Shown: in pieces, positions 1 through 45,585 of the stretch
Layout of the letters: each line of letters opens with the position of its first letter
Position numbering within the stretch: position 1 is the stretch's first letter
Assembly (NCBI GenBank): GCA_028713045.1
Contig: JAQTOY010000003.1
Location: forward strand, 1 to 45,585
Source: Candidatus Nanoarchaeia archaeon
GTDB taxonomy: Archaea > Nanobdellota > Nanobdellia > Pacearchaeales > GW2011-AR1
DNA: 45,585 bases
Direction of reading: 5' to 3'
The notes under the pieces: model-generated
Told to the model about the DNA's origin: nothing
The model's database searches: none
The model's input: the letters and a program-made list of their open reading frames with translations, nothing else
Made by a program: the position numbers and the translations under genes

Positions 1-2
1 TA

Positions 3-1373
3 AACACCAACGGAACAACTGGAATTGAATTCAATGGAACAAATTACACTTTGACTGGATTGAATATTACTGCAGGAGTCTATAACTTTTCAAGGACAGA
101 TCTGGCTGTAGGAGTTTACAATTATTACTGGTGGGCTTATGGAAATGGAAATGATCATTTATTCAATCGAACTTCGATTATTAGTTATATTATCAATAAG
201 TCTTCTGATTTGTGTTCTATTGAATTTAATGCAACTTCACCTCAAAATTATTTAACTATCTTTAAAGTTTATTCAAATTGTTCAAGCTATTTTTATATGA
301 CTAGAAATGAAACTATGATAACAAATAATTCAGAACAGAATTTATCTGTTGGTTATTATAACTTTACTGTTTACAGAAATGATACTTTCAATTATACTAA
401 TGTGATTAGTAGTTTTGATTTTCAAATATCCAGGGCCAGTTCTTTAGTTTATGCCTATATTAATGATTCTAGATCAAATTTAACAATTTCAAATGATAGT
501 CAAATCTGGTTAAATTGTTCTAGGCAAAGCGGAGAGGCAAATGTTAAACTTTATAATAATGGTACTTTAATTAATTCTGGATTAACAATTGCAAATCTTA
601 CAAATTACACCACTCTCGGTTCTTACAATATTACCTGTTTATATGAAGAAACACAAAACTATTCCAGTTCTTATGAAACTTGGTGGGTTAATGTTGCAGA
701 TATGATTTATCCTATTTTTTCCAATTATTCAGATAACTCTGGAACATTTATTACAAACGGTACTGGATGGTTTAATGTAACTGTTGAGAACACAAACGGA
801 ACTATATTGCTTCAGATAAATAACCTAAATTATACTGCAACAAATTTAACCTCAAATGTATATAATGTTTCTGTGGACTTTACCTCTGCAGGAACTTATT
901 CTTATGAATGGATTTCATTTGGAAATGGGTCCAGTAAAAATCAAAATATTTCTCTTTTAAGGGATTATGTTGTTAATTCTACTTCTGGAACCGATAGTGG
1001 GACTGGGGGTTCAGGTTTAGGCGGGGCTCCTAGTAATAACTGCTATAATTGGGTTTGCAGTGAATGGGAAGAATGCATAGATGGAATTAAAAAAAGAGAG
1101 TGTATAAATAAGGGAATCTGCAAAGGAATTACTGGAAAACCTGAAGAATCTGAATCATGCGATATTGTTTTTGAAGATGAACAATCAAATCAGCAAAGGC
1201 CCCAATTATATCAGATAAATCCAAATATTTCAAATTCTAAACTTAATTTTATTGATTATGTATTAATTTTAATAGCGTTATTATTGATAGTGTTAGCTAT
1301 AATAATTTTTTTTGTTAGGAAAAAGAAAAAAACATTAAAAAAAGAAAAATCTTTTAAAAATAATAAAAAATAG
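3..1373 (+). CDS. Cell-surface glycoprotein-like protein, C-terminal part (5' end lies left of the window)
   Basis: The frame is open from base 3; the TTG at 51 in the ORF track is not a real start. Dense N-x-S/T sequons. Gly/Ser linker 'GTDSGTGGSGLGG'. Cys module 'CSEWEECIDGIKKREC'. C-terminal hydrophobic helix 'YVLILIALLLIVLAIIIFF' followed by a Lys-rich tail. Confidence 0.7.
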   Translation, partial: NTNGTTGIEFNGTNYTLTGLNITAGVYNFSRTDLAVGVYNYYWWAYGNGNDHLFNRTSIISYIINKSSDLCSIEFNATSPQNYLTIFKVYSNCSSYFYMTRNETMITNNSEQNLSVGYYNFTVYRNDTFNYTNVISSFDFQISRASSLVYAYINDSRSNLTISNDSQIWLNCSRQSGEANVKLYNNGTLINSGLTIANLTNYTTLGSYNITCLYEETQNYSSSYETWWVNVADMIYPIFSNYSDNSGTFITNGTGWFNVTVENTNGTILLQINNLNYTATNLTSNVYNVSVDFTSAGTYSYEWISFGNGSSKNQNISLLRDYVVNSTSGTDSGTGGSGLGGAPSNNCYNWVCSEWEECIDGIKKRECINKGICKGITGKPEESESCDIVFEDEQSNQQRPQLYQINPNISNSKLNFIDYVLILIALLLIVLAIIIFFVRKKKKTLKKEKSFKNNKK

Positions 1374-1425
1374 AAAAATTTTTAGGTAAATGTGTTTAAA
1401 CTTTTTATTCTTATCCTTAAAAAAG

Positions 1426-1433
1426 TTTATAAA
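1426..1433 (+). promoter_or_regulatory. TATA box TTTATAAA, 22 nt before ATG 1455
   Basis: Same octamer and the same 22-nt spacing as at more than 15 other genes in the window. Confidence 0.6.
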
Positions 1434-1454
1434 CCATTAAAATATTCCGATTTT

Positions 1455-2678
1455 ATGGGATTATTAAACAATCTTTTTCAAACAAAAGAAGAGCCTCCTG
1501 AAGGTTCTGAAGAAAGACCTTTTCGTTCTCATTTATTGACTATCGGGCTTGCTTTGGTATTATCCGTAGGTAGTGTTGCTGGATATTTGATGTATACCAA
1601 CAAGAGTTTTAATCCAATGACTCTATGGAAAGATTACCAAACAATTCGTTCTGTTGAAAATCCTACAGGAGATAAAAATTCCGATGCTAAGGATGTTTTT
1701 AGACGTTATGATGAAAAAAAAATTGAGTCTGATACCAGACATTATGATATTGAAATGACAATATCTAGTCCTGCAGATTTGGATAAGCTTCGTACTTTTA
1801 TCTTGGGAAGAAAGATAATTCGTTGTACATTGGAATCTGATCTAGATTTAGAAGGAAGAACTCTAAGAGCATTAGGCGATGTTGAGCATCCTTTTCTAGG
1901 TAGTTTTGATGGAAATAATCATAGAATAGAGAATTTTAGAATGGATAATCCTAACGAGGATTATGTCTCTTTATTTCCATCCATAGGAAGAAAATCCACC
2001 TTTTCTAATTTAGTGATTTCTAATCCAGTTATTTCTGGTAAAATGTTTACCGCGGTTTTAACTTCATATAACTCTGGAAATATCGATAATGTTCAGATTT
2101 ATAATTATGTTCTAAATGGAGGAGATTTAAGCGGAGGTTTGGCTTCCTGGAATTACGGAGTCATAGAAAACTCTTCAGCAATTTTAAATCCAAATTATGT
2201 TTCTAGGGTTGGGGCTCAATTTGGAGGAATTGTCTCCACCACCAATGGTTTAGTTAAAAAATGTACTGCCGTAACAAAGGCTAAGGGTAGTATTGGAATG
2301 GGCGGAATTGCTGCTCAGGTTCAGGGTTTTGGGTTAGTTGATGGATGTAATTCTCAAGTTAATCTTAATGGCACTTGTGACCTAGGAGGAATTGTAGGTA
2401 GTATCTCTAGTGATTGTGGAATTAGAAGTTGTAATTCTGAGGGATTTATCAATTCCGATTCTGAAGGGATTGTTCAGACGATTGGAGGAATAGCAGGATC
2501 TGCTTCAAGATTTACTTCTCTTAAACATAATCACAGCGAATGTCAGTTATCTTATAAAGGGAAACCTCTTGAATATCAGGATGTTGGAAGGGTTGGGCCG
2601 GGTTTAATTGACAATAAAGGCGATCGAGTTGAAACAGAACACACTTATGATGAGGTTAAAAGGAGTTTAGAAAAATAG
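1455..2678 (+). CDS. Membrane-anchored GLUG-motif repeat protein
   Basis: Start moved from GTG 1392 to ATG 1455 using the TATA spacing. N-terminal TM 'LLTIGLALVLSVGSVAGYL'. Five repeats of the GG(L/I)(A/V)..n.G type: 'GGLASWNYGVIENS', 'GGIVSTTNGLVKKC', 'GGIAAQVQGFGLVDGC', 'GGIVGSISSDCGIRSC', 'GGIAGSASRF'. Confidence 0.6.
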   Translation: MGLLNNLFQTKEEPPEGSEERPFRSHLLTIGLALVLSVGSVAGYLMYTNKSFNPMTLWKDYQTIRSVENPTGDKNSDAKDVFRRYDEKKIESDTRHYDIEMTISSPADLDKLRTFILGRKIIRCTLESDLDLEGRTLRALGDVEHPFLGSFDGNNHRIENFRMDNPNEDYVSLFPSIGRKSTFSNLVISNPVISGKMFTAVLTSYNSGNIDNVQIYNYVLNGGDLSGGLASWNYGVIENSSAILNPNYVSRVGAQFGGIVSTTNGLVKKCTAVTKAKGSIGMGGIAAQVQGFGLVDGCNSQVNLNGTCDLGGIVGSISSDCGIRSCNSEGFINSDSEGIVQTIGGIAGSASRFTSLKHNHSECQLSYKGKPLEYQDVGRVGPGLIDNKGDRVETEHTYDEVKRSLEK

Positions 2679-2926
2679 TTATGTTCAATAAATTTTATGA
2701 ATATGTTTCAAATATTTCTAGAAGGAGATTATTTATAGTTAGTCTGGCAGGAGATTAGTTTCTGCAGTTTTTTGGGCAGTAATTTTAATTGGAATATCAG
2801 TTGGAACAAATTTGGAAAGGGAACATAATTATAAATATATGAAAGATTCAGAAAAAAAGGGATTAACAATTGTTTTTTTATAATTTTAGAGTTCTGTTTT
2901 TTAGCTAATTAAATTATTCCAATAGG

Positions 2927-2934
2927 TTTATAAA
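2927..2934 (+). promoter_or_regulatory. TATA box TTTATAAA in front of leader repeat copy 1
   Basis: The predicted TSS (about 2956) falls 3 nt into repeat copy 1. The geometry is identical to 3102..3109 and copy 2. Confidence 0.5.
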
Positions 2935-2952
2935 TTCAGATGTTTTTGTTAG

Positions 2953-3055
2953 TTCTCTCTCTTTTCTCTCTCTTGAAAATGAGGAAAATAAAGGAAAAAT
3001 TCTCATTTTCAAAATTAGGTGTAAATATCATAAAATAATAAAAGATGAATAAAAT
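2953..3055 (+). repeat. 103-bp perfect direct repeat, copy 1 (leader plus ATG of the surface-protein gene)
   Basis: Manual alignment with 3128..3230 at offset 175 shows no mismatch. Flanks are only partly similar. Confidence 0.9.
2973..3012 (+). promoter_or_regulatory. Leader stem-loop, 11-bp perfect stem with 18-nt loop (copy 1)
   Basis: 'TTGAAAATGAG' (2973-2983) pairs with 'CTCATTTTCAA' (3002-3012). It follows a (TC)n-rich tract. Confidence 0.5.
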
Positions 3056-3101
3056 AATAAAAGAAAGAAGTGAGAAAAGGGTAGCCATATTTAGAAATAA
3101 G

Positions 3102-3109
3102 TTTATAAA
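3102..3109 (+). promoter_or_regulatory. TATA box TTTATAAA in front of leader repeat copy 2
   Basis: Predicted TSS is about 3131, which gives an 89-nt 5' UTR before ATG 3220. This is unusual in a window dominated by leaderless genes. Confidence 0.5.
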
Positions 3110-3127
3110 CCCTAATGATTTTTTAAC

Positions 3128-3230
3128 TTCTCTCTCTTTTCTCTCTCTTGAAAATGAGGAAAATAAAGGAAAAATTCTCATTTTCAAAATTAGGTGTAAA
3201 TATCATAAAATAATAAAAGATGAATAAAAT
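3128..3230 (+). repeat. 103-bp perfect direct repeat, copy 2
   Basis: Identical to 2953..3055. Confidence 0.9.
3148..3187 (+). promoter_or_regulatory. Leader stem-loop (copy 2)
   Basis: Same 11-bp stem as 2973..3012, shifted by 175 nt. Confidence 0.5.
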
Positions 3231-6200
3231 TAAGAAAGAGAAAGGCAGGAAAAAGAGAATAGTTTTGAAACCTAGTAGTAACTATTGTTTTTGCAAAAAA
3301 CAATCTGCAATAATATTATTAGCCTGCTTTATTGTCATGGTAATTGTAATTGTAGGTTTCTTTAATTTATCTTTTAATGATAATCCGGATACAAGTAATA
3401 TCAGTCAAATAAACATAATTAAAGCAGAGCATTTTGATTCTTCTAGAACTTCTTTAAGGGATATAACGGATTCCGTCATCCAGAAGGATGACCTATGGAG
3501 CCTGGTTAATCCTGGAGAATATGTAAGGGCTTATTTTGAAAAGAACCTTACAAATAAAAATGATATAACCCTTTTTGCAAAAAGCATTTCAATGGATGGG
3601 TCAAAAATAGAGGTATACAACAAAGATTCCAATGATCTGATTGCTGTTTTTAATAAAATCGGGAAAGAAAGCAACTATAAGACTTATTTGAGAGGAATAC
3701 CTGATGGAGAAAGTTATGATGCGTTTGATTTAAAGGTTTTGAACAATCCGGTTCAATTTGATTATATAACTGACCCTGAAACTCCTCCGATTCTTTCCTA
3801 CAATCTTACTGGAAATATTACTGTAGGTGGAGGAAATAATTTGGGTTTTCGCATGTCTGATGATAGGCAGTATTTGTATTATCTTATTAATAATCTCGCA
3901 AAGGGAGGAAGCAATTATCAGGCTGTAGTTTTAAAGCTTTATCCCAATAATGGAAGTCTTATTAAGAATATAAGCTATAATGTAGATTCAAATTCAAATG
4001 AAGATTCAAGGGCCATATATTATTACGATTCAGGGTATTATGTTGTTGGAGATTTCAATAGATACTCTCAGTACAGTTTAGGCCCTAGTTACTCAGGTTT
4101 TGCTTATATTCAAAGATATGACAGTTCAGACCAACTTAGTTGGCAAACTGATTTTAAACATCCCCAGCATTTAGACTGGGGTTCAAAATATGAATTACTG
4201 GGCTCTTCAATGGATTCCTCTGGAAACATTTACCTTAATGTTTATACAATAAATGATAGTGTTTCTCCAAGCATAATAAATTATACTTTGAATAAGTATT
4301 CTCCTAACGGAAGCAAGGTTTATACAACAGAACTAACTCCTAGAATAACCACTTTGACTAATATGGTTGCAACAGATTCTGGAGATGTTTACTTTTTAAC
4401 AAAAGCCTCTGGATGTAACGCTACTCTTGATGATATCAACTATATCTGCCTGATGAAATACAGCGGAGGGACTTATTCTTGGAATATAACTTATTATTTT
4501 AATGCTTTTAATGCTGCGGAATGGGCCTCAATGGATAGAATGCGTTTTTTTAATAATTCAATCTATGGAATCATCCAGGCAGGAGGGCCTGCTGCAGCAT
4601 TGTTTAAATTTGATTTAGATGGAAATCCTTTATGGAATATTTCTAATGGATATACTCAGGATTATGTCTTTGACAAATATAAAAATCTTTATGTGCTTGT
4701 TGGAGGGGCTTCAGAAACATTTGTCAGAAAACTTAATGAATCTATACCTGATTTTTGGAATAATTATACTTACCAGTTTTATTATAATGTAACTACATTT
4801 CAGCCAAAATATATGGTTATAGATAATTCTACAACCGATGTTCTTTATTTTAGCGGAACTAACGAGCTTGCATATCATCTTGTGAAATTTGCTCCGAATG
4901 ATACAACTCCGCCTATTGTTAATATAACTTATCCGGTAAATGGTACTCATTATGATATAAATGTTTCAACTATAAGTTATAGTTATTCAGATGACAATCC
5001 CGGATATTGCTGGTATACAATTGATGCAGGAGGGACTAATTCTAGTATTGTCTCTGCAGGAACAAGTTTTTCAGACGTAATCTCAATTGAAGGATCAAAC
5101 ACTTGGAGTGTAACTTGTAATGATACAAATGGATATATTGGTTCTTCAACAGTTACTTTTATTAAAGATTTAACTCCTCCGGACATTACTTTTAATTGTA
5201 CTCCAACAAGCGTAAATGTGAGTGAAACAATTAGCTGTTCTTGTACTGCGACAGATAGTCTTTCTACTCCTAGTGTAAGTTATACTGCAAACCCCAGCAC
5301 GTTAACTTCTGGAAGTTTTTCAACAACTTGCACTGCTACAGATAATGCTGGAAATTCAAATTCTTCATCTGTAAGTTATAGCGTAGTTAGTTCTTCGACT
5401 GCAGATCCGAATAGTGGCGGATATGGATCTGGAGGAACTTCTGTTAAATCTAAATCCTGCATTCCTAAGTTTGTATGTTCTCAATGGAGCAGTTGCACAG
5501 ATAACATTCAAACAAGAACTTGTTCTGATTCCTGCACTTCAAAGGTGAATATTGAGAAACAGAATTGTTCTTCAGCATTTGAACTATTAAAAATTTCTCG
5601 AAATTGTTCTGATTTATATCTTCCTGAGTCTAATGAAAAATTGGGTTCTGTCTGCACTTCTTGGAGCAGATGCAATGCCATTTATGGTTTGAAAGATGTC
5701 CTAAATAACAATCTATTTTTAAATGGTCAACAAAGCCGAACTTGCTTATCAAAAAAGGGCCTTTCTTTTGAAAAAAGATTTTGTGATTCAATTTGTGAAG
5801 CAAAATCTCCGTTAATAAGAAAAGTAGTCCGATGTTCTAAAGAGTATGTAGAAATATATGATTCAAATAAGCAGCTTATCTCTAGGCTAGAATTAGTTAA
5901 TGGAAGATATAAGCAGTTAAACATTAACCTTGATTTTATGAATTCTAATTATTGTGATTATTGTTATGATAAAGTAAAGAATTATGATGAAGATGGAGTA
6001 GATTGCTCAAATAAAATTGGTGGAAACTGCCCAATTTGTAAAACTCCCATAAACTGTTATAAAGATTTAGATTGCGCTCCATTAAAGGATTCATTCTGTA
6101 AGGATTCTAAATCTTGCATTGCGATTCCAAAATGTCTTAATCCTGGAACTGTAAAATCAAAGTGTTCTTATCAGGAAAGATGTACGAATTGTATTTCTGG

Positions 6201-7764
6201 ATGCGAAAACGGAAAATGTTTAGTAAAATGCAACAGTGATTTAGATTGTGGGAAAAATGATTTTATTGGAGATAAGTTTTGTAAAGGAAGAAATGTCTAC
6301 CAATTATTCGCAGATAACAGATGCTATTATCCGGGTTCTATTAATAGTAAATGTTCTAGCAGAAATTTTAGTATTTTAATTGAATCCTGTAAATCTGGAT
6401 GTGAAAACGGAAAATGTATAAAAAATTTTACAGAAGTTTGCTCTAAAAACGATGATTGTGGTATTAGTGGATACCACCACGAGTTATTTTGTAGGAATAA
6501 TTATGTAATCAGAAATTATACAAATTTTATTTGTTTGCTTAATAAGGACCTTAGTGGTTATTGTAGTAATTCAACTCGATCAATAATATGGCAAGTTTGT
6601 TCTTATAATTGTAAGGATGGTAAATGCATAGATAAGCCTATCTGCACGATTGATAATGATTGCAAATCAAAACAAATATGCCTAAGTGGAAAATGTAAGA
6701 ATATAACTTGTAGTTCTGATTCAGAATGTGAAGATAATAATCCTTATACCGAAGACAAATGTTCTAATCCTAATACTTTGGAAAGCTTTTGTATGTACGA
6801 CCCAATAAAATGCATTAAAAATTCGGATTGCGGTAAGGATGTTTATGGGGATGTATTTTGCTCAGATAATCTTGTTGTAAATAATCATTTAGTTTTTAAG
6901 TGCAACGGAAAAGGGTCTAAAAGTTACTGCACAAATTCAACAAATATTGAAAAAAGACAAACTTGTCCTGATGGATGCTTAAATGGAATTTGTATAGATA
7001 TTGTTTGTAAGAATGACTTTGAATGTGATGACAATAACTCTTATACTGAGGATAAATGTTTAAATCAAAATACTCTCAAAAGTTTTTGTGTTCATAATGA
7101 AATAAAATGCATCTTTGATTCTGATTGTGGAGAATCATCGAGCAAGAAATATTGTTTAGACTCGCAAATTTGCTCTGCGAATGTTTCGTATTATTGCAAC
7201 AATTCTGGAACGATTAATTCCAAATGCATTATTAGAAACCTTACTGAATGCATAATTTGCGAAAATCAATGCCGAAACGATTCCTGTATTCCATTTGATA
7301 TTAAAAGATCATTTGTTCTTACAGATAATGTCCCTATTGGAGATATCTTGCCAGAAGAACATTGTATTTCAGAATTAATTTGTAATGAATGGAGCGAATG
7401 CAGGGATGGGATAAGAACAAAGTCCTGTGTTAATTCTTGTACAAGAATGACCTTGGAAGAATGGGAAAGTTGCGATATAAATGAAATCTATAATATTAAA
7501 CCAGAAATTATTCAAGGAGAACTATTTGTAAGCAAATATCAATTTAATTTTATTTGTTATCTTCTTTTAATAATGGGGGTATTATTGTTTTGTCTTGCTC
7601 TTATTCTCTTGGCAAATAAAAATAAAATAGAGTCTGGAAAAAAACAGGATAAACCTAAAAAATCCCTGATATTTTTTTGGGTAAAGAGAAAAATAAGAGG
7701 TAAAGATAAAAAGGCTTTAGTATTCTTTTGGATTAAAAGAAAATCCAAGAAGTTTTCTAAATAA
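3220..7764 (+). CDS. Giant (1514 aa) Cys-rich modular surface protein with N-terminal signal anchor and C-terminal TM plus Lys-rich tail
   Basis: N-terminal TM 'AIILLACFIVMVIVIVGFF'. Propeller-like 'xxYxxG' repeats. HYR/Ig-like stretch 'DTTPPIVNITYP...ATDNAGNS'. About 5 copies of a roughly 60-aa module 'C.sDlDCG...FC...C..pGs.nSKC...C..GCENGKC'. Two copies of 'C..D.EC.DNN.YTEDKC.N.NTL.SFC'. Three CxxWxxC..R.C modules. C-terminal TM 'FICYLLLIMGVLLFCLALILL'. Confidence 0.85.
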   Translation: MNKIKKEKGRKKRIVLKPSSNYCFCKKQSAIILLACFIVMVIVIVGFFNLSFNDNPDTSNISQINIIKAEHFDSSRTSLRDITDSVIQKDDLWSLVNPGEYVRAYFEKNLTNKNDITLFAKSISMDGSKIEVYNKDSNDLIAVFNKIGKESNYKTYLRGIPDGESYDAFDLKVLNNPVQFDYITDPETPPILSYNLTGNITVGGGNNLGFRMSDDRQYLYYLINNLAKGGSNYQAVVLKLYPNNGSLIKNISYNVDSNSNEDSRAIYYYDSGYYVVGDFNRYSQYSLGPSYSGFAYIQRYDSSDQLSWQTDFKHPQHLDWGSKYELLGSSMDSSGNIYLNVYTINDSVSPSIINYTLNKYSPNGSKVYTTELTPRITTLTNMVATDSGDVYFLTKASGCNATLDDINYICLMKYSGGTYSWNITYYFNAFNAAEWASMDRMRFFNNSIYGIIQAGGPAAALFKFDLDGNPLWNISNGYTQDYVFDKYKNLYVLVGGASETFVRKLNESIPDFWNNYTYQFYYNVTTFQPKYMVIDNSTTDVLYFSGTNELAYHLVKFAPNDTTPPIVNITYPVNGTHYDINVSTISYSYSDDNPGYCWYTIDAGGTNSSIVSAGTSFSDVISIEGSNTWSVTCNDTNGYIGSSTVTFIKDLTPPDITFNCTPTSVNVSETISCSCTATDSLSTPSVSYTANPSTLTSGSFSTTCTATDNAGNSNSSSVSYSVVSSSTADPNSGGYGSGGTSVKSKSCIPKFVCSQWSSCTDNIQTRTCSDSCTSKVNIEKQNCSSAFELLKISRNCSDLYLPESNEKLGSVCTSWSRCNAIYGLKDVLNNNLFLNGQQSRTCLSKKGLSFEKRFCDSICEAKSPLIRKVVRCSKEYVEIYDSNKQLISRLELVNGRYKQLNINLDFMNSNYCDYCYDKVKNYDEDGVDCSNKIGGNCPICKTPINCYKDLDCAPLKDSFCKDSKSCIAIPKCLNPGTVKSKCSYQERCTNCISGCENGKCLVKCNSDLDCGKNDFIGDKFCKGRNVYQLFADNRCYYPGSINSKCSSRNFSILIESCKSGCENGKCIKNFTEVCSKNDDCGISGYHHELFCRNNYVIRNYTNFICLLNKDLSGYCSNSTRSIIWQVCSYNCKDGKCIDKPICTIDNDCKSKQICLSGKCKNITCSSDSECEDNNPYTEDKCSNPNTLESFCMYDPIKCIKNSDCGKDVYGDVFCSDNLVVNNHLVFKCNGKGSKSYCTNSTNIEKRQTCPDGCLNGICIDIVCKNDFECDDNNSYTEDKCLNQNTLKSFCVHNEIKCIFDSDCGESSSKKYCLDSQICSANVSYYCNNSGTINSKCIIRNLTECIICENQCRNDSCIPFDIKRSFVLTDNVPIGDILPEEHCISELICNEWSECRDGIRTKSCVNSCTRMTLEEWESCDINEIYNIKPEIIQGELFVSKYQFNFICYLLLIMGVLLFCLALILLANKNKIESGKKQDKPKKSLIFFWVKRKIRGKDKKALVFFWIKRKSKKFSK

Positions 7765-7772
7765 AATTCAGA

Positions 7773-8225
7773 TTAATATTCCTTATAGTTCTTTTCAAGA
7801 TAGTATCTTATTGGTATAAGCATTCCAATCACAAAAGTTAACCAGCCAAGAAATGTTAATAATATGAGCCAATAGTTTTTAAAAAGGAAAGATACTGTCA
7901 ATAGCCCCGCCCAGCTTATTATTCCCGAAAGAAAGAGAATAACCCAGGTCATTTTTTCTTTTCTTTTGAAAATATAGTCTGAAAGATACATTATAACAAC
8001 TCCTTCTGAGATAAGCATCACTCCTAGGACGATGCTGTAAAGATAAAACATTTTTGCAATTGGAGAATTATATTTCGCAAAAAAGCCCCAAAGCTGGGAG
8101 ATTGCCTCGAAATTGGATTTCATGTTAAATCCGGTGAAGAAAATATTATATAAACCTAAAAAAATCATGTATACCCCGTTATAATAAGTTATATTTGCCC
8201 CTTGTTTGACTCTTTGTATGTTCAT
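7773..8225 (-). CDS. Integral membrane protein (about 4 TM), function unknown
   Basis: 150-aa ORF with several hydrophobic helices and no recognisable motif. Confidence 0.6.
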   Translation of the reverse strand: MNIQRVKQGANITYYNGVYMIFLGLYNIFFTGFNMKSNFEAISQLWGFFAKYNSPIAKMFYLYSIVLGVMLISEGVVIMYLSDYIFKRKEKMTWVILFLSGIISWAGLLTVSFLFKNYWLILLTFLGWLTFVIGMLIPIRYYLEKNYKEY

Positions 8226-8285
8226 TTTATTAAAACTTATATTTTCTATTGATTTTATAGATATTAGTGTTTATAAAAATTATGA

Positions 8286-9488
8286 TTAATTTTTATGATT
8301 GTTGACAATTTTATAAACTTCATCTCCTTTTCTGCATAAAGGCAGTTTTATTCCAATTTCTTCGCCTTTTTTTGCTTCATTGATTTGTTGATGGTTCCTC
8401 TGCATGCTTTCAACTTTTGTTTTTAATACTCCGGTTATTTTTCCTATTATAAAAATTTCATCTCCGATTTTAATTTTTCCAGCGTTCATTCTTATTAATC
8501 CTACATTTATTCTGGAATAATAATGATAAATTTTACCAATAAATTCTTTATGATGAGTTGCAGAGCTGTTCTCAGTTTCTGTAAAGTCATCAGAGGTAGG
8601 AGTTCTTAAATAAAAACCCGAAGAAAAACCTTTGTTATAGACTTTTTTTAATTCTTTAATGCTCTCTTCCAATTCTTTTTTAGTCAATCTTTTATCAATC
8701 GCTTTTCTATATATTTTAGTAACTGCATAGACATATTCTGGCTCCCTATTTCTTCCTTCTATTTTAAAGGCCTTTATATTTGCTTTTTTTAATTTTTCAA
8801 TGAATGGCAAGGCACATAAATCTTTTGCTGATAAAATGAAATTATTATCTATCCTTAATTCATTTCCTTCCTCGTCCTTTACATTGTATAATCTTCTGCA
8901 AGGATGTAGGCATTCACCTCTGTTTGCAGATTTGTCAAATAAAAATTGAGAAGTAAAGCATCTTCCTGAAACTGAAACACACATTGCCCCATGGACAAAG
9001 GTTTCAATTGGAAGAATCCTGGAAATTTTTTTAATCTGGCTTAAATTCAATTCTCTTGCCAATATTACCCTTTCTGCACCAATTTTTTCGTAGAATCTTG
9101 CGGTTTCTGAGTTTGAGATAGAGCATTGCGTTGATACATGAAAAGGAATTTTATATTTTTTGCAAATCAGAATAACTGCAATGTCTGAGCAGATTATTGC
9201 ATCCACATACGGCTTGGATTTTTTAATAATTGATTCTAACTTTTTAAGCTCTTTATCATAAATTATGGTGTTTAGAGTAAGATAATTTTTTACCTCATTT
9301 TTTTTGCATATCTCTCTTATTTTTGGTAAATCTTTCAATCTGAAATTTTTCGCTCTGGCCCTCATATTAAAATTTTGCAGTCCAAAATACACAGCATCTG
9401 CTCCTGCTTGTATTGCTGCCTGAAGGCATTCAAAATCTCCTGCCGGAGATAGGAGTTCAATTTTTGATTTTTTATTCGTAGATTTCAT
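8286..9488 (-). CDS. Peptidase U32 family protein
   Basis: 'ELLSPAGDFECLQAAIQAGADAVYFG...FNMRA', 'EGRNREPEYV' and the overall length are typical of U32 family members. Confidence 0.8.
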   Translation of the reverse strand: MKSTNKKSKIELLSPAGDFECLQAAIQAGADAVYFGLQNFNMRARAKNFRLKDLPKIREICKKNEVKNYLTLNTIIYDKELKKLESIIKKSKPYVDAIICSDIAVILICKKYKIPFHVSTQCSISNSETARFYEKIGAERVILARELNLSQIKKISRILPIETFVHGAMCVSVSGRCFTSQFLFDKSANRGECLHPCRRLYNVKDEEGNELRIDNNFILSAKDLCALPFIEKLKKANIKAFKIEGRNREPEYVYAVTKIYRKAIDKRLTKKELEESIKELKKVYNKGFSSGFYLRTPTSDDFTETENSSATHHKEFIGKIYHYYSRINVGLIRMNAGKIKIGDEIFIIGKITGVLKTKVESMQRNHQQINEAKKGEEIGIKLPLCRKGDEVYKIVNNHKN

Positions 9489-9743
9489 TGTTTAAACAAA
9501 TAAAACTAGTTTTTAACCCTTGTGAAATCTCCATTTTAAAGAATTGAGGCCCAGGTATATTTTTCTAGGTCTCACAAATTAAAAGGCATTTTCAATATTA
9601 AAATATAAATAGTAAATGCTCCTTAATTTCAAAACCTAAGTTTAGTCCCACGATTTTGCTGGGATTATGACTCTGAAGGTTTTGTGATGATTGTTGTTTT
9701 ATTTTTTAATAAACTTTATAAACTATAAAATTTTGTTTAAATT

Positions 9744-9851
9744 ATGAAAAGAGTAGGTATGATTTTATCTTTGTTTGTAAGTTATTCATTAATGTTTTAT
9801 TTGACTTATGATTTTGATTTAATAGCTAATGGCTTTATTCTTCTTAGCTAA
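9744..9851 (+). CDS. Candidate 35-aa hydrophobic micro-protein
   Basis: TTTATAAA at 9715-9722 lies exactly 22 nt before ATG 9744. Sequence 'MKRVGMILSLFVSYSLMFYLTYDFDLIANGFILLS'. Too short for the ORF track. Confidence 0.35.
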   Translation: MKRVGMILSLFVSYSLMFYLTYDFDLIANGFILLS

Positions 9852-9919
9852 TTTTTATTAATTAATCTAGATAGCAGCTTTTCAATAGATATTTAAGCTT
9901 TTATCTTTTAATTTTAGAT

Positions 9920-10750
9920 ATGGGAGCTAATGCGAACACAAATATTGAACCTTATTGGGATTTAATCAAGAGAATTATCCAGGAATCGGATATTTTGCTT
10001 GAGATTCTTGATGCTCGATTAGTTGAGCTTTCAAGAAATGAGGAGGTTGAAAAATTAATCTCTGAGGTTGGAAGGCCAATTATTTTTGTTATAAACAAAA
10101 CGGATTTGGCAGATAAAAATAAGGTCAAGGAACAAGTTCTAGAATTGGAAAAAAAAGGGGAAGTTGTTTATATCTCTGCAAAGGACAAAAGCTCTTTTAA
10201 AATCCTTCTTTATATGATTAAAAAGGTTTTTAGCGAATATGGCAAAAGAAAAGGAACTGAAAAACCATTGCATAGAGAAGCAAAAGCAGATATTGTTGTT
10301 GGGGTTTTGGGATATCCAAATGTTGGAAAATCTTCAATAATAAACTTACTATGCCATAGAAAAAAGGCAAAAGTTTCAAGAAAGCCTGGGACAACCCATG
10401 GAATACATTGGATAAGAGCTACACCTGAAATTAAACTTATTGATAGTCCGGGGGTGATTCCTCTTTCTAAGGAGGATGATATAAGATATGGATTGATTGG
10501 AGCAAGAGGGGAGGAGACCTTAAGGCATCCAGATGTTGTTGCATACGCAGTTATAAGATTATTTTTGGAAAAAAATAAGAAAAAATTGGAAAAGTTTTAC
10601 GATATTGTTATTGAAGATGAAAATCCAGAAGAAATTATACTGCAAATCGCAAGAAGAAGGAATTTCTTGATTAAAGGCGGAGAATTAGATGAGAACAGAG
10701 TTTTTAGTTTAATTGTTAGGGATTGGCAGGACGGAACATTAAGATTGTAA
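9920..10750 (+). CDS. Circularly permuted YlqF/YawG-family ribosome-biogenesis GTPase
   Basis: G4 'NKTDL' precedes G1 'GYPNVGKSSIIN' and G3 'DSPG'. Confidence 0.8.
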   Translation: MGANANTNIEPYWDLIKRIIQESDILLEILDARLVELSRNEEVEKLISEVGRPIIFVINKTDLADKNKVKEQVLELEKKGEVVYISAKDKSSFKILLYMIKKVFSEYGKRKGTEKPLHREAKADIVVGVLGYPNVGKSSIINLLCHRKKAKVSRKPGTTHGIHWIRATPEIKLIDSPGVIPLSKEDDIRYGLIGARGEETLRHPDVVAYAVIRLFLEKNKKKLEKFYDIVIEDENPEEIILQIARRRNFLIKGGELDENRVFSLIVRDWQDGTLRL

Positions 10751-10835
10751 AGGCTTATAAATTTAATTTTCTATAATTATTTAATTATAACGAAACTTTG
10801 TCAGATTATTATACTCAAATGATAAGGTGTATAAA

Positions 10836-11084
10836 ATGGGAGGATCTAGTACTGCGGAAGTAGAATTTTTCTTTGTAGAACCTGAACAAAGGAGAATTTT
10901 AGAACGAAGAGTAGATTTTTTGATTGAAGCTATTTTAAAATGGAGAGAACAAAAATATTCCGAGGGCTTTTTAGATACACTTAAGGCAAGAGATCGTGAT
11001 GATTTAGATTATCTTTGTATTCATGTTCCTTGTGATCCACGTCCTTATATAAGAAGGTATGATGAAGGAGTAAGAATTAGTTAA
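10836..11084 (+). CDS. Orphan 82-aa Arg/Asp-rich protein
   Basis: ATG 10836 is preceded by the SD-like 'AAGGTG'. No recognisable motif. Composition is unlike the Lys/Ile/Asn-rich neighbours. Confidence 0.5.
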   Translation: MGGSSTAEVEFFFVEPEQRRILERRVDFLIEAILKWREQKYSEGFLDTLKARDRDDLDYLCIHVPCDPRPYIRRYDEGVRIS

Positions 11085-11088
11085 AAGA

Positions 11089-11805
11089 TTAGATTATTCT
11101 AGCATCTATAATCTTCACTTCTTTTAATGGTCTATCATTGCGGTCTGTTTGGACTTTTGCTATTTTATCGATAACATCCATGCCCTCAATTACTTCTCCA
11201 AAAGCAGGATGCTTGGAATCAAGAAAATTGTTATTGACTAGATTTATGAAGAATTGGCTGCTTCCGGTGTTAGGCCCTGCATTTGCCATGGATATTGTGC
11301 CTCTATTATTTTTATTTCCGCCGTTATGGGTAAATTCATCCTTTATATTAGGTATATTTTGGTCTCCGTAACCGGTTCCTGTTGGATCTCCGCCCTGTAT
11401 CATGAATCCATTAATTATTCTATGAAAAATAACTCCATTGTAAACTCCATTCTGAATAAGCTTTTTGAAGTTGCCGGTTGTAATCGGCATGTCATCATAT
11501 AGCTGTATTTTTATATCGCCCATATTTGTTTTTAATAGAACAATATTGCTGTCTGTTTTTATTGTATTTCCGGTCATTGTATTTTGATTAACATTTATTA
11601 TATTGTTGATTATTATATTTTTAGCAGGGGTTTTATAAACAACTCCCGCTATTATAAGGATTATGATTATTGCCAGTATTATAAATATTCCTCTTTTGTG
11701 GGTAGCAGGCTCTTCATTTCTGGATGAAGAGGATTGCATTGGTTTACCTGTGGTTTGTTCTTGAATTTTATTAGCAGGGTTTGTTGCCTTTTCTTGTTCT
11801 TCCAT
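11089..11805 (-). CDS. Cyclophilin-type peptidyl-prolyl isomerase with N-terminal membrane anchor
   Basis: 'FHRIINGFMIQGGDP', 'GTISMANAGPNTGSSQFFI', and TM 'IFIILAIIIILIIAGVV'. Confidence 0.9.
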   Translation of the reverse strand: MEEQEKATNPANKIQEQTTGKPMQSSSSRNEEPATHKRGIFIILAIIIILIIAGVVYKTPAKNIIINNIINVNQNTMTGNTIKTDSNIVLLKTNMGDIKIQLYDDMPITTGNFKKLIQNGVYNGVIFHRIINGFMIQGGDPTGTGYGDQNIPNIKDEFTHNGGNKNNRGTISMANAGPNTGSSQFFINLVNNNFLDSKHPAFGEVIEGMDVIDKIAKVQTDRNDRPLKEVKIIDARII

Positions 11806-11903
11806 TATATTTCAAGGTTTTTTATGATTTTTAAATATTATTAGCTTTGATAAATCTTCAATTAAGTTTATAAAGGGTCATTTTTTCAGTCAATCAATTA
11901 TAG

Positions 11904-12401
11904 ATGACAAATATGGAAAAAGAAAAATTTAGTATAGAAAAATTGAAGGAGGAATATCAAATATTAAAAAATAAATACAATCTTCCGGGATTCTCTGAGT
12001 TGAATGAACTGTTTGATATAGAAGAAATTGAGGACGAAACCGATTACCTTTTAAGAAAAATAAGAAGGGCTATATCTGAAAAAACTTCGGGTTATCTTAG
12101 ATTTGTGGAAACAATTCTTAATCCAAGTAATGCTCCAATCTTTTTCTTCAAACTCGTTAAAAAATTGGAAAGTGAGGATAAGGAATTTTTATCAAAGGTT
12201 TACGATATACTTGGAAATTTTGAGATTGAGGTGATTGCACTTGAGCTGGATTATTCAGAAGAGAAAGAAGCAGAATTTATAAAAAGAGTTTATAATATTT
12301 TCAATGATGAAATAAAGGAGCATTTTTTAAAGATTATAAAAAAATTGGAAAATGGAGACAGCGACAAAAGAAAAGAAAGTAATGGAAGTTATTTTGGGTG
12401 A
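11904..12401 (+). CDS. Hypothetical acidic protein
   Basis: 165-aa ORF. TTTATAAA at 11867-11874 lies upstream. No motif recognised. Confidence 0.55.
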   Translation: MTNMEKEKFSIEKLKEEYQILKNKYNLPGFSELNELFDIEEIEDETDYLLRKIRRAISEKTSGYLRFVETILNPSNAPIFFFKLVKKLESEDKEFLSKVYDILGNFEIEVIALELDYSEEKEAEFIKRVYNIFNDEIKEHFLKIIKKLENGDSDKRKESNGSYFG

Positions 12402-12455
12402 ATAAAACTTAGTTGATTAATCTTTCAAGTCTAATTCTAAACTTGGATAGCAGGT

Positions 12456-14114
12456 TCATTGGAATAATTGATTTATATCTAATTCTAACGAAGAGACCGG
12501 CATCATTATTTTATTATTTTTTAATACAAAAGGATGGATTTCCCCAAGAAATCCTGCGGATTGATTGTTGATTATTATTTCTCCGCACCTTCCCTCAATA
12601 AATGAGGGATGGGAGAATTCCTCTATTTCATATTTTAAATTGAGCATTTTTGCAAGATAATCTAAAACTTGTTTTATCTCAGTGAAATTAGCTTTTTCAT
12701 GGCATAGAGAGACGCATAGTTTTTCTTTTTCACCGATTCCGGTTTCAGATTTATTGTCATTAAAAAATATCCTTCCTAATTCAAAAATTTTTTGAGGGTA
12801 GGCAGAATCAAGGTTTTCGCTTAGAACTGCAATGGAATTTGCCAATAAAGAAGCCCTTAGGATATTGTTCTCTGTTTTTGAATCAATAACTTCAATAGTT
12901 TCATCAAGAAATTCTTTTACTCCAATGTTTTTGAATTGCTTTTCTTTTGTTGAAAGATGGTAGGTTGATATTTCTATTAATCCCAATCCAATTAAAATCT
13001 CTGCGATTTTTCTTTTTCTTATTGAAATGGCATTTTCTTCTCCTATTGTTGAAATCTTAGGTATTTCTGGAACTAAATTCTCATATCCATAGGCTATTGC
13101 AATATCTTCTATAATATCAACTTCATGTAGAATGTCTGTCCTATAACTAGGAATTAATGCGAAGCATTGATTTTTTTCTTTTCCATAACCGAGGCCCATT
13201 TTTTCAAGATTTTCTTTTATTTCTTTTTCATTTAGATTAATTCCTATTACTTTATTGACATTTTCAATTGAAAAATGCATTTTTTCAGGTTCAAGGTTAG
13301 GAGAAAGCTCTTTTTTACCCGATTCAAAGATTTCCATAGCATAAACCTTTCCACCCATGTCTGCCAGGGCAGTTACTATCATGTTTATTGCCTTTTTTTG
13401 AAATTCAAGATTAAATCCTGAGACTTCAATGAAAACTTCTTTAGTATTCTCATCAATTTTTCCGGTTTTATGCGAATTAATTATTGGTGGCATTGATAGA
13501 ATTTCTCCTTTTGCATCTTCAAAAATCGGAAAGATTTCTGCATCTTGCAGTAAATGTCCATATTCCCTTCCAGTTGGATGCTGGGATAATATCTGTCTTC
13601 CATTTATTTCTCTTGGAAATTCCAAAGGTTGGAATTTGATTTCTTCTGGTTTTTCAGCATAATATTTTATTGGAAGGGTAATTGCTTCAAGAGGATAAAT
13701 TCCAATTGCCATTTTTTTTCTGTTTCTTCCATACCCTGTATGAAGCTTTTCTTGAATATCGATTATCTCTTTTATTTTTTCATCTGTAAATCTAAGATTT
13801 TTAACAATCGCACAAGCGATAAATGGCCTTACTCTTTTTACAGATTTATCTATTGTTACTGAATAATTCTTTTCAGGTTTTTCAACCTTGTATTCCTTTA
13901 GTCCAGGTTTTTTTCCTAAAAAGGATTGAACTCCTCTAATAAATCCCTGCATTGATAAAAAGTCGGGCCGGTTTGGAGTAATGTCTACAGATATAGTTTC
14001 TTCGTTAAAATCTTCAACCGGAGTTCCCATCATAGAAATTTTTTCTATCATGTTTGGAGTTATTTTTCCAATATGTTTTTCAAGTTCTTTTCTGTCTAAA
14101 GTAAACGTCGCCAT
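12456..14114 (-). CDS. pheT: Phenylalanyl-tRNA synthetase beta subunit (archaeal type)
   Basis: 552 aa. 'TPNRPDFLSMQGFIRG', 'IPSYRTDILHEVDIIEDIAIAYGY'. Operon partner of pheS. Confidence 0.9.
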   Translation of the reverse strand: MATFTLDRKELEKHIGKITPNMIEKISMMGTPVEDFNEETISVDITPNRPDFLSMQGFIRGVQSFLGKKPGLKEYKVEKPEKNYSVTIDKSVKRVRPFIACAIVKNLRFTDEKIKEIIDIQEKLHTGYGRNRKKMAIGIYPLEAITLPIKYYAEKPEEIKFQPLEFPREINGRQILSQHPTGREYGHLLQDAEIFPIFEDAKGEILSMPPIINSHKTGKIDENTKEVFIEVSGFNLEFQKKAINMIVTALADMGGKVYAMEIFESGKKELSPNLEPEKMHFSIENVNKVIGINLNEKEIKENLEKMGLGYGKEKNQCFALIPSYRTDILHEVDIIEDIAIAYGYENLVPEIPKISTIGEENAISIRKRKIAEILIGLGLIEISTYHLSTKEKQFKNIGVKEFLDETIEVIDSKTENNILRASLLANSIAVLSENLDSAYPQKIFELGRIFFNDNKSETGIGEKEKLCVSLCHEKANFTEIKQVLDYLAKMLNLKYEIEEFSHPSFIEGRCGEIIINNQSAGFLGEIHPFVLKNNKIMMPVSSLELDINQLFQ

Positions 14115-14115
14115 G

Positions 14116-14379
14116 TTATTTCATTTCTATTATATAAAATCCGAATTTTTTAATATCGTCTATATCCCACATTTCAACGGGATTTAGTTTTATTATGCTT
14201 CCTGTTTTTTTCTTTATTTTTCTTCCAGTATATTTTTTTGTTTTAGGTTCATATTCTTCTAATATCAATGTATCTCCTTCATTTATTTCAAAATCAGCTA
14301 ACCTTAAATCGAAATTCTTCTTTCCTTCAAGTACTTTCTCAAAAAGTTCGGGCCAGGTTTTTTTATGTATTTCTTTCAT
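14116..14379 (-). CDS. ASCH/DUF3850-like small RNA-binding-fold protein
   Basis: 'KKTWPELFEKVLEGKKNFDLRLADFEINEGDTLILEEY....YTGRKI' fits the DUF3850 pattern. Its stop is 1 nt before the pheT ATG. 'GGAG' lies 8 nt upstream of its ATG. Confidence 0.6.
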   Translation of the reverse strand: MKEIHKKTWPELFEKVLEGKKNFDLRLADFEINEGDTLILEEYEPKTKKYTGRKIKKKTGSIIKLNPVEMWDIDDIKKFGFYIIEMK

Positions 14380-14428
14380 TTATTTACTCCAAATTTTCAT
14401 TTTCTGAAGCTTCGTAAGAAGCGAAGAT

Positions 14429-14465
14429 ATGAGAATATGGGAGATTAGCGATTCCATATTCTCAT
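14429..14465 (-). promoter_or_regulatory. 12-bp perfect stem-loop straddling the pheS stop codon
   Basis: 'ATGAGAATATGG' (14429-14440) is the reverse complement of 'CCATATTCTCAT' (14454-14465). The 13-nt loop contains the stop codon at 14445-14447. A second 5-bp hairpin lies at 14409-14422. Confidence 0.55.
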
Positions 14466-15977
14466 TTCTCTTGATTTATTTAAATCATTAGCATACATTT
14501 CCCTTAAATCTTTTATTTCATAAAATTCCATTATTATCCTATCAAATCCCGGTCCCCAGGCTAATACGGGAATATGTTTTCCAAAAAAAGGAATCGTTAC
14601 TTCGGGACGAAACATTCCTGCCCCCCCAAGTTCAAGCCATTTTTTATGTACTGGATGATAAATATCAATTTCTAAACTTGGTTCAGTAAAAGGGTAATAG
14701 GTGGGTTTAATTCTTATTTTTTCATATCCCATTTTTTTAAAGAATTCTGTTAAATATCCTAATAATTGTCTAAAATTTGCATTTTCATCTATAACTATTC
14801 CTTCAGTCATATTGAAATCAAAAGCATGACTCCAATCTACAGTTTCATTTCTGAAAACTTTTCCAAGGGCAAAATATTTTGCAGGAAACTCTTTATTATC
14901 TGCTATTTTTTTTAAGGTTTGTGCTGAAAGGCAGGTTGTATGTGTTCTTAAGAGAACTTTTTTTGCATCATCTTCTTTCCATTCATACTGCCAACCTTTG
15001 CTGCCTTTAATCTTTCCTTCATGCGCTTTTTTTACTTCTTCAACTAAGGTTTTATCTGGAAGTTTTGCTGTTTTATTTTTAATAAAAAAAGTATCTTGCA
15101 TTTCCCTTGATGGGTGATCTTGTGGGCTGAATAGTGTATCAAAATTCCAGAATCCTGAAACAGTAAGGTTTCCAGTCATTTCCTTGAAGCCCATTTCAAG
15201 CCATATTTTCTTTGCGTAATCTGTGGCTTGATTTACAAAATGCCTTTTTCCTCCAAAAATTCTTGGAACTTGGCTTTTAAGGTCATATCTCCTGAACTTT
15301 TTTCCTTTCCAGCTTCCTGATTGTATTATGGATGGAGTTACTGGTTCAATCATCCCCTTTAAAGATGAGAAATCATGACTAATCAAGCGTTCGCCTAATT
15401 TTGTAAGTCCAATTTCAATTGTTTTTTTATCATTTAGTTCTATTATTTCTTTTCTTGATTTCAGATTATTAAAAGCATATCTTTCTTCTGGCTTTAAATC
15501 TTCTAGTTTTTTTGGAAGAGTTTCTAAAAATCTTTCCTCCAAGGTTTTTGAGGTTATTTCTTCTTTGCTTCCGGCTATAACTAAGTTTTCATTAAGTACA
15601 TTAATCAGTGCCTTTTTCTTTAAAACACCTATGGCAGCTTTGAATTCATTTTCATTTAATCCGGATTGCCTTTGAGCCTCTTTTAGCGAAATAGAATTTT
15701 TTTCACATACAAGATTCGCCAATCTTCTTTCAGGAAGGTTGTGTTTAGTATAAAGGATTCCATTTATACCAAGTTCAATCATTTTTTCCTGTTTTGTTTT
15801 TAATTCAACAATTTTTTTGTTTGAAAGAAATTCCAACGCTCTTAATGTAGAAGTGTTGTCCAAACCAGATTTTTCAGTTATTTTTATAAGATTATGCTCT
15901 TTTAAAAAAGGGAGAATTTTTATCTCATTAGGGCTTAATGATTCAACTATTCTATCAATTTCATTGATTTCAGCCAT
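14445..15977 (-). CDS. pheS: Phenylalanyl-tRNA synthetase alpha subunit (archaeal type)
   Basis: 510 aa with class II motifs: 'LLRTHTT', 'GKVFRNE', 'GAGMFRPEV', 'AWGPGFDRI'. Confidence 0.9.
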   Translation of the reverse strand: MAEINEIDRIVESLSPNEIKILPFLKEHNLIKITEKSGLDNTSTLRALEFLSNKKIVELKTKQEKMIELGINGILYTKHNLPERRLANLVCEKNSISLKEAQRQSGLNENEFKAAIGVLKKKALINVLNENLVIAGSKEEITSKTLEERFLETLPKKLEDLKPEERYAFNNLKSRKEIIELNDKKTIEIGLTKLGERLISHDFSSLKGMIEPVTPSIIQSGSWKGKKFRRYDLKSQVPRIFGGKRHFVNQATDYAKKIWLEMGFKEMTGNLTVSGFWNFDTLFSPQDHPSREMQDTFFIKNKTAKLPDKTLVEEVKKAHEGKIKGSKGWQYEWKEDDAKKVLLRTHTTCLSAQTLKKIADNKEFPAKYFALGKVFRNETVDWSHAFDFNMTEGIVIDENANFRQLLGYLTEFFKKMGYEKIRIKPTYYPFTEPSLEIDIYHPVHKKWLELGGAGMFRPEVTIPFFGKHIPVLAWGPGFDRIIMEFYEIKDLREMYANDLNKSREMRIWNR

Positions 15978-15998
15978 ATTTAATAATAGAAATAGAGT

Positions 15999-16006
15999 TT
16001 TATAAA
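15999..16006 (-). promoter_or_regulatory. TATA box TTTATAAA, 22 nt before pheS ATG 15977
   Basis: Exact octamer and exact spacing. Confidence 0.6.
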
Positions 16007-16011
16007 GTTAA

Positions 16012-16449
16012 TCAAATCATTTCAGTCGAGCCTTTTAAACTGGTTATGAACGCAATTACATCTGTTTTTTTATATTCATTCTCAGGCCAAAGGACAATTT
16101 TTGTTCTTGTTCTTTTGCATAACTGGATATTTTGCAGGATTCTTGCAAGAACCCTGGCTTTTTCCTTTTTATCAAGCTTTTGCAATCCTGAAATATCAAT
16201 GGCAATTTTCACCTTGTTTTCCTTTGCTAATCTGCATAAATGTTCATTTAAACCAGAATCCCTTTGTTTTAATGGTTCTTTTCTATCATGGAGTTCAGGC
16301 GCAAATAAAACTTCAACTCCGGGGATTTCAAGTACTTTTTTATTGAATTCTTCATCCTGGGCTTTGACTACAATAGGTTGGTTTTCTTTCTTAAGGTTCT
16401 GAATCTGTTTTCTAAGTTCGTTAAAATTACTAGTATTTATTATTGTCAT
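16012..16449 (-). CDS. Possible short RNase P protein subunit Rpp30-like protein
   Basis: 'KVKIAIDISGLQKLDKKEKARVLARILQNIQLCKRTRTKIVLW' resembles the C-terminal half of the Rpp30 pattern. At 145 aa it is much shorter than a normal Rpp30. Confidence 0.35.
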   Translation of the reverse strand: MTIINTSNFNELRKQIQNLKKENQPIVVKAQDEEFNKKVLEIPGVEVLFAPELHDRKEPLKQRDSGLNEHLCRLAKENKVKIAIDISGLQKLDKKEKARVLARILQNIQLCKRTRTKIVLWPENEYKKTDVIAFITSLKGSTEMI

Positions 16450-16461
16450 TTTTATATTACC

Positions 16462-17151
16462 TCAAAAAATCACGCTTCCGATAAAATGCCGATCATTTAA
16501 TAGATTATCCAGGTTTTTCAGGTCAGGCCCTATAATATAGGAGGGTATTTTATATTTTTTTATTATTTTTGCTGCTTTTTGGTCTAATATGAAATGCTGT
16601 CCTGGCTTGAATTTTGTTTGAGTTGCTAATTTATAAAATTCTTCATGGCTTATTTCTGGAATGAATTTTGCATTTTTATATATTAATGGATTTTTGTCAT
16701 GAAGTCCTGAAACATTTGTGAGATTTATAAAAGAAGTTCTGAAATGCCTGGCGAGTTTTACTGAGGTTGCGTCTGAAGTTTCATTTGGAGCGTATCTTAA
16801 TGCTCCGCAAAAAACAATATCATGAATTTTTAGAAGATTCTCCACGTCTTTCATGTCATTGGGCATTCCTTGATTTGCCTCTCTGCCAAAAAAATAAGTC
16901 ATGAATCTTGCATTAAGTCTTGTTGATGCAATGCCTAAAAGGCCTTGCAGATATTCTTTTTTTAGGATGTTTTCCTCCTCTAGTCCTTTTATATAAGTTC
17001 TTGCGGTCTGACCTCCTCCGCAAACAACGACAAACTTGTATTTTTTAGTGTTTTTTAAGAGAACATTTTTGAAATTCTGCAATAGATGAACCTGGATTTT
17101 ATCCGGAACTATCAAACTTCCTCCTAAACTGATTACAATTATTTTCTTCAT
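16462..17151 (-). CDS. pyrH: Archaeal-type uridylate (UMP) kinase, amino-acid-kinase fold
   Basis: 'IIVISLGGSLIVP', 'VVVCGGGQTARTYI', 'GIASTRLNARF', 'SDATSVKLA', 'LTNVSGLHDKNP'. Confidence 0.65.
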   Translation of the reverse strand: MKKIIVISLGGSLIVPDKIQVHLLQNFKNVLLKNTKKYKFVVVCGGGQTARTYIKGLEEENILKKEYLQGLLGIASTRLNARFMTYFFGREANQGMPNDMKDVENLLKIHDIVFCGALRYAPNETSDATSVKLARHFRTSFINLTNVSGLHDKNPLIYKNAKFIPEISHEEFYKLATQTKFKPGQHFILDQKAAKIIKKYKIPSYIIGPDLKNLDNLLNDRHFIGSVIF

Positions 17152-17171
17152 CTTTACCTCTTTAAATTTAA

Positions 17172-17456
17172 TTATACAGTAAATAATTTATTATCTGTTA
17201 CTTCAAAGATTTTTAATCTGGCTCCTGCGTCCAGCCAGCCATGAGCGTAATTAAGGCATGCAAAGCTATTTACATAATCTCCTTTTTTTTCAAAATGTTT
17301 TGAATCGAACAGATAACATTCAACCATTTGGATTATTTCATGGGATTGAATTTCCTTTCCTTTTGCAATTGATTTTTTTGCTATTGCCAATGCTTTTGAT
17401 GTAATATTATAATACTTGTTTATTTTTGATTTTTTTATTTTGTCATCTATTTTCAT
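17172..17456 (-). CDS. DUF357-like small archaeal protein
   Basis: 'YLFDSKHFEKKGDYVNSFACLNYAHGWLDAGARL'. TATA-like 'TATTTAAA' (17478-17485) is exactly 22 nt upstream. Confidence 0.5.
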   Translation of the reverse strand: MKIDDKIKKSKINKYYNITSKALAIAKKSIAKGKEIQSHEIIQMVECYLFDSKHFEKKGDYVNSFACLNYAHGWLDAGARLKIFEVTDNKLFTV

Positions 17457-17621
17457 ATTACTTTTAATATAACTAAGTTTAAATATATTCTCTAAAATGG
17501 CATATAAATATAACTTACATTTTATACATCATTGTAAAAAAAGGTTTTGAATATTCTTTTTTCATAAATACCCTTTCAATTACCTAAATCATTTAAAAAG
17601 CGAATTGATTGCTAAGGTTAC

Positions 17622-17670
17622 CAAAAAGAGGAATCGGGAGAGGAAATTTTTCTTCTCCCCTTCCTTTTTG
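17622..17670 (-). terminator. Extended imperfect hairpin downstream of the 17712..18428 gene
   Basis: Outer 7-bp stem (17622-17628 with 17664-17670) plus inner 9-bp stem (17636-17644 with 17651-17659). The descending arm contains a T5 run on the minus strand. Confidence 0.4.
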
Positions 17671-17711
17671 TAGAATTTTTTGAAGAAAAATTATTATTTA
17701 TATGAAATTTA

Positions 17712-18428
17712 TTAAGATTTTCTCTTTTGTTCAATCAAAGTATATGGAGAATTTTTTGTTATTATGAATTTTGAGCCAACAACCTCTGAAACTAAAGCTG
17801 AGATCATTAGATCGCCAACAACTGCTCTGAAAACCCCCATTATTATAGGTATCTTAGCTTCTTTTGAGAATGAATCTAAAATTTCCTTGATTTCTTCTTG
17901 ATTCAAGGTTATTTTAGTTGAATATGTTCTTCCATCTTTTTTAATTGTCAATTCTTTTTCAGGACCTTCACATTCAATCATTTTAATCAGAGGATCTTTA
18001 AGTAGCAAATCAATCTTTCCTAGATTAAAACCTACCGGTCTGGGTTTTAATTCAAAATCAAAATTTTCTAATGGCGCCGGCTCTTTTGGATAAATTGGGG
18101 GCATTATTGGTTTTAATTTGGGTTTTATTTTTTTTGGCTGAAATTTATAAAGAGTTTGCCTTGTAAGGGGCCTAGAATATTCCTTTTTAATATCTGAGGT
18201 CATTTTCGTAGAAGGCTCTGATTTTTTAACCGGAACAACCGGAGTTTTTATTATTTTTCTAAATGATTGTTCTGGAGAAATCTTCGGTTCTATAAACTCT
18301 CTTCTTAATTTTTCTATTTCGATCCTCTTTTTAATCTGCTCTTTCTTTAAAAAACTTATAATTAATTCTTCGGTAAATTTTTTTAAAAAAATTATTCTGT
18401 ATTCTGAGTTAGGTTCTTTTAATTCCAT
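17712..18428 (-). CDS. Lys-rich protein whose C-terminal ~90 aa resemble the N-domain of FlaI/VirB11-type secretion ATPases, with no ATPase domain
   Basis: 'DPLIKMIECEGPEKELTIKKDGRTYSTKITLNQEEIKEILDSFSKEAKIPIIMGVFRAVVGDLMISALVSEVVGSKFIITK' follows the 'I.V.G...v.v..g.......l..ee...ii..ia...g..i......a.l.dg.R......s..g..f.IRK' pattern. Confidence 0.4.
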   Translation of the reverse strand: MELKEPNSEYRIIFLKKFTEELIISFLKKEQIKKRIEIEKLRREFIEPKISPEQSFRKIIKTPVVPVKKSEPSTKMTSDIKKEYSRPLTRQTLYKFQPKKIKPKLKPIMPPIYPKEPAPLENFDFELKPRPVGFNLGKIDLLLKDPLIKMIECEGPEKELTIKKDGRTYSTKITLNQEEIKEILDSFSKEAKIPIIMGVFRAVVGDLMISALVSEVVGSKFIITKNSPYTLIEQKRKS

Positions 18429-18438
18429 TTTTCCTCTC

Positions 18439-18846
18439 TTAATATTTTGGAAGAGGCCTGGATCTTATCATTCCTTGGAACTGAGATGGTTCTTCATCTG
18501 CCATTGGAGGTATTTGCGGGTTACTTCGGTTTCTTATTTTCTCCTCCATTAAAAGTATTGCCTTTGAGATGGTTTTATTCTGATCTAGGAGAGAATCCAA
18601 TTTTTTCAGGAATTCTTGGTCTGCCGGTGATTGTTTTGTGATATCTCCTGAAGAATATTTTTCCGCAAAACTTTTGGCAGAAATTTCAAATAATTGTAAT
18701 AGTTTAGACATGTTTGATGAAAGTTCGTCAAATTTGACTGAAAGGTTTGTTAAAACTTTTTGCAGGCTGATGAAATTTTCAATAAGCATCTTTTGTAAAT
18801 CTTCATCATCGAGTTTTTTATTAAATGAACCTTCTTTTTTAACCAT
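18439..18846 (-). CDS. Hypothetical coiled-coil-like protein
   Basis: 135-aa ORF. TTTATAAA is exactly 22 nt upstream. It is 10 nt from the downstream gene, so they probably form an operon. Confidence 0.55.
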   Translation of the reverse strand: MVKKEGSFNKKLDDEDLQKMLIENFISLQKVLTNLSVKFDELSSNMSKLLQLFEISAKSFAEKYSSGDITKQSPADQEFLKKLDSLLDQNKTISKAILLMEEKIRNRSNPQIPPMADEEPSQFQGMIRSRPLPKY

Positions 18847-18867
18847 GAATTAAACAAGAATGAATAA

Positions 18868-18875
18868 TTTATAAA
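18868..18875 (-). promoter_or_regulatory. TATA box TTTATAAA, 22 nt before ATG 18846
   Basis: Exact octamer and exact spacing. Confidence 0.6.
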
Positions 18876-18880
18876 TCTTA

Positions 18881-18906
18881 GCAAAAATTAAAATCTTAAT
18901 TTTTGC
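18881..18906. promoter_or_regulatory. Perfect inverted repeat, 11-bp arms with 4-nt spacer
   Basis: 'GCAAAAATTAA aatc TTAATTTTTGC', 5 nt beyond the TATA box in a divergent intergenic region. Confidence 0.45.
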
Positions 18907-18916
18907 TATAGCTCAT

Positions 18917-18933
18917 TCAAAATTGAATTTTGA
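18917..18933. promoter_or_regulatory. 17-bp palindrome TCAAAATTgAATTTTGA
   Basis: 8-bp arms around a single central base, in the same intergenic region as 18881..18906. Confidence 0.35.
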
Positions 18934-18988
18934 AGATATTATTATTGTTTTTGGAAACTTTTAATAACTTAATTCTTATTTAGTTGTT

Positions 18989-19750
18989 ATGGTCTCATGG
19001 CTTCAGTTAATCGTGCTTAGCATAATCCAGGGTGTTGCAGAATGGTTTCCTGTAAGCAGTTCTGGACATCTGGCTATTTTTCAGAAGATTTTTGGGTTTG
19101 AAAATCTATCTTTTGATGTTTTTTTGCATCTGGCAAGCATAATTGCTGTAATCATTTTATTTAGAAAAGAGATAGCAAGAATTTTTTATTTAAAAGATAG
19201 AAAAAATTTGCGAGATTTGCTATTGATAATCCTTGGAATAATTCCAGCCGGGATTCTTGGATTTTTATTTAAAAAGCAGATAGCAGGGTTTTTTTCAAGC
19301 CTCATGTATATTGGAATTTTTTTTATCCTAAGTGGTATATTAGTTTATTCAACAAGATTTTCAAAAGAAAAAAAAGAAACCTTGAATTGGTTGGATTCGT
19401 TATTTATAGGAATTTTTCAGGCAATTGCGATTGTTCCAGGAATTTCAAGGAGCGGGGCAACAATAAGCTCGGGAATGTTCAGGGGCTTGAAAAAAGAAGC
19501 GGCAGTTAAATTCTCATTCTTATTGGCAATTCCTATTGTTTTAGGAGCCGCTTTACTTGAGATAAGAGATTTAAGTTTTTTAGGAATAGATTATCCGATG
19601 TTAATAATCTCGTTTATCATAACCTTTGTTACAAGCTTAATGACAATAAAATATCTTCTTAAAATTGTCAAAAGCGATAAATTCTATCTATTTGGAATAT
19701 ATAATTTTATTCTGGGGGTTTTAGTGTTGTTATGGGGTTTTGTTAGATAA
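18989..19750 (+). CDS. uppP: Undecaprenyl-diphosphatase (BacA/UppP family)
   Basis: 'GVAEWFPVSSSGHL', 'PGISRSGATISSG', and about 8 TM helices. Confidence 0.85.
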   Translation: MVSWLQLIVLSIIQGVAEWFPVSSSGHLAIFQKIFGFENLSFDVFLHLASIIAVIILFRKEIARIFYLKDRKNLRDLLLIILGIIPAGILGFLFKKQIAGFFSSLMYIGIFFILSGILVYSTRFSKEKKETLNWLDSLFIGIFQAIAIVPGISRSGATISSGMFRGLKKEAAVKFSFLLAIPIVLGAALLEIRDLSFLGIDYPMLIISFIITFVTSLMTIKYLLKIVKSDKFYLFGIYNFILGVLVLLWGFVR

Positions 19751-19841
19751 CCCTAATAGTAATTTTTTGCTAAAATATGTTTTCAATTGGTGAAAATTGG
19801 TTAATAGTTATCTTTTTATAGGTTTATTTTTTGTGAATTAA

Positions 19842-20303
19842 ATGATTGAACTTAAACCTCTTGTAGAAAGAATAGTAGATTCAGGATTTCCTGAATTAAA
19901 GCAGGTTAGAATATGTGCTTTCTATGTTCCTTACCCAATTAGAAAAGCATTTTTATGTTTTGGTAGAAATAATCGCAATAAATATGCTATTAAGGTGTGC
20001 CCATCTTTAAAAAATGTTTCAGAAGGAGTATTAACCGGGGGTCTTGCACATGAATTAGCACATATTTTAGGTGAAGTTTCACTGGATGATTCTTCCTCTA
20101 AGAGTTATTTTAGACTATGTAGAACTTATTCCTGGTATCAAACTTTGCATGAGAGATCTACAGATTTAACTGTCGTTAAAAGAGGTTTTGCAAAACAATT
20201 ACTCGAATTTGTTATATACGTAGAACAAAGAAGAGAACCCTATCAAAAAAAAGATTGTTTAACACAAAGAGAGTTAAGAGCAATAATTAGAGGACTCGAA
20301 TAA
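19842..20303 (+). CDS. Putative HExxH zinc metallopeptidase-like protein
   Basis: 'GGLAHELAHILGE'. TATA-like 'TTTTTATA' (19813-19820) is exactly 22 nt upstream. Arg-rich composition. Confidence 0.4.
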   Translation: MIELKPLVERIVDSGFPELKQVRICAFYVPYPIRKAFLCFGRNNRNKYAIKVCPSLKNVSEGVLTGGLAHELAHILGEVSLDDSSSKSYFRLCRTYSWYQTLHERSTDLTVVKRGFAKQLLEFVIYVEQRREPYQKKDCLTQRELRAIIRGLE

Positions 20304-20324
20304 TTATTTTTATTTATTTTGAAT

Positions 20325-20579
20325 CTATAATTTTATTGTTGAATTTTTGGTTTTGTTGTTTGGTTTGATGAGATAAAACCAACTCAGAAAAAATAAGATA
20401 ATAATTAATGAAAATGATAGAATAAAATTCAGATTTCGGATTATATTTATGGTTTGGACAAAAGGCCTATTTTTGAAAAATATTGATAAATCTATGATTG
20501 GGCCTTTTGTAATAAATAATGCTGTTAAAAGGATTCCTGCTAGTAATAAGATTAATGAAAGGATTTTATTTGGGTTCAT
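20325..20579 (-). CDS. Small membrane protein (2-3 TM)
   Basis: 84-aa hydrophobic ORF. Confidence 0.45.
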   Translation of the reverse strand: MNPNKILSLILLLAGILLTALFITKGPIIDLSIFFKNRPFVQTINIIRNLNFILSFSLIIILFFLSWFYLIKPNNKTKNSTIKL

Positions 20580-20615
20580 TAGATATTTAAATAATTGTAC
20601 TATTTAATTATTAAT

Positions 20616-21626
20616 ATGGCCAAAGACTTAGGAGACATTAAGCATTTCAGTAAAGAAGATAAGCGGTTTGCAACATCAGAGGATGTAGCAGATTATAGGG
20701 CTAATAGATTAAAATGCAATAAAATTGCGGATTTGTGCTCGGGAATAGGAGTTCAGGCAGGAGCTTTTGCTAAAACCTGCAAAGAGGTTTTGGCGGTTGA
20801 GATTGATGAAAGGAAAGTGGAAAATTCGATTAAGAATTTTCCTAATGAGAACTTAACGTTTATTTGTGGAGATGTTCTTGATGAAAAAATTATAAAAAAA
20901 ATCCAGGATTTTAAACCCGAGATTATCTTTTGTGATCCAGAAAGATTGGCAGAAGAAAAAGAAAGAACAATAGGTTCAATAAAACCGGATTTAAAGAAAC
21001 TTATTAAAATTTATTCAAAAATAAACAATAATATTTGCATTGAAATTCCTCCAAGGATTGGGCTTGAAAAGTTAAGAGATTTGGGCTTGTTTGAAGCAGA
21101 ATATCTTTCTATCAATAATAAGCTGAACAGGCTCGATATTTATTTTGGAGATTTGAAGAAATCTGAGGTAAGTGTTGTAGATGTTTTTTCAGAGATGAGG
21201 ATTGAAAAATCTGAAAAAGCCACGAAGATAAAATCTGTTAGAACTCCATTTAAATATATTTTTGAAATAAGTGAGGCAATTATAAAAGCAGGTTTGATTA
21301 ATGAATATGCCCAGAAAATTAAAGGTTTTGTTTTGGAAAATAAAGACAAGAATAAAGTGTTTTTAACTTCAGATGGATTTGAAGAAGATGATTTATTGAG
21401 TTTATGCAAGTCTTATGAAATAATCGGAATTTGCGATAATTTGAGAGAGGCTATAAGAATTTTGAAACAAAGCCAATTTGGGAAAGTGGTTTTAAAATAT
21501 TCAATCGAGCCAAAAGAGTATTGGAAAGAAAGGAACATGATTGAAAATCAGCTTAATAAGAATCTAAAAACCGAAGCTAATCTGTTTAAAATCAACGGTC
21601 AGTTTGTTGTTGGAGAAGAGGTTTAA
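20616..21626 (+). CDS. Class I SAM-dependent methyltransferase (probably RNA-directed)
   Basis: Start set at ATG 20616 ('MAKDLG'). Motif I 'IADLCSGIGVQAGAFA', then 'VLAVEID' and 'IIFCDPER'. Confidence 0.6.
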   Translation: MAKDLGDIKHFSKEDKRFATSEDVADYRANRLKCNKIADLCSGIGVQAGAFAKTCKEVLAVEIDERKVENSIKNFPNENLTFICGDVLDEKIIKKIQDFKPEIIFCDPERLAEEKERTIGSIKPDLKKLIKIYSKINNNICIEIPPRIGLEKLRDLGLFEAEYLSINNKLNRLDIYFGDLKKSEVSVVDVFSEMRIEKSEKATKIKSVRTPFKYIFEISEAIIKAGLINEYAQKIKGFVLENKDKNKVFLTSDGFEEDDLLSLCKSYEIIGICDNLREAIRILKQSQFGKVVLKYSIEPKEYWKERNMIENQLNKNLKTEANLFKINGQFVVGEEV

Positions 21627-21689
21627 TCGGATTAAAATAACTATTATTATACAATAATTCTTTAAAAGGAATGGGAAATAGTAATTTAT

Positions 21690-22850
21690 ATGGCTTACGA
21701 AGTTTTAGAAAAGATTACCCAGTTTGATGGAAAAGGAGATTGGAATTATATTTTAAGATCTTCTACCGGAGATCAGGTGGTTATAGCATCAACTACTGCA
21801 GCAACAATTGAGGATTTGAATCTGTCAAATAGTAGTGGAAGAAGAGGAAGATTAGTTTTTGGTCATTATGACCTTGTAAATGCTTATGAGGGTTTATCTC
21901 TTGGAACTAATGATTTAGTATATAGTGCTGAGCAACATGCCTTGGCTGCTAAATCCAGAAGAGAAAATTTAACTTTTGCAGGAGTTGCTTTGACCCACTG
22001 GCCAGGAAGAGTATATGGCGGACAATTTTTATCAATCCGGCCAGATGATAGTGGTTATACGGGATTTTCCATGGTAAATTCTCATCCTAAATTTGGAAGC
22101 GTGTTGCATCTTGGTGATGGAAGGTATGTGTGCTATTCTCTTACAGGTTCAGAAATAGGAGATGATTTTGCAGAAATAACTTTGGAAGGAAGAGTAGGAG
22201 AAAATTTAAAAGAACAAGGATTTCCTCAGGGAATTGATTCTGAAGTAAAATATAGGCTACAGCACGGTGTTTTAATAAGAGAAAGAACCACGATTAATAA
22301 TACAGATATGCATCTATTTGTTCCAACTTCAGATCATGGATCATATTCGCCTAGACTAAAAGCTCCAAATTCATCTAGTCTTTTGATAGCTAATGCTCTT
22401 AATTTAACCCTTAAGCTTCATTCTAATGGAGAATTTGAATTAGATGGAGCTAAAGTCGAAACAGGTAAAAAGTTAGATGGTCAAACAGATTATGATTCTG
22501 GAAGTAGTTTAAGATTGCCTCCTACTGATTTTGAGCATTTATATGAACTTGTGGAACCTCAGATAGAGATATTTAATCCTAGTGAGGAGGTCGGGTTAAG
22601 AATTACCGCAGATCCAAGATCAAAATTAGTTTATACATGGAAACCTTTAATGGACTCTATCCTTAATGCTTTTGTTTCTATTCAGCCTAGATGTTTTCCA
22701 ACTGGTGCTGCATTCTTGCCCTCATTTAATTTTCCAAATGATCCTAAAGAGTTATTAAAAAGATTTCATGAATTTTATGTGCAAACAAGGGAGTTTTTAA
22801 TAGCTCCTGGAGAGCGGCGTACTGAAGTTCAAACTTTTGAGGCTATTTGA
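21690..22850 (+). CDS. Orphan 386-aa soluble protein
   Basis: TATA-like 'TTTAAAAG' (21661-21668) is exactly 22 nt upstream. Gly/Arg/Ser-rich composition. No motif I can name with confidence. Confidence 0.6.
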   Translation: MAYEVLEKITQFDGKGDWNYILRSSTGDQVVIASTTAATIEDLNLSNSSGRRGRLVFGHYDLVNAYEGLSLGTNDLVYSAEQHALAAKSRRENLTFAGVALTHWPGRVYGGQFLSIRPDDSGYTGFSMVNSHPKFGSVLHLGDGRYVCYSLTGSEIGDDFAEITLEGRVGENLKEQGFPQGIDSEVKYRLQHGVLIRERTTINNTDMHLFVPTSDHGSYSPRLKAPNSSSLLIANALNLTLKLHSNGEFELDGAKVETGKKLDGQTDYDSGSSLRLPPTDFEHLYELVEPQIEIFNPSEEVGLRITADPRSKLVYTWKPLMDSILNAFVSIQPRCFPTGAAFLPSFNFPNDPKELLKRFHEFYVQTREFLIAPGERRTEVQTFEAI

Positions 22851-22856
22851 TTGATA

Positions 22857-23378
22857 TTAAACTTTCAAAACTTCCTCTTTCCTCTGCATCTTTTTGAACT
22901 TTTTCCAATAATCCTTTCCAATTATATATCCAATGCAATTTTTTGAACCGCACTTGCAGGGATGGTCTTTATAATCATTATCTAGTTCATAACCATAGTC
23001 ATAGTTTATTTCTTCGCCTTTTTTTATGTTTTTTATTGCTTTTATCCAAATTCTTTTATTCCTTATGCTAACTTTGCAATTAGGATTGCAGGAATGATTG
23101 ATGTATTTTGCAGGATTGTATGAAACATCCCCATCTAAGTCATTTTCCTTGTCTAATTCAAAAACATAAACTGCTCCTTTTTCTTTGTTCTTTTTTGCTT
23201 CGTCAAATTGAAGGTCTGCTCTTCTATCTCCCTCTTTTTTAGATATTATCTCTCCAACATATTCAATCACTTTTGTTTTTTTCTTTATATCTTGTTTTGC
23301 ATAAACTCCTTTACCATGGATTTTTGAATTCTTGATTTTTATAAACGACAGGTCTACTTTTGGTCTTGTTTTTTTCAT
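22857..23378 (-). CDS. SET-domain protein lysine methyltransferase with post-SET Cys cluster
   Basis: 'GKGVYA', 'NHSCNPNC', 'EEINYDYGY', 'CKCGSKNCIGYI'. Confidence 0.85.
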   Translation of the reverse strand: MKKTRPKVDLSFIKIKNSKIHGKGVYAKQDIKKKTKVIEYVGEIISKKEGDRRADLQFDEAKKNKEKGAVYVFELDKENDLDGDVSYNPAKYINHSCNPNCKVSIRNKRIWIKAIKNIKKGEEINYDYGYELDNDYKDHPCKCGSKNCIGYIIGKDYWKKFKKMQRKEEVLKV

Positions 23379-23417
23379 TTTTTAATTCTATAAATCTAGT
23401 TTAAAAGAATATTTAAA

Positions 23418-23488
23418 TGGGTGCAGAGGGAATTGAACCCTCGTCAATCGGTCTGGAGCCGACTATTCTACCTTTGAACTATACACCC
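23418..23488 (-). tRNA. tRNA-Trp (anticodon CCA), 71 nt, no intron, CCA end not encoded
   Basis: Folded by hand. Acceptor GGGUGUA/UGCACCC, D stem GUUC/GAAU, anticodon stem GUCGG/CCGAU with loop CU-CCA-GA, T arm GAGGG-UUCAAUU-CCCUC, discriminator A. Confidence 0.85.
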
Positions 23489-23542
23489 AGCCAGTAAATA
23501 CTAAAACATATCTAGTCATTAAAAACCTATCTTTTTCAGAAC

Positions 23543-24238
23543 TCAGCCCATCTGTTGCAGTTTCTTGCATTTTTTAACTTCATTAATTTCAGTTTCAGAA
23601 ATTGAACAGCCCTTGTATTTTAATCCATATAAAACCGCTTCAAAAATCATAGGGTCTTTTATGTCAAATAAATCTTTTTTACATGCAATCATGGCTAGTT
23701 CAGTTGAGCGAATTATACTAAATTTTTTAAAAAATCCGTAATCTTCTCTTCTTGCTTTGATAGGAACATGCAATTTTTTTTCCATTAATTTTCTAAGGTT
23801 CTCGGGGTTTTCACATAACATCCGGGCTGTTCTTTCATCAATAACAATAACGGATGGTTCTTTTAATATTGAGGATAAAGCCAGGGTTGCGCATTCTCCT
23901 TTATCCAGCAGATGAATTTCTTCCTTATTAGAATGAAAAAGAGAGTTTGCAACGCTCATTATCTCTTCTCTTTTTTCTCTTAATAAATCTACCTGTTCAG
24001 GGGTTATATCTGCGTGCTTTATTATATTTCTGTCAAACAAATCCTTAATCTGCATTGCTTCAAGTTCATACTTTTTAATTGTCAATGGATAATCAATTAT
24101 TTCGCGCTTGACTTCTTTAGTTATCAGAAATTCTCCTTTAAACTCCTTTTTAAGTTTTTCAAGAATCGGTAGCATTCCATTCATTGCGAAGTTTATTATG
24201 GGTCCTGCGTCAAATATAAGATATTTTGATGATGTCAT
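23543..24238 (-). CDS. PIN-like domain protein (231 aa)
   Basis: The N-terminus 'YLIFDAGPIINF' is PIN-like, as are the later acidic positions 'IVIDERTAR'. Its ATG overlaps the upstream stop (ATGA). Confidence 0.5.
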   Translation of the reverse strand: MTSSKYLIFDAGPIINFAMNGMLPILEKLKKEFKGEFLITKEVKREIIDYPLTIKKYELEAMQIKDLFDRNIIKHADITPEQVDLLREKREEIMSVANSLFHSNKEEIHLLDKGECATLALSSILKEPSVIVIDERTARMLCENPENLRKLMEKKLHVPIKARREDYGFFKKFSIIRSTELAMIACKKDLFDIKDPMIFEAVLYGLKYKGCSISETEINEVKKCKKLQQMG

Positions 24239-24444
24239 TTTTTATATTTTTTAGTTAATTTATTAAGGTAAGTTATAAGGGGGGTTTGCCAGTCTTTTTT
24301 TAATTGAGTTCTAGAAAGTTTTAATATTTCTTTATCTTTTTTGTTTAAACCTCTTTTTTCTAATTTTTTTATTATCGATAAAATCTTTAAATTTTCTTCA
24401 CTATTCAATACATAATTCTTTTTTTCATAATTTGTTATTTTCAT
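24235..24444 (-). CDS. Small 69-aa Lys-rich protein, possible antitoxin-like partner of the PIN protein
   Basis: Start taken at 'MKITNYEKK', where TAATG overlaps the stop of the upstream gene. Its stop overlaps the PIN gene ATG. Confidence 0.45.
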   Translation of the reverse strand: MKITNYEKKNYVLNSEENLKILSIIKKLEKRGLNKKDKEILKLSRTQLKKDWQTPLITYLNKLTKKYKK

Positions 24445-24815
24445 TATAGATTTAATATTTTTATACTCCTTTTTATCGCAATAAAACCATAACCCCATAA
24501 TATGGGGAGCCATAATGGCATTATTCCAAATAAGGTTTTTCTGTTGAAGACTTCCACCCCTGTTTGGATAAATAAAGTTTCAAAGAGAGTCATTATCAAG
24601 AATCCAAAAATAAATATCAGATAATCTTTTTTTTCATACTTAAAATAAAGCGAAGCTATTAGAATAATTATGTAGATTAATGATAAAAAATAATCATTTT
24701 TAATCAAAGCAATCAAAATAACCATAATTATAACTGGAATCGCCTCATAAATTATTTTCAAATATTTTTTTAAATCTCTGTCTTTATTTTTATTCACCAC
24801 TTTTTTCTCATTCAT
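24444..24815 (-). CDS. Small integral membrane protein (3-4 TM)
   Basis: 123-aa hydrophobic ORF. ATGA overlap with the upstream HTH gene. Confidence 0.55.
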   Translation of the reverse strand: MNEKKVVNKNKDRDLKKYLKIIYEAIPVIIMVILIALIKNDYFLSLIYIIILIASLYFKYEKKDYLIFIFGFLIMTLFETLFIQTGVEVFNRKTLFGIMPLWLPILWGYGFIAIKRSIKILNL

Positions 24816-25372
24816 TTGAAAATTTCCTCCACTATCTTAACCCTTTCTTTTATTGGCATTGTTATTGATAAATCAACATCTGCAATTCCAGTCTGTCCGG
24901 CATATTCGGCTAGTTCCCATACAGAAATTCCAAGAATTTTAGCTGTTTTTTCCATGGATATTCCATGCTCATAAATTCTTGATGCTTTGTTTATTTTTGA
25001 TTTCCTGAAAACTTCGCTTATATAGTCCTTAAGATGCCCAGAAAGGTTTTGTATTAGATTTCTTATATGCTCTATTTCTTCCCTGAACTTATCCAAGTCA
25101 TTCTTTTCCAATCCTAAAATCATATTATTCAGGCATTGTATATAATTTTTATAAAACGCAGGATAGTTCTTATAACCTTGATATTTTTCCCTTTCAATTA
25201 CCTTGCTTAAGGCATAGATTATGACTGCAACAGATATCACGTCAGGGTCCTGTTCTATTGAAGAAGTATGAACAACCTGATTGCTTAAGTTTTTGATTGC
25301 AATGTAATTTTTATTTTTTAATGCAGAATGAACTTCCTTCAAAACTTTTAGAATATGTAGTTGCTCTTGCAT
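24812..25372 (-). CDS. Helical protein with C-terminal helix-turn-helix
   Basis: Start set at ATG 25372 ('MQEQLHIL'). HTH 'ISMEKTAKILGISVWELAEYAGQTG'. Confidence 0.6.
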   Translation of the reverse strand: MQEQLHILKVLKEVHSALKNKNYIAIKNLSNQVVHTSSIEQDPDVISVAVIIYALSKVIEREKYQGYKNYPAFYKNYIQCLNNMILGLEKNDLDKFREEIEHIRNLIQNLSGHLKDYISEVFRKSKINKASRIYEHGISMEKTAKILGISVWELAEYAGQTGIADVDLSITMPIKERVKIVEEIFK

Positions 25373-25430
25373 TTTAATTTTGAGTGTTAACGAAAAATTA
25401 AAAGACAGAAATTTAGGATAATTTCTGTAT

Positions 25431-25454
25431 CTCAAAAATCATCAGATTTTTGAG
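25431..25454. promoter_or_regulatory. Perfect inverted repeat, 10-bp arms with 4-nt spacer
   Basis: 'CTCAAAAATC atca GATTTTTGAG', about 60-80 nt upstream of the HTH gene start. Confidence 0.45.
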
Positions 25455-25511
25455 TTTTAATTTTACATTCATTTTACACCTTTTTAATTATTTAAAGACA
25501 AGGGGGGTAAT

Positions 25512-25519
25512 TATATAAA
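25512..25519 (+). promoter_or_regulatory. TATA box TATATAAA, 22 nt before ATG 25541
   Basis: Exact spacing. Confidence 0.55.
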
Positions 25520-25540
25520 GGTTTTTGAATTGTTTATCTC

Positions 25541-25969
25541 ATGAAAATCATATTGGACACTAATTTTCTTGTTTATTGCTCAAAGAACAAGATTGATTAT
25601 AGGGAAGATATTGGAAATCTTATCAATGAAGGTTTTGAACTGGTTGTTCCTGAACAGGTTGTTGAAGAACTGAAGAAAATAAGCCAGAAGCCTAAAGAGA
25701 AACATTCAGGATTTTTAAAAAAAAGAAATCCCCGATTCCGGAAAACAACTGCAAGAGATAGGGATGCTGCAAATCTAGCATTGCAGCTGCTTGATTTTAA
25801 TAAAATAAAAATTGTTAAAACAACAGGCAGGAATGTTGATGACGCAATTATTAATTTGGCTGAAAAAGATAAAAAGAACATTGTCTGCACTCTGGATCGG
25901 GAGATGAGGCATATTCTTGGAAGGGTTATTTTAATCAATAAATTCAAAAGATTAATGCTGACGAAATAA
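25541..25969 (+). CDS. Fcf1/Utp24-like PIN-domain endoribonuclease (archaeal)
   Basis: 'KIILDTNFLVY', 'VVPEQVVEEL', 'DDAIINLA', 'VCTLDREMR'. Confidence 0.65.
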   Translation: MKIILDTNFLVYCSKNKIDYREDIGNLINEGFELVVPEQVVEELKKISQKPKEKHSGFLKKRNPRFRKTTARDRDAANLALQLLDFNKIKIVKTTGRNVDDAIINLAEKDKKNIVCTLDREMRHILGRVILINKFKRLMLTK

Positions 25970-25999
25970 ATCTATATAACTTGTAAAATTATTTTTTAT

Positions 26000-27070
26000 C
26001 TATCTTGATTCTGAAGAGTATTCTGGATTAAAATGTTCCCTTAATTTTCCCAATCCTTCACTTTCCAATTGCCTAATTCTCTCTCTTGTTAAATTTAGCA
26101 TTTTTCCAACCTCTTTTAATGTTTTTGGATTGTTTCCATTAAGTCCAAGGCGATGTATGAGAACAACTCTTTCTCTCTCATCAACCCCTCCCGAATTCAA
26201 ATATTTCCATGCTAATTCGTAATCCATAGCTTTTTCTACTAATTCAGATGGAGATTCTGTTAATGTGTCTTCAATACATGAATCATAATCAGTATCTTCC
26301 TCAGAATCAAAAACACCTAATCTTTGGCGATTTCTTGTTCTTATTAAAGTCTTTACAGGATCCTCATACTTCTTTTTTCTTTTCTTTTTCTTTACTTTAT
26401 TTCCATAACGAGTGCTATATCTTTCTAGAAGTTCCTCATCTGTCGGTTCCCTTCCAAGTTCAATTTTTAGACATCCCTCAAGTTGATCTATTTCTTGGCT
26501 AATTTGATGTGCATAGCTAGGTAAATGCAAATCATCTCTTTCACTTTGCAATCCCCGGGTTATTGATTGTTTTATCCACCCACTCGCATAAGTTGTGAAT
26601 CTATATCCTCGCCTCCAATCAAATTTTTTTGCGGCAATCATCAATCCTATATTTCCATAACCTGTTAATTCTTCTATTTCTACTCCAGTTCTCTCGCTGT
26701 AACGTGTTGCAATCCTAACAACAAGAAGTAAAGCAGATTGGGATATTCCTTGTTTTGCTTCGATACATTCTTGAAGATTTTCTCTTCTATGCCCGGCAAG
26801 TTTTTCTCTTGCTTGGATTAATTCTTCACTTTCCTCTTTAGGCGATTCTTTTCCAGCTTTTTCAGCCTCGAGATTATTAATCTCTCTTAGTAATCTTCTT
26901 TCTATTGAGTGGTATTGTTCAACTATTTTACCAAATCTTTGATTTCTTTCATAGGTTTCAGCCTTAAAACAAGTTCTTTCAGTATAACTGCCGCTTGGTC
27001 CTGATGCAAAAGGTGTTTGGTTTACCTGAGCTAAATAAAGCCCAATATCAAAAGGATTTCTTTCAGCCAT
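26000..27070 (-). CDS. Bacterial-type sigma-70 family RNA polymerase sigma factor
   Basis: Region 2: 'LVVRIATRYSERTGVEIEELTGYGNIGLMIAAKKFDWRRGYRFTTYASGWIKQSITRGL'. Region 3: 'LGREPTDEELLERY'. Region 4.2: 'TLKEVGKMLNLTRERIRQLESEGLGKLR'. Start set at ATG 27070 ('MAERNPF') by the TATA spacing. Confidence 0.9.
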   Translation of the reverse strand: MAERNPFDIGLYLAQVNQTPFASGPSGSYTERTCFKAETYERNQRFGKIVEQYHSIERRLLREINNLEAEKAGKESPKEESEELIQAREKLAGHRRENLQECIEAKQGISQSALLLVVRIATRYSERTGVEIEELTGYGNIGLMIAAKKFDWRRGYRFTTYASGWIKQSITRGLQSERDDLHLPSYAHQISQEIDQLEGCLKIELGREPTDEELLERYSTRYGNKVKKKKRKKKYEDPVKTLIRTRNRQRLGVFDSEEDTDYDSCIEDTLTESPSELVEKAMDYELAWKYLNSGGVDERERVVLIHRLGLNGNNPKTLKEVGKMLNLTRERIRQLESEGLGKLREHFNPEYSSESR

Positions 27071-27091
27071 TAAAAAATTCATAAAGAAACC

Positions 27092-27099
27092 TTTATAAA
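27092..27099 (-). promoter_or_regulatory. TATA box TTTATAAA, 22 nt before the sigma-factor ATG 27070
   Basis: Exact octamer and exact spacing, as for the housekeeping genes. Confidence 0.6.
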
Positions 27100-27196
27100 T
27101 CTACTTTTTTTATTAAGTTTAACATCCAGAAAATTAACTTTGAGGATAATTTTCTGCCTGATTAAAAATCAAATTAAAATCATAAAAATTTTTAAC

Positions 27197-27793
27197 ATGT
27201 TCTATATAGTTGAAGTTCACGATTATGTAAGGGTTGAGCCAAGATTATTCGGCCTTAAAACTAGCGACGCTGTTGCAAAACAGCTGCAGGAAATTTATAC
27301 AAATTATCATGACAAAGAAATCGGAGAGGTTATAGGAATCATATCCATATTGGAAGTTGGGGATGGAGTGATAATTCCAGGGGATGGAGCTGCATATTAT
27401 AATTCCAAATTTAAATTGCTTGCATTCAAACCAGAAATGAATGAATTAGTTTATGGAATAATTGATGAAATAACTGATTTTGGAGCCTTTATCAATCTTG
27501 GGGTAATGAAAGGAATGATTCATATAAGCCAAACAATGGATGATTATGTAAGTTTTTCAACAACAAATACTCTTTTGGGAAAAGATTCAAAAAAAGTTTT
27601 GAAGAAAAAAGATGAATGTTTAGCTAGAATAGTTGCAGTATCTTATAAAGGAGATAATCCTAAAATAGGGCTTACAATGAGGCAGCCAGGATTGGGAAAA
27701 TTGGAATGGATAAAAGAAGAAAAGAAAAAAGCAAAGGCTGCTGCAAAAAAATCAATGAGAGCTGAAAAAGCTGAGAAAAAGGAGAAGAAATAG
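27197..27793 (+). CDS. rpoE: DNA-directed RNA polymerase subunit E' (Rpo7/Rpb7 homologue) with Lys/Ala-rich C-terminal tail
   Basis: 'MFYIVEVHDYVRVEPRLFG', S1-like 'GIIDEITDFGAFINLGVMKGMIHISQ', tail 'KEEKKKAKAAAKKSMRAEKAEKKEKK'. Confidence 0.85.
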   Translation: MFYIVEVHDYVRVEPRLFGLKTSDAVAKQLQEIYTNYHDKEIGEVIGIISILEVGDGVIIPGDGAAYYNSKFKLLAFKPEMNELVYGIIDEITDFGAFINLGVMKGMIHISQTMDDYVSFSTTNTLLGKDSKKVLKKKDECLARIVAVSYKGDNPKIGLTMRQPGLGKLEWIKEEKKKAKAAAKKSMRAEKAEKKEKK

Positions 27794-27794
27794 A

Positions 27795-27980
27795 ATGGCA
27801 AAAGAAAAAGCATGTAAAACATGCAAAATGATATATGAAGGGGAAAGCTGTCCTAGCTGTGGAAAGAAGGAAACTTCTGAAAGTTTTAAGGGAAAGATTG
27901 AAATTACAAATCCTGAAAAATCTGAATTAGCTCAAAAGTTGAAGATTAATAAGCAAGGGATTTATGCGATTAAGCTGTAA
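27795..27980 (+). CDS. spt4: Transcription elongation factor Spt4 / RNAP subunit E''
   Basis: Zn ribbon 'CKTCKMIYEGESCPSCG' and 'GIYAIKL'. Starts 1 nt after the rpoE' stop. Confidence 0.85.
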   Translation: MAKEKACKTCKMIYEGESCPSCGKKETSESFKGKIEITNPEKSELAQKLKINKQGIYAIKL

Positions 27981-28001
27981 ATTAAATCTAAAAAGAGGAA
28001 A

Positions 28002-28214
28002 ATGAAATCTAGAATGAAATCTGAAAGTTGCAAATCCGGACGCAAATGCGGTTGTGGCTGCGGAGGAGCTATCTATGGCTTAGGATTTATCGGAGCTGTA
28101 ATTTATTTCGTCTCAACTGCGCCCAGTTTCTGGATGGGAGTTCTAGGATTTTTAAAGGCTCTTGTCTGGCCAGCATTCCTGGTTTATGAACTGCTTAAAT
28201 TTTTAGGAGTTTAA
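28002..28214 (+). CDS. Small membrane protein with Cys-rich N-terminus
   Basis: 'CKSGRKCGCGCGG' followed by two TM helices 'AIYGLGFIGAVIYFV' and 'GFLKALVWPAFLVYELL'. Confidence 0.55.
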   Translation: MKSRMKSESCKSGRKCGCGCGGAIYGLGFIGAVIYFVSTAPSFWMGVLGFLKALVWPAFLVYELLKFLGV

Positions 28215-28292
28215 TTAAAAGTTTCTTGACACAAGGATTTTTAAACCTTCAATATTAATAGTTTTTATCAATTTATTGATAAATTACATAAG

Positions 28293-28652
28293 ATGGAAAT
28301 TAAAAAAAATACTAAAAATGAATTATTCAAAAGGTATGAAGTCTCTATTATTTTGGAATCTGATAAGAATCCAAGTTTTTCTGAAGTAAAGAAAAAGCTT
28401 TCAGAAAAATTTTCAAAACCTGAAGATTCTATTGACGTTTATAATATAAAGGGAAAATTCGGAAGAAACACTTTTTTGATAAAAGCTTATGTTTATGATT
28501 CAAAAGCGGATTTTGAAAAAGCTGTTCAGAAAACCAAAAAGCAAAGGGATGCTGAAAAAAAGGCTGCTGAAGAAGCTAAGAAAGCAGAGGAAGAGGCAAA
28601 GAAAGCTGCTGAAGAAGCTAAGAAAGCAGAAGCAGAAGTAAAGAGCGAATGA
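28293..28652 (+). CDS. rps24e: 30S ribosomal protein S24e with Ala/Glu/Lys-rich C-terminal extension
   Basis: 'NELFKRYEVSIILES...PSFSEVKKKLSEKF', 'IKGKFGRNTFLIKAYVYDS', tail 'AEKKAAEEAKKAEEEAKKAAEEAKKAEAEVKSE'. TATA-like 'TTTATCAA' is exactly 22 nt upstream. Confidence 0.85.
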   Translation: MEIKKNTKNELFKRYEVSIILESDKNPSFSEVKKKLSEKFSKPEDSIDVYNIKGKFGRNTFLIKAYVYDSKADFEKAVQKTKKQRDAEKKAAEEAKKAEEEAKKAAEEAKKAEAEVKSE

Positions 28653-28681
28653 TTAATAAACTAACGAAATAAATATTTAAC

Positions 28682-28882
28682 ATGGCAAAGGGAGAAAAGA
28701 AAGGAAAGAAACCACATAAGAACAAGCCTACTTCAAAGAAATACAAAATGTATAAAATTGAAGGAGATACTATCAAAAGAGAAAGAAACTGTCCTAGATG
28801 TGGTGCAGGAGTTTTTTTGATGAAGACCGATAATAGATTATATTGTGGAAGATGCCATTATACTGAGTTCTTGAAAAGATAA
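28682..28882 (+). CDS. rps27ae: 30S ribosomal protein S27ae
   Basis: 'CPRCGAGVFLMKTDNRLYCGRCHYTEF'. 'TTAATAAA' is exactly 22 nt upstream. Confidence 0.85.
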   Translation: MAKGEKKGKKPHKNKPTSKKYKMYKIEGDTIKRERNCPRCGAGVFLMKTDNRLYCGRCHYTEFLKR

Positions 28883-28897
28883 ATTTTTCTTATTAAT

Positions 28898-29071
28898 ATG
28901 AAATGCAAATGTGGACAGGATATAGAGATTAGAATGGGTTCAAAGCTGATTGCAAAAGGTTGCAGGATTTTAACAGCAATGACTGTTATTGTTACAGCTC
29001 AATGCGAGAAATGCGGAGCCATGTTCCAGGTTCCAATAAAAAACAATGGGGCCATAATAAAACAGGATTAA
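28898..29071 (+). CDS. Candidate 57-aa Cys-pair (zinc-ribbon-like) micro-protein
   Basis: 'MKCKCGQD...CEKCGAMFQVP'. Sits 15 nt after rps27ae, has no TATA of its own, and is below the ORF-track size cut-off. Confidence 0.35.
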   Translation: MKCKCGQDIEIRMGSKLIAKGCRILTAMTVIVTAQCEKCGAMFQVPIKNNGAIIKQD

Positions 29072-29255
29072 ATCTTTTATTAATGTTATGTAATTTATGA
29101 ATAGTAGTTAAGAGATTTTTATAAGTATCATTAATGATGTTGAGTTTAATGCGCTTTTAACTAACTTGCTAAAATACTACCTCCTTTATTCTACAATAGA
29201 TTATTGAAAAAATTCATGACTAAACCTATATAAACTTTAATTTCTTTAGTTAATA

Positions 29256-29663
29256 ATGAAAAGGGTGAATAAAAAGATTATTAAAAAAGAAGTTAAAAAG
29301 AAAAAAATAGGAAAATGGCTTTATTGGAGCCCTAGAATACTATCAATTTTATTCTTACTATTTTTGGCATTGTTTTCTTTGGATATTTTTGATGGATGCA
29401 ATGATTTTTTTACATGTTTATTAGGATTGTTTATGCATAATATTCCGGTGTTAATTTTAGCAGTACTTTTATGGATATCCTGGAAAAGAGAATTAATCGG
29501 AGCAATAGTCTTTGCTCTTGCAGGATTGCTGTATATTGCTCAATTATTATTTAATTCAGCTATGGATGGCTTTCAATGGTATTATTTAGTTTGGAGCCTT
29601 CAAATTGCAGGTCCTGCCTTTGTTGTTGCTTTTCTTTGGTATTTGAATTGGAAGAGAAAGTGA
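29256..29663 (+). CDS. Integral membrane protein (4 TM)
   Basis: TATATAAA (29227-29234) is exactly 22 nt upstream. Hydrophobic 135-aa ORF. Confidence 0.6.
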   Translation: MKRVNKKIIKKEVKKKKIGKWLYWSPRILSILFLLFLALFSLDIFDGCNDFFTCLLGLFMHNIPVLILAVLLWISWKRELIGAIVFALAGLLYIAQLLFNSAMDGFQWYYLVWSLQIAGPAFVVAFLWYLNWKRK

Positions 29664-29748
29664 ATATAAAATAAAGAACTATTCAAATCGTGCTAGATTT
29701 TAGACTGGAATTTTGAAATACTTCTTTTTTTCTTAATTAAGCATGAAA

Positions 29749-29865
29749 TTAATCGCCTCTAGCACCTCTCTTTTTTGCTCTCTTCCCTGAAGAATCAAAC
29801 TTAGTTGAATATGACTAACCTCCCTTTGATTTAGGGTCGGTGTCGATAATTATAAACCCTAGAAG
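29749..29865. repeat. 117-bp perfect direct repeat, copy A
   Basis: Manual alignment with 30355..30471 shows no mismatch, and the flanks differ immediately on both sides. Visibly more G/C-rich than its surroundings. Ends 2 nt from the stop of the orphan ORF. Confidence 0.9.
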
Positions 29866-29867
29866 GT

Positions 29868-30176
29868 TTAATCTTGTGGATTTAAGTGAATATCATATGA
29901 TTGTTTATGTGATTCTAAAACAACTAATCCTTCTGATGTACAAGAACTGAAATGTAAATATTGGCAGATGGTTCTAGTGGCCCTTGGACTTGCTTTTAAT
30001 CTTTTTATTCTTCCTTTTGAAGGAATTATGACAAGAGTGCCTATTTTATCTGTATGAAGATTTAATTCTGTAGTTTCTTCTAAATATAAATCAAAAGCAT
30101 CTAGTAAAATATCTAAAGAATCTCTCATAGCTAATTCATTTTCTCCAGAGCTTAAACTATAATTTACTTTAGGCAT
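29868..30176 (-). CDS. Orphan ~102-aa protein enclosed by the 117-bp repeats
   Basis: The ORF is open to TTG 30233. ATG 30176 is preferred because TTTATAAA at 30204-30211 lies 28 nt upstream; ATG 30203 directly abuts the TATA. No motif recognised. Confidence 0.45.
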   Translation of the reverse strand: MPKVNYSLSSGENELAMRDSLDILLDAFDLYLEETTELNLHTDKIGTLVIIPSKGRIKRLKASPRATRTICQYLHFSSCTSEGLVVLESHKQSYDIHLNPQD

Positions 30177-30354
30177 TTCTTTTTGATTATCTCTATATAT
30201 CATTTTATAAATCCTCGATGATTTTGAATTCAAAATTTAATCCTTTTTAAATCTTCTTATAAAAATTTTCAAAGAAGTTATAATAAAGTAGTGCCGTATT
30301 TTAGAACGGATTGCTGTTATCTTAACTCTTTGATTTCTTTAAAGAATATGATGT

Positions 30355-30471
30355 TTAATCGCCTCTAGCACCTCTCTTTTTTGCTCTCTTCCCTGAAGAA
30401 TCAAACTTAGTTGAATATGACTAACCTCCCTTTGATTTAGGGTCGGTGTCGATAATTATAAACCCTAGAAG
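30355..30471. repeat. 117-bp perfect direct repeat, copy B
   Basis: Identical to 29749..29865. Period 606 bp. Confidence 0.9.
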
Positions 30472-30595
30472 AATCGGTGTCATATAAAAATTATACGTCC
30501 TGACTCTTCTGGGGAAAAAGAGGTGATAATAATTCTAGAATTCCTATATATTTAAATCTTTCGGTTTTGTCGTAACTGGTAAATGACATCACTTT

Positions 30596-30616
30596 AAGCG
30601 CTCCTTTTTAGCGCTT
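30596..30616. other. GC-rich 7-bp hairpin AAGCGCT-(7 nt)-AGCGCTT in a non-coding stretch
   Basis: Perfect stem in an otherwise AT-rich 266-bp spacer, followed by a T-rich tract on the + strand. A TATA-like 'TATATATTTAAAT' lies about 40-50 nt upstream. Confidence 0.3.
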
Positions 30617-30708
30617 TCATTTATAGATTTTATTATAACGCAGCCTATTTAATATTATCTATTATTTTTTGTAGTAGAGAGTAGCAAAAATATAGGTTTT
30701 GTGATAGA

Positions 30709-30716
30709 TTTATAAG
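30709..30716 (+). promoter_or_regulatory. TATA box TTTATAAG, 22 nt before scpA ATG 30738
   Basis: Exact spacing. Confidence 0.55.
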
Positions 30717-30737
30717 TTCGTTAGGTTATTCTAAAAT

Positions 30738-31757
30738 ATGGATTTTAAGAAGTTTTTGCCGGAGAATAATGAGGTGGCAAGCTCATCTGATGAATCTGAT
30801 GAGAATTCAAAAAATGTTGAAAAATTGAACCTTAATCAATTTTATGATGTTATTTCAGGAAGGAATCCTGACTGGCAGGTTATGATATTTGAGCTGATTA
30901 ATTCAGAGCAACTTGACCCTTGGGATATAGATATTATTATATTAACTAAAAAATATTTTGAAAAATTAGAGGAAATGCAGGAGGCCGATTTTTATATTTC
31001 CAGCAAGATTTTACTAGCTGCAGCTCTTCTTTTAAGAATAAAATCTGAATTCCTTTTGAACAGATATATAAAAAGTATAGATGAGATACTTTTTGGCAAA
31101 AAGGAAGAGAATAAATATGTTCTTGAAAAAATTGAGATTAATGAAGATGAATTGCCGTTATTAATTCCTAAAACTCCTCTCTCGAGATTAAAAAAAGTAA
31201 CTTTGCCAGAATTATTGATGGCCTTGGACAAGGCGATTAATACAGAATCAAGAAGAATAAAAAAAGAAGTCGCAGTTGTGAGGGCAAAAAAACTTTCAGA
31301 AGTTGATTTTCCAACTTTTAAAAGAGTTGATTTAAAAGATAGGATTAAGCATTTTTATGCAAGAATTCTTACTTTCCTTAAGAAGAAAGCAACAGAGGAT
31401 GAACAAAATGTCAATAAAATCGGATATTCTAGCATGGTTGGAAAAGACAAGGAAGAGAAGATTTCCTGTTTTCTTCCGCTTCTTCATTTAAGTAACACTC
31501 AGAAATTATGGCTTGAGCAGGAAAAACATCTTGATGAGATTTATATCTATTTATATGAATATTTTCAAAAAAACCGTGGTAAATTTATGGATGAGCTTGA
31601 GAAAGACATAGAAGAGATGAAAGAAGAAATTGGATTAGAAACTTCAGAAAAACTGGAGAATCTGGATGAATCTGAGGAAATAAAAAAAGAATTAAAAAAA
31701 GAATCTGTTGACGAGAAAATTGACAATATCACGGGTTTTAAGAATGAGGCGTTTTGA
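30738..31757 (+). CDS. scpA: Segregation and condensation protein A (kleisin) homologue
   Basis: 'LDPWDIDIIILTKKYFEKLEEMQEADFYISSKILLAAALLLRIKSEFLL', with an acidic N- and C-terminus. Confidence 0.7.
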   Translation: MDFKKFLPENNEVASSSDESDENSKNVEKLNLNQFYDVISGRNPDWQVMIFELINSEQLDPWDIDIIILTKKYFEKLEEMQEADFYISSKILLAAALLLRIKSEFLLNRYIKSIDEILFGKKEENKYVLEKIEINEDELPLLIPKTPLSRLKKVTLPELLMALDKAINTESRRIKKEVAVVRAKKLSEVDFPTFKRVDLKDRIKHFYARILTFLKKKATEDEQNVNKIGYSSMVGKDKEEKISCFLPLLHLSNTQKLWLEQEKHLDEIYIYLYEYFQKNRGKFMDELEKDIEEMKEEIGLETSEKLENLDESEEIKKELKKESVDEKIDNITGFKNEAF

Positions 31758-31773
31758 TAATCCTATTTGATGT

Positions 31774-32307
31774 TTAAAATAAATTTTCTATTTCAATTGG
31801 TTGAGTATCCTCGAGTCTTGGATCTTGCCTTTTTTGTCCTATTGCTCTAATCTCAAATCCATAAACTCCCGCGAGAATTAATAAATCGTTTGGAAAAACA
31901 TATATTTCATCTCCACATTCTAGGGTCTGAATTCCATCTTGTTTGCAGCCCCTAAGATTTAATCCATATCGGATATAATCTCTAATATTTTGCGAATTTG
32001 GAAATGCTAAGTCTGTTCGAGTGTTTTTTCTAATGACATAAGTTGGAATATTTGTTCGATGAGTTATTCTCAAACTGCCATTTTGTTCTACTCTTAAAAA
32101 ATCCTGATATCTTGGAACTGCTCTTCCTAGCAAGGTTCTGTAATCTCTTTCATCATGCGCGTCCGGATCATAACCTTCCCAGATTCTGAATGTGCAATCT
32201 GGTGCTCTTCCAATAAGTCCTTTTATTCCAGGCACAAGGGCTATCCCCCTTTCAACTACCAAGTCCCAGAAATTTGCCGATGGATCTTTTCTTCCATGGT
32301 TATTCAT
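31774..32307 (-). CDS. Orphan 177-aa Arg-rich protein, weakly FHA-like
   Basis: 'LIGRAPDCTFRI', 'FLRVEQNGSLRITHRTNIPTYV' and 'LECGDEIYV' follow the order of FHA strands, but the Ser/His signature is not conserved. A TATA-like element lies about 23 nt upstream. Confidence 0.3.
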   Translation of the reverse strand: MNNHGRKDPSANFWDLVVERGIALVPGIKGLIGRAPDCTFRIWEGYDPDAHDERDYRTLLGRAVPRYQDFLRVEQNGSLRITHRTNIPTYVIRKNTRTDLAFPNSQNIRDYIRYGLNLRGCKQDGIQTLECGDEIYVFPNDLLILAGVYGFEIRAIGQKRQDPRLEDTQPIEIENLF

Positions 32308-32358
32308 TAATTTTTGTGAAATCTTCGGTTTTTATAATTAACTTTAGTAGAGAATATA

Positions 32359-32366
32359 TTTATAAG
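32359..32366 (+). promoter_or_regulatory. TATA box TTTATAAG, 22 nt before gltX ATG 32388
   Basis: Exact spacing. Confidence 0.55.
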
Positions 32367-32387
32367 AATGGGTTTTCTTAATTATTT

Positions 32388-33806
32388 ATGGAAATTGACA
32401 AGAGAATAATAAAGGCTTATGCATTAAAAAATGCAATAGAACACGAAGGCAAGGCAGTTGCTGGAAGTGTTATTTCTGGGTTGTTCAATCATGGTTTGAC
32501 AAAAGAGGGTATAAAGGATATTATGCCGATTGTCAATGCAATTTTAAGAGAGGTTAATGCAGTTTCTTTGGCAGAACAGGAGAAAGAATTTATGCCTTTA
32601 AAAAATATTATAGGTCATAGGTTTGAACGAGGGGATGAACTTCCAGAGCTTGAAGGAGCTGAAAGAGGTGTTGTAATGAGATTTTCACCTTCACCTTCGG
32701 GGCCAATGCATCTCGGACATATTTTTACAGGAATGGTAAGTTCGCTTTATGTCAAAAAATATGGAGGTAAATTTTATCTCCAGATAGAAGACACCAATCC
32801 TGAAAATATTTATGCTCCTGCTTATAAATTGCTGAAAGAAGATGCAGACTGGATTTTTGGAAATGTTTCAGAGACAATAATACAGTCAGAAAGAATGAAA
32901 CTTTATTATAAATATATTGAAAAGTTATTTGAAAAAGAGGCTATTTACGTCTGTATATGCAGTTCTGAAAAATTTAAGAAATTAGTTGATGCTCAAAAAT
33001 CCTGTCCATGCAGAGAGATTTCCAAAAAAGAAAATTTAGAAAGATGGAAGAAGATGCTTGATAAAAAAGGCTACAAAGAAGGAAGAGCAGTAATCAGGTT
33101 TAAATCCGATTTGAATGACCCAAATCCTGCATTCAGAGATTTTCCTTTAGCAAGGATTATTCTTAAAAAACATCCGAGGCAGGGAAAAAAATACAGAGTC
33201 TGGCCTTTGATGAATCTCTGCGTCACTGTTGATGATATTGAATTAAACAAAACGCATATAATACGGGCAAAAGAACACCGGGACAATGCGACAAGGCAGA
33301 AGATGATTTACAAATCCTTAGGGCTGGAAAAAATTTATCCAAGAACTTATTTTTTGGGAAGATATAATTTTACCGATTTGGCTATTTCAGATACAAAGAC
33401 AAGAAAAGCAATTGAAAAAGGGAAGTTTTGGGGATGGGATGATATAAGGCTGCCTTTTGTACTTCCGTTTAAAAAACGTGGCTATCAAAAAGAAGCTTTT
33501 GAAAAATTAGTCATTCAAAGAGGTTTGAGCGAAGTTGACAAAGTGATTTCAAAAGAGGATTTTTTTAAAGTCCTCAATAATTTTAATAGAGAGATTTTGA
33601 AGGATAAATGCAGAAAAGCAGATTTTCAAAAAACAAATGAAAAAAACTCTAATGCAATAATTCTTATGCCCGATGCAAAAAAAGTTTTTGGAAAAATTGA
33701 TGTTAAACCCAAAAAAGACGAGATAATATATTTTTCAAGGATTGGTTATGCAAAATTCAATGAAAGAAAGGCAAAAAAACCGGTTTTTTGGTTCTGTCAT
33801 GAATAA
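32388..33806 (+). CDS. gltX: Glutamyl-tRNA synthetase (archaeal/eukaryotic type), short form
   Basis: N-terminal 'YALKNAIEHEGKA' as in archaeal GluRS. HIGH region 'RFSPSPSGPMHLGHI'. Also 'IEDTNPE' and 'GWDDIRLPF..PFKKRGY'. At 472 aa it has a short C-terminal region. Confidence 0.8.
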   Translation: MEIDKRIIKAYALKNAIEHEGKAVAGSVISGLFNHGLTKEGIKDIMPIVNAILREVNAVSLAEQEKEFMPLKNIIGHRFERGDELPELEGAERGVVMRFSPSPSGPMHLGHIFTGMVSSLYVKKYGGKFYLQIEDTNPENIYAPAYKLLKEDADWIFGNVSETIIQSERMKLYYKYIEKLFEKEAIYVCICSSEKFKKLVDAQKSCPCREISKKENLERWKKMLDKKGYKEGRAVIRFKSDLNDPNPAFRDFPLARIILKKHPRQGKKYRVWPLMNLCVTVDDIELNKTHIIRAKEHRDNATRQKMIYKSLGLEKIYPRTYFLGRYNFTDLAISDTKTRKAIEKGKFWGWDDIRLPFVLPFKKRGYQKEAFEKLVIQRGLSEVDKVISKEDFFKVLNNFNREILKDKCRKADFQKTNEKNSNAIILMPDAKKVFGKIDVKPKKDEIIYFSRIGYAKFNERKAKKPVFWFCHE

Positions 33807-33889
33807 AAACTTTTATAAACTAAAATATACTCGTTAATTTAATAAATTGATAAATGATTAAAAAGAGGAATGAAAGGAGGTTAAGAATT

Positions 33890-34312
33890 ATGATACGAAA
33901 AAAAGCACAAGGTGAGATTATTACCACGGTCCTGATTATTCTACTTATTCTTGCCGCAATTGTTATTGTCTGGCAGGTTGTTCAAAGTTCGGTCAGCAGA
34001 GGAGGAGAACAGGCAAAATCTCAGACCAGCTGTATTGGTTTGAATTACGTAATATTAAAGGTAAATTCAACCGGTTCAATACAAATAAGAAGAGATACTG
34101 GAGCTCCAGATGTTGCTAGTTTTACAGCAAGAGTTTTTGTTGATTCAGTAGATACTGGAAAAACTGTTTTAGTTGGAGGAGAACTTAATACTACAACTTT
34201 TGAAGTTGCACCTTCACCCGTTTGGAATGCAGGTTCAAAACTTCAATTAGCACCTATTGTTTCTGGAACACAATGTGATTTAGGACCTGAGAAACTCATT
34301 ACTCTGAAATAA
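33890..34312 (+). CDS. Archaeal type IV pilin-like protein (class III signal peptide), paralogue 1
   Basis: 'MIRKKAQG|EIITTVLIILLILAAIVIVWQVV'. Start at 33890 was chosen by homology to paralogue 2 and by 'GGAGGT' 8 nt upstream. The alternative ATG is 33854. Confidence 0.7.
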   Translation: MIRKKAQGEIITTVLIILLILAAIVIVWQVVQSSVSRGGEQAKSQTSCIGLNYVILKVNSTGSIQIRRDTGAPDVASFTARVFVDSVDTGKTVLVGGELNTTTFEVAPSPVWNAGSKLQLAPIVSGTQCDLGPEKLITLK

Positions 34313-34342
34313 ATTTATTTTTTTATTTTTATTTTTATTTTG
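34313..34342 (+). terminator. Oligo-T tract after pilin 1
   Basis: 'ATTTATTTTTTTATTTTTATTTTTATTTTG', an archaeal-style T-run terminator. Confidence 0.5.
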
Positions 34343-34387
34343 TTATATAAAAACTTTAGTTTGATTAAATAGACATAAAAAAGATTT

Positions 34388-34849
34388 ATGGTACAAAAAG
34401 GAAAAAAAGCACAAGGTGAAATTATCACAACTGTAATAATTATAATTCTAGTTCTAGCTTCAATTGTTATTGTCTGGCAGGTTGTTCAAAGTTCAGTTAG
34501 CAAAGGTGGAGAACAGGGCAAAGGTCAGAGCAGTTGCATTGGTTTGAATTATGTTATAACAAAAGCAGTTGCTAATGCAACAGGGTTAGCTGCTGGAGCG
34601 GGAAACATTACAATAAGAAGAAATACCGGGGCTCCAGATGTTGCCAGTTTCCAAGCAAAAGTATTCGTAGATGGAGTTGACACTGGAAAAACTATCTTGG
34701 TTGGCGGTGAATTAAATACAACGCTTTTCAAAATTGATTTGGGGGCAAATGCGGTAAGTATCCCAGTAGGTTCAAAGGTTCAGTTAGCGCCTATTGTTGG
34801 AACAACTCAATGCGGATTCGGTCCCGAGAAAACCGTGACCTTAAAGTAA
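34388..34849 (+). CDS. Archaeal type IV pilin-like protein, paralogue 2
   Basis: 'MVQKGKKAQG|EIITTVIIIILVLASIVIVWQVV'. Conserved Cys pair ('CIGLNY' ... 'TQCGFGPEK') shared with paralogue 1. Confidence 0.75.
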   Translation: MVQKGKKAQGEIITTVIIIILVLASIVIVWQVVQSSVSKGGEQGKGQSSCIGLNYVITKAVANATGLAAGAGNITIRRNTGAPDVASFQAKVFVDGVDTGKTILVGGELNTTLFKIDLGANAVSIPVGSKVQLAPIVGTTQCGFGPEKTVTLK

Positions 34850-34874
34850 TTTTTTATTTTTTCTTTTATTTTTG
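34850..34874 (+). terminator. Oligo-T tract after pilin 2
   Basis: 'TTTTTTATTTTTTCTTTTATTTTTG'. Confidence 0.5.
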
Positions 34875-34955
34875 AAATTTATTCTTGTTTTTTATTGATA
34901 GTTTTATAAACTGAAAAGTATACTCATTTAGAATTATCCATGATAAAAAGAGGTT

Positions 34956-35492
34956 ATGATGAATTATATTTTTAAAAAAAATAAAAAAGCAGAACCCGCC
35001 CTTGTTACAATGATCCTAGTTATATTTCTTATCATAATAGCAATTGCACTAATTTGGAAGGTTATCTTGACATTTGTTAATGAGGGAACTGGAGAAGTTT
35101 CTTATAAAAGCGATTGTCTAAAAACAAAACTCGAGATTCTTGAAGCTAATAATAATTCTAAGGATAATCTTGTTTTAACGAGAGGGGTTGGTTCTGGAAG
35201 GCTTATTGGAGTAAAAGTTTTTTTGAATAATCAGAATATAGATACTTTTCCTATAAACCTATCTGAAGTTGAAGAAAAGGCATTTACAATCAAGAACCCT
35301 CTTTTGAGGAATAATCCTGATGCGGTTGGAAAATATGTAAAGATTGTAAAATTAGTTGGGAATGAGTTTAATAATTCAAAGATTTGCGAACCTGATGGTA
35401 AATCTGCAAAAGGCGGGGTTAAGGTTACAGATGGTAGAATTTCATTTCTAAGTCAATTAAATGTTTGGATTAATATCTATAAATTAAGATAA
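34956..35492 (+). CDS. Archaeal type IV pilin-like protein, divergent paralogue 3
   Basis: 'KKNKKAEPALVTMILVIFLIIIAIALIWKVI'. Cys pair 'DCLKT' ... 'KICEPDGK'. SD-like 'AGAGGT' upstream. Confidence 0.6.
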   Translation: MMNYIFKKNKKAEPALVTMILVIFLIIIAIALIWKVILTFVNEGTGEVSYKSDCLKTKLEILEANNNSKDNLVLTRGVGSGRLIGVKVFLNNQNIDTFPINLSEVEEKAFTIKNPLLRNNPDAVGKYVKIVKLVGNEFNNSKICEPDGKSAKGGVKVTDGRISFLSQLNVWINIYKLR

Positions 35493-35527
35493 TCAATTTT
35501 ATAAAGTATTTTTCTTTATAAATTATT

Positions 35528-35842
35528 ATGGTAATGTTGGTAGATGAATCCTCAGGCTTTACCCGGGAGGAAAGAGTAGTTCTTACTACATTAAGAAAGA
35601 AAAGAAAAATGCGGGAAGATGAATACCATCTGCTTCATAGCATATTAGATTTTTCTGGAATGGGTATTGGATTCGAATATGAATTAAGGTATTGGTCAGA
35701 TGTTGATAGAAGATTCAGATCTGTTAAAGGGGCAATACCTTATAGTTCTGAATTGCATGAAGTTATAGAGGGTTTAATAAAAAAAGGCATGCTTGAGAGA
35801 AATCTTCAGGATCCTATTGAATTAATGTATGTCTCAAAATAA
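35528..35842 (+). CDS. Orphan 104-aa Arg/Glu-rich protein (possible winged-helix)
   Basis: TTTATAAA (35498-35505) lies 23 nt upstream. 'SSELHEVIEGLIKKGMLER' looks like a recognition helix. Nothing firmer. Confidence 0.5.
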   Translation: MVMLVDESSGFTREERVVLTTLRKKRKMREDEYHLLHSILDFSGMGIGFEYELRYWSDVDRRFRSVKGAIPYSSELHEVIEGLIKKGMLERNLQDPIELMYVSK

Positions 35843-35962
35843 AAATATTTAGTCTTCTAGTTATTATCTTTAATGTTTATGTAGTATTTTAACTGCAGGA
35901 ATCTAAGAGTCATGAAATTCTAATCCTGAGTTTATTAAATATATAAATCTCCAATTTAATTA

Positions 35963-37408
35963 TTAAAATAATCTTTTTATCATATAGACTTTATTTTTAT
36001 CCAATTTGTAACTTAGTTTTTCATAATATTTTCTTACTCCTATTCCAGATATTACTTTTAGTTCAAAGAGTTTGTTTTCTTTTGTTATTTCCTCGGCTTT
36101 TTTCATGAGCTGTTTTCCAAGGCCTCTGTGCTGAAAGGCTTTTCTTGATTTTTCTTTCAAAGACAAAGAAGGCCCATAAACATGAAGCTCTCTTACAAAA
36201 GCTTCGCTTTTGTTATCTTTATTTTGAAAAATCCTTAATCTGCATAACCCAAATAAAATATTATTTTTATTTACAATCTCTAGGAAATATTCTTTGCCAT
36301 TGCTAGCCTTGTATTCTGTAATTTTTAATCTTAAATCTCGGTTTATTTTTTTGAGACTATCTCTTAATTCAAATCCAATCTCACGGAACCTTGTCTCTTT
36401 TATTTTTGTTTTTGAAAGTTTTAGTTTTTCATCAATATCTTTTCTTAAATCAATCCTTAAAATTCCTGCTGTTAGATAATCTGGAGGGATTTCTCTCATT
36501 ATCCTCATTACCCTGCAGTAGTTTGGGATTATTTTCATTATTTTGATTACCAGACTCTCAACTTGCTCTTTGGAATAAGGTTTGTATTTTCCCTTTTTGT
36601 ATAATTTTTCCAATTCCGCTCCTTTAATGACCTGACAGGGATATATCTTTAATTGGTCTGGCTTGAAATCCGGATTTTTAAAAAGTTCTTTAAACATCTG
36701 AAAGTCTTTTTTTGGATTTGAATATGGGAGGCCAAGCATCATATGAAAACCAATTTTAAATCCGGAATTTTTCAGCAATCTTGTTGCTTCAACGACTTCT
36801 TTAGTTCCGTGACCCCGGTTTATTTTTTTGTATATAGAATCATCCAGGCATTGAACTCCTAATTCAACCCTTGTGCATCCGAAATCCAATATTTTTTTAA
36901 TCTCTTTTTCATTTATTGTATCAGGTCTTGTTTCAATACATAATGCAACACACCTATGTTCGGCAAGTTCATTTATCTTTTTTGCTTCATTCAGATTTTT
37001 AGAATTTCTGTTGTTTAATGCATCATAGCATCTTTTGATGAAATTATTCTGATAATTTAAGGGATATTCCAGGAAATTACCACCCATGACAATAAGTTCT
37101 ATTTTATCAGTAGGATGGTTCATCAATTTAAATGCTTTTAATCTTGATTTTATTTGTTCATAAGGATCATATCTTAATCTTTCAGCCCTTAACACTGGAG
37201 GCGATTTTGGAGTGTAGGATTGGGGTACATTAAGAGAAGGGCAATACAGACAGGTTCCATGCCTGCATTTTTTTGGTTTTGCCATGACTGCAATTGGAGT
37301 TACTCCTGCAAGAGTCTTGGTAGGTTTTCTAATTTCATCCTTGTTTGGTATTTTCATTTTGAATTTTTTGATAAAACTTTTAAAAAAGGTTTTGAAATAT
37401 TTAATCAA
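35963..37408 (-). CDS. elp3: Elp3-family radical SAM / GNAT protein (tRNA wobble-uridine modification)
   Basis: Radical-SAM Cys cluster 'CRHGTCLYCP', 'VELGVQ', GNAT 'FQHRGLGKQLMKKAEE'. Confidence 0.85.
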   Translation of the reverse strand: MIKYFKTFFKSFIKKFKMKIPNKDEIRKPTKTLAGVTPIAVMAKPKKCRHGTCLYCPSLNVPQSYTPKSPPVLRAERLRYDPYEQIKSRLKAFKLMNHPTDKIELIVMGGNFLEYPLNYQNNFIKRCYDALNNRNSKNLNEAKKINELAEHRCVALCIETRPDTINEKEIKKILDFGCTRVELGVQCLDDSIYKKINRGHGTKEVVEATRLLKNSGFKIGFHMMLGLPYSNPKKDFQMFKELFKNPDFKPDQLKIYPCQVIKGAELEKLYKKGKYKPYSKEQVESLVIKIMKIIPNYCRVMRIMREIPPDYLTAGILRIDLRKDIDEKLKLSKTKIKETRFREIGFELRDSLKKINRDLRLKITEYKASNGKEYFLEIVNKNNILFGLCRLRIFQNKDNKSEAFVRELHVYGPSLSLKEKSRKAFQHRGLGKQLMKKAEEITKENKLFELKVISGIGVRKYYEKLSYKLDKNKVYMIKRLF

Positions 37409-37433
37409 TTATATATTCTACTTGATAATTATA

Positions 37434-37441
37434 TTTATAAA
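37434..37441. promoter_or_regulatory. Single palindromic TATA box TTTATAAA shared by two divergent genes
   Basis: It lies 22 nt from ATG 37463 (+) and 26 nt from ATG 37408 (-). The whole intergenic region is 54 bp. Confidence 0.55.
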
Positions 37442-37462
37442 TACTCTTAAAATTACTCTGAA

Positions 37463-38065
37463 ATGAAAACAGGGAACATGAATGAAAAAAAAGAAGACAT
37501 AAACAAATATAATCTCGTCTATATAAAGGATTTTGAAAGACTTCATCTTCCGAGGTTCATACTAGGAAATTTTATAAAAAGATATCCTGAAAAAGTTTCT
37601 ATAAGAAAATTTTTATTCAAGAAATTGATTGATAATCCAGAGCTTTCAGCAGAAGTCCTTGAAAATTTAAGAGGATCTTCAGAAGATATTGTTTCTATTG
37701 AGGACACTATTTACAAAAAAGGTATAGATGCTGAAACTGGGGATGTGTATTTTGATAGTTATATGGATTTGACTGCTGAAGTGATAAGGTCAATGAACCA
37801 TTCAGATATACGAAATCTGTTATTGCTTTTGTTAAACTCTCCAAGAAGGAGTGTTATGATAAAGGATTTGTTGTCTCTTCCAGGTTTTAATCCTGTGCTT
37901 TTTGGAAATGGAAAAATATTCCTGTCTTTTTATGATTTTACAAAGAAAACTGATAAAATAAACCAATGCAAGATTGGTTTAAATATAATAAAGGACGGAT
38001 ATTCACATAGACAGGATTTAGGATTATTAACTTATTCTGTTTATAAAAGAAGGCCTAATTTCTGA
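37463..38065 (+). CDS. Hypothetical 200-aa protein
   Basis: ORF with exact TATA spacing. No motif recognised. Its 3' end overlaps the convergent gene by 11 nt. Confidence 0.55.
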   Translation: MKTGNMNEKKEDINKYNLVYIKDFERLHLPRFILGNFIKRYPEKVSIRKFLFKKLIDNPELSAEVLENLRGSSEDIVSIEDTIYKKGIDAETGDVYFDSYMDLTAEVIRSMNHSDIRNLLLLLLNSPRRSVMIKDLLSLPGFNPVLFGNGKIFLSFYDFTKKTDKINQCKIGLNIIKDGYSHRQDLGLLTYSVYKRRPNF

Positions 38066-38855
38066 TTCCAGCTTTTTCAATCTGTTTTATTGCCTTTAAC
38101 ATACCTGAACTGTACTGTGCAGCTTTTTTTTCTTTATAACTTATATTTTTTGATAATCCTATTTTTTCTCCGAGTTTTCTTAATATATACTTTCTCTGTC
38201 CATCCTTTATCTTTAAATCAAATGGTAGAGAAATGCAAAAATCTATAATTTTTTCATCTAGATAAGGCATGAGAAGATTTTTATTAAAACTTTTAGCAAT
38301 ACTCAAATCCCTTAATTTTCCAAATTTATATAACAAATCCGCATCTTTATTTATTTCTTTTGCCGCATCTTCTTTATTCATTTTTAGATATCTATAGTAA
38401 CCTCCAAATAATTCATCAGCGCCTTGCCCACTTATCAGATTTTTTTCCTTAGAATATTTTGAAACAAAAAACAAAGGCAAGTAAAATGATATAGATATCA
38501 TATTGGGCTTTAATATTTCAGAATTAATCTCATTTTTATGCTTCATATATAAATCTTCAAGAATTTTTTTAATAATCGGGATTGTCTCTTCTATTTCTTT
38601 ATTATTAATTAAAATTTTTTTTAAATCTATTCTAATCTCTTTTGCGGCTTTTTCAGCAGAATCAAAATCTTTAGAATTTTCAATGCCGATGACATAGGCG
38701 GTTATTTTGTTTTTAAAAGATTTTGCAAGTTTGGCTATGACTGAGCTGTCCAAGCCTCCTGAAAGAGCTATTCCAATCTCATTTTCTCCAATTAGTTTTT
38801 TAACGCTTTCTGTTAAAAGAGCTTCAAATTCCCTAAGTTTTTCTTTTTCATTCAT
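38055..38855 (-). CDS. PP-loop ATP pyrophosphatase, asparagine-synthetase (AsnB) C-terminal-domain-like, no glutaminase domain
   Basis: Start set at ATG 38855 ('MNEKEK'). 'GIALSGGLDSSVIAKLA' and 'GQGADELFGGYYRY'. Confidence 0.7.
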   Translation of the reverse strand: MNEKEKLREFEALLTESVKKLIGENEIGIALSGGLDSSVIAKLAKSFKNKITAYVIGIENSKDFDSAEKAAKEIRIDLKKILINNKEIEETIPIIKKILEDLYMKHKNEINSEILKPNMISISFYLPLFFVSKYSKEKNLISGQGADELFGGYYRYLKMNKEDAAKEINKDADLLYKFGKLRDLSIAKSFNKNLLMPYLDEKIIDFCISLPFDLKIKDGQRKYILRKLGEKIGLSKNISYKEKKAAQYSSGMLKAIKQIEKAGIRN

Positions 38856-38898
38856 GTTTAAGAACAATATGGTTCCTAATTTATATATAACAAAAGGT

Positions 38899-38906
38899 TT
38901 TATAAG
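38899..38906 (+). promoter_or_regulatory. TATA box TTTATAAG, 22 nt before ATG 38928
   Basis: Exact spacing. Confidence 0.55.
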
Positions 38907-38927
38907 GCTTTCCTGAATTTTAATCTC

Positions 38928-39599
38928 ATGAGCAATATAATAATAACAAGCGAAAATAAAAACTTAGACATGAATCAAAGAGAAGTTTGGGATAGCATAT
39001 CTAATCAAGATTGTGATAAGAGAAAAAAGCCTTTTTTTAAAGTCGAGGAATTCTTGCTTGGAAAAAATGGAAAAATCCTTGATTTAGGATGCGGGAGCGG
39101 AAGAAACATGGTTTCAGGAGATTTTGAATATTATGGTGTTGATTTTTCAAAAAAACATATAAGATCTGCTAAAAAAATAGCTAAAGAAAAAAATATAAAA
39201 GCTAAATTTTTTGAGCTAGATGCAGAGAATCTTGATAAAAATATTTTCAGAGATGAAATGTTTGATTATGGACTATTTATAGGAACCCTGCATTGTTTGG
39301 AGAGTGCAGATGCAAGAGAAAATGCCCTAAAAGGATTTTACAGAGTTTTGAAAAATGGAGGAGAAGGATTAATTTCTGTTTGGAATTCAGAAGACAAAAG
39401 GTTTAATGGATTAAAAGGAGAGGTGTACATGTCATGGAAAAAAGAAGAAACAGATTACATGAGATTTTATTATATATATGAAAAAAATGAATTTATTGAT
39501 TTATTGAAGAAAACCGGATTTAAGATTATGGATATTTTTGAAAATGACTCTTATGATAGATTCTCTAAAAAGAATCTAATTGTTAGAGTTAAAAAATAG
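38928..39599 (+). CDS. Class I SAM-dependent methyltransferase
   Basis: 'ILDLGCGSGRN', 'YYGVDFS', 'FDYGLFIGTLHCL', 'LKNGGEGLISVW'. Confidence 0.8.
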   Translation: MSNIIITSENKNLDMNQREVWDSISNQDCDKRKKPFFKVEEFLLGKNGKILDLGCGSGRNMVSGDFEYYGVDFSKKHIRSAKKIAKEKNIKAKFFELDAENLDKNIFRDEMFDYGLFIGTLHCLESADARENALKGFYRVLKNGGEGLISVWNSEDKRFNGLKGEVYMSWKKEETDYMRFYYIYEKNEFIDLLKKTGFKIMDIFENDSYDRFSKKNLIVRVKK

Positions 39600-39608
39600 A
39601 TTTACTTT

Positions 39609-41885
39609 TTATTGAACAGGTTTTAATAATTCTAAAAGTAGAGCCTGGTAACTGACTACATCTTGTAAATTGTGATACACAATATTTCTAACCCGTCTTG
39701 TGGATTTGTTAATATCTCCTTCAACTCGAACAAATTTTGTTTCTGGTTCCCCTGTTTTTGAATCTGTTTTTGGTTCTCCATGTTCATCCATTACTGGCTC
39801 TCTTTTTAATGTATAACCTCTTAGATAACAATGATAAGTTGAAGGGATTTCCCTGCTCGGAATATCTCCCATTCTGGTATAGCCCCAAAGATGTTCTTCT
39901 AAGGTTATTAACTTATAATCTGGCAGTCTTAATTTTGGATCATATTTCGCTTGATTTTTAGCTGCATCCATCAAATCAATATGCCTGTCTCCTAAAACTT
40001 CTTTTAAGGATCTAAATCTTTCTCCATTTAATTTAACTCCATTTGCTATTGCTCTTTGTGTTAATCTTGGTAAGTCAAAGTTACCATTATATGTCAAGAC
40101 TATGGAATCTGGAGTTAATTCTTTTAAGAATTCTGAAATTATTGCTGCTTCTTGAGAGTAATCTCTAGCTAGTAGAACTCTTGAATCTAGTTTTTTTCCC
40201 GTGAATATGCAATATCCAATACTTAATATTGGATCTGAATAGGCTCTTCCACAGGTTTCTAAATCAAAAGAAACAACTCTTAGGCCCTGATCCGTTAGTT
40301 CAAATTGCGACAATATCGGAAACCTCTGTTTTAAATTATCTGCTGTAAGTTGTTGTCTATTTTTAGCAATAGCTTTTTTAATAGGATTCTTTGGTAATTC
40401 ATTAAATTTTCTTTGATATGTAATATATTTTCCTTTGGAATTAGAACCTGTTCTCGATTCAGGGATATCTAATCTTGGTACCCTTGTTTCATCAATTCTT
40501 TTTTTAGTTTTTAATTTTCTTGCTCTTTGGTTTAAAGAATCTAACATTTCGCATAGCCAGGTTCTCCTTTCCCTATTTCTTGGTCTTAGTAATAAAGATG
40601 GATGTAAAAGTTCTTTACCAAGAGATTCAATGGCATCAAGGTTTACCCTTGGGACAAGGTCTTGTATTAAGGATTTATCTTTTTTTATTCCTGCGAGAAC
40701 TTGTTCTAGGGTTTGGTAAAATGTTTCATAGGTTACAAGATTTATGCCTGCTTCAGCAAGGTCTGATTCATATCGGGAATATAAACGTCTTGGTTGCAAA
40801 AGTATTAAGGTGCTATCAGAAATCGGCCATCCATCAGCCCAATTATTATTTCCAGGAGTATATCTTCCAATTATTTTCCGCATGCCTACTGGATGCAATG
40901 CTCCAATTGGAGATTTGACTTCTATTGAATGATCTCTTATTCTAAAATCTGCATAAACATCCTGTCCATTGTGATGGAATAATCTTTCAGATTCTTCTGT
41001 TTTTAATCTTCCTTGAGGAATCCAAGGAACATTTAATCCTAATGTATCTGCCCATGTCAATACAAATTGAGCCAATCTTTCGGTTAATCTTGAATATTGT
41101 TTGGATGATCCTTTTGAAATCCTGAAATCTTCTAAACTAAGTCCAGTCAATTGTTTTATAACTTCAGATCTTGATCTTGCATGAAGAGATCCGGATCTGG
41201 CTATTAAAACTAAATCATTTGAAGCCTTTCTTTCTTCAGATCCAATCGGAGTTGTTGCTAAGTAGGATGGAGCTATGAATCTTCCAGAACAATACCAATC
41301 CAATAATGTTCCTGACAAACACTCTTGATTTTCTTGGGTTATTCTATCAGATCTATGATTTCTTGAGACAAGGACACTATAGGCAGAGGAATAAGGAGGA
41401 TCCATATTTTCTAGAACTCCCTTCATGCCACCATAATGATTATGTGCGGCCATGTATTCAACTGGATGTGCTGCTTTAAATTTGCAGACAGTTCTTTCTG
41501 TTCTTTGTCCTGATTTAACTATTCTTTCTAATTCAGGTTTTGGCCAAAATTTCCTTATTTTTTGTTCAATTATTGTCAAAGGAAATGGCTCATGTGGCCT
41601 AATACCTAATGCTTTTTTCCCTTCAACCATACTTCTTCTCCCAGTATAAACATATCCAAGCCATCCAAGCCAGGTATTAGTTGTGTAAGAACTTCCTCCG
41701 TCTCTTTCTATTTCTTGATAATATCTAGCTTTTATCACCCTCTCGGATGGAATCACAATAGACTTTTTTTTCTCTGGCGAGGGGCCTTTATCCTTTAATT
41801 TATATTTGGATTTTTCTTTACTTCCCTTGAAATTATTAATCTCTATTACTTTATTCCCTCTTTGAAAAACTGATCTGAAACCCAT
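39609..41885 (-). CDS. 758-aa multidomain nuclease-like protein: unassigned N-terminal ~330 aa, PD-(D/E)xK-like middle, C-terminal YprB/RNase_H_2-type DEDD exonuclease fold
   Basis: C-terminal 'VVSFDLETCG', 'LTYNGNFDLPRL', 'HIDLMD', 'TLEEHLWGYTRMGDIPSREIPSTYHCYL' and 'YHNLQDVVSYQAL' parallel B. subtilis YprB. The middle carries 'DVYADFRIRDHSIEVKS'. The ATG is 4 nt after the dnaG stop. Confidence 0.65.
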   Translation of the reverse strand: MGFRSVFQRGNKVIEINNFKGSKEKSKYKLKDKGPSPEKKKSIVIPSERVIKARYYQEIERDGGSSYTTNTWLGWLGYVYTGRRSMVEGKKALGIRPHEPFPLTIIEQKIRKFWPKPELERIVKSGQRTERTVCKFKAAHPVEYMAAHNHYGGMKGVLENMDPPYSSAYSVLVSRNHRSDRITQENQECLSGTLLDWYCSGRFIAPSYLATTPIGSEERKASNDLVLIARSGSLHARSRSEVIKQLTGLSLEDFRISKGSSKQYSRLTERLAQFVLTWADTLGLNVPWIPQGRLKTEESERLFHHNGQDVYADFRIRDHSIEVKSPIGALHPVGMRKIIGRYTPGNNNWADGWPISDSTLILLQPRRLYSRYESDLAEAGINLVTYETFYQTLEQVLAGIKKDKSLIQDLVPRVNLDAIESLGKELLHPSLLLRPRNRERRTWLCEMLDSLNQRARKLKTKKRIDETRVPRLDIPESRTGSNSKGKYITYQRKFNELPKNPIKKAIAKNRQQLTADNLKQRFPILSQFELTDQGLRVVSFDLETCGRAYSDPILSIGYCIFTGKKLDSRVLLARDYSQEAAIISEFLKELTPDSIVLTYNGNFDLPRLTQRAIANGVKLNGERFRSLKEVLGDRHIDLMDAAKNQAKYDPKLRLPDYKLITLEEHLWGYTRMGDIPSREIPSTYHCYLRGYTLKREPVMDEHGEPKTDSKTGEPETKFVRVEGDINKSTRRVRNIVYHNLQDVVSYQALLLELLKPVQ

Positions 41886-41889
41886 CTTT

Positions 41890-43668
41890 TTATTCTAGAT
41901 TATCTCTAAATCTTTTATATAATTTTAATAATTGTGTTGCAGTTTTATGTCTTCCGGCTCTTCTTACTAAATTTGCAGTTTCGCATGCAATAACCTCTGC
42001 TAAGGGCTGAAAAAGTTCTTGCCGGTTTCTTATCCTAGGCCCTCTAACAGTTCCGAGCATTGTTAATAAGGTTTTTCTTCTTAAAGAAGGTCTTTCTTTC
42101 TGTAAATCATCAAGCATTTCTCTCCTATATTTATCTCCCAATGCATCCCCTAATAATTCGTATCTTTCTGGAGTATAATTTTTTAGAAGATATTCATAAA
42201 CTGCTCTTGCTTCTGGCATTTTTAACATTTCTGGATCTAAACAATTTTTTAGAACCTTTAACTCAACAGGCATTTGCAGTAATCTGACTATAAACATTGT
42301 TTCAAAATGATTTCTTCTTTTGAGATTTCTCATTCTTTGATATAAGTAGCCGGTCCCCAATATTACTGATTCAATTACATCCTTAGGCATTCTTAATTTG
42401 CGCTCTAATCTTGATAGGTATATTCCGAGAGCATGCTCTGGCATTTGCGCCAAGTCTGGAGATACTCTTTCTAAAAATGTCTGACAATCTTCAGGAACAG
42501 TCAGATCTAGTCTAGTTTTGTCCTTTAAATCATATTTTCCTAATTGACAGGCAACATAATAATCAAAAAGGGATTTTCTTTTTTCTTGAGCCAAAGATTG
42601 TGATAAAGCTGTTAAATCCCCGGTCTCGCGGATTAAATCTGCAGGATCTTTGCCCTCTGGTAAAAAACAAATTCTTGAATTTGCTCTTGCTATTAGATTC
42701 TTAGAAACATTAAATGCTCCTTGTCTTCCTCCTTTGTCGCCATCAAAAACCAAGACTATTGGATATCCTGGATATTTTAATTTTAATTTTTTAGTTGATT
42801 CTACGGGTAAGGCAGTTCCACATGGAGATAAGATGTTATCAAAGCCATGTTGTTTTGCAAGCATGATATCAACATAACCTTCGACAATAAAGATTTCTTT
42901 TTCTCTTTTTATTGCTTCATCAGTTTTTTCATCATAACCGAAAAATACATCACTTTTTCGGTAAACAAGAGTTTCAGGGGAGTTTATGTATTTTGCAAAA
43001 TGATCTCCTATTTCTGGAAAGATTCTTCCTGCAAAAGCAATGGTTCTGCCCTTTTCATTTATTATTGGAATAATAATTCTTCCTCTAAATCTGTCATAAA
43101 CTCTTCCCGATGAAGGTGATTTTCCTAAAATTCCTGCTTGTTCCAGTATTTCATTTCCAAATCTTTGAACTGTAGTTGTCTGCAAAAATTGCCATTGGTC
43201 AGGAGCATATCCTAGCCCGAATCTAGCTATTGACTCATCAGTTAAACCTCTTTCTCTTAAATATCTTAATGCATCAGGATTTCTTTGTAATTGTTGTTTA
43301 TACACTCTTTGTGTTTCATCTAAAGCTTCTAAAATACCTTCTCTTGATTTCTTTTTTTGTGTTAAGGCTGGATCATAATCATCTTGAATCGGAATGCCTG
43401 CTCTATCCGCTAACATGAATAATGCTTCTTTGAATTCAACACCTTCTTTTCTCATAACCCAGCTGAAAACATCTCCTCCAACATCACATACCCAACATCT
43501 ATAGGTTTGTCTTTCTGGATTAATTTGCAAAGAAGGTTTAGTATCATCATGCCATGGGCATAATCCATTATAATGTCTTCCGGTTCTTCTTAGATTGATT
43601 TCTGCCCCTACGAGCTCAACAATGTCACTTGCTTTCCTCACTCTTTCTTTTAAATCATTACTAACCAT
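41890..43668 (-). CDS. dnaG: Bacterial-type DnaG primase (CHC2 zinc finger + RNA-polymerase core + Toprim) with unassigned ~200-aa C-terminal region
   Basis: 'CPWHDDTKPSLQINPERQTYRCWVCDVGGDVFSWVM', 'IFIVEGYVDIMLAKQHGF', 'VLVFDGDKGGRQGA'. Confidence 0.9.
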   Translation of the reverse strand: MVSNDLKERVRKASDIVELVGAEINLRRTGRHYNGLCPWHDDTKPSLQINPERQTYRCWVCDVGGDVFSWVMRKEGVEFKEALFMLADRAGIPIQDDYDPALTQKKKSREGILEALDETQRVYKQQLQRNPDALRYLRERGLTDESIARFGLGYAPDQWQFLQTTTVQRFGNEILEQAGILGKSPSSGRVYDRFRGRIIIPIINEKGRTIAFAGRIFPEIGDHFAKYINSPETLVYRKSDVFFGYDEKTDEAIKREKEIFIVEGYVDIMLAKQHGFDNILSPCGTALPVESTKKLKLKYPGYPIVLVFDGDKGGRQGAFNVSKNLIARANSRICFLPEGKDPADLIRETGDLTALSQSLAQEKRKSLFDYYVACQLGKYDLKDKTRLDLTVPEDCQTFLERVSPDLAQMPEHALGIYLSRLERKLRMPKDVIESVILGTGYLYQRMRNLKRRNHFETMFIVRLLQMPVELKVLKNCLDPEMLKMPEARAVYEYLLKNYTPERYELLGDALGDKYRREMLDDLQKERPSLRRKTLLTMLGTVRGPRIRNRQELFQPLAEVIACETANLVRRAGRHKTATQLLKLYKRFRDNLE

Positions 43669-43720
43669 AGTGAAATTCTTAATAAAAAATGATTAATAAG
43701 GTTATTATTCTCTGAAATAT

Positions 43721-43734
43721 ATTCTTTAAAGAAT
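43721..43734. promoter_or_regulatory. 14-bp perfect palindrome ATTCTTTAAAGAAT between hisS and dnaG
   Basis: It lies 53 nt upstream of the dnaG ATG and 76 nt downstream of the hisS stop. It could be an operator or a hisS 3' hairpin. Confidence 0.3.
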
Positions 43735-43809
43735 AATCATAGGAATGATAACAAGTTAGTTTACTTAATTCTAGATATTCTCTTTAAATCTATTAAATCT
43801 CTGAGAAAT

Positions 43810-44973
43810 TTATTCATTAATCCTTAATATTTTTAGAAGTTCTTTCTCTCCAACCATTTTCTCTTTTCCAGAAGCCATGTTTTTAAGCTTGAATTTTTTC
43901 TTTTTCACTTCTTCGTCGCCTATGAAGATTACAAAAGGAATCTGGTAGGAGTTGGCATATTCAAGGGCTTTTGAAGCCTTGTTGTACATTATTGTGCAAG
44001 GAATATTTTTGTTTCTTAATTTATCTGAAAGTTCAATTGATTTTTTATCCTGGCCTAGTGATATTATCAGGGTTTTTTTATTTTTAATAGGCATTTTTGC
44101 TAAAACTTCTAGTCTATCCAGTCCAAAGGATATTCCTGTTGATTGGATTCCATTCACTAAATAAGAGCCTCCGGCAGTTATTGTTTCCTTCATCTCCTTT
44201 GAATCTGTTTTTATTTCAAAAACACTTCCGTTATAGTAGGATAATCCTCTTGCTAAAAAAGGGACAAAGTTTATTCTGACCTTAAAAACTGAACAGGCTT
44301 TTTTCAATTGCAATATCTCTTCATAACTCCTATATTTTTTGAAATAAGATTCTGGTTTTTTAAAAATAGATAACAATTTTTCAGCATTGAATTTCTTTAA
44401 ATTCTCTTCTATTTCTTTTTCAGAAAATTTGTCCATTTTATCTATTTCTCTTATAACTTGCGCTTTGTTCTCTTCACTTATGTTAAGGTCTTCAAGAATC
44501 TCATTTAAGAGTTTTCTATTATTTATGTTTATTACGAATTTGATACCTAATTTTTTTAGGATTTCAGAGGTTATTTTAAGAATTTCTGCTTCATCTTTTA
44601 TTGTTGAACCAATAATATCTACATCACATTGCGTGAACTGCCTCCATCGGTTTTCTTTTATGGGCTCATCCCTGAAAACACTTCCTATTTGATATCTCCT
44701 GTATGGAAGTTTTTTGTTTAAGGCAAGTCTTTTTAATTGAAATGTGAACTCATATCTCAATGCTAATTCCCGGTCCCCCCTATCTTTCAATTTGAAAATA
44801 TCACTTACTGCCTCATCATTTTGATTATTCCCTTTCACAAATTCTTCATACTCAAGAATAGGAGTTTCAACTGGAATGAAATTATACAATTGAAAAATAT
44901 TTTCAATTATGTTCCGGATTGCTATTCTTTTAGAGCAATCTTCAATGTCTCGAAAGCCTTTGACTGTTTCCAT
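43810..44973 (-). CDS. hisS: Histidyl-tRNA synthetase (short, 387 aa)
   Basis: 'VKGFRD', 'LRYEFTFQL', 'YRRYQIGSVFRDE', 'FTQCDVDIIG', 'GISFGLDRL'. Confidence 0.85.
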   Translation of the reverse strand: METVKGFRDIEDCSKRIAIRNIIENIFQLYNFIPVETPILEYEEFVKGNNQNDEAVSDIFKLKDRGDRELALRYEFTFQLKRLALNKKLPYRRYQIGSVFRDEPIKENRWRQFTQCDVDIIGSTIKDEAEILKITSEILKKLGIKFVININNRKLLNEILEDLNISEENKAQVIREIDKMDKFSEKEIEENLKKFNAEKLLSIFKKPESYFKKYRSYEEILQLKKACSVFKVRINFVPFLARGLSYYNGSVFEIKTDSKEMKETITAGGSYLVNGIQSTGISFGLDRLEVLAKMPIKNKKTLIISLGQDKKSIELSDKLRNKNIPCTIMYNKASKALEYANSYQIPFVIFIGDEEVKKKKFKLKNMASGKEKMVGEKELLKILRINE

Positions 44974-44974
44974 T

Positions 44975-45367
44975 TTATCTTAATATTTTGTTTATATTTT
45001 TATTTAATATTTTAATCTTTTTCATAATTTCTAAAATCTTTTTTTCTATTTTAATCTTATCATTACTTTCAATATCTTTAACTTTTATCAATATTGTTTT
45101 ATTTTTAAAAAGGGATTTAGGTACATTATCTGCTACAATAACAATCAAATCCTGTTTCTTTAATAATTTAGAACTCAAGGCTCTAGGAGTTCCATTTATT
45201 TTTAATTCTAGTTTTTTTGCAGTCTTTATAATTTGAGGGTCAATTGGATTTCCTTTTATCAATCCTGCGCTGGAACACTTTAGTTTCTTGTTTATCTTTT
45301 TAAAATATGCCTCAGCAATTCTGCTTCTGAATCGGTTATATTTGCATACAAATAAAATATTTTTCAT
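44975..45367 (-). CDS. Low-molecular-weight phosphotyrosine phosphatase / ArsC-like protein
   Basis: P-loop 'ILFVCKYNRFRSRIAEAYF' (C-x5-R-S). Its stop is 1 nt before the hisS ATG. Confidence 0.75.
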   Translation of the reverse strand: MKNILFVCKYNRFRSRIAEAYFKKINKKLKCSSAGLIKGNPIDPQIIKTAKKLELKINGTPRALSSKLLKKQDLIVIVADNVPKSLFKNKTILIKVKDIESNDKIKIEKKILEIMKKIKILNKNINKILR

Positions 45368-45585
45368 TTTATTTTTATCCTTGATTTATTAGTTTATTAT
45401 TATTTATTAAGGTTTCTTAATCAATTGAATTCAATTCTCTTAATAATCTTAAGTTTCCTCTTGATAAGGTTTCATAATTCAAAACTTCTTTATAGGCGCC
45501 TCCTTTATCGATCCTTATTCTGGTAGATATCGGATCAGGAGCCAAAAGAAATATTGAAGATGTAAAATTATCTCGCTATGCTTGT

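Follow-up and report, generated by a model that had tools for sequence, protein, structure and literature searches.

The window analysed here is a single contig of 45,585 nt. Between the landmark genes rps27ae and scpA it carries a pair of identical direct repeats, one small open reading frame lying between them, and a structured RNA gene whose 5' end overlaps the second repeat copy. The features referred to below are the following.

28682-28882, + strand: rps27ae, the upstream landmark (Pfam Ribosomal_S27, E = 2.4e-15; synteny)
29664-29748, + strand: left flank of copy A, homologous to that of copy B but diverged from it (three-way alignment)
29690-29708, + strand: hairpin GTGCTAG-ATTTTAGA-CTGG in the left flank of copy A (hairpin motif search)
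29749-29865, + strand: repeat copy A, the attL-like junction on the distal side, with 100% identity to copy B; RNA nt 1-12 recur at its end as a displaced copy, and the sequence that comes next is the 3' end of the orphan gene, not the RNA body
29786-29797, also 30392-30403, + strand: fossil motif CCCTGAAGAATC inside the repeat, resembling RNA nt 4-16 (CCCTAGAAGAATC)
29832-29865, with its copy B equivalent at 30438-30471, + strand: arm, 9-nt spacer (N9) and core, TAGGGTCGGTGTC-GATAATTAT-AAACCCTAGAAG, including the TAGGGT/ACCCTA inverted repeat and TCGGTGTC
29854-29865, + strand: AAACCCTAGAAG, the displaced RNA 5' fragment and putative attachment-site core, at the end of copy A
29868-30203, - strand: orphan gene P0001, 111 aa (102 aa from the alternative start at 30176), the sole cargo between the repeats
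30250-30354, + strand: left flank of copy B, within the interval between the copies, orthologous to the DNA upstream of the single repeat copy in L003, the closest relative
30291-30309, + strand: hairpin GTGCCGT-ATTTTAGA-ACGG in the left flank of copy B
30355-30471, + strand: repeat copy B, the proximal, attR-like junction, running on into the intact RNA gene
30460-30592, + strand: structured RNA of about 133 nt with no Rfam family (covariance model R1, 138.8 bits, E = 2e-27)
30596-30616, + strand: terminator-like hairpin and T-run, directly 3' of the RNA
30738-31757, + strand: scpA, the downstream landmark (Pfam SMC_ScpA, E = 5e-15)

The two 117-nt copies start 606 nt apart and flank an interval of 489 bp. 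As the initial annotation had described, their identity stops abruptly: the first base outside the copies already differs, on the left (29748 a vs 30354 t) as well as on the right (29866 g vs 30472 a). The repeat boundaries are TTAATCG... and ...CTAGAAG followed by GTTTAAT. The repeat is also richer in G/C than its surroundings (39.3%; the interval has 26.6% and the flanking DNA 29-31%), again as first reported. A 43-mer of the repeat, searched with 3 mismatches allowed, has two sites only in the contig, the chance expectation being 0. The smaller motifs noted earlier are present as well: the minus-strand octamer TTTATAAT (reverse complement ATTATAAA) at 29849-29856 and 30455-30462, the inverted repeats CCCT(7)AGGG and TAGGGT(18)ACCCTA at the positions originally given for them, and the 8-mer TCGGTGTC, with three exact occurrences in the window (29837, 30443 and 30474) vs 0.2 expected. 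The third of these, just after copy B, forms nt 15-22 of the RNA. Another 8-mer, GTTTAATC, is found at either edge of the interval (29866-29873 and 30353-30360).

Folding of the 117-mer revealed no excess stability over shuffled sequence, either as RNA (z = -0.5 and -0.2 for the two strands) or as DNA (z = -0.95). The suggestion that each copy carries a minus-strand promoter or a non-coding RNA was not borne out by this result, and the octamer on which it had been built reads ATTATAAA on the plus strand, where it abuts the start of the RNA, a position at which it is conserved among relatives and also within the attP of free elements. Elsewhere the repeat is conserved only over approximately its first 60 nt and its last 12-37 nt, the matches being modules upstream of the RNA and attP sites. 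The fossil motif is likewise present upstream of the RNA in other loci, and in its local alignment to the RNA 0 of 2000 shuffles scored equally. No repeat copies were found in IMG/VR, and the whole locus had no match in phage and plasmid records.

The RNA has two hairpins, a long one at its 5' end (CCCUAGAAG.../...CUUCUGGGG) and another at its 3' end (UGUYGU/AUGACA), as well as an AGAGGU/AYCUUU helix; its nt 1-12 (AAACCCTAGAAG) are the last 12 nt of copy B. Its core 22-mer is carried by more than 120 metagenome contigs; the gene is positioned between rps27ae (upstream) and scpA (downstream), and scpA adjoins it in 103 of 125 loci. Model R1 gave 63 further matches in other loci, and 63 of 65 loci fit it. 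The covariation data support the proposed structure: 91% of cells are paired vs about 50% with the partners slid, 16 pairs show compensatory changes, and the observed values were reached in 0 of 500 shuffles. At gathering score, tRNA-Trp was the sole Rfam 15 family in the window; 29500-30800 had no relevant match at E <= 10, and 13 related loci gave no family for the RNA. The RNA core was not found in viral contigs, and literature searches yielded no description of the RNA.

Several candidate identities were tried and rejected. Neither the repeat nor the neighbouring RNA matched a tRNA, a split tRNA or an Rfam family. Inspection by eye spoke against a C/D-box or H/ACA guide and against 5S, SRP or RNase P RNA: the ACA is located within a covarying stem, a closing helix is absent, the CR-I/CR-V and helix-8 motifs are missing, and Rfam gave no such match at E <= 10. 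A tiny ORF following GAGGUGAU was discarded because an AUG is missing from most sequences and the covariation there is that of a helix. GAGGUGAU itself is invariant in the RNA, and is complementary to the 3' end of 16S rRNA.

The stop codon of the orphan gene (29868-29870) is 2 nt away from copy A, and its possible starts (30233, 30203 and 30176) are 122-179 nt away from copy B, in agreement with the spacing of about 120-180 nt estimated earlier. A search of 5.8 billion proteins yielded no homologue of P0001. One distant homologue, P0002, is 30% identical over its full length (library E = 2.8e-4, pairwise E = 6e-15), and when further members of the family were looked for P0002 alone was found. 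Pfam (E <= 0.1) gave no match except a sub-threshold DUF1892, there was none in PHROG, PADLOC or a PDB sequence search, and the fetched elements contained no relatives of P0001. The structure prediction advised for this protein was run without leading to a fold match: AlphaFold2, in two runs, gave a pLDDT of 66, and nothing significant was retrieved by Foldseek. No integrase or recombinase was found between the repeats or elsewhere in the 45.6-kb contig, and the 47 window ORFs scanned included no Phage_integrase match.

The left flanks of copies A and B are homologous and roughly 60% alike, and identity jumps to 100% at a sharp boundary. BLAST places modules similar to the flank of copy A upstream of the RNA in other loci, and the flank of copy B is 86% identical to L003 over 107 nt. 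Across 126 loci, 62 of the 70 occurrences of the flank hairpin motif are located upstream of the RNA, and only 2 of the remaining 8 are GTGC-type hairpins. In L003 itself (ScpA 86% identical) the repeat region is present as a single copy and the orphan gene is absent. A stretch of roughly 38 nt that includes the arm is also missing, and this genome is too distant to provide a precise empty site.

Related loci contain larger insertions next to the same RNA. L006 harbours a full-length integrated element, a 5-kb island in which the left junction reads ...AATATAAACCCTAGAGGAG and then TTGATAAG, and the right junction runs into intact RNA. The first gene of the island encodes a tyrosine integrase (PF00589, E = 6e-19; phrog_1) and the second a rolling-circle Rep_1. 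The integrase had no match in viral contigs; its homologues P0004 and P0005 are encoded on element-like contigs without the RNA. Of the free elements, L129 and L130 carry Prim-Pol and NikA-like genes, L132 carries small unannotated ORFs, and a 27-nt terminal overlap suggests that the L129 contig is a circle. In all three, a hairpin module, the arm, N9 and AAACCCTAGA(A/G)(A/G)G are arranged directly upstream of the integrase gene; in L129 this attP occupies 8640-8821. The arm-N9-core layout of the window matches that of the L132 attP (GGGTTGGTGTC-N9-AAACCCTAGAGGAG), the L129 attP and the L006 attR. When compared by BLAST, repeat positions 79-115 (the 3' 37 nt) are 81% identical to the L132 attP with the same arm-N9-core spacing, and the core AAACCCTAGAAG is also present in both attL and attR of L006 and in the attP of L129 and L132. 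Core end points are similar, at RNA nt 14 in the L006 attL, at about nt 12-14 in the attP of the free elements, and at nt 12 in copy A. A strain pair from another species (L069 and L123) is 99.8% identical over 11.8 kb from the RNA 5' end and shows no upstream homology, with the breakpoint beginning at about RNA nt 1-4.

Same-strand duplicates of the first 11-mer of the RNA, 0.6-5 kb upstream of it, are present in the window and in nine fetched loci; they are exact in nine cases and have one mismatch in L029. The direct repeats of L029, L053 and L064 measure 63-172 nt, are 97-100% identical and terminate within the 5' end of the RNA; those of L034 and L004 are more diverged (75% and 88%). The repeats of L074 and L049 stop about 70 nt before the RNA, and L022, L110, L024 and L039 display plain, cargo-free tandem duplications of the upstream region. 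The early-ending repeats, together with the tandem duplications of L022 and L110, indicate that the region duplicates by other routes too. The cargo enclosed by such repeats in relatives includes ParE, HicA/HicB, a PBECR2 RelE-like nuclease, an NYN-domain protein and AbiEii, and is typical of mobile elements. No integrase was found in the larger inserts of L011 (which has AbiEii), L058 and L112.

Taken together, these results make it probable, though far from certain, that the repeats mark the two junctions, left and right, of a very small remnant of a mobile element, which carries one orphan gene and entered a widely conserved, unannotated RNA gene of Pacearchaeota-type (DPANN) archaea at its 5' start. 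The insertion site is the one at which related genomes hold integrase-bearing elements and toxin-antitoxin cassettes. Of the four readings proposed in the initial annotation, the one kept here is that of att-like ends of a mini-cassette, to which the 5' end of a conserved RNA gene is now added as the attachment site; the others are weighed below. Judged by their sequence and layout, TAGGGT(18)ACCCTA and TCGGTGTC appear to correspond to parts of a recombination site, with arm, N9 and core as in the related attP and attR.

According to the proposed mechanism, the RNA between rps27ae and scpA would serve as the target on the Pacearchaeota/Nanoarchaeia chromosome, and its first ~12-17 nt (AAACCCUAGARG), together with the upstream arm, would act as the chromosomal attachment site for tyrosine-integrase elements. 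The element would bring an attP adjoining its integrase gene and composed of the hairpin module, the arm, the 9-nt spacer and the same core. As attP carries this core, integration would restore a complete RNA gene at one junction (copy B and the RNA) and leave at the other a displaced duplicate ending at RNA nt 12 (copy A). The 489-bp insert has one orphan gene and no integrase, and is therefore probably not an autonomous element but either what an internal deletion left of one or a non-autonomous cassette mobilised in trans. The repeats, the RNA with its overlap into copy B, the complete L006 element, the attP-bearing contigs of relatives and the strain-pair breakpoint are direct observations; the origin of the window's own insert by this route is an inference, as would be any statement on which copy is ancestral or on whether the cassette can still move.

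Some observations do not fit comfortably with the reading of the repeats as element junctions. Junction identity extends over 117 nt in the window vs about 17 nt in the clear-cut case of L006, and the arm typical of the elements is present in both window copies; one canonical integration at a naive site would thus be insufficient, and a second event or gene conversion would be needed. The perfect identity over 117 nt, set beside flanks that are ~60% alike, points to an event that took place recently within a single population, or to gene conversion that acted on the two junctions afterwards. In addition, the flank on the RNA side (30250-30354) resembles the chromosomal flank of L003, which is the opposite of the L006 geometry. 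The lack of an integrase in the contig, the lack of a P0001 relative in the fetched elements and the duplication of the region by other routes likewise count against this reading.

The sharp step from homologous but diverged left flanks to 100% identity could also be the product of a duplication in situ, in which slippage or unequal exchange copied the intergenic module upstream of the RNA (hairpin, spacer and repeat) around a pre-existing orphan gene, and a recent tract of gene conversion made 117 nt uniform. We consider this rather unlikely, although the cargo-free duplications in four other loci, the presence of GTTTAATC at both ends of the interval and the lack of an integrase in the window are all in its favour. 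It does not account for a duplicate that ends at RNA nt 12, close to the L006 attL, the attP cores and the strain-pair breakpoint, nor for an arm-N9-core present in both copies and absent from L003. The interval between the copies is, moreover, present once, and since this unit was not duplicated, the simple recent tandem duplication put forward earlier is a poor fit. A different concern is that the arrangement is an artefact of assembly or population structure: co-existing variants, or an empty-site chromosome and a circular or tandem form, might have been joined, so that the order L-A-x-A-R would exist in no single genome. The repeat is perfect, its length of 117 bp is near the k-mer sizes of metagenome assemblers, and the de Bruijn graph is identical for the integrated form and for an empty site plus a 606-bp circle. 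Furthermore, the independent Logan assembly of run SRR22315508 has no record of the orphan protein, for which three start codons were tried. That same run nevertheless renders the artefact improbable. A Logan contig identical to window 27533-29778 ends exactly 30 nt into copy A; Logan assemblies use k=31, and a stop at this point, as in a k=31 graph at a repeat edge, requires a second left-hand repeat context in the reads. The path taken by the assembler requires all four junctions to be present in the reads, and the same architecture recurs in independent assemblies of relatives.

Very little probability was assigned to the repeat being a functional unit in itself, either a small RNA gene in two copies with a minus-strand promoter or a type III-like antitoxin RNA with the ORF as its toxin. 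This proposal draws on the TATA-like octamer on the minus strand of each copy, on a repeat GC content above that of the surroundings, and on the toxin-antitoxin genes common at the same site in relatives. The octamer, however, belongs to the conserved plus-strand core, the conserved parts of the repeat match upstream modules and attP rather than a transcript, and the 117-mer is neither more stable than shuffled sequence nor matched in Rfam. The type III systems ToxIN and AbiQ do resemble the locus in having repeated non-coding DNA beside a small gene, in a TA-rich region; but they carry tandem units of ~36 nt upstream of that gene, whereas here two copies 606 bp apart flank it and no tandem array is present. 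P0001 displays no similarity to ToxN/AbiQ, Pfam or PADLOC models, and the repeat is explained by an attachment site. The type III reading offered earlier is not supported.

Insertion of tyrosine-integrase elements into tRNA and tmRNA genes is well known in both bacteria and archaea, from integrative plasmids and viruses such as elements of the pNOB8/SSV type and from tRNA- and ssrA-linked genomic islands. The locus described here shares with them direct repeats flanking the insert, one situated in an intact small-RNA gene and the other a partial copy of that gene; an attP carrying a gene fragment, the gene being rebuilt on integration; a tyrosine integrase adjoining attL, as in the full-length L006; and an accumulation of toxin-antitoxin or defence cargo and decayed remnants at the site. 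It differs from them in that its target is an unannotated RNA of ~133 nt without an Rfam family and in that crossing over takes place where the gene begins, at its 5' end, meaning that the element must supply the upstream region too. The insert in the window also lacks an integrase, and the 117-nt block of identity reaches past the start of the gene by about 105 nt on the upstream side.

Integron cassette arrays and CALINs have been reported in Archaea too (PMC9668308). The similarity to these lies in the order of the cassettes, the same ones being found in different order among related genomes, and in the fact that most arrays here have no adjacent integrase. Unlike attC, the repeat forms no end-to-end or extended imperfect hairpin as DNA, and no RYYYAAC/GTTRRRY cores are present at its ends. 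The recombinase of L006 matches the generic Phage_integrase model and is located inside the element beside attL, and the array is anchored on an RNA gene instead of attI, with no integrase in the window.

A broader and much more tentative proposal, to which we give less than even weight, is that the RNA represents a new, widely conserved class found in archaea of the Pacearchaeota/Woesearchaeota type. Its 5' end would then be a dedicated attachment site, both a docking point for integrase-bearing plasmids or viruses and the place where small integrase-less cassettes (toxin-antitoxin pairs, and orphan genes like that of the window) are captured, shuffled and lost in trans. If true, an integron-like platform for gene capture would have been formed from an RNA gene and an ordinary tyrosine integrase, without IntI or attC. 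Irrespective of that proposal, the RNA 5' end is a recombination hot spot used by tyrosine-integrase elements, which extends the rule of integration into small-RNA genes beyond tRNA and tmRNA, and the RNA itself is a structured molecule kept in more than 100 DPANN contigs yet lacking an Rfam family. As toxin-antitoxin and defence cassettes gather at the site, the locus stands out as variable and accessory within genomes that are otherwise reduced, and AAACCCUAGARG with its upstream arm could serve as a sequence handle for spotting mobile elements where few are known. For the annotation of this contig, the repeats would be entered as junction scars of a mobile insert and not as a gene, and the ORF between them as accessory cargo.

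The 117-bp direct repeats reported in the initial annotation are real. Within the window (an entire contig; 45,585 nt, GC ~31%), positions 29749-29865 (copy A) and 30355-30471 (copy B) are identical over 117 nt at a spacing of 606 nt, and their flanks diverge at the first base beyond the repeat on both sides. The smaller features read from the sequence were also found where they had been placed: a repeat richer in GC than its surroundings (39% vs. 27-31%), the stop codon of the ORF 2 nt from copy A, the minus-strand octamer TTTATAAT, two inverted repeats, and three occurrences of TCGGTGTC. A 43-mer query, with 3 mismatches allowed, yielded no third copy of the repeat in the contig. An 8-mer, GTTTAATC, was seen at either end of the 489-bp interval (29866-29873 and 30353-30360); TTAATC also opens the box TTTAATCNCCTC, which recurs in the upstream modules of relatives. 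The neighbourhood of the repeats is as follows:

29256-29663, plus strand: DUF7670 membrane-protein gene, left neighbour of the repeats
29690-29708 and 30291-30309, plus strand: hairpin motif GTGC-stem-ATT(T/C)TAGA-stem, with 62 further sites in related loci
29868-30203, minus strand: gene of the 111-aa protein P0001, the sole ORF between the repeats
30460-30592, plus strand: structured RNA of ~133 nt (covariance model, 138.8 bits)
30596-30616, plus strand: terminator-like hairpin with a T-run, 3' of the RNA
30738-31757, plus strand: scpA, right neighbour of the repeats

Genes for S24e, S27ae, ScpA, an archaeal-type GluRS, PheRS and an Rpp30-like protein mark the contig as archaeal. Its closest relative in the genome database is a Candidatus Pacearchaeota MAG (locus L003), whose ScpA is 86% identical, followed by other Pacearchaeota/Nanoarchaeia MAGs. 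Upstream of scpA, a ~135-nt block recurs at ~80% DNA identity in each of the four relatives retrieved by their ScpA, even where ScpA is only 56-66% identical; it contains a 26-nt invariant stretch, and its start falls among the last nucleotides of copy B. More than 120 contigs among the matches listed (JGI and ENA metagenomes) contain a 22-mer taken from this stretch; scpA comes next after the block in 103 of the 125 loci among these matches, and in the metagenome loci rps24e-rps27ae precede it on the same strand.

The block corresponds to the RNA, a conserved and so far unannotated gene. A covariance model built from 30 sequences matched 63 of 65 other loci. Pairing was observed in 91% of the alignment cells, compared to 45-57% when the 3' partners were slid, and compensatory changes in 16 of 32 pairs (184 cells); the full alignment was fitted to the model, so that the pairing counts lean towards structure. 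None of 500 shuffles reached the observed pairing and covariation values, and the seed alignment alone behaved in the same way. Invariant U-G and G-U pairs, together with the lack of minus-strand matches to the model, place the RNA on the plus strand. It comprises a long 5' hairpin (CCCUNGAAGAGGC ... GCCUCUUCUGGGG), a helix (AGAGGU/AYCUUU) enclosing a variable hairpin, and a 3' hairpin (UGUYGU/AUGACA). Its invariant core is CUCUUCUGGGGAAAAAGAGGUGAUAA; the invariant GAGGUGAU is presumably complementary to the 3' end of archaeal 16S rRNA. The third TCGGTGTC, at 30474, is nucleotides 15-22 of the RNA. No Rfam family matched the RNA, whether in the window or at 13 further loci, and no description of it was found in the literature searched.

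Between rps27ae and the RNA lies a variable interval, 49 nt to 6.7 kb long across 51 distinct loci (about half below 500 nt). In many occupied loci, the right-hand copy of a direct repeat stops 5-16 nt into the RNA. Repeats of 111 nt (98%) were found in L029, of 63-172 nt (97-100%) in L053 and L064, the latter with three copies, of 65 nt (88%) in L004 and of 175 nt (86%) in L075; L034 also has three copies. In the window and nine fetched loci, the first 11 nucleotides of the resident RNA occur again 0.6-5 kb upstream on the same strand, the match being perfect in nine of them and one base off in L029. With one mismatch allowed, a control on shuffled sequence gave 9 matches in 1.5 Mb. In one strain pair, loci L069 and L123, identity is 99.8% over 11.8 kb from the RNA 5' end onward, with no detectable homology upstream of it, and L069 is 100% identical to the shorter L074 over 3.5 kb from the same point.

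In relatives, the cargo of inserts bracketed by such repeats includes ParE-type toxins with partners (L004, L029), HicB/HicA (L049, L052), a PBECR2 RelE-like nuclease pair (L074, L067, L052), an NYN-domain protein (L025) and, in L011, an AbiEii-type nucleotidyltransferase toxin (PF08843, E = 1e-23). This last gene, at -1320..-397 relative to the RNA core and thus immediately 5' of the RNA within a 5.8-kb insert, is further defence or toxin-antitoxin cargo. Identical cassettes occur in differing order in related genomes. The window cargo is the single gene of P0001. A search of 5.8 billion proteins gave no relatives of this protein; an exhaustive HMMER search gave one distant homologue, P0002 (115 aa, 30% identity, full length; library E = 2.8e-4, pairwise E = 6e-15), with a conserved CQxLHF motif. 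The full-length match makes it likely that P0001 is a genuine protein, although a very rare one. A two-sequence AlphaFold2 model displayed an alpha/beta fold (pLDDT 66) with no significant match in the PDB; that P0001 may be a toxin or antitoxin is only a guess from the company at the site. P0002 comes from a different archaeal MAG (L127), the only other genome with a homologue, where its gene is surrounded by others without annotation. There, a 26-nt direct repeat, AAAAACCCNTYGGAAAAAGAGTTCTG (92% identical; 4674-4699 and 5565-5590), flanks the gene pair that includes P0002, lying 13-21 nt upstream of the pair's first gene and of the gene after the pair.

A complete integrated element is found in locus L006 of the MAG Ca. 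Nanoarchaeia STD1_118. Its left junction consists of a hairpin module and ...AATATAAACCCTAGAGGAG, followed immediately by the gene of a 417-aa tyrosine integrase (PF00589, E = 6e-19; phrog_1); a rolling-circle Rep_1 protein and four ORFs of no assigned function are also encoded. On its right side, a second hairpin module is continuous with an intact RNA, and the identity between the junctions is ~17 nt, TATAAACCCTAGAGGAG. Homologues of this integrase (53-64% identical) are located on contigs without the RNA. Prim-Pol and NikA-like genes are also present in L129 and L130; the other such contigs carry mostly small unannotated ORFs. L129 (Logan, SRR22808010; 11,393 nt) has a 27-nt terminal overlap suggesting a circle, and encodes a Prim-Pol-like protein, a NikA-like protein, a 916-aa ORF and a tyrosine integrase, along with an attP (the element's own site) for the RNA 5' end. 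It is probably a circular element, and a candidate plasmid or virus of Nanoarchaeota. Directly 5' of the integrase gene in L129, L130 and L132 are a hairpin module, GGGTT(G/T)..GTC, 9 nt, AAACCCTAGA(A/G)(A/G)G and then element sequence; judging by sequence, this is how an attP for the RNA 5' end would be expected to look.

The 3' part of the window repeat, TTTAGGGTCGGTGTC-GATAATTAT-AAACCCTAGAAG, has the same arm-N9-core layout and is 81% identical to the L132 attP over 37 nt; a ~38-nt stretch including the arm is missing from L003. The shared layout identifies TAGGGT(18)ACCCTA and the repeated TCGGTGTC as arm and core elements of a recombination site. Copy B with the RNA would represent the attR form of the junction, and copy A the attL form, ending at RNA nucleotide 12 before other DNA. 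Left of both copies are homologous but diverged modules (hairpin GTGC-stem-ATTTTAGA-stem, T-rich spacer, AAGNATGA). The hairpin motif, in which the 4-bp stems covary and the 8-nt loop is conserved, is part of the module carried in the attP of integrase-bearing elements; across 126 loci, 62 of its 70 occurrences lie 5' of the RNA in the same orientation, and just 2 of the other 8 are of the GTGC type. Possible roles of the motif are RNA leader, terminator or accessory site in recombination. An older fossil of the RNA start within the repeat, CCCTGAAGAATC (none of 2000 shuffles scored as well), suggests earlier rounds of recombination.

Taken together, we read the window insert, with moderate confidence, as a remnant or non-autonomous cassette located where the 5' end of the conserved RNA gene serves as an attachment site. 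The ORFs scanned along the 45.6-kb contig included no integrase, so the insert is unable to move by itself. Had an element entered a naive site for the first time, the arm would be expected in attR only, as in L006. In the window, both copies contain the element-type arm, identity extends over 117 nt, and the sequence flanking copy B is similar to the chromosomal flank of L003 (86% identity); these observations suggest a second event or gene conversion. The second event would have hit a site that an earlier element had altered; alternatively, conversion would have taken place between the junctions. Duplication routes other than integration also act at the site, as indicated by upstream-module duplications in relatives without cargo (L022, L110) or stopping short of the RNA (L074, L049). 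As an account of the window repeats, an in-situ duplication with gene conversion is unlikely.

Quite improbable is an assembly or population effect. In the Logan assembly of SRR22315508, independent of that of the window, one contig is identical to 27533-29778 and stops exactly 30 nt into copy A. We take the Logan graph to have k=31, where a stop of this kind marks a 30-mer that two different sequences precede; the reads thus contain the repeat in two left-hand contexts. Another contig (L002) begins at 30504, inside a 26-mer invariant in all five genomes first compared, so this break reflects other species in the sample rather than the repeat locus. Its likely cause is several DPANN species sharing a 30-mer of the RNA invariant core, which would generally break contigs at the RNA locus. 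Least probable is that the repeat itself is a functional RNA or part of a type III toxin-antitoxin unit, as had been proposed: the 117-mer is no more stable than shuffled sequence (RNA, either strand, z = -0.5 and -0.2), no tRNA or Rfam family was detected in or near it even at E <= 10, and the ORF between the copies has no match in Pfam, PADLOC or PHROG. On the features examined, the attC reading of the repeat failed as well, its DNA fold being no more stable than that of shuffled sequence (z = -0.95).

Site-specific integration into small-RNA genes is well known, and the cassette insertion proposed for the window is a variant of the same phenomenon; the target RNA and the cassette-collecting behaviour of its site appear to be new. 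Elsewhere in this archaeal contig are two bacterial-type genes, encoding a sigma-70-like protein (Sigma70_r2 and r4 domains; 26000-27082, minus strand) and a DnaG-type primase (CHC2 zinc finger and Toprim domain; 41890-43668, minus strand). Three large ORFs on the plus strand have no Pfam match at E <= 0.001 (3220-7764, 1514 aa; 51-1373, 440 aa; 1392-2678, 428 aa). A PIN-domain protein (PIN_9/PIN_4) encoded at 25541-25969 on the plus strand is possibly a VapC-like toxin.
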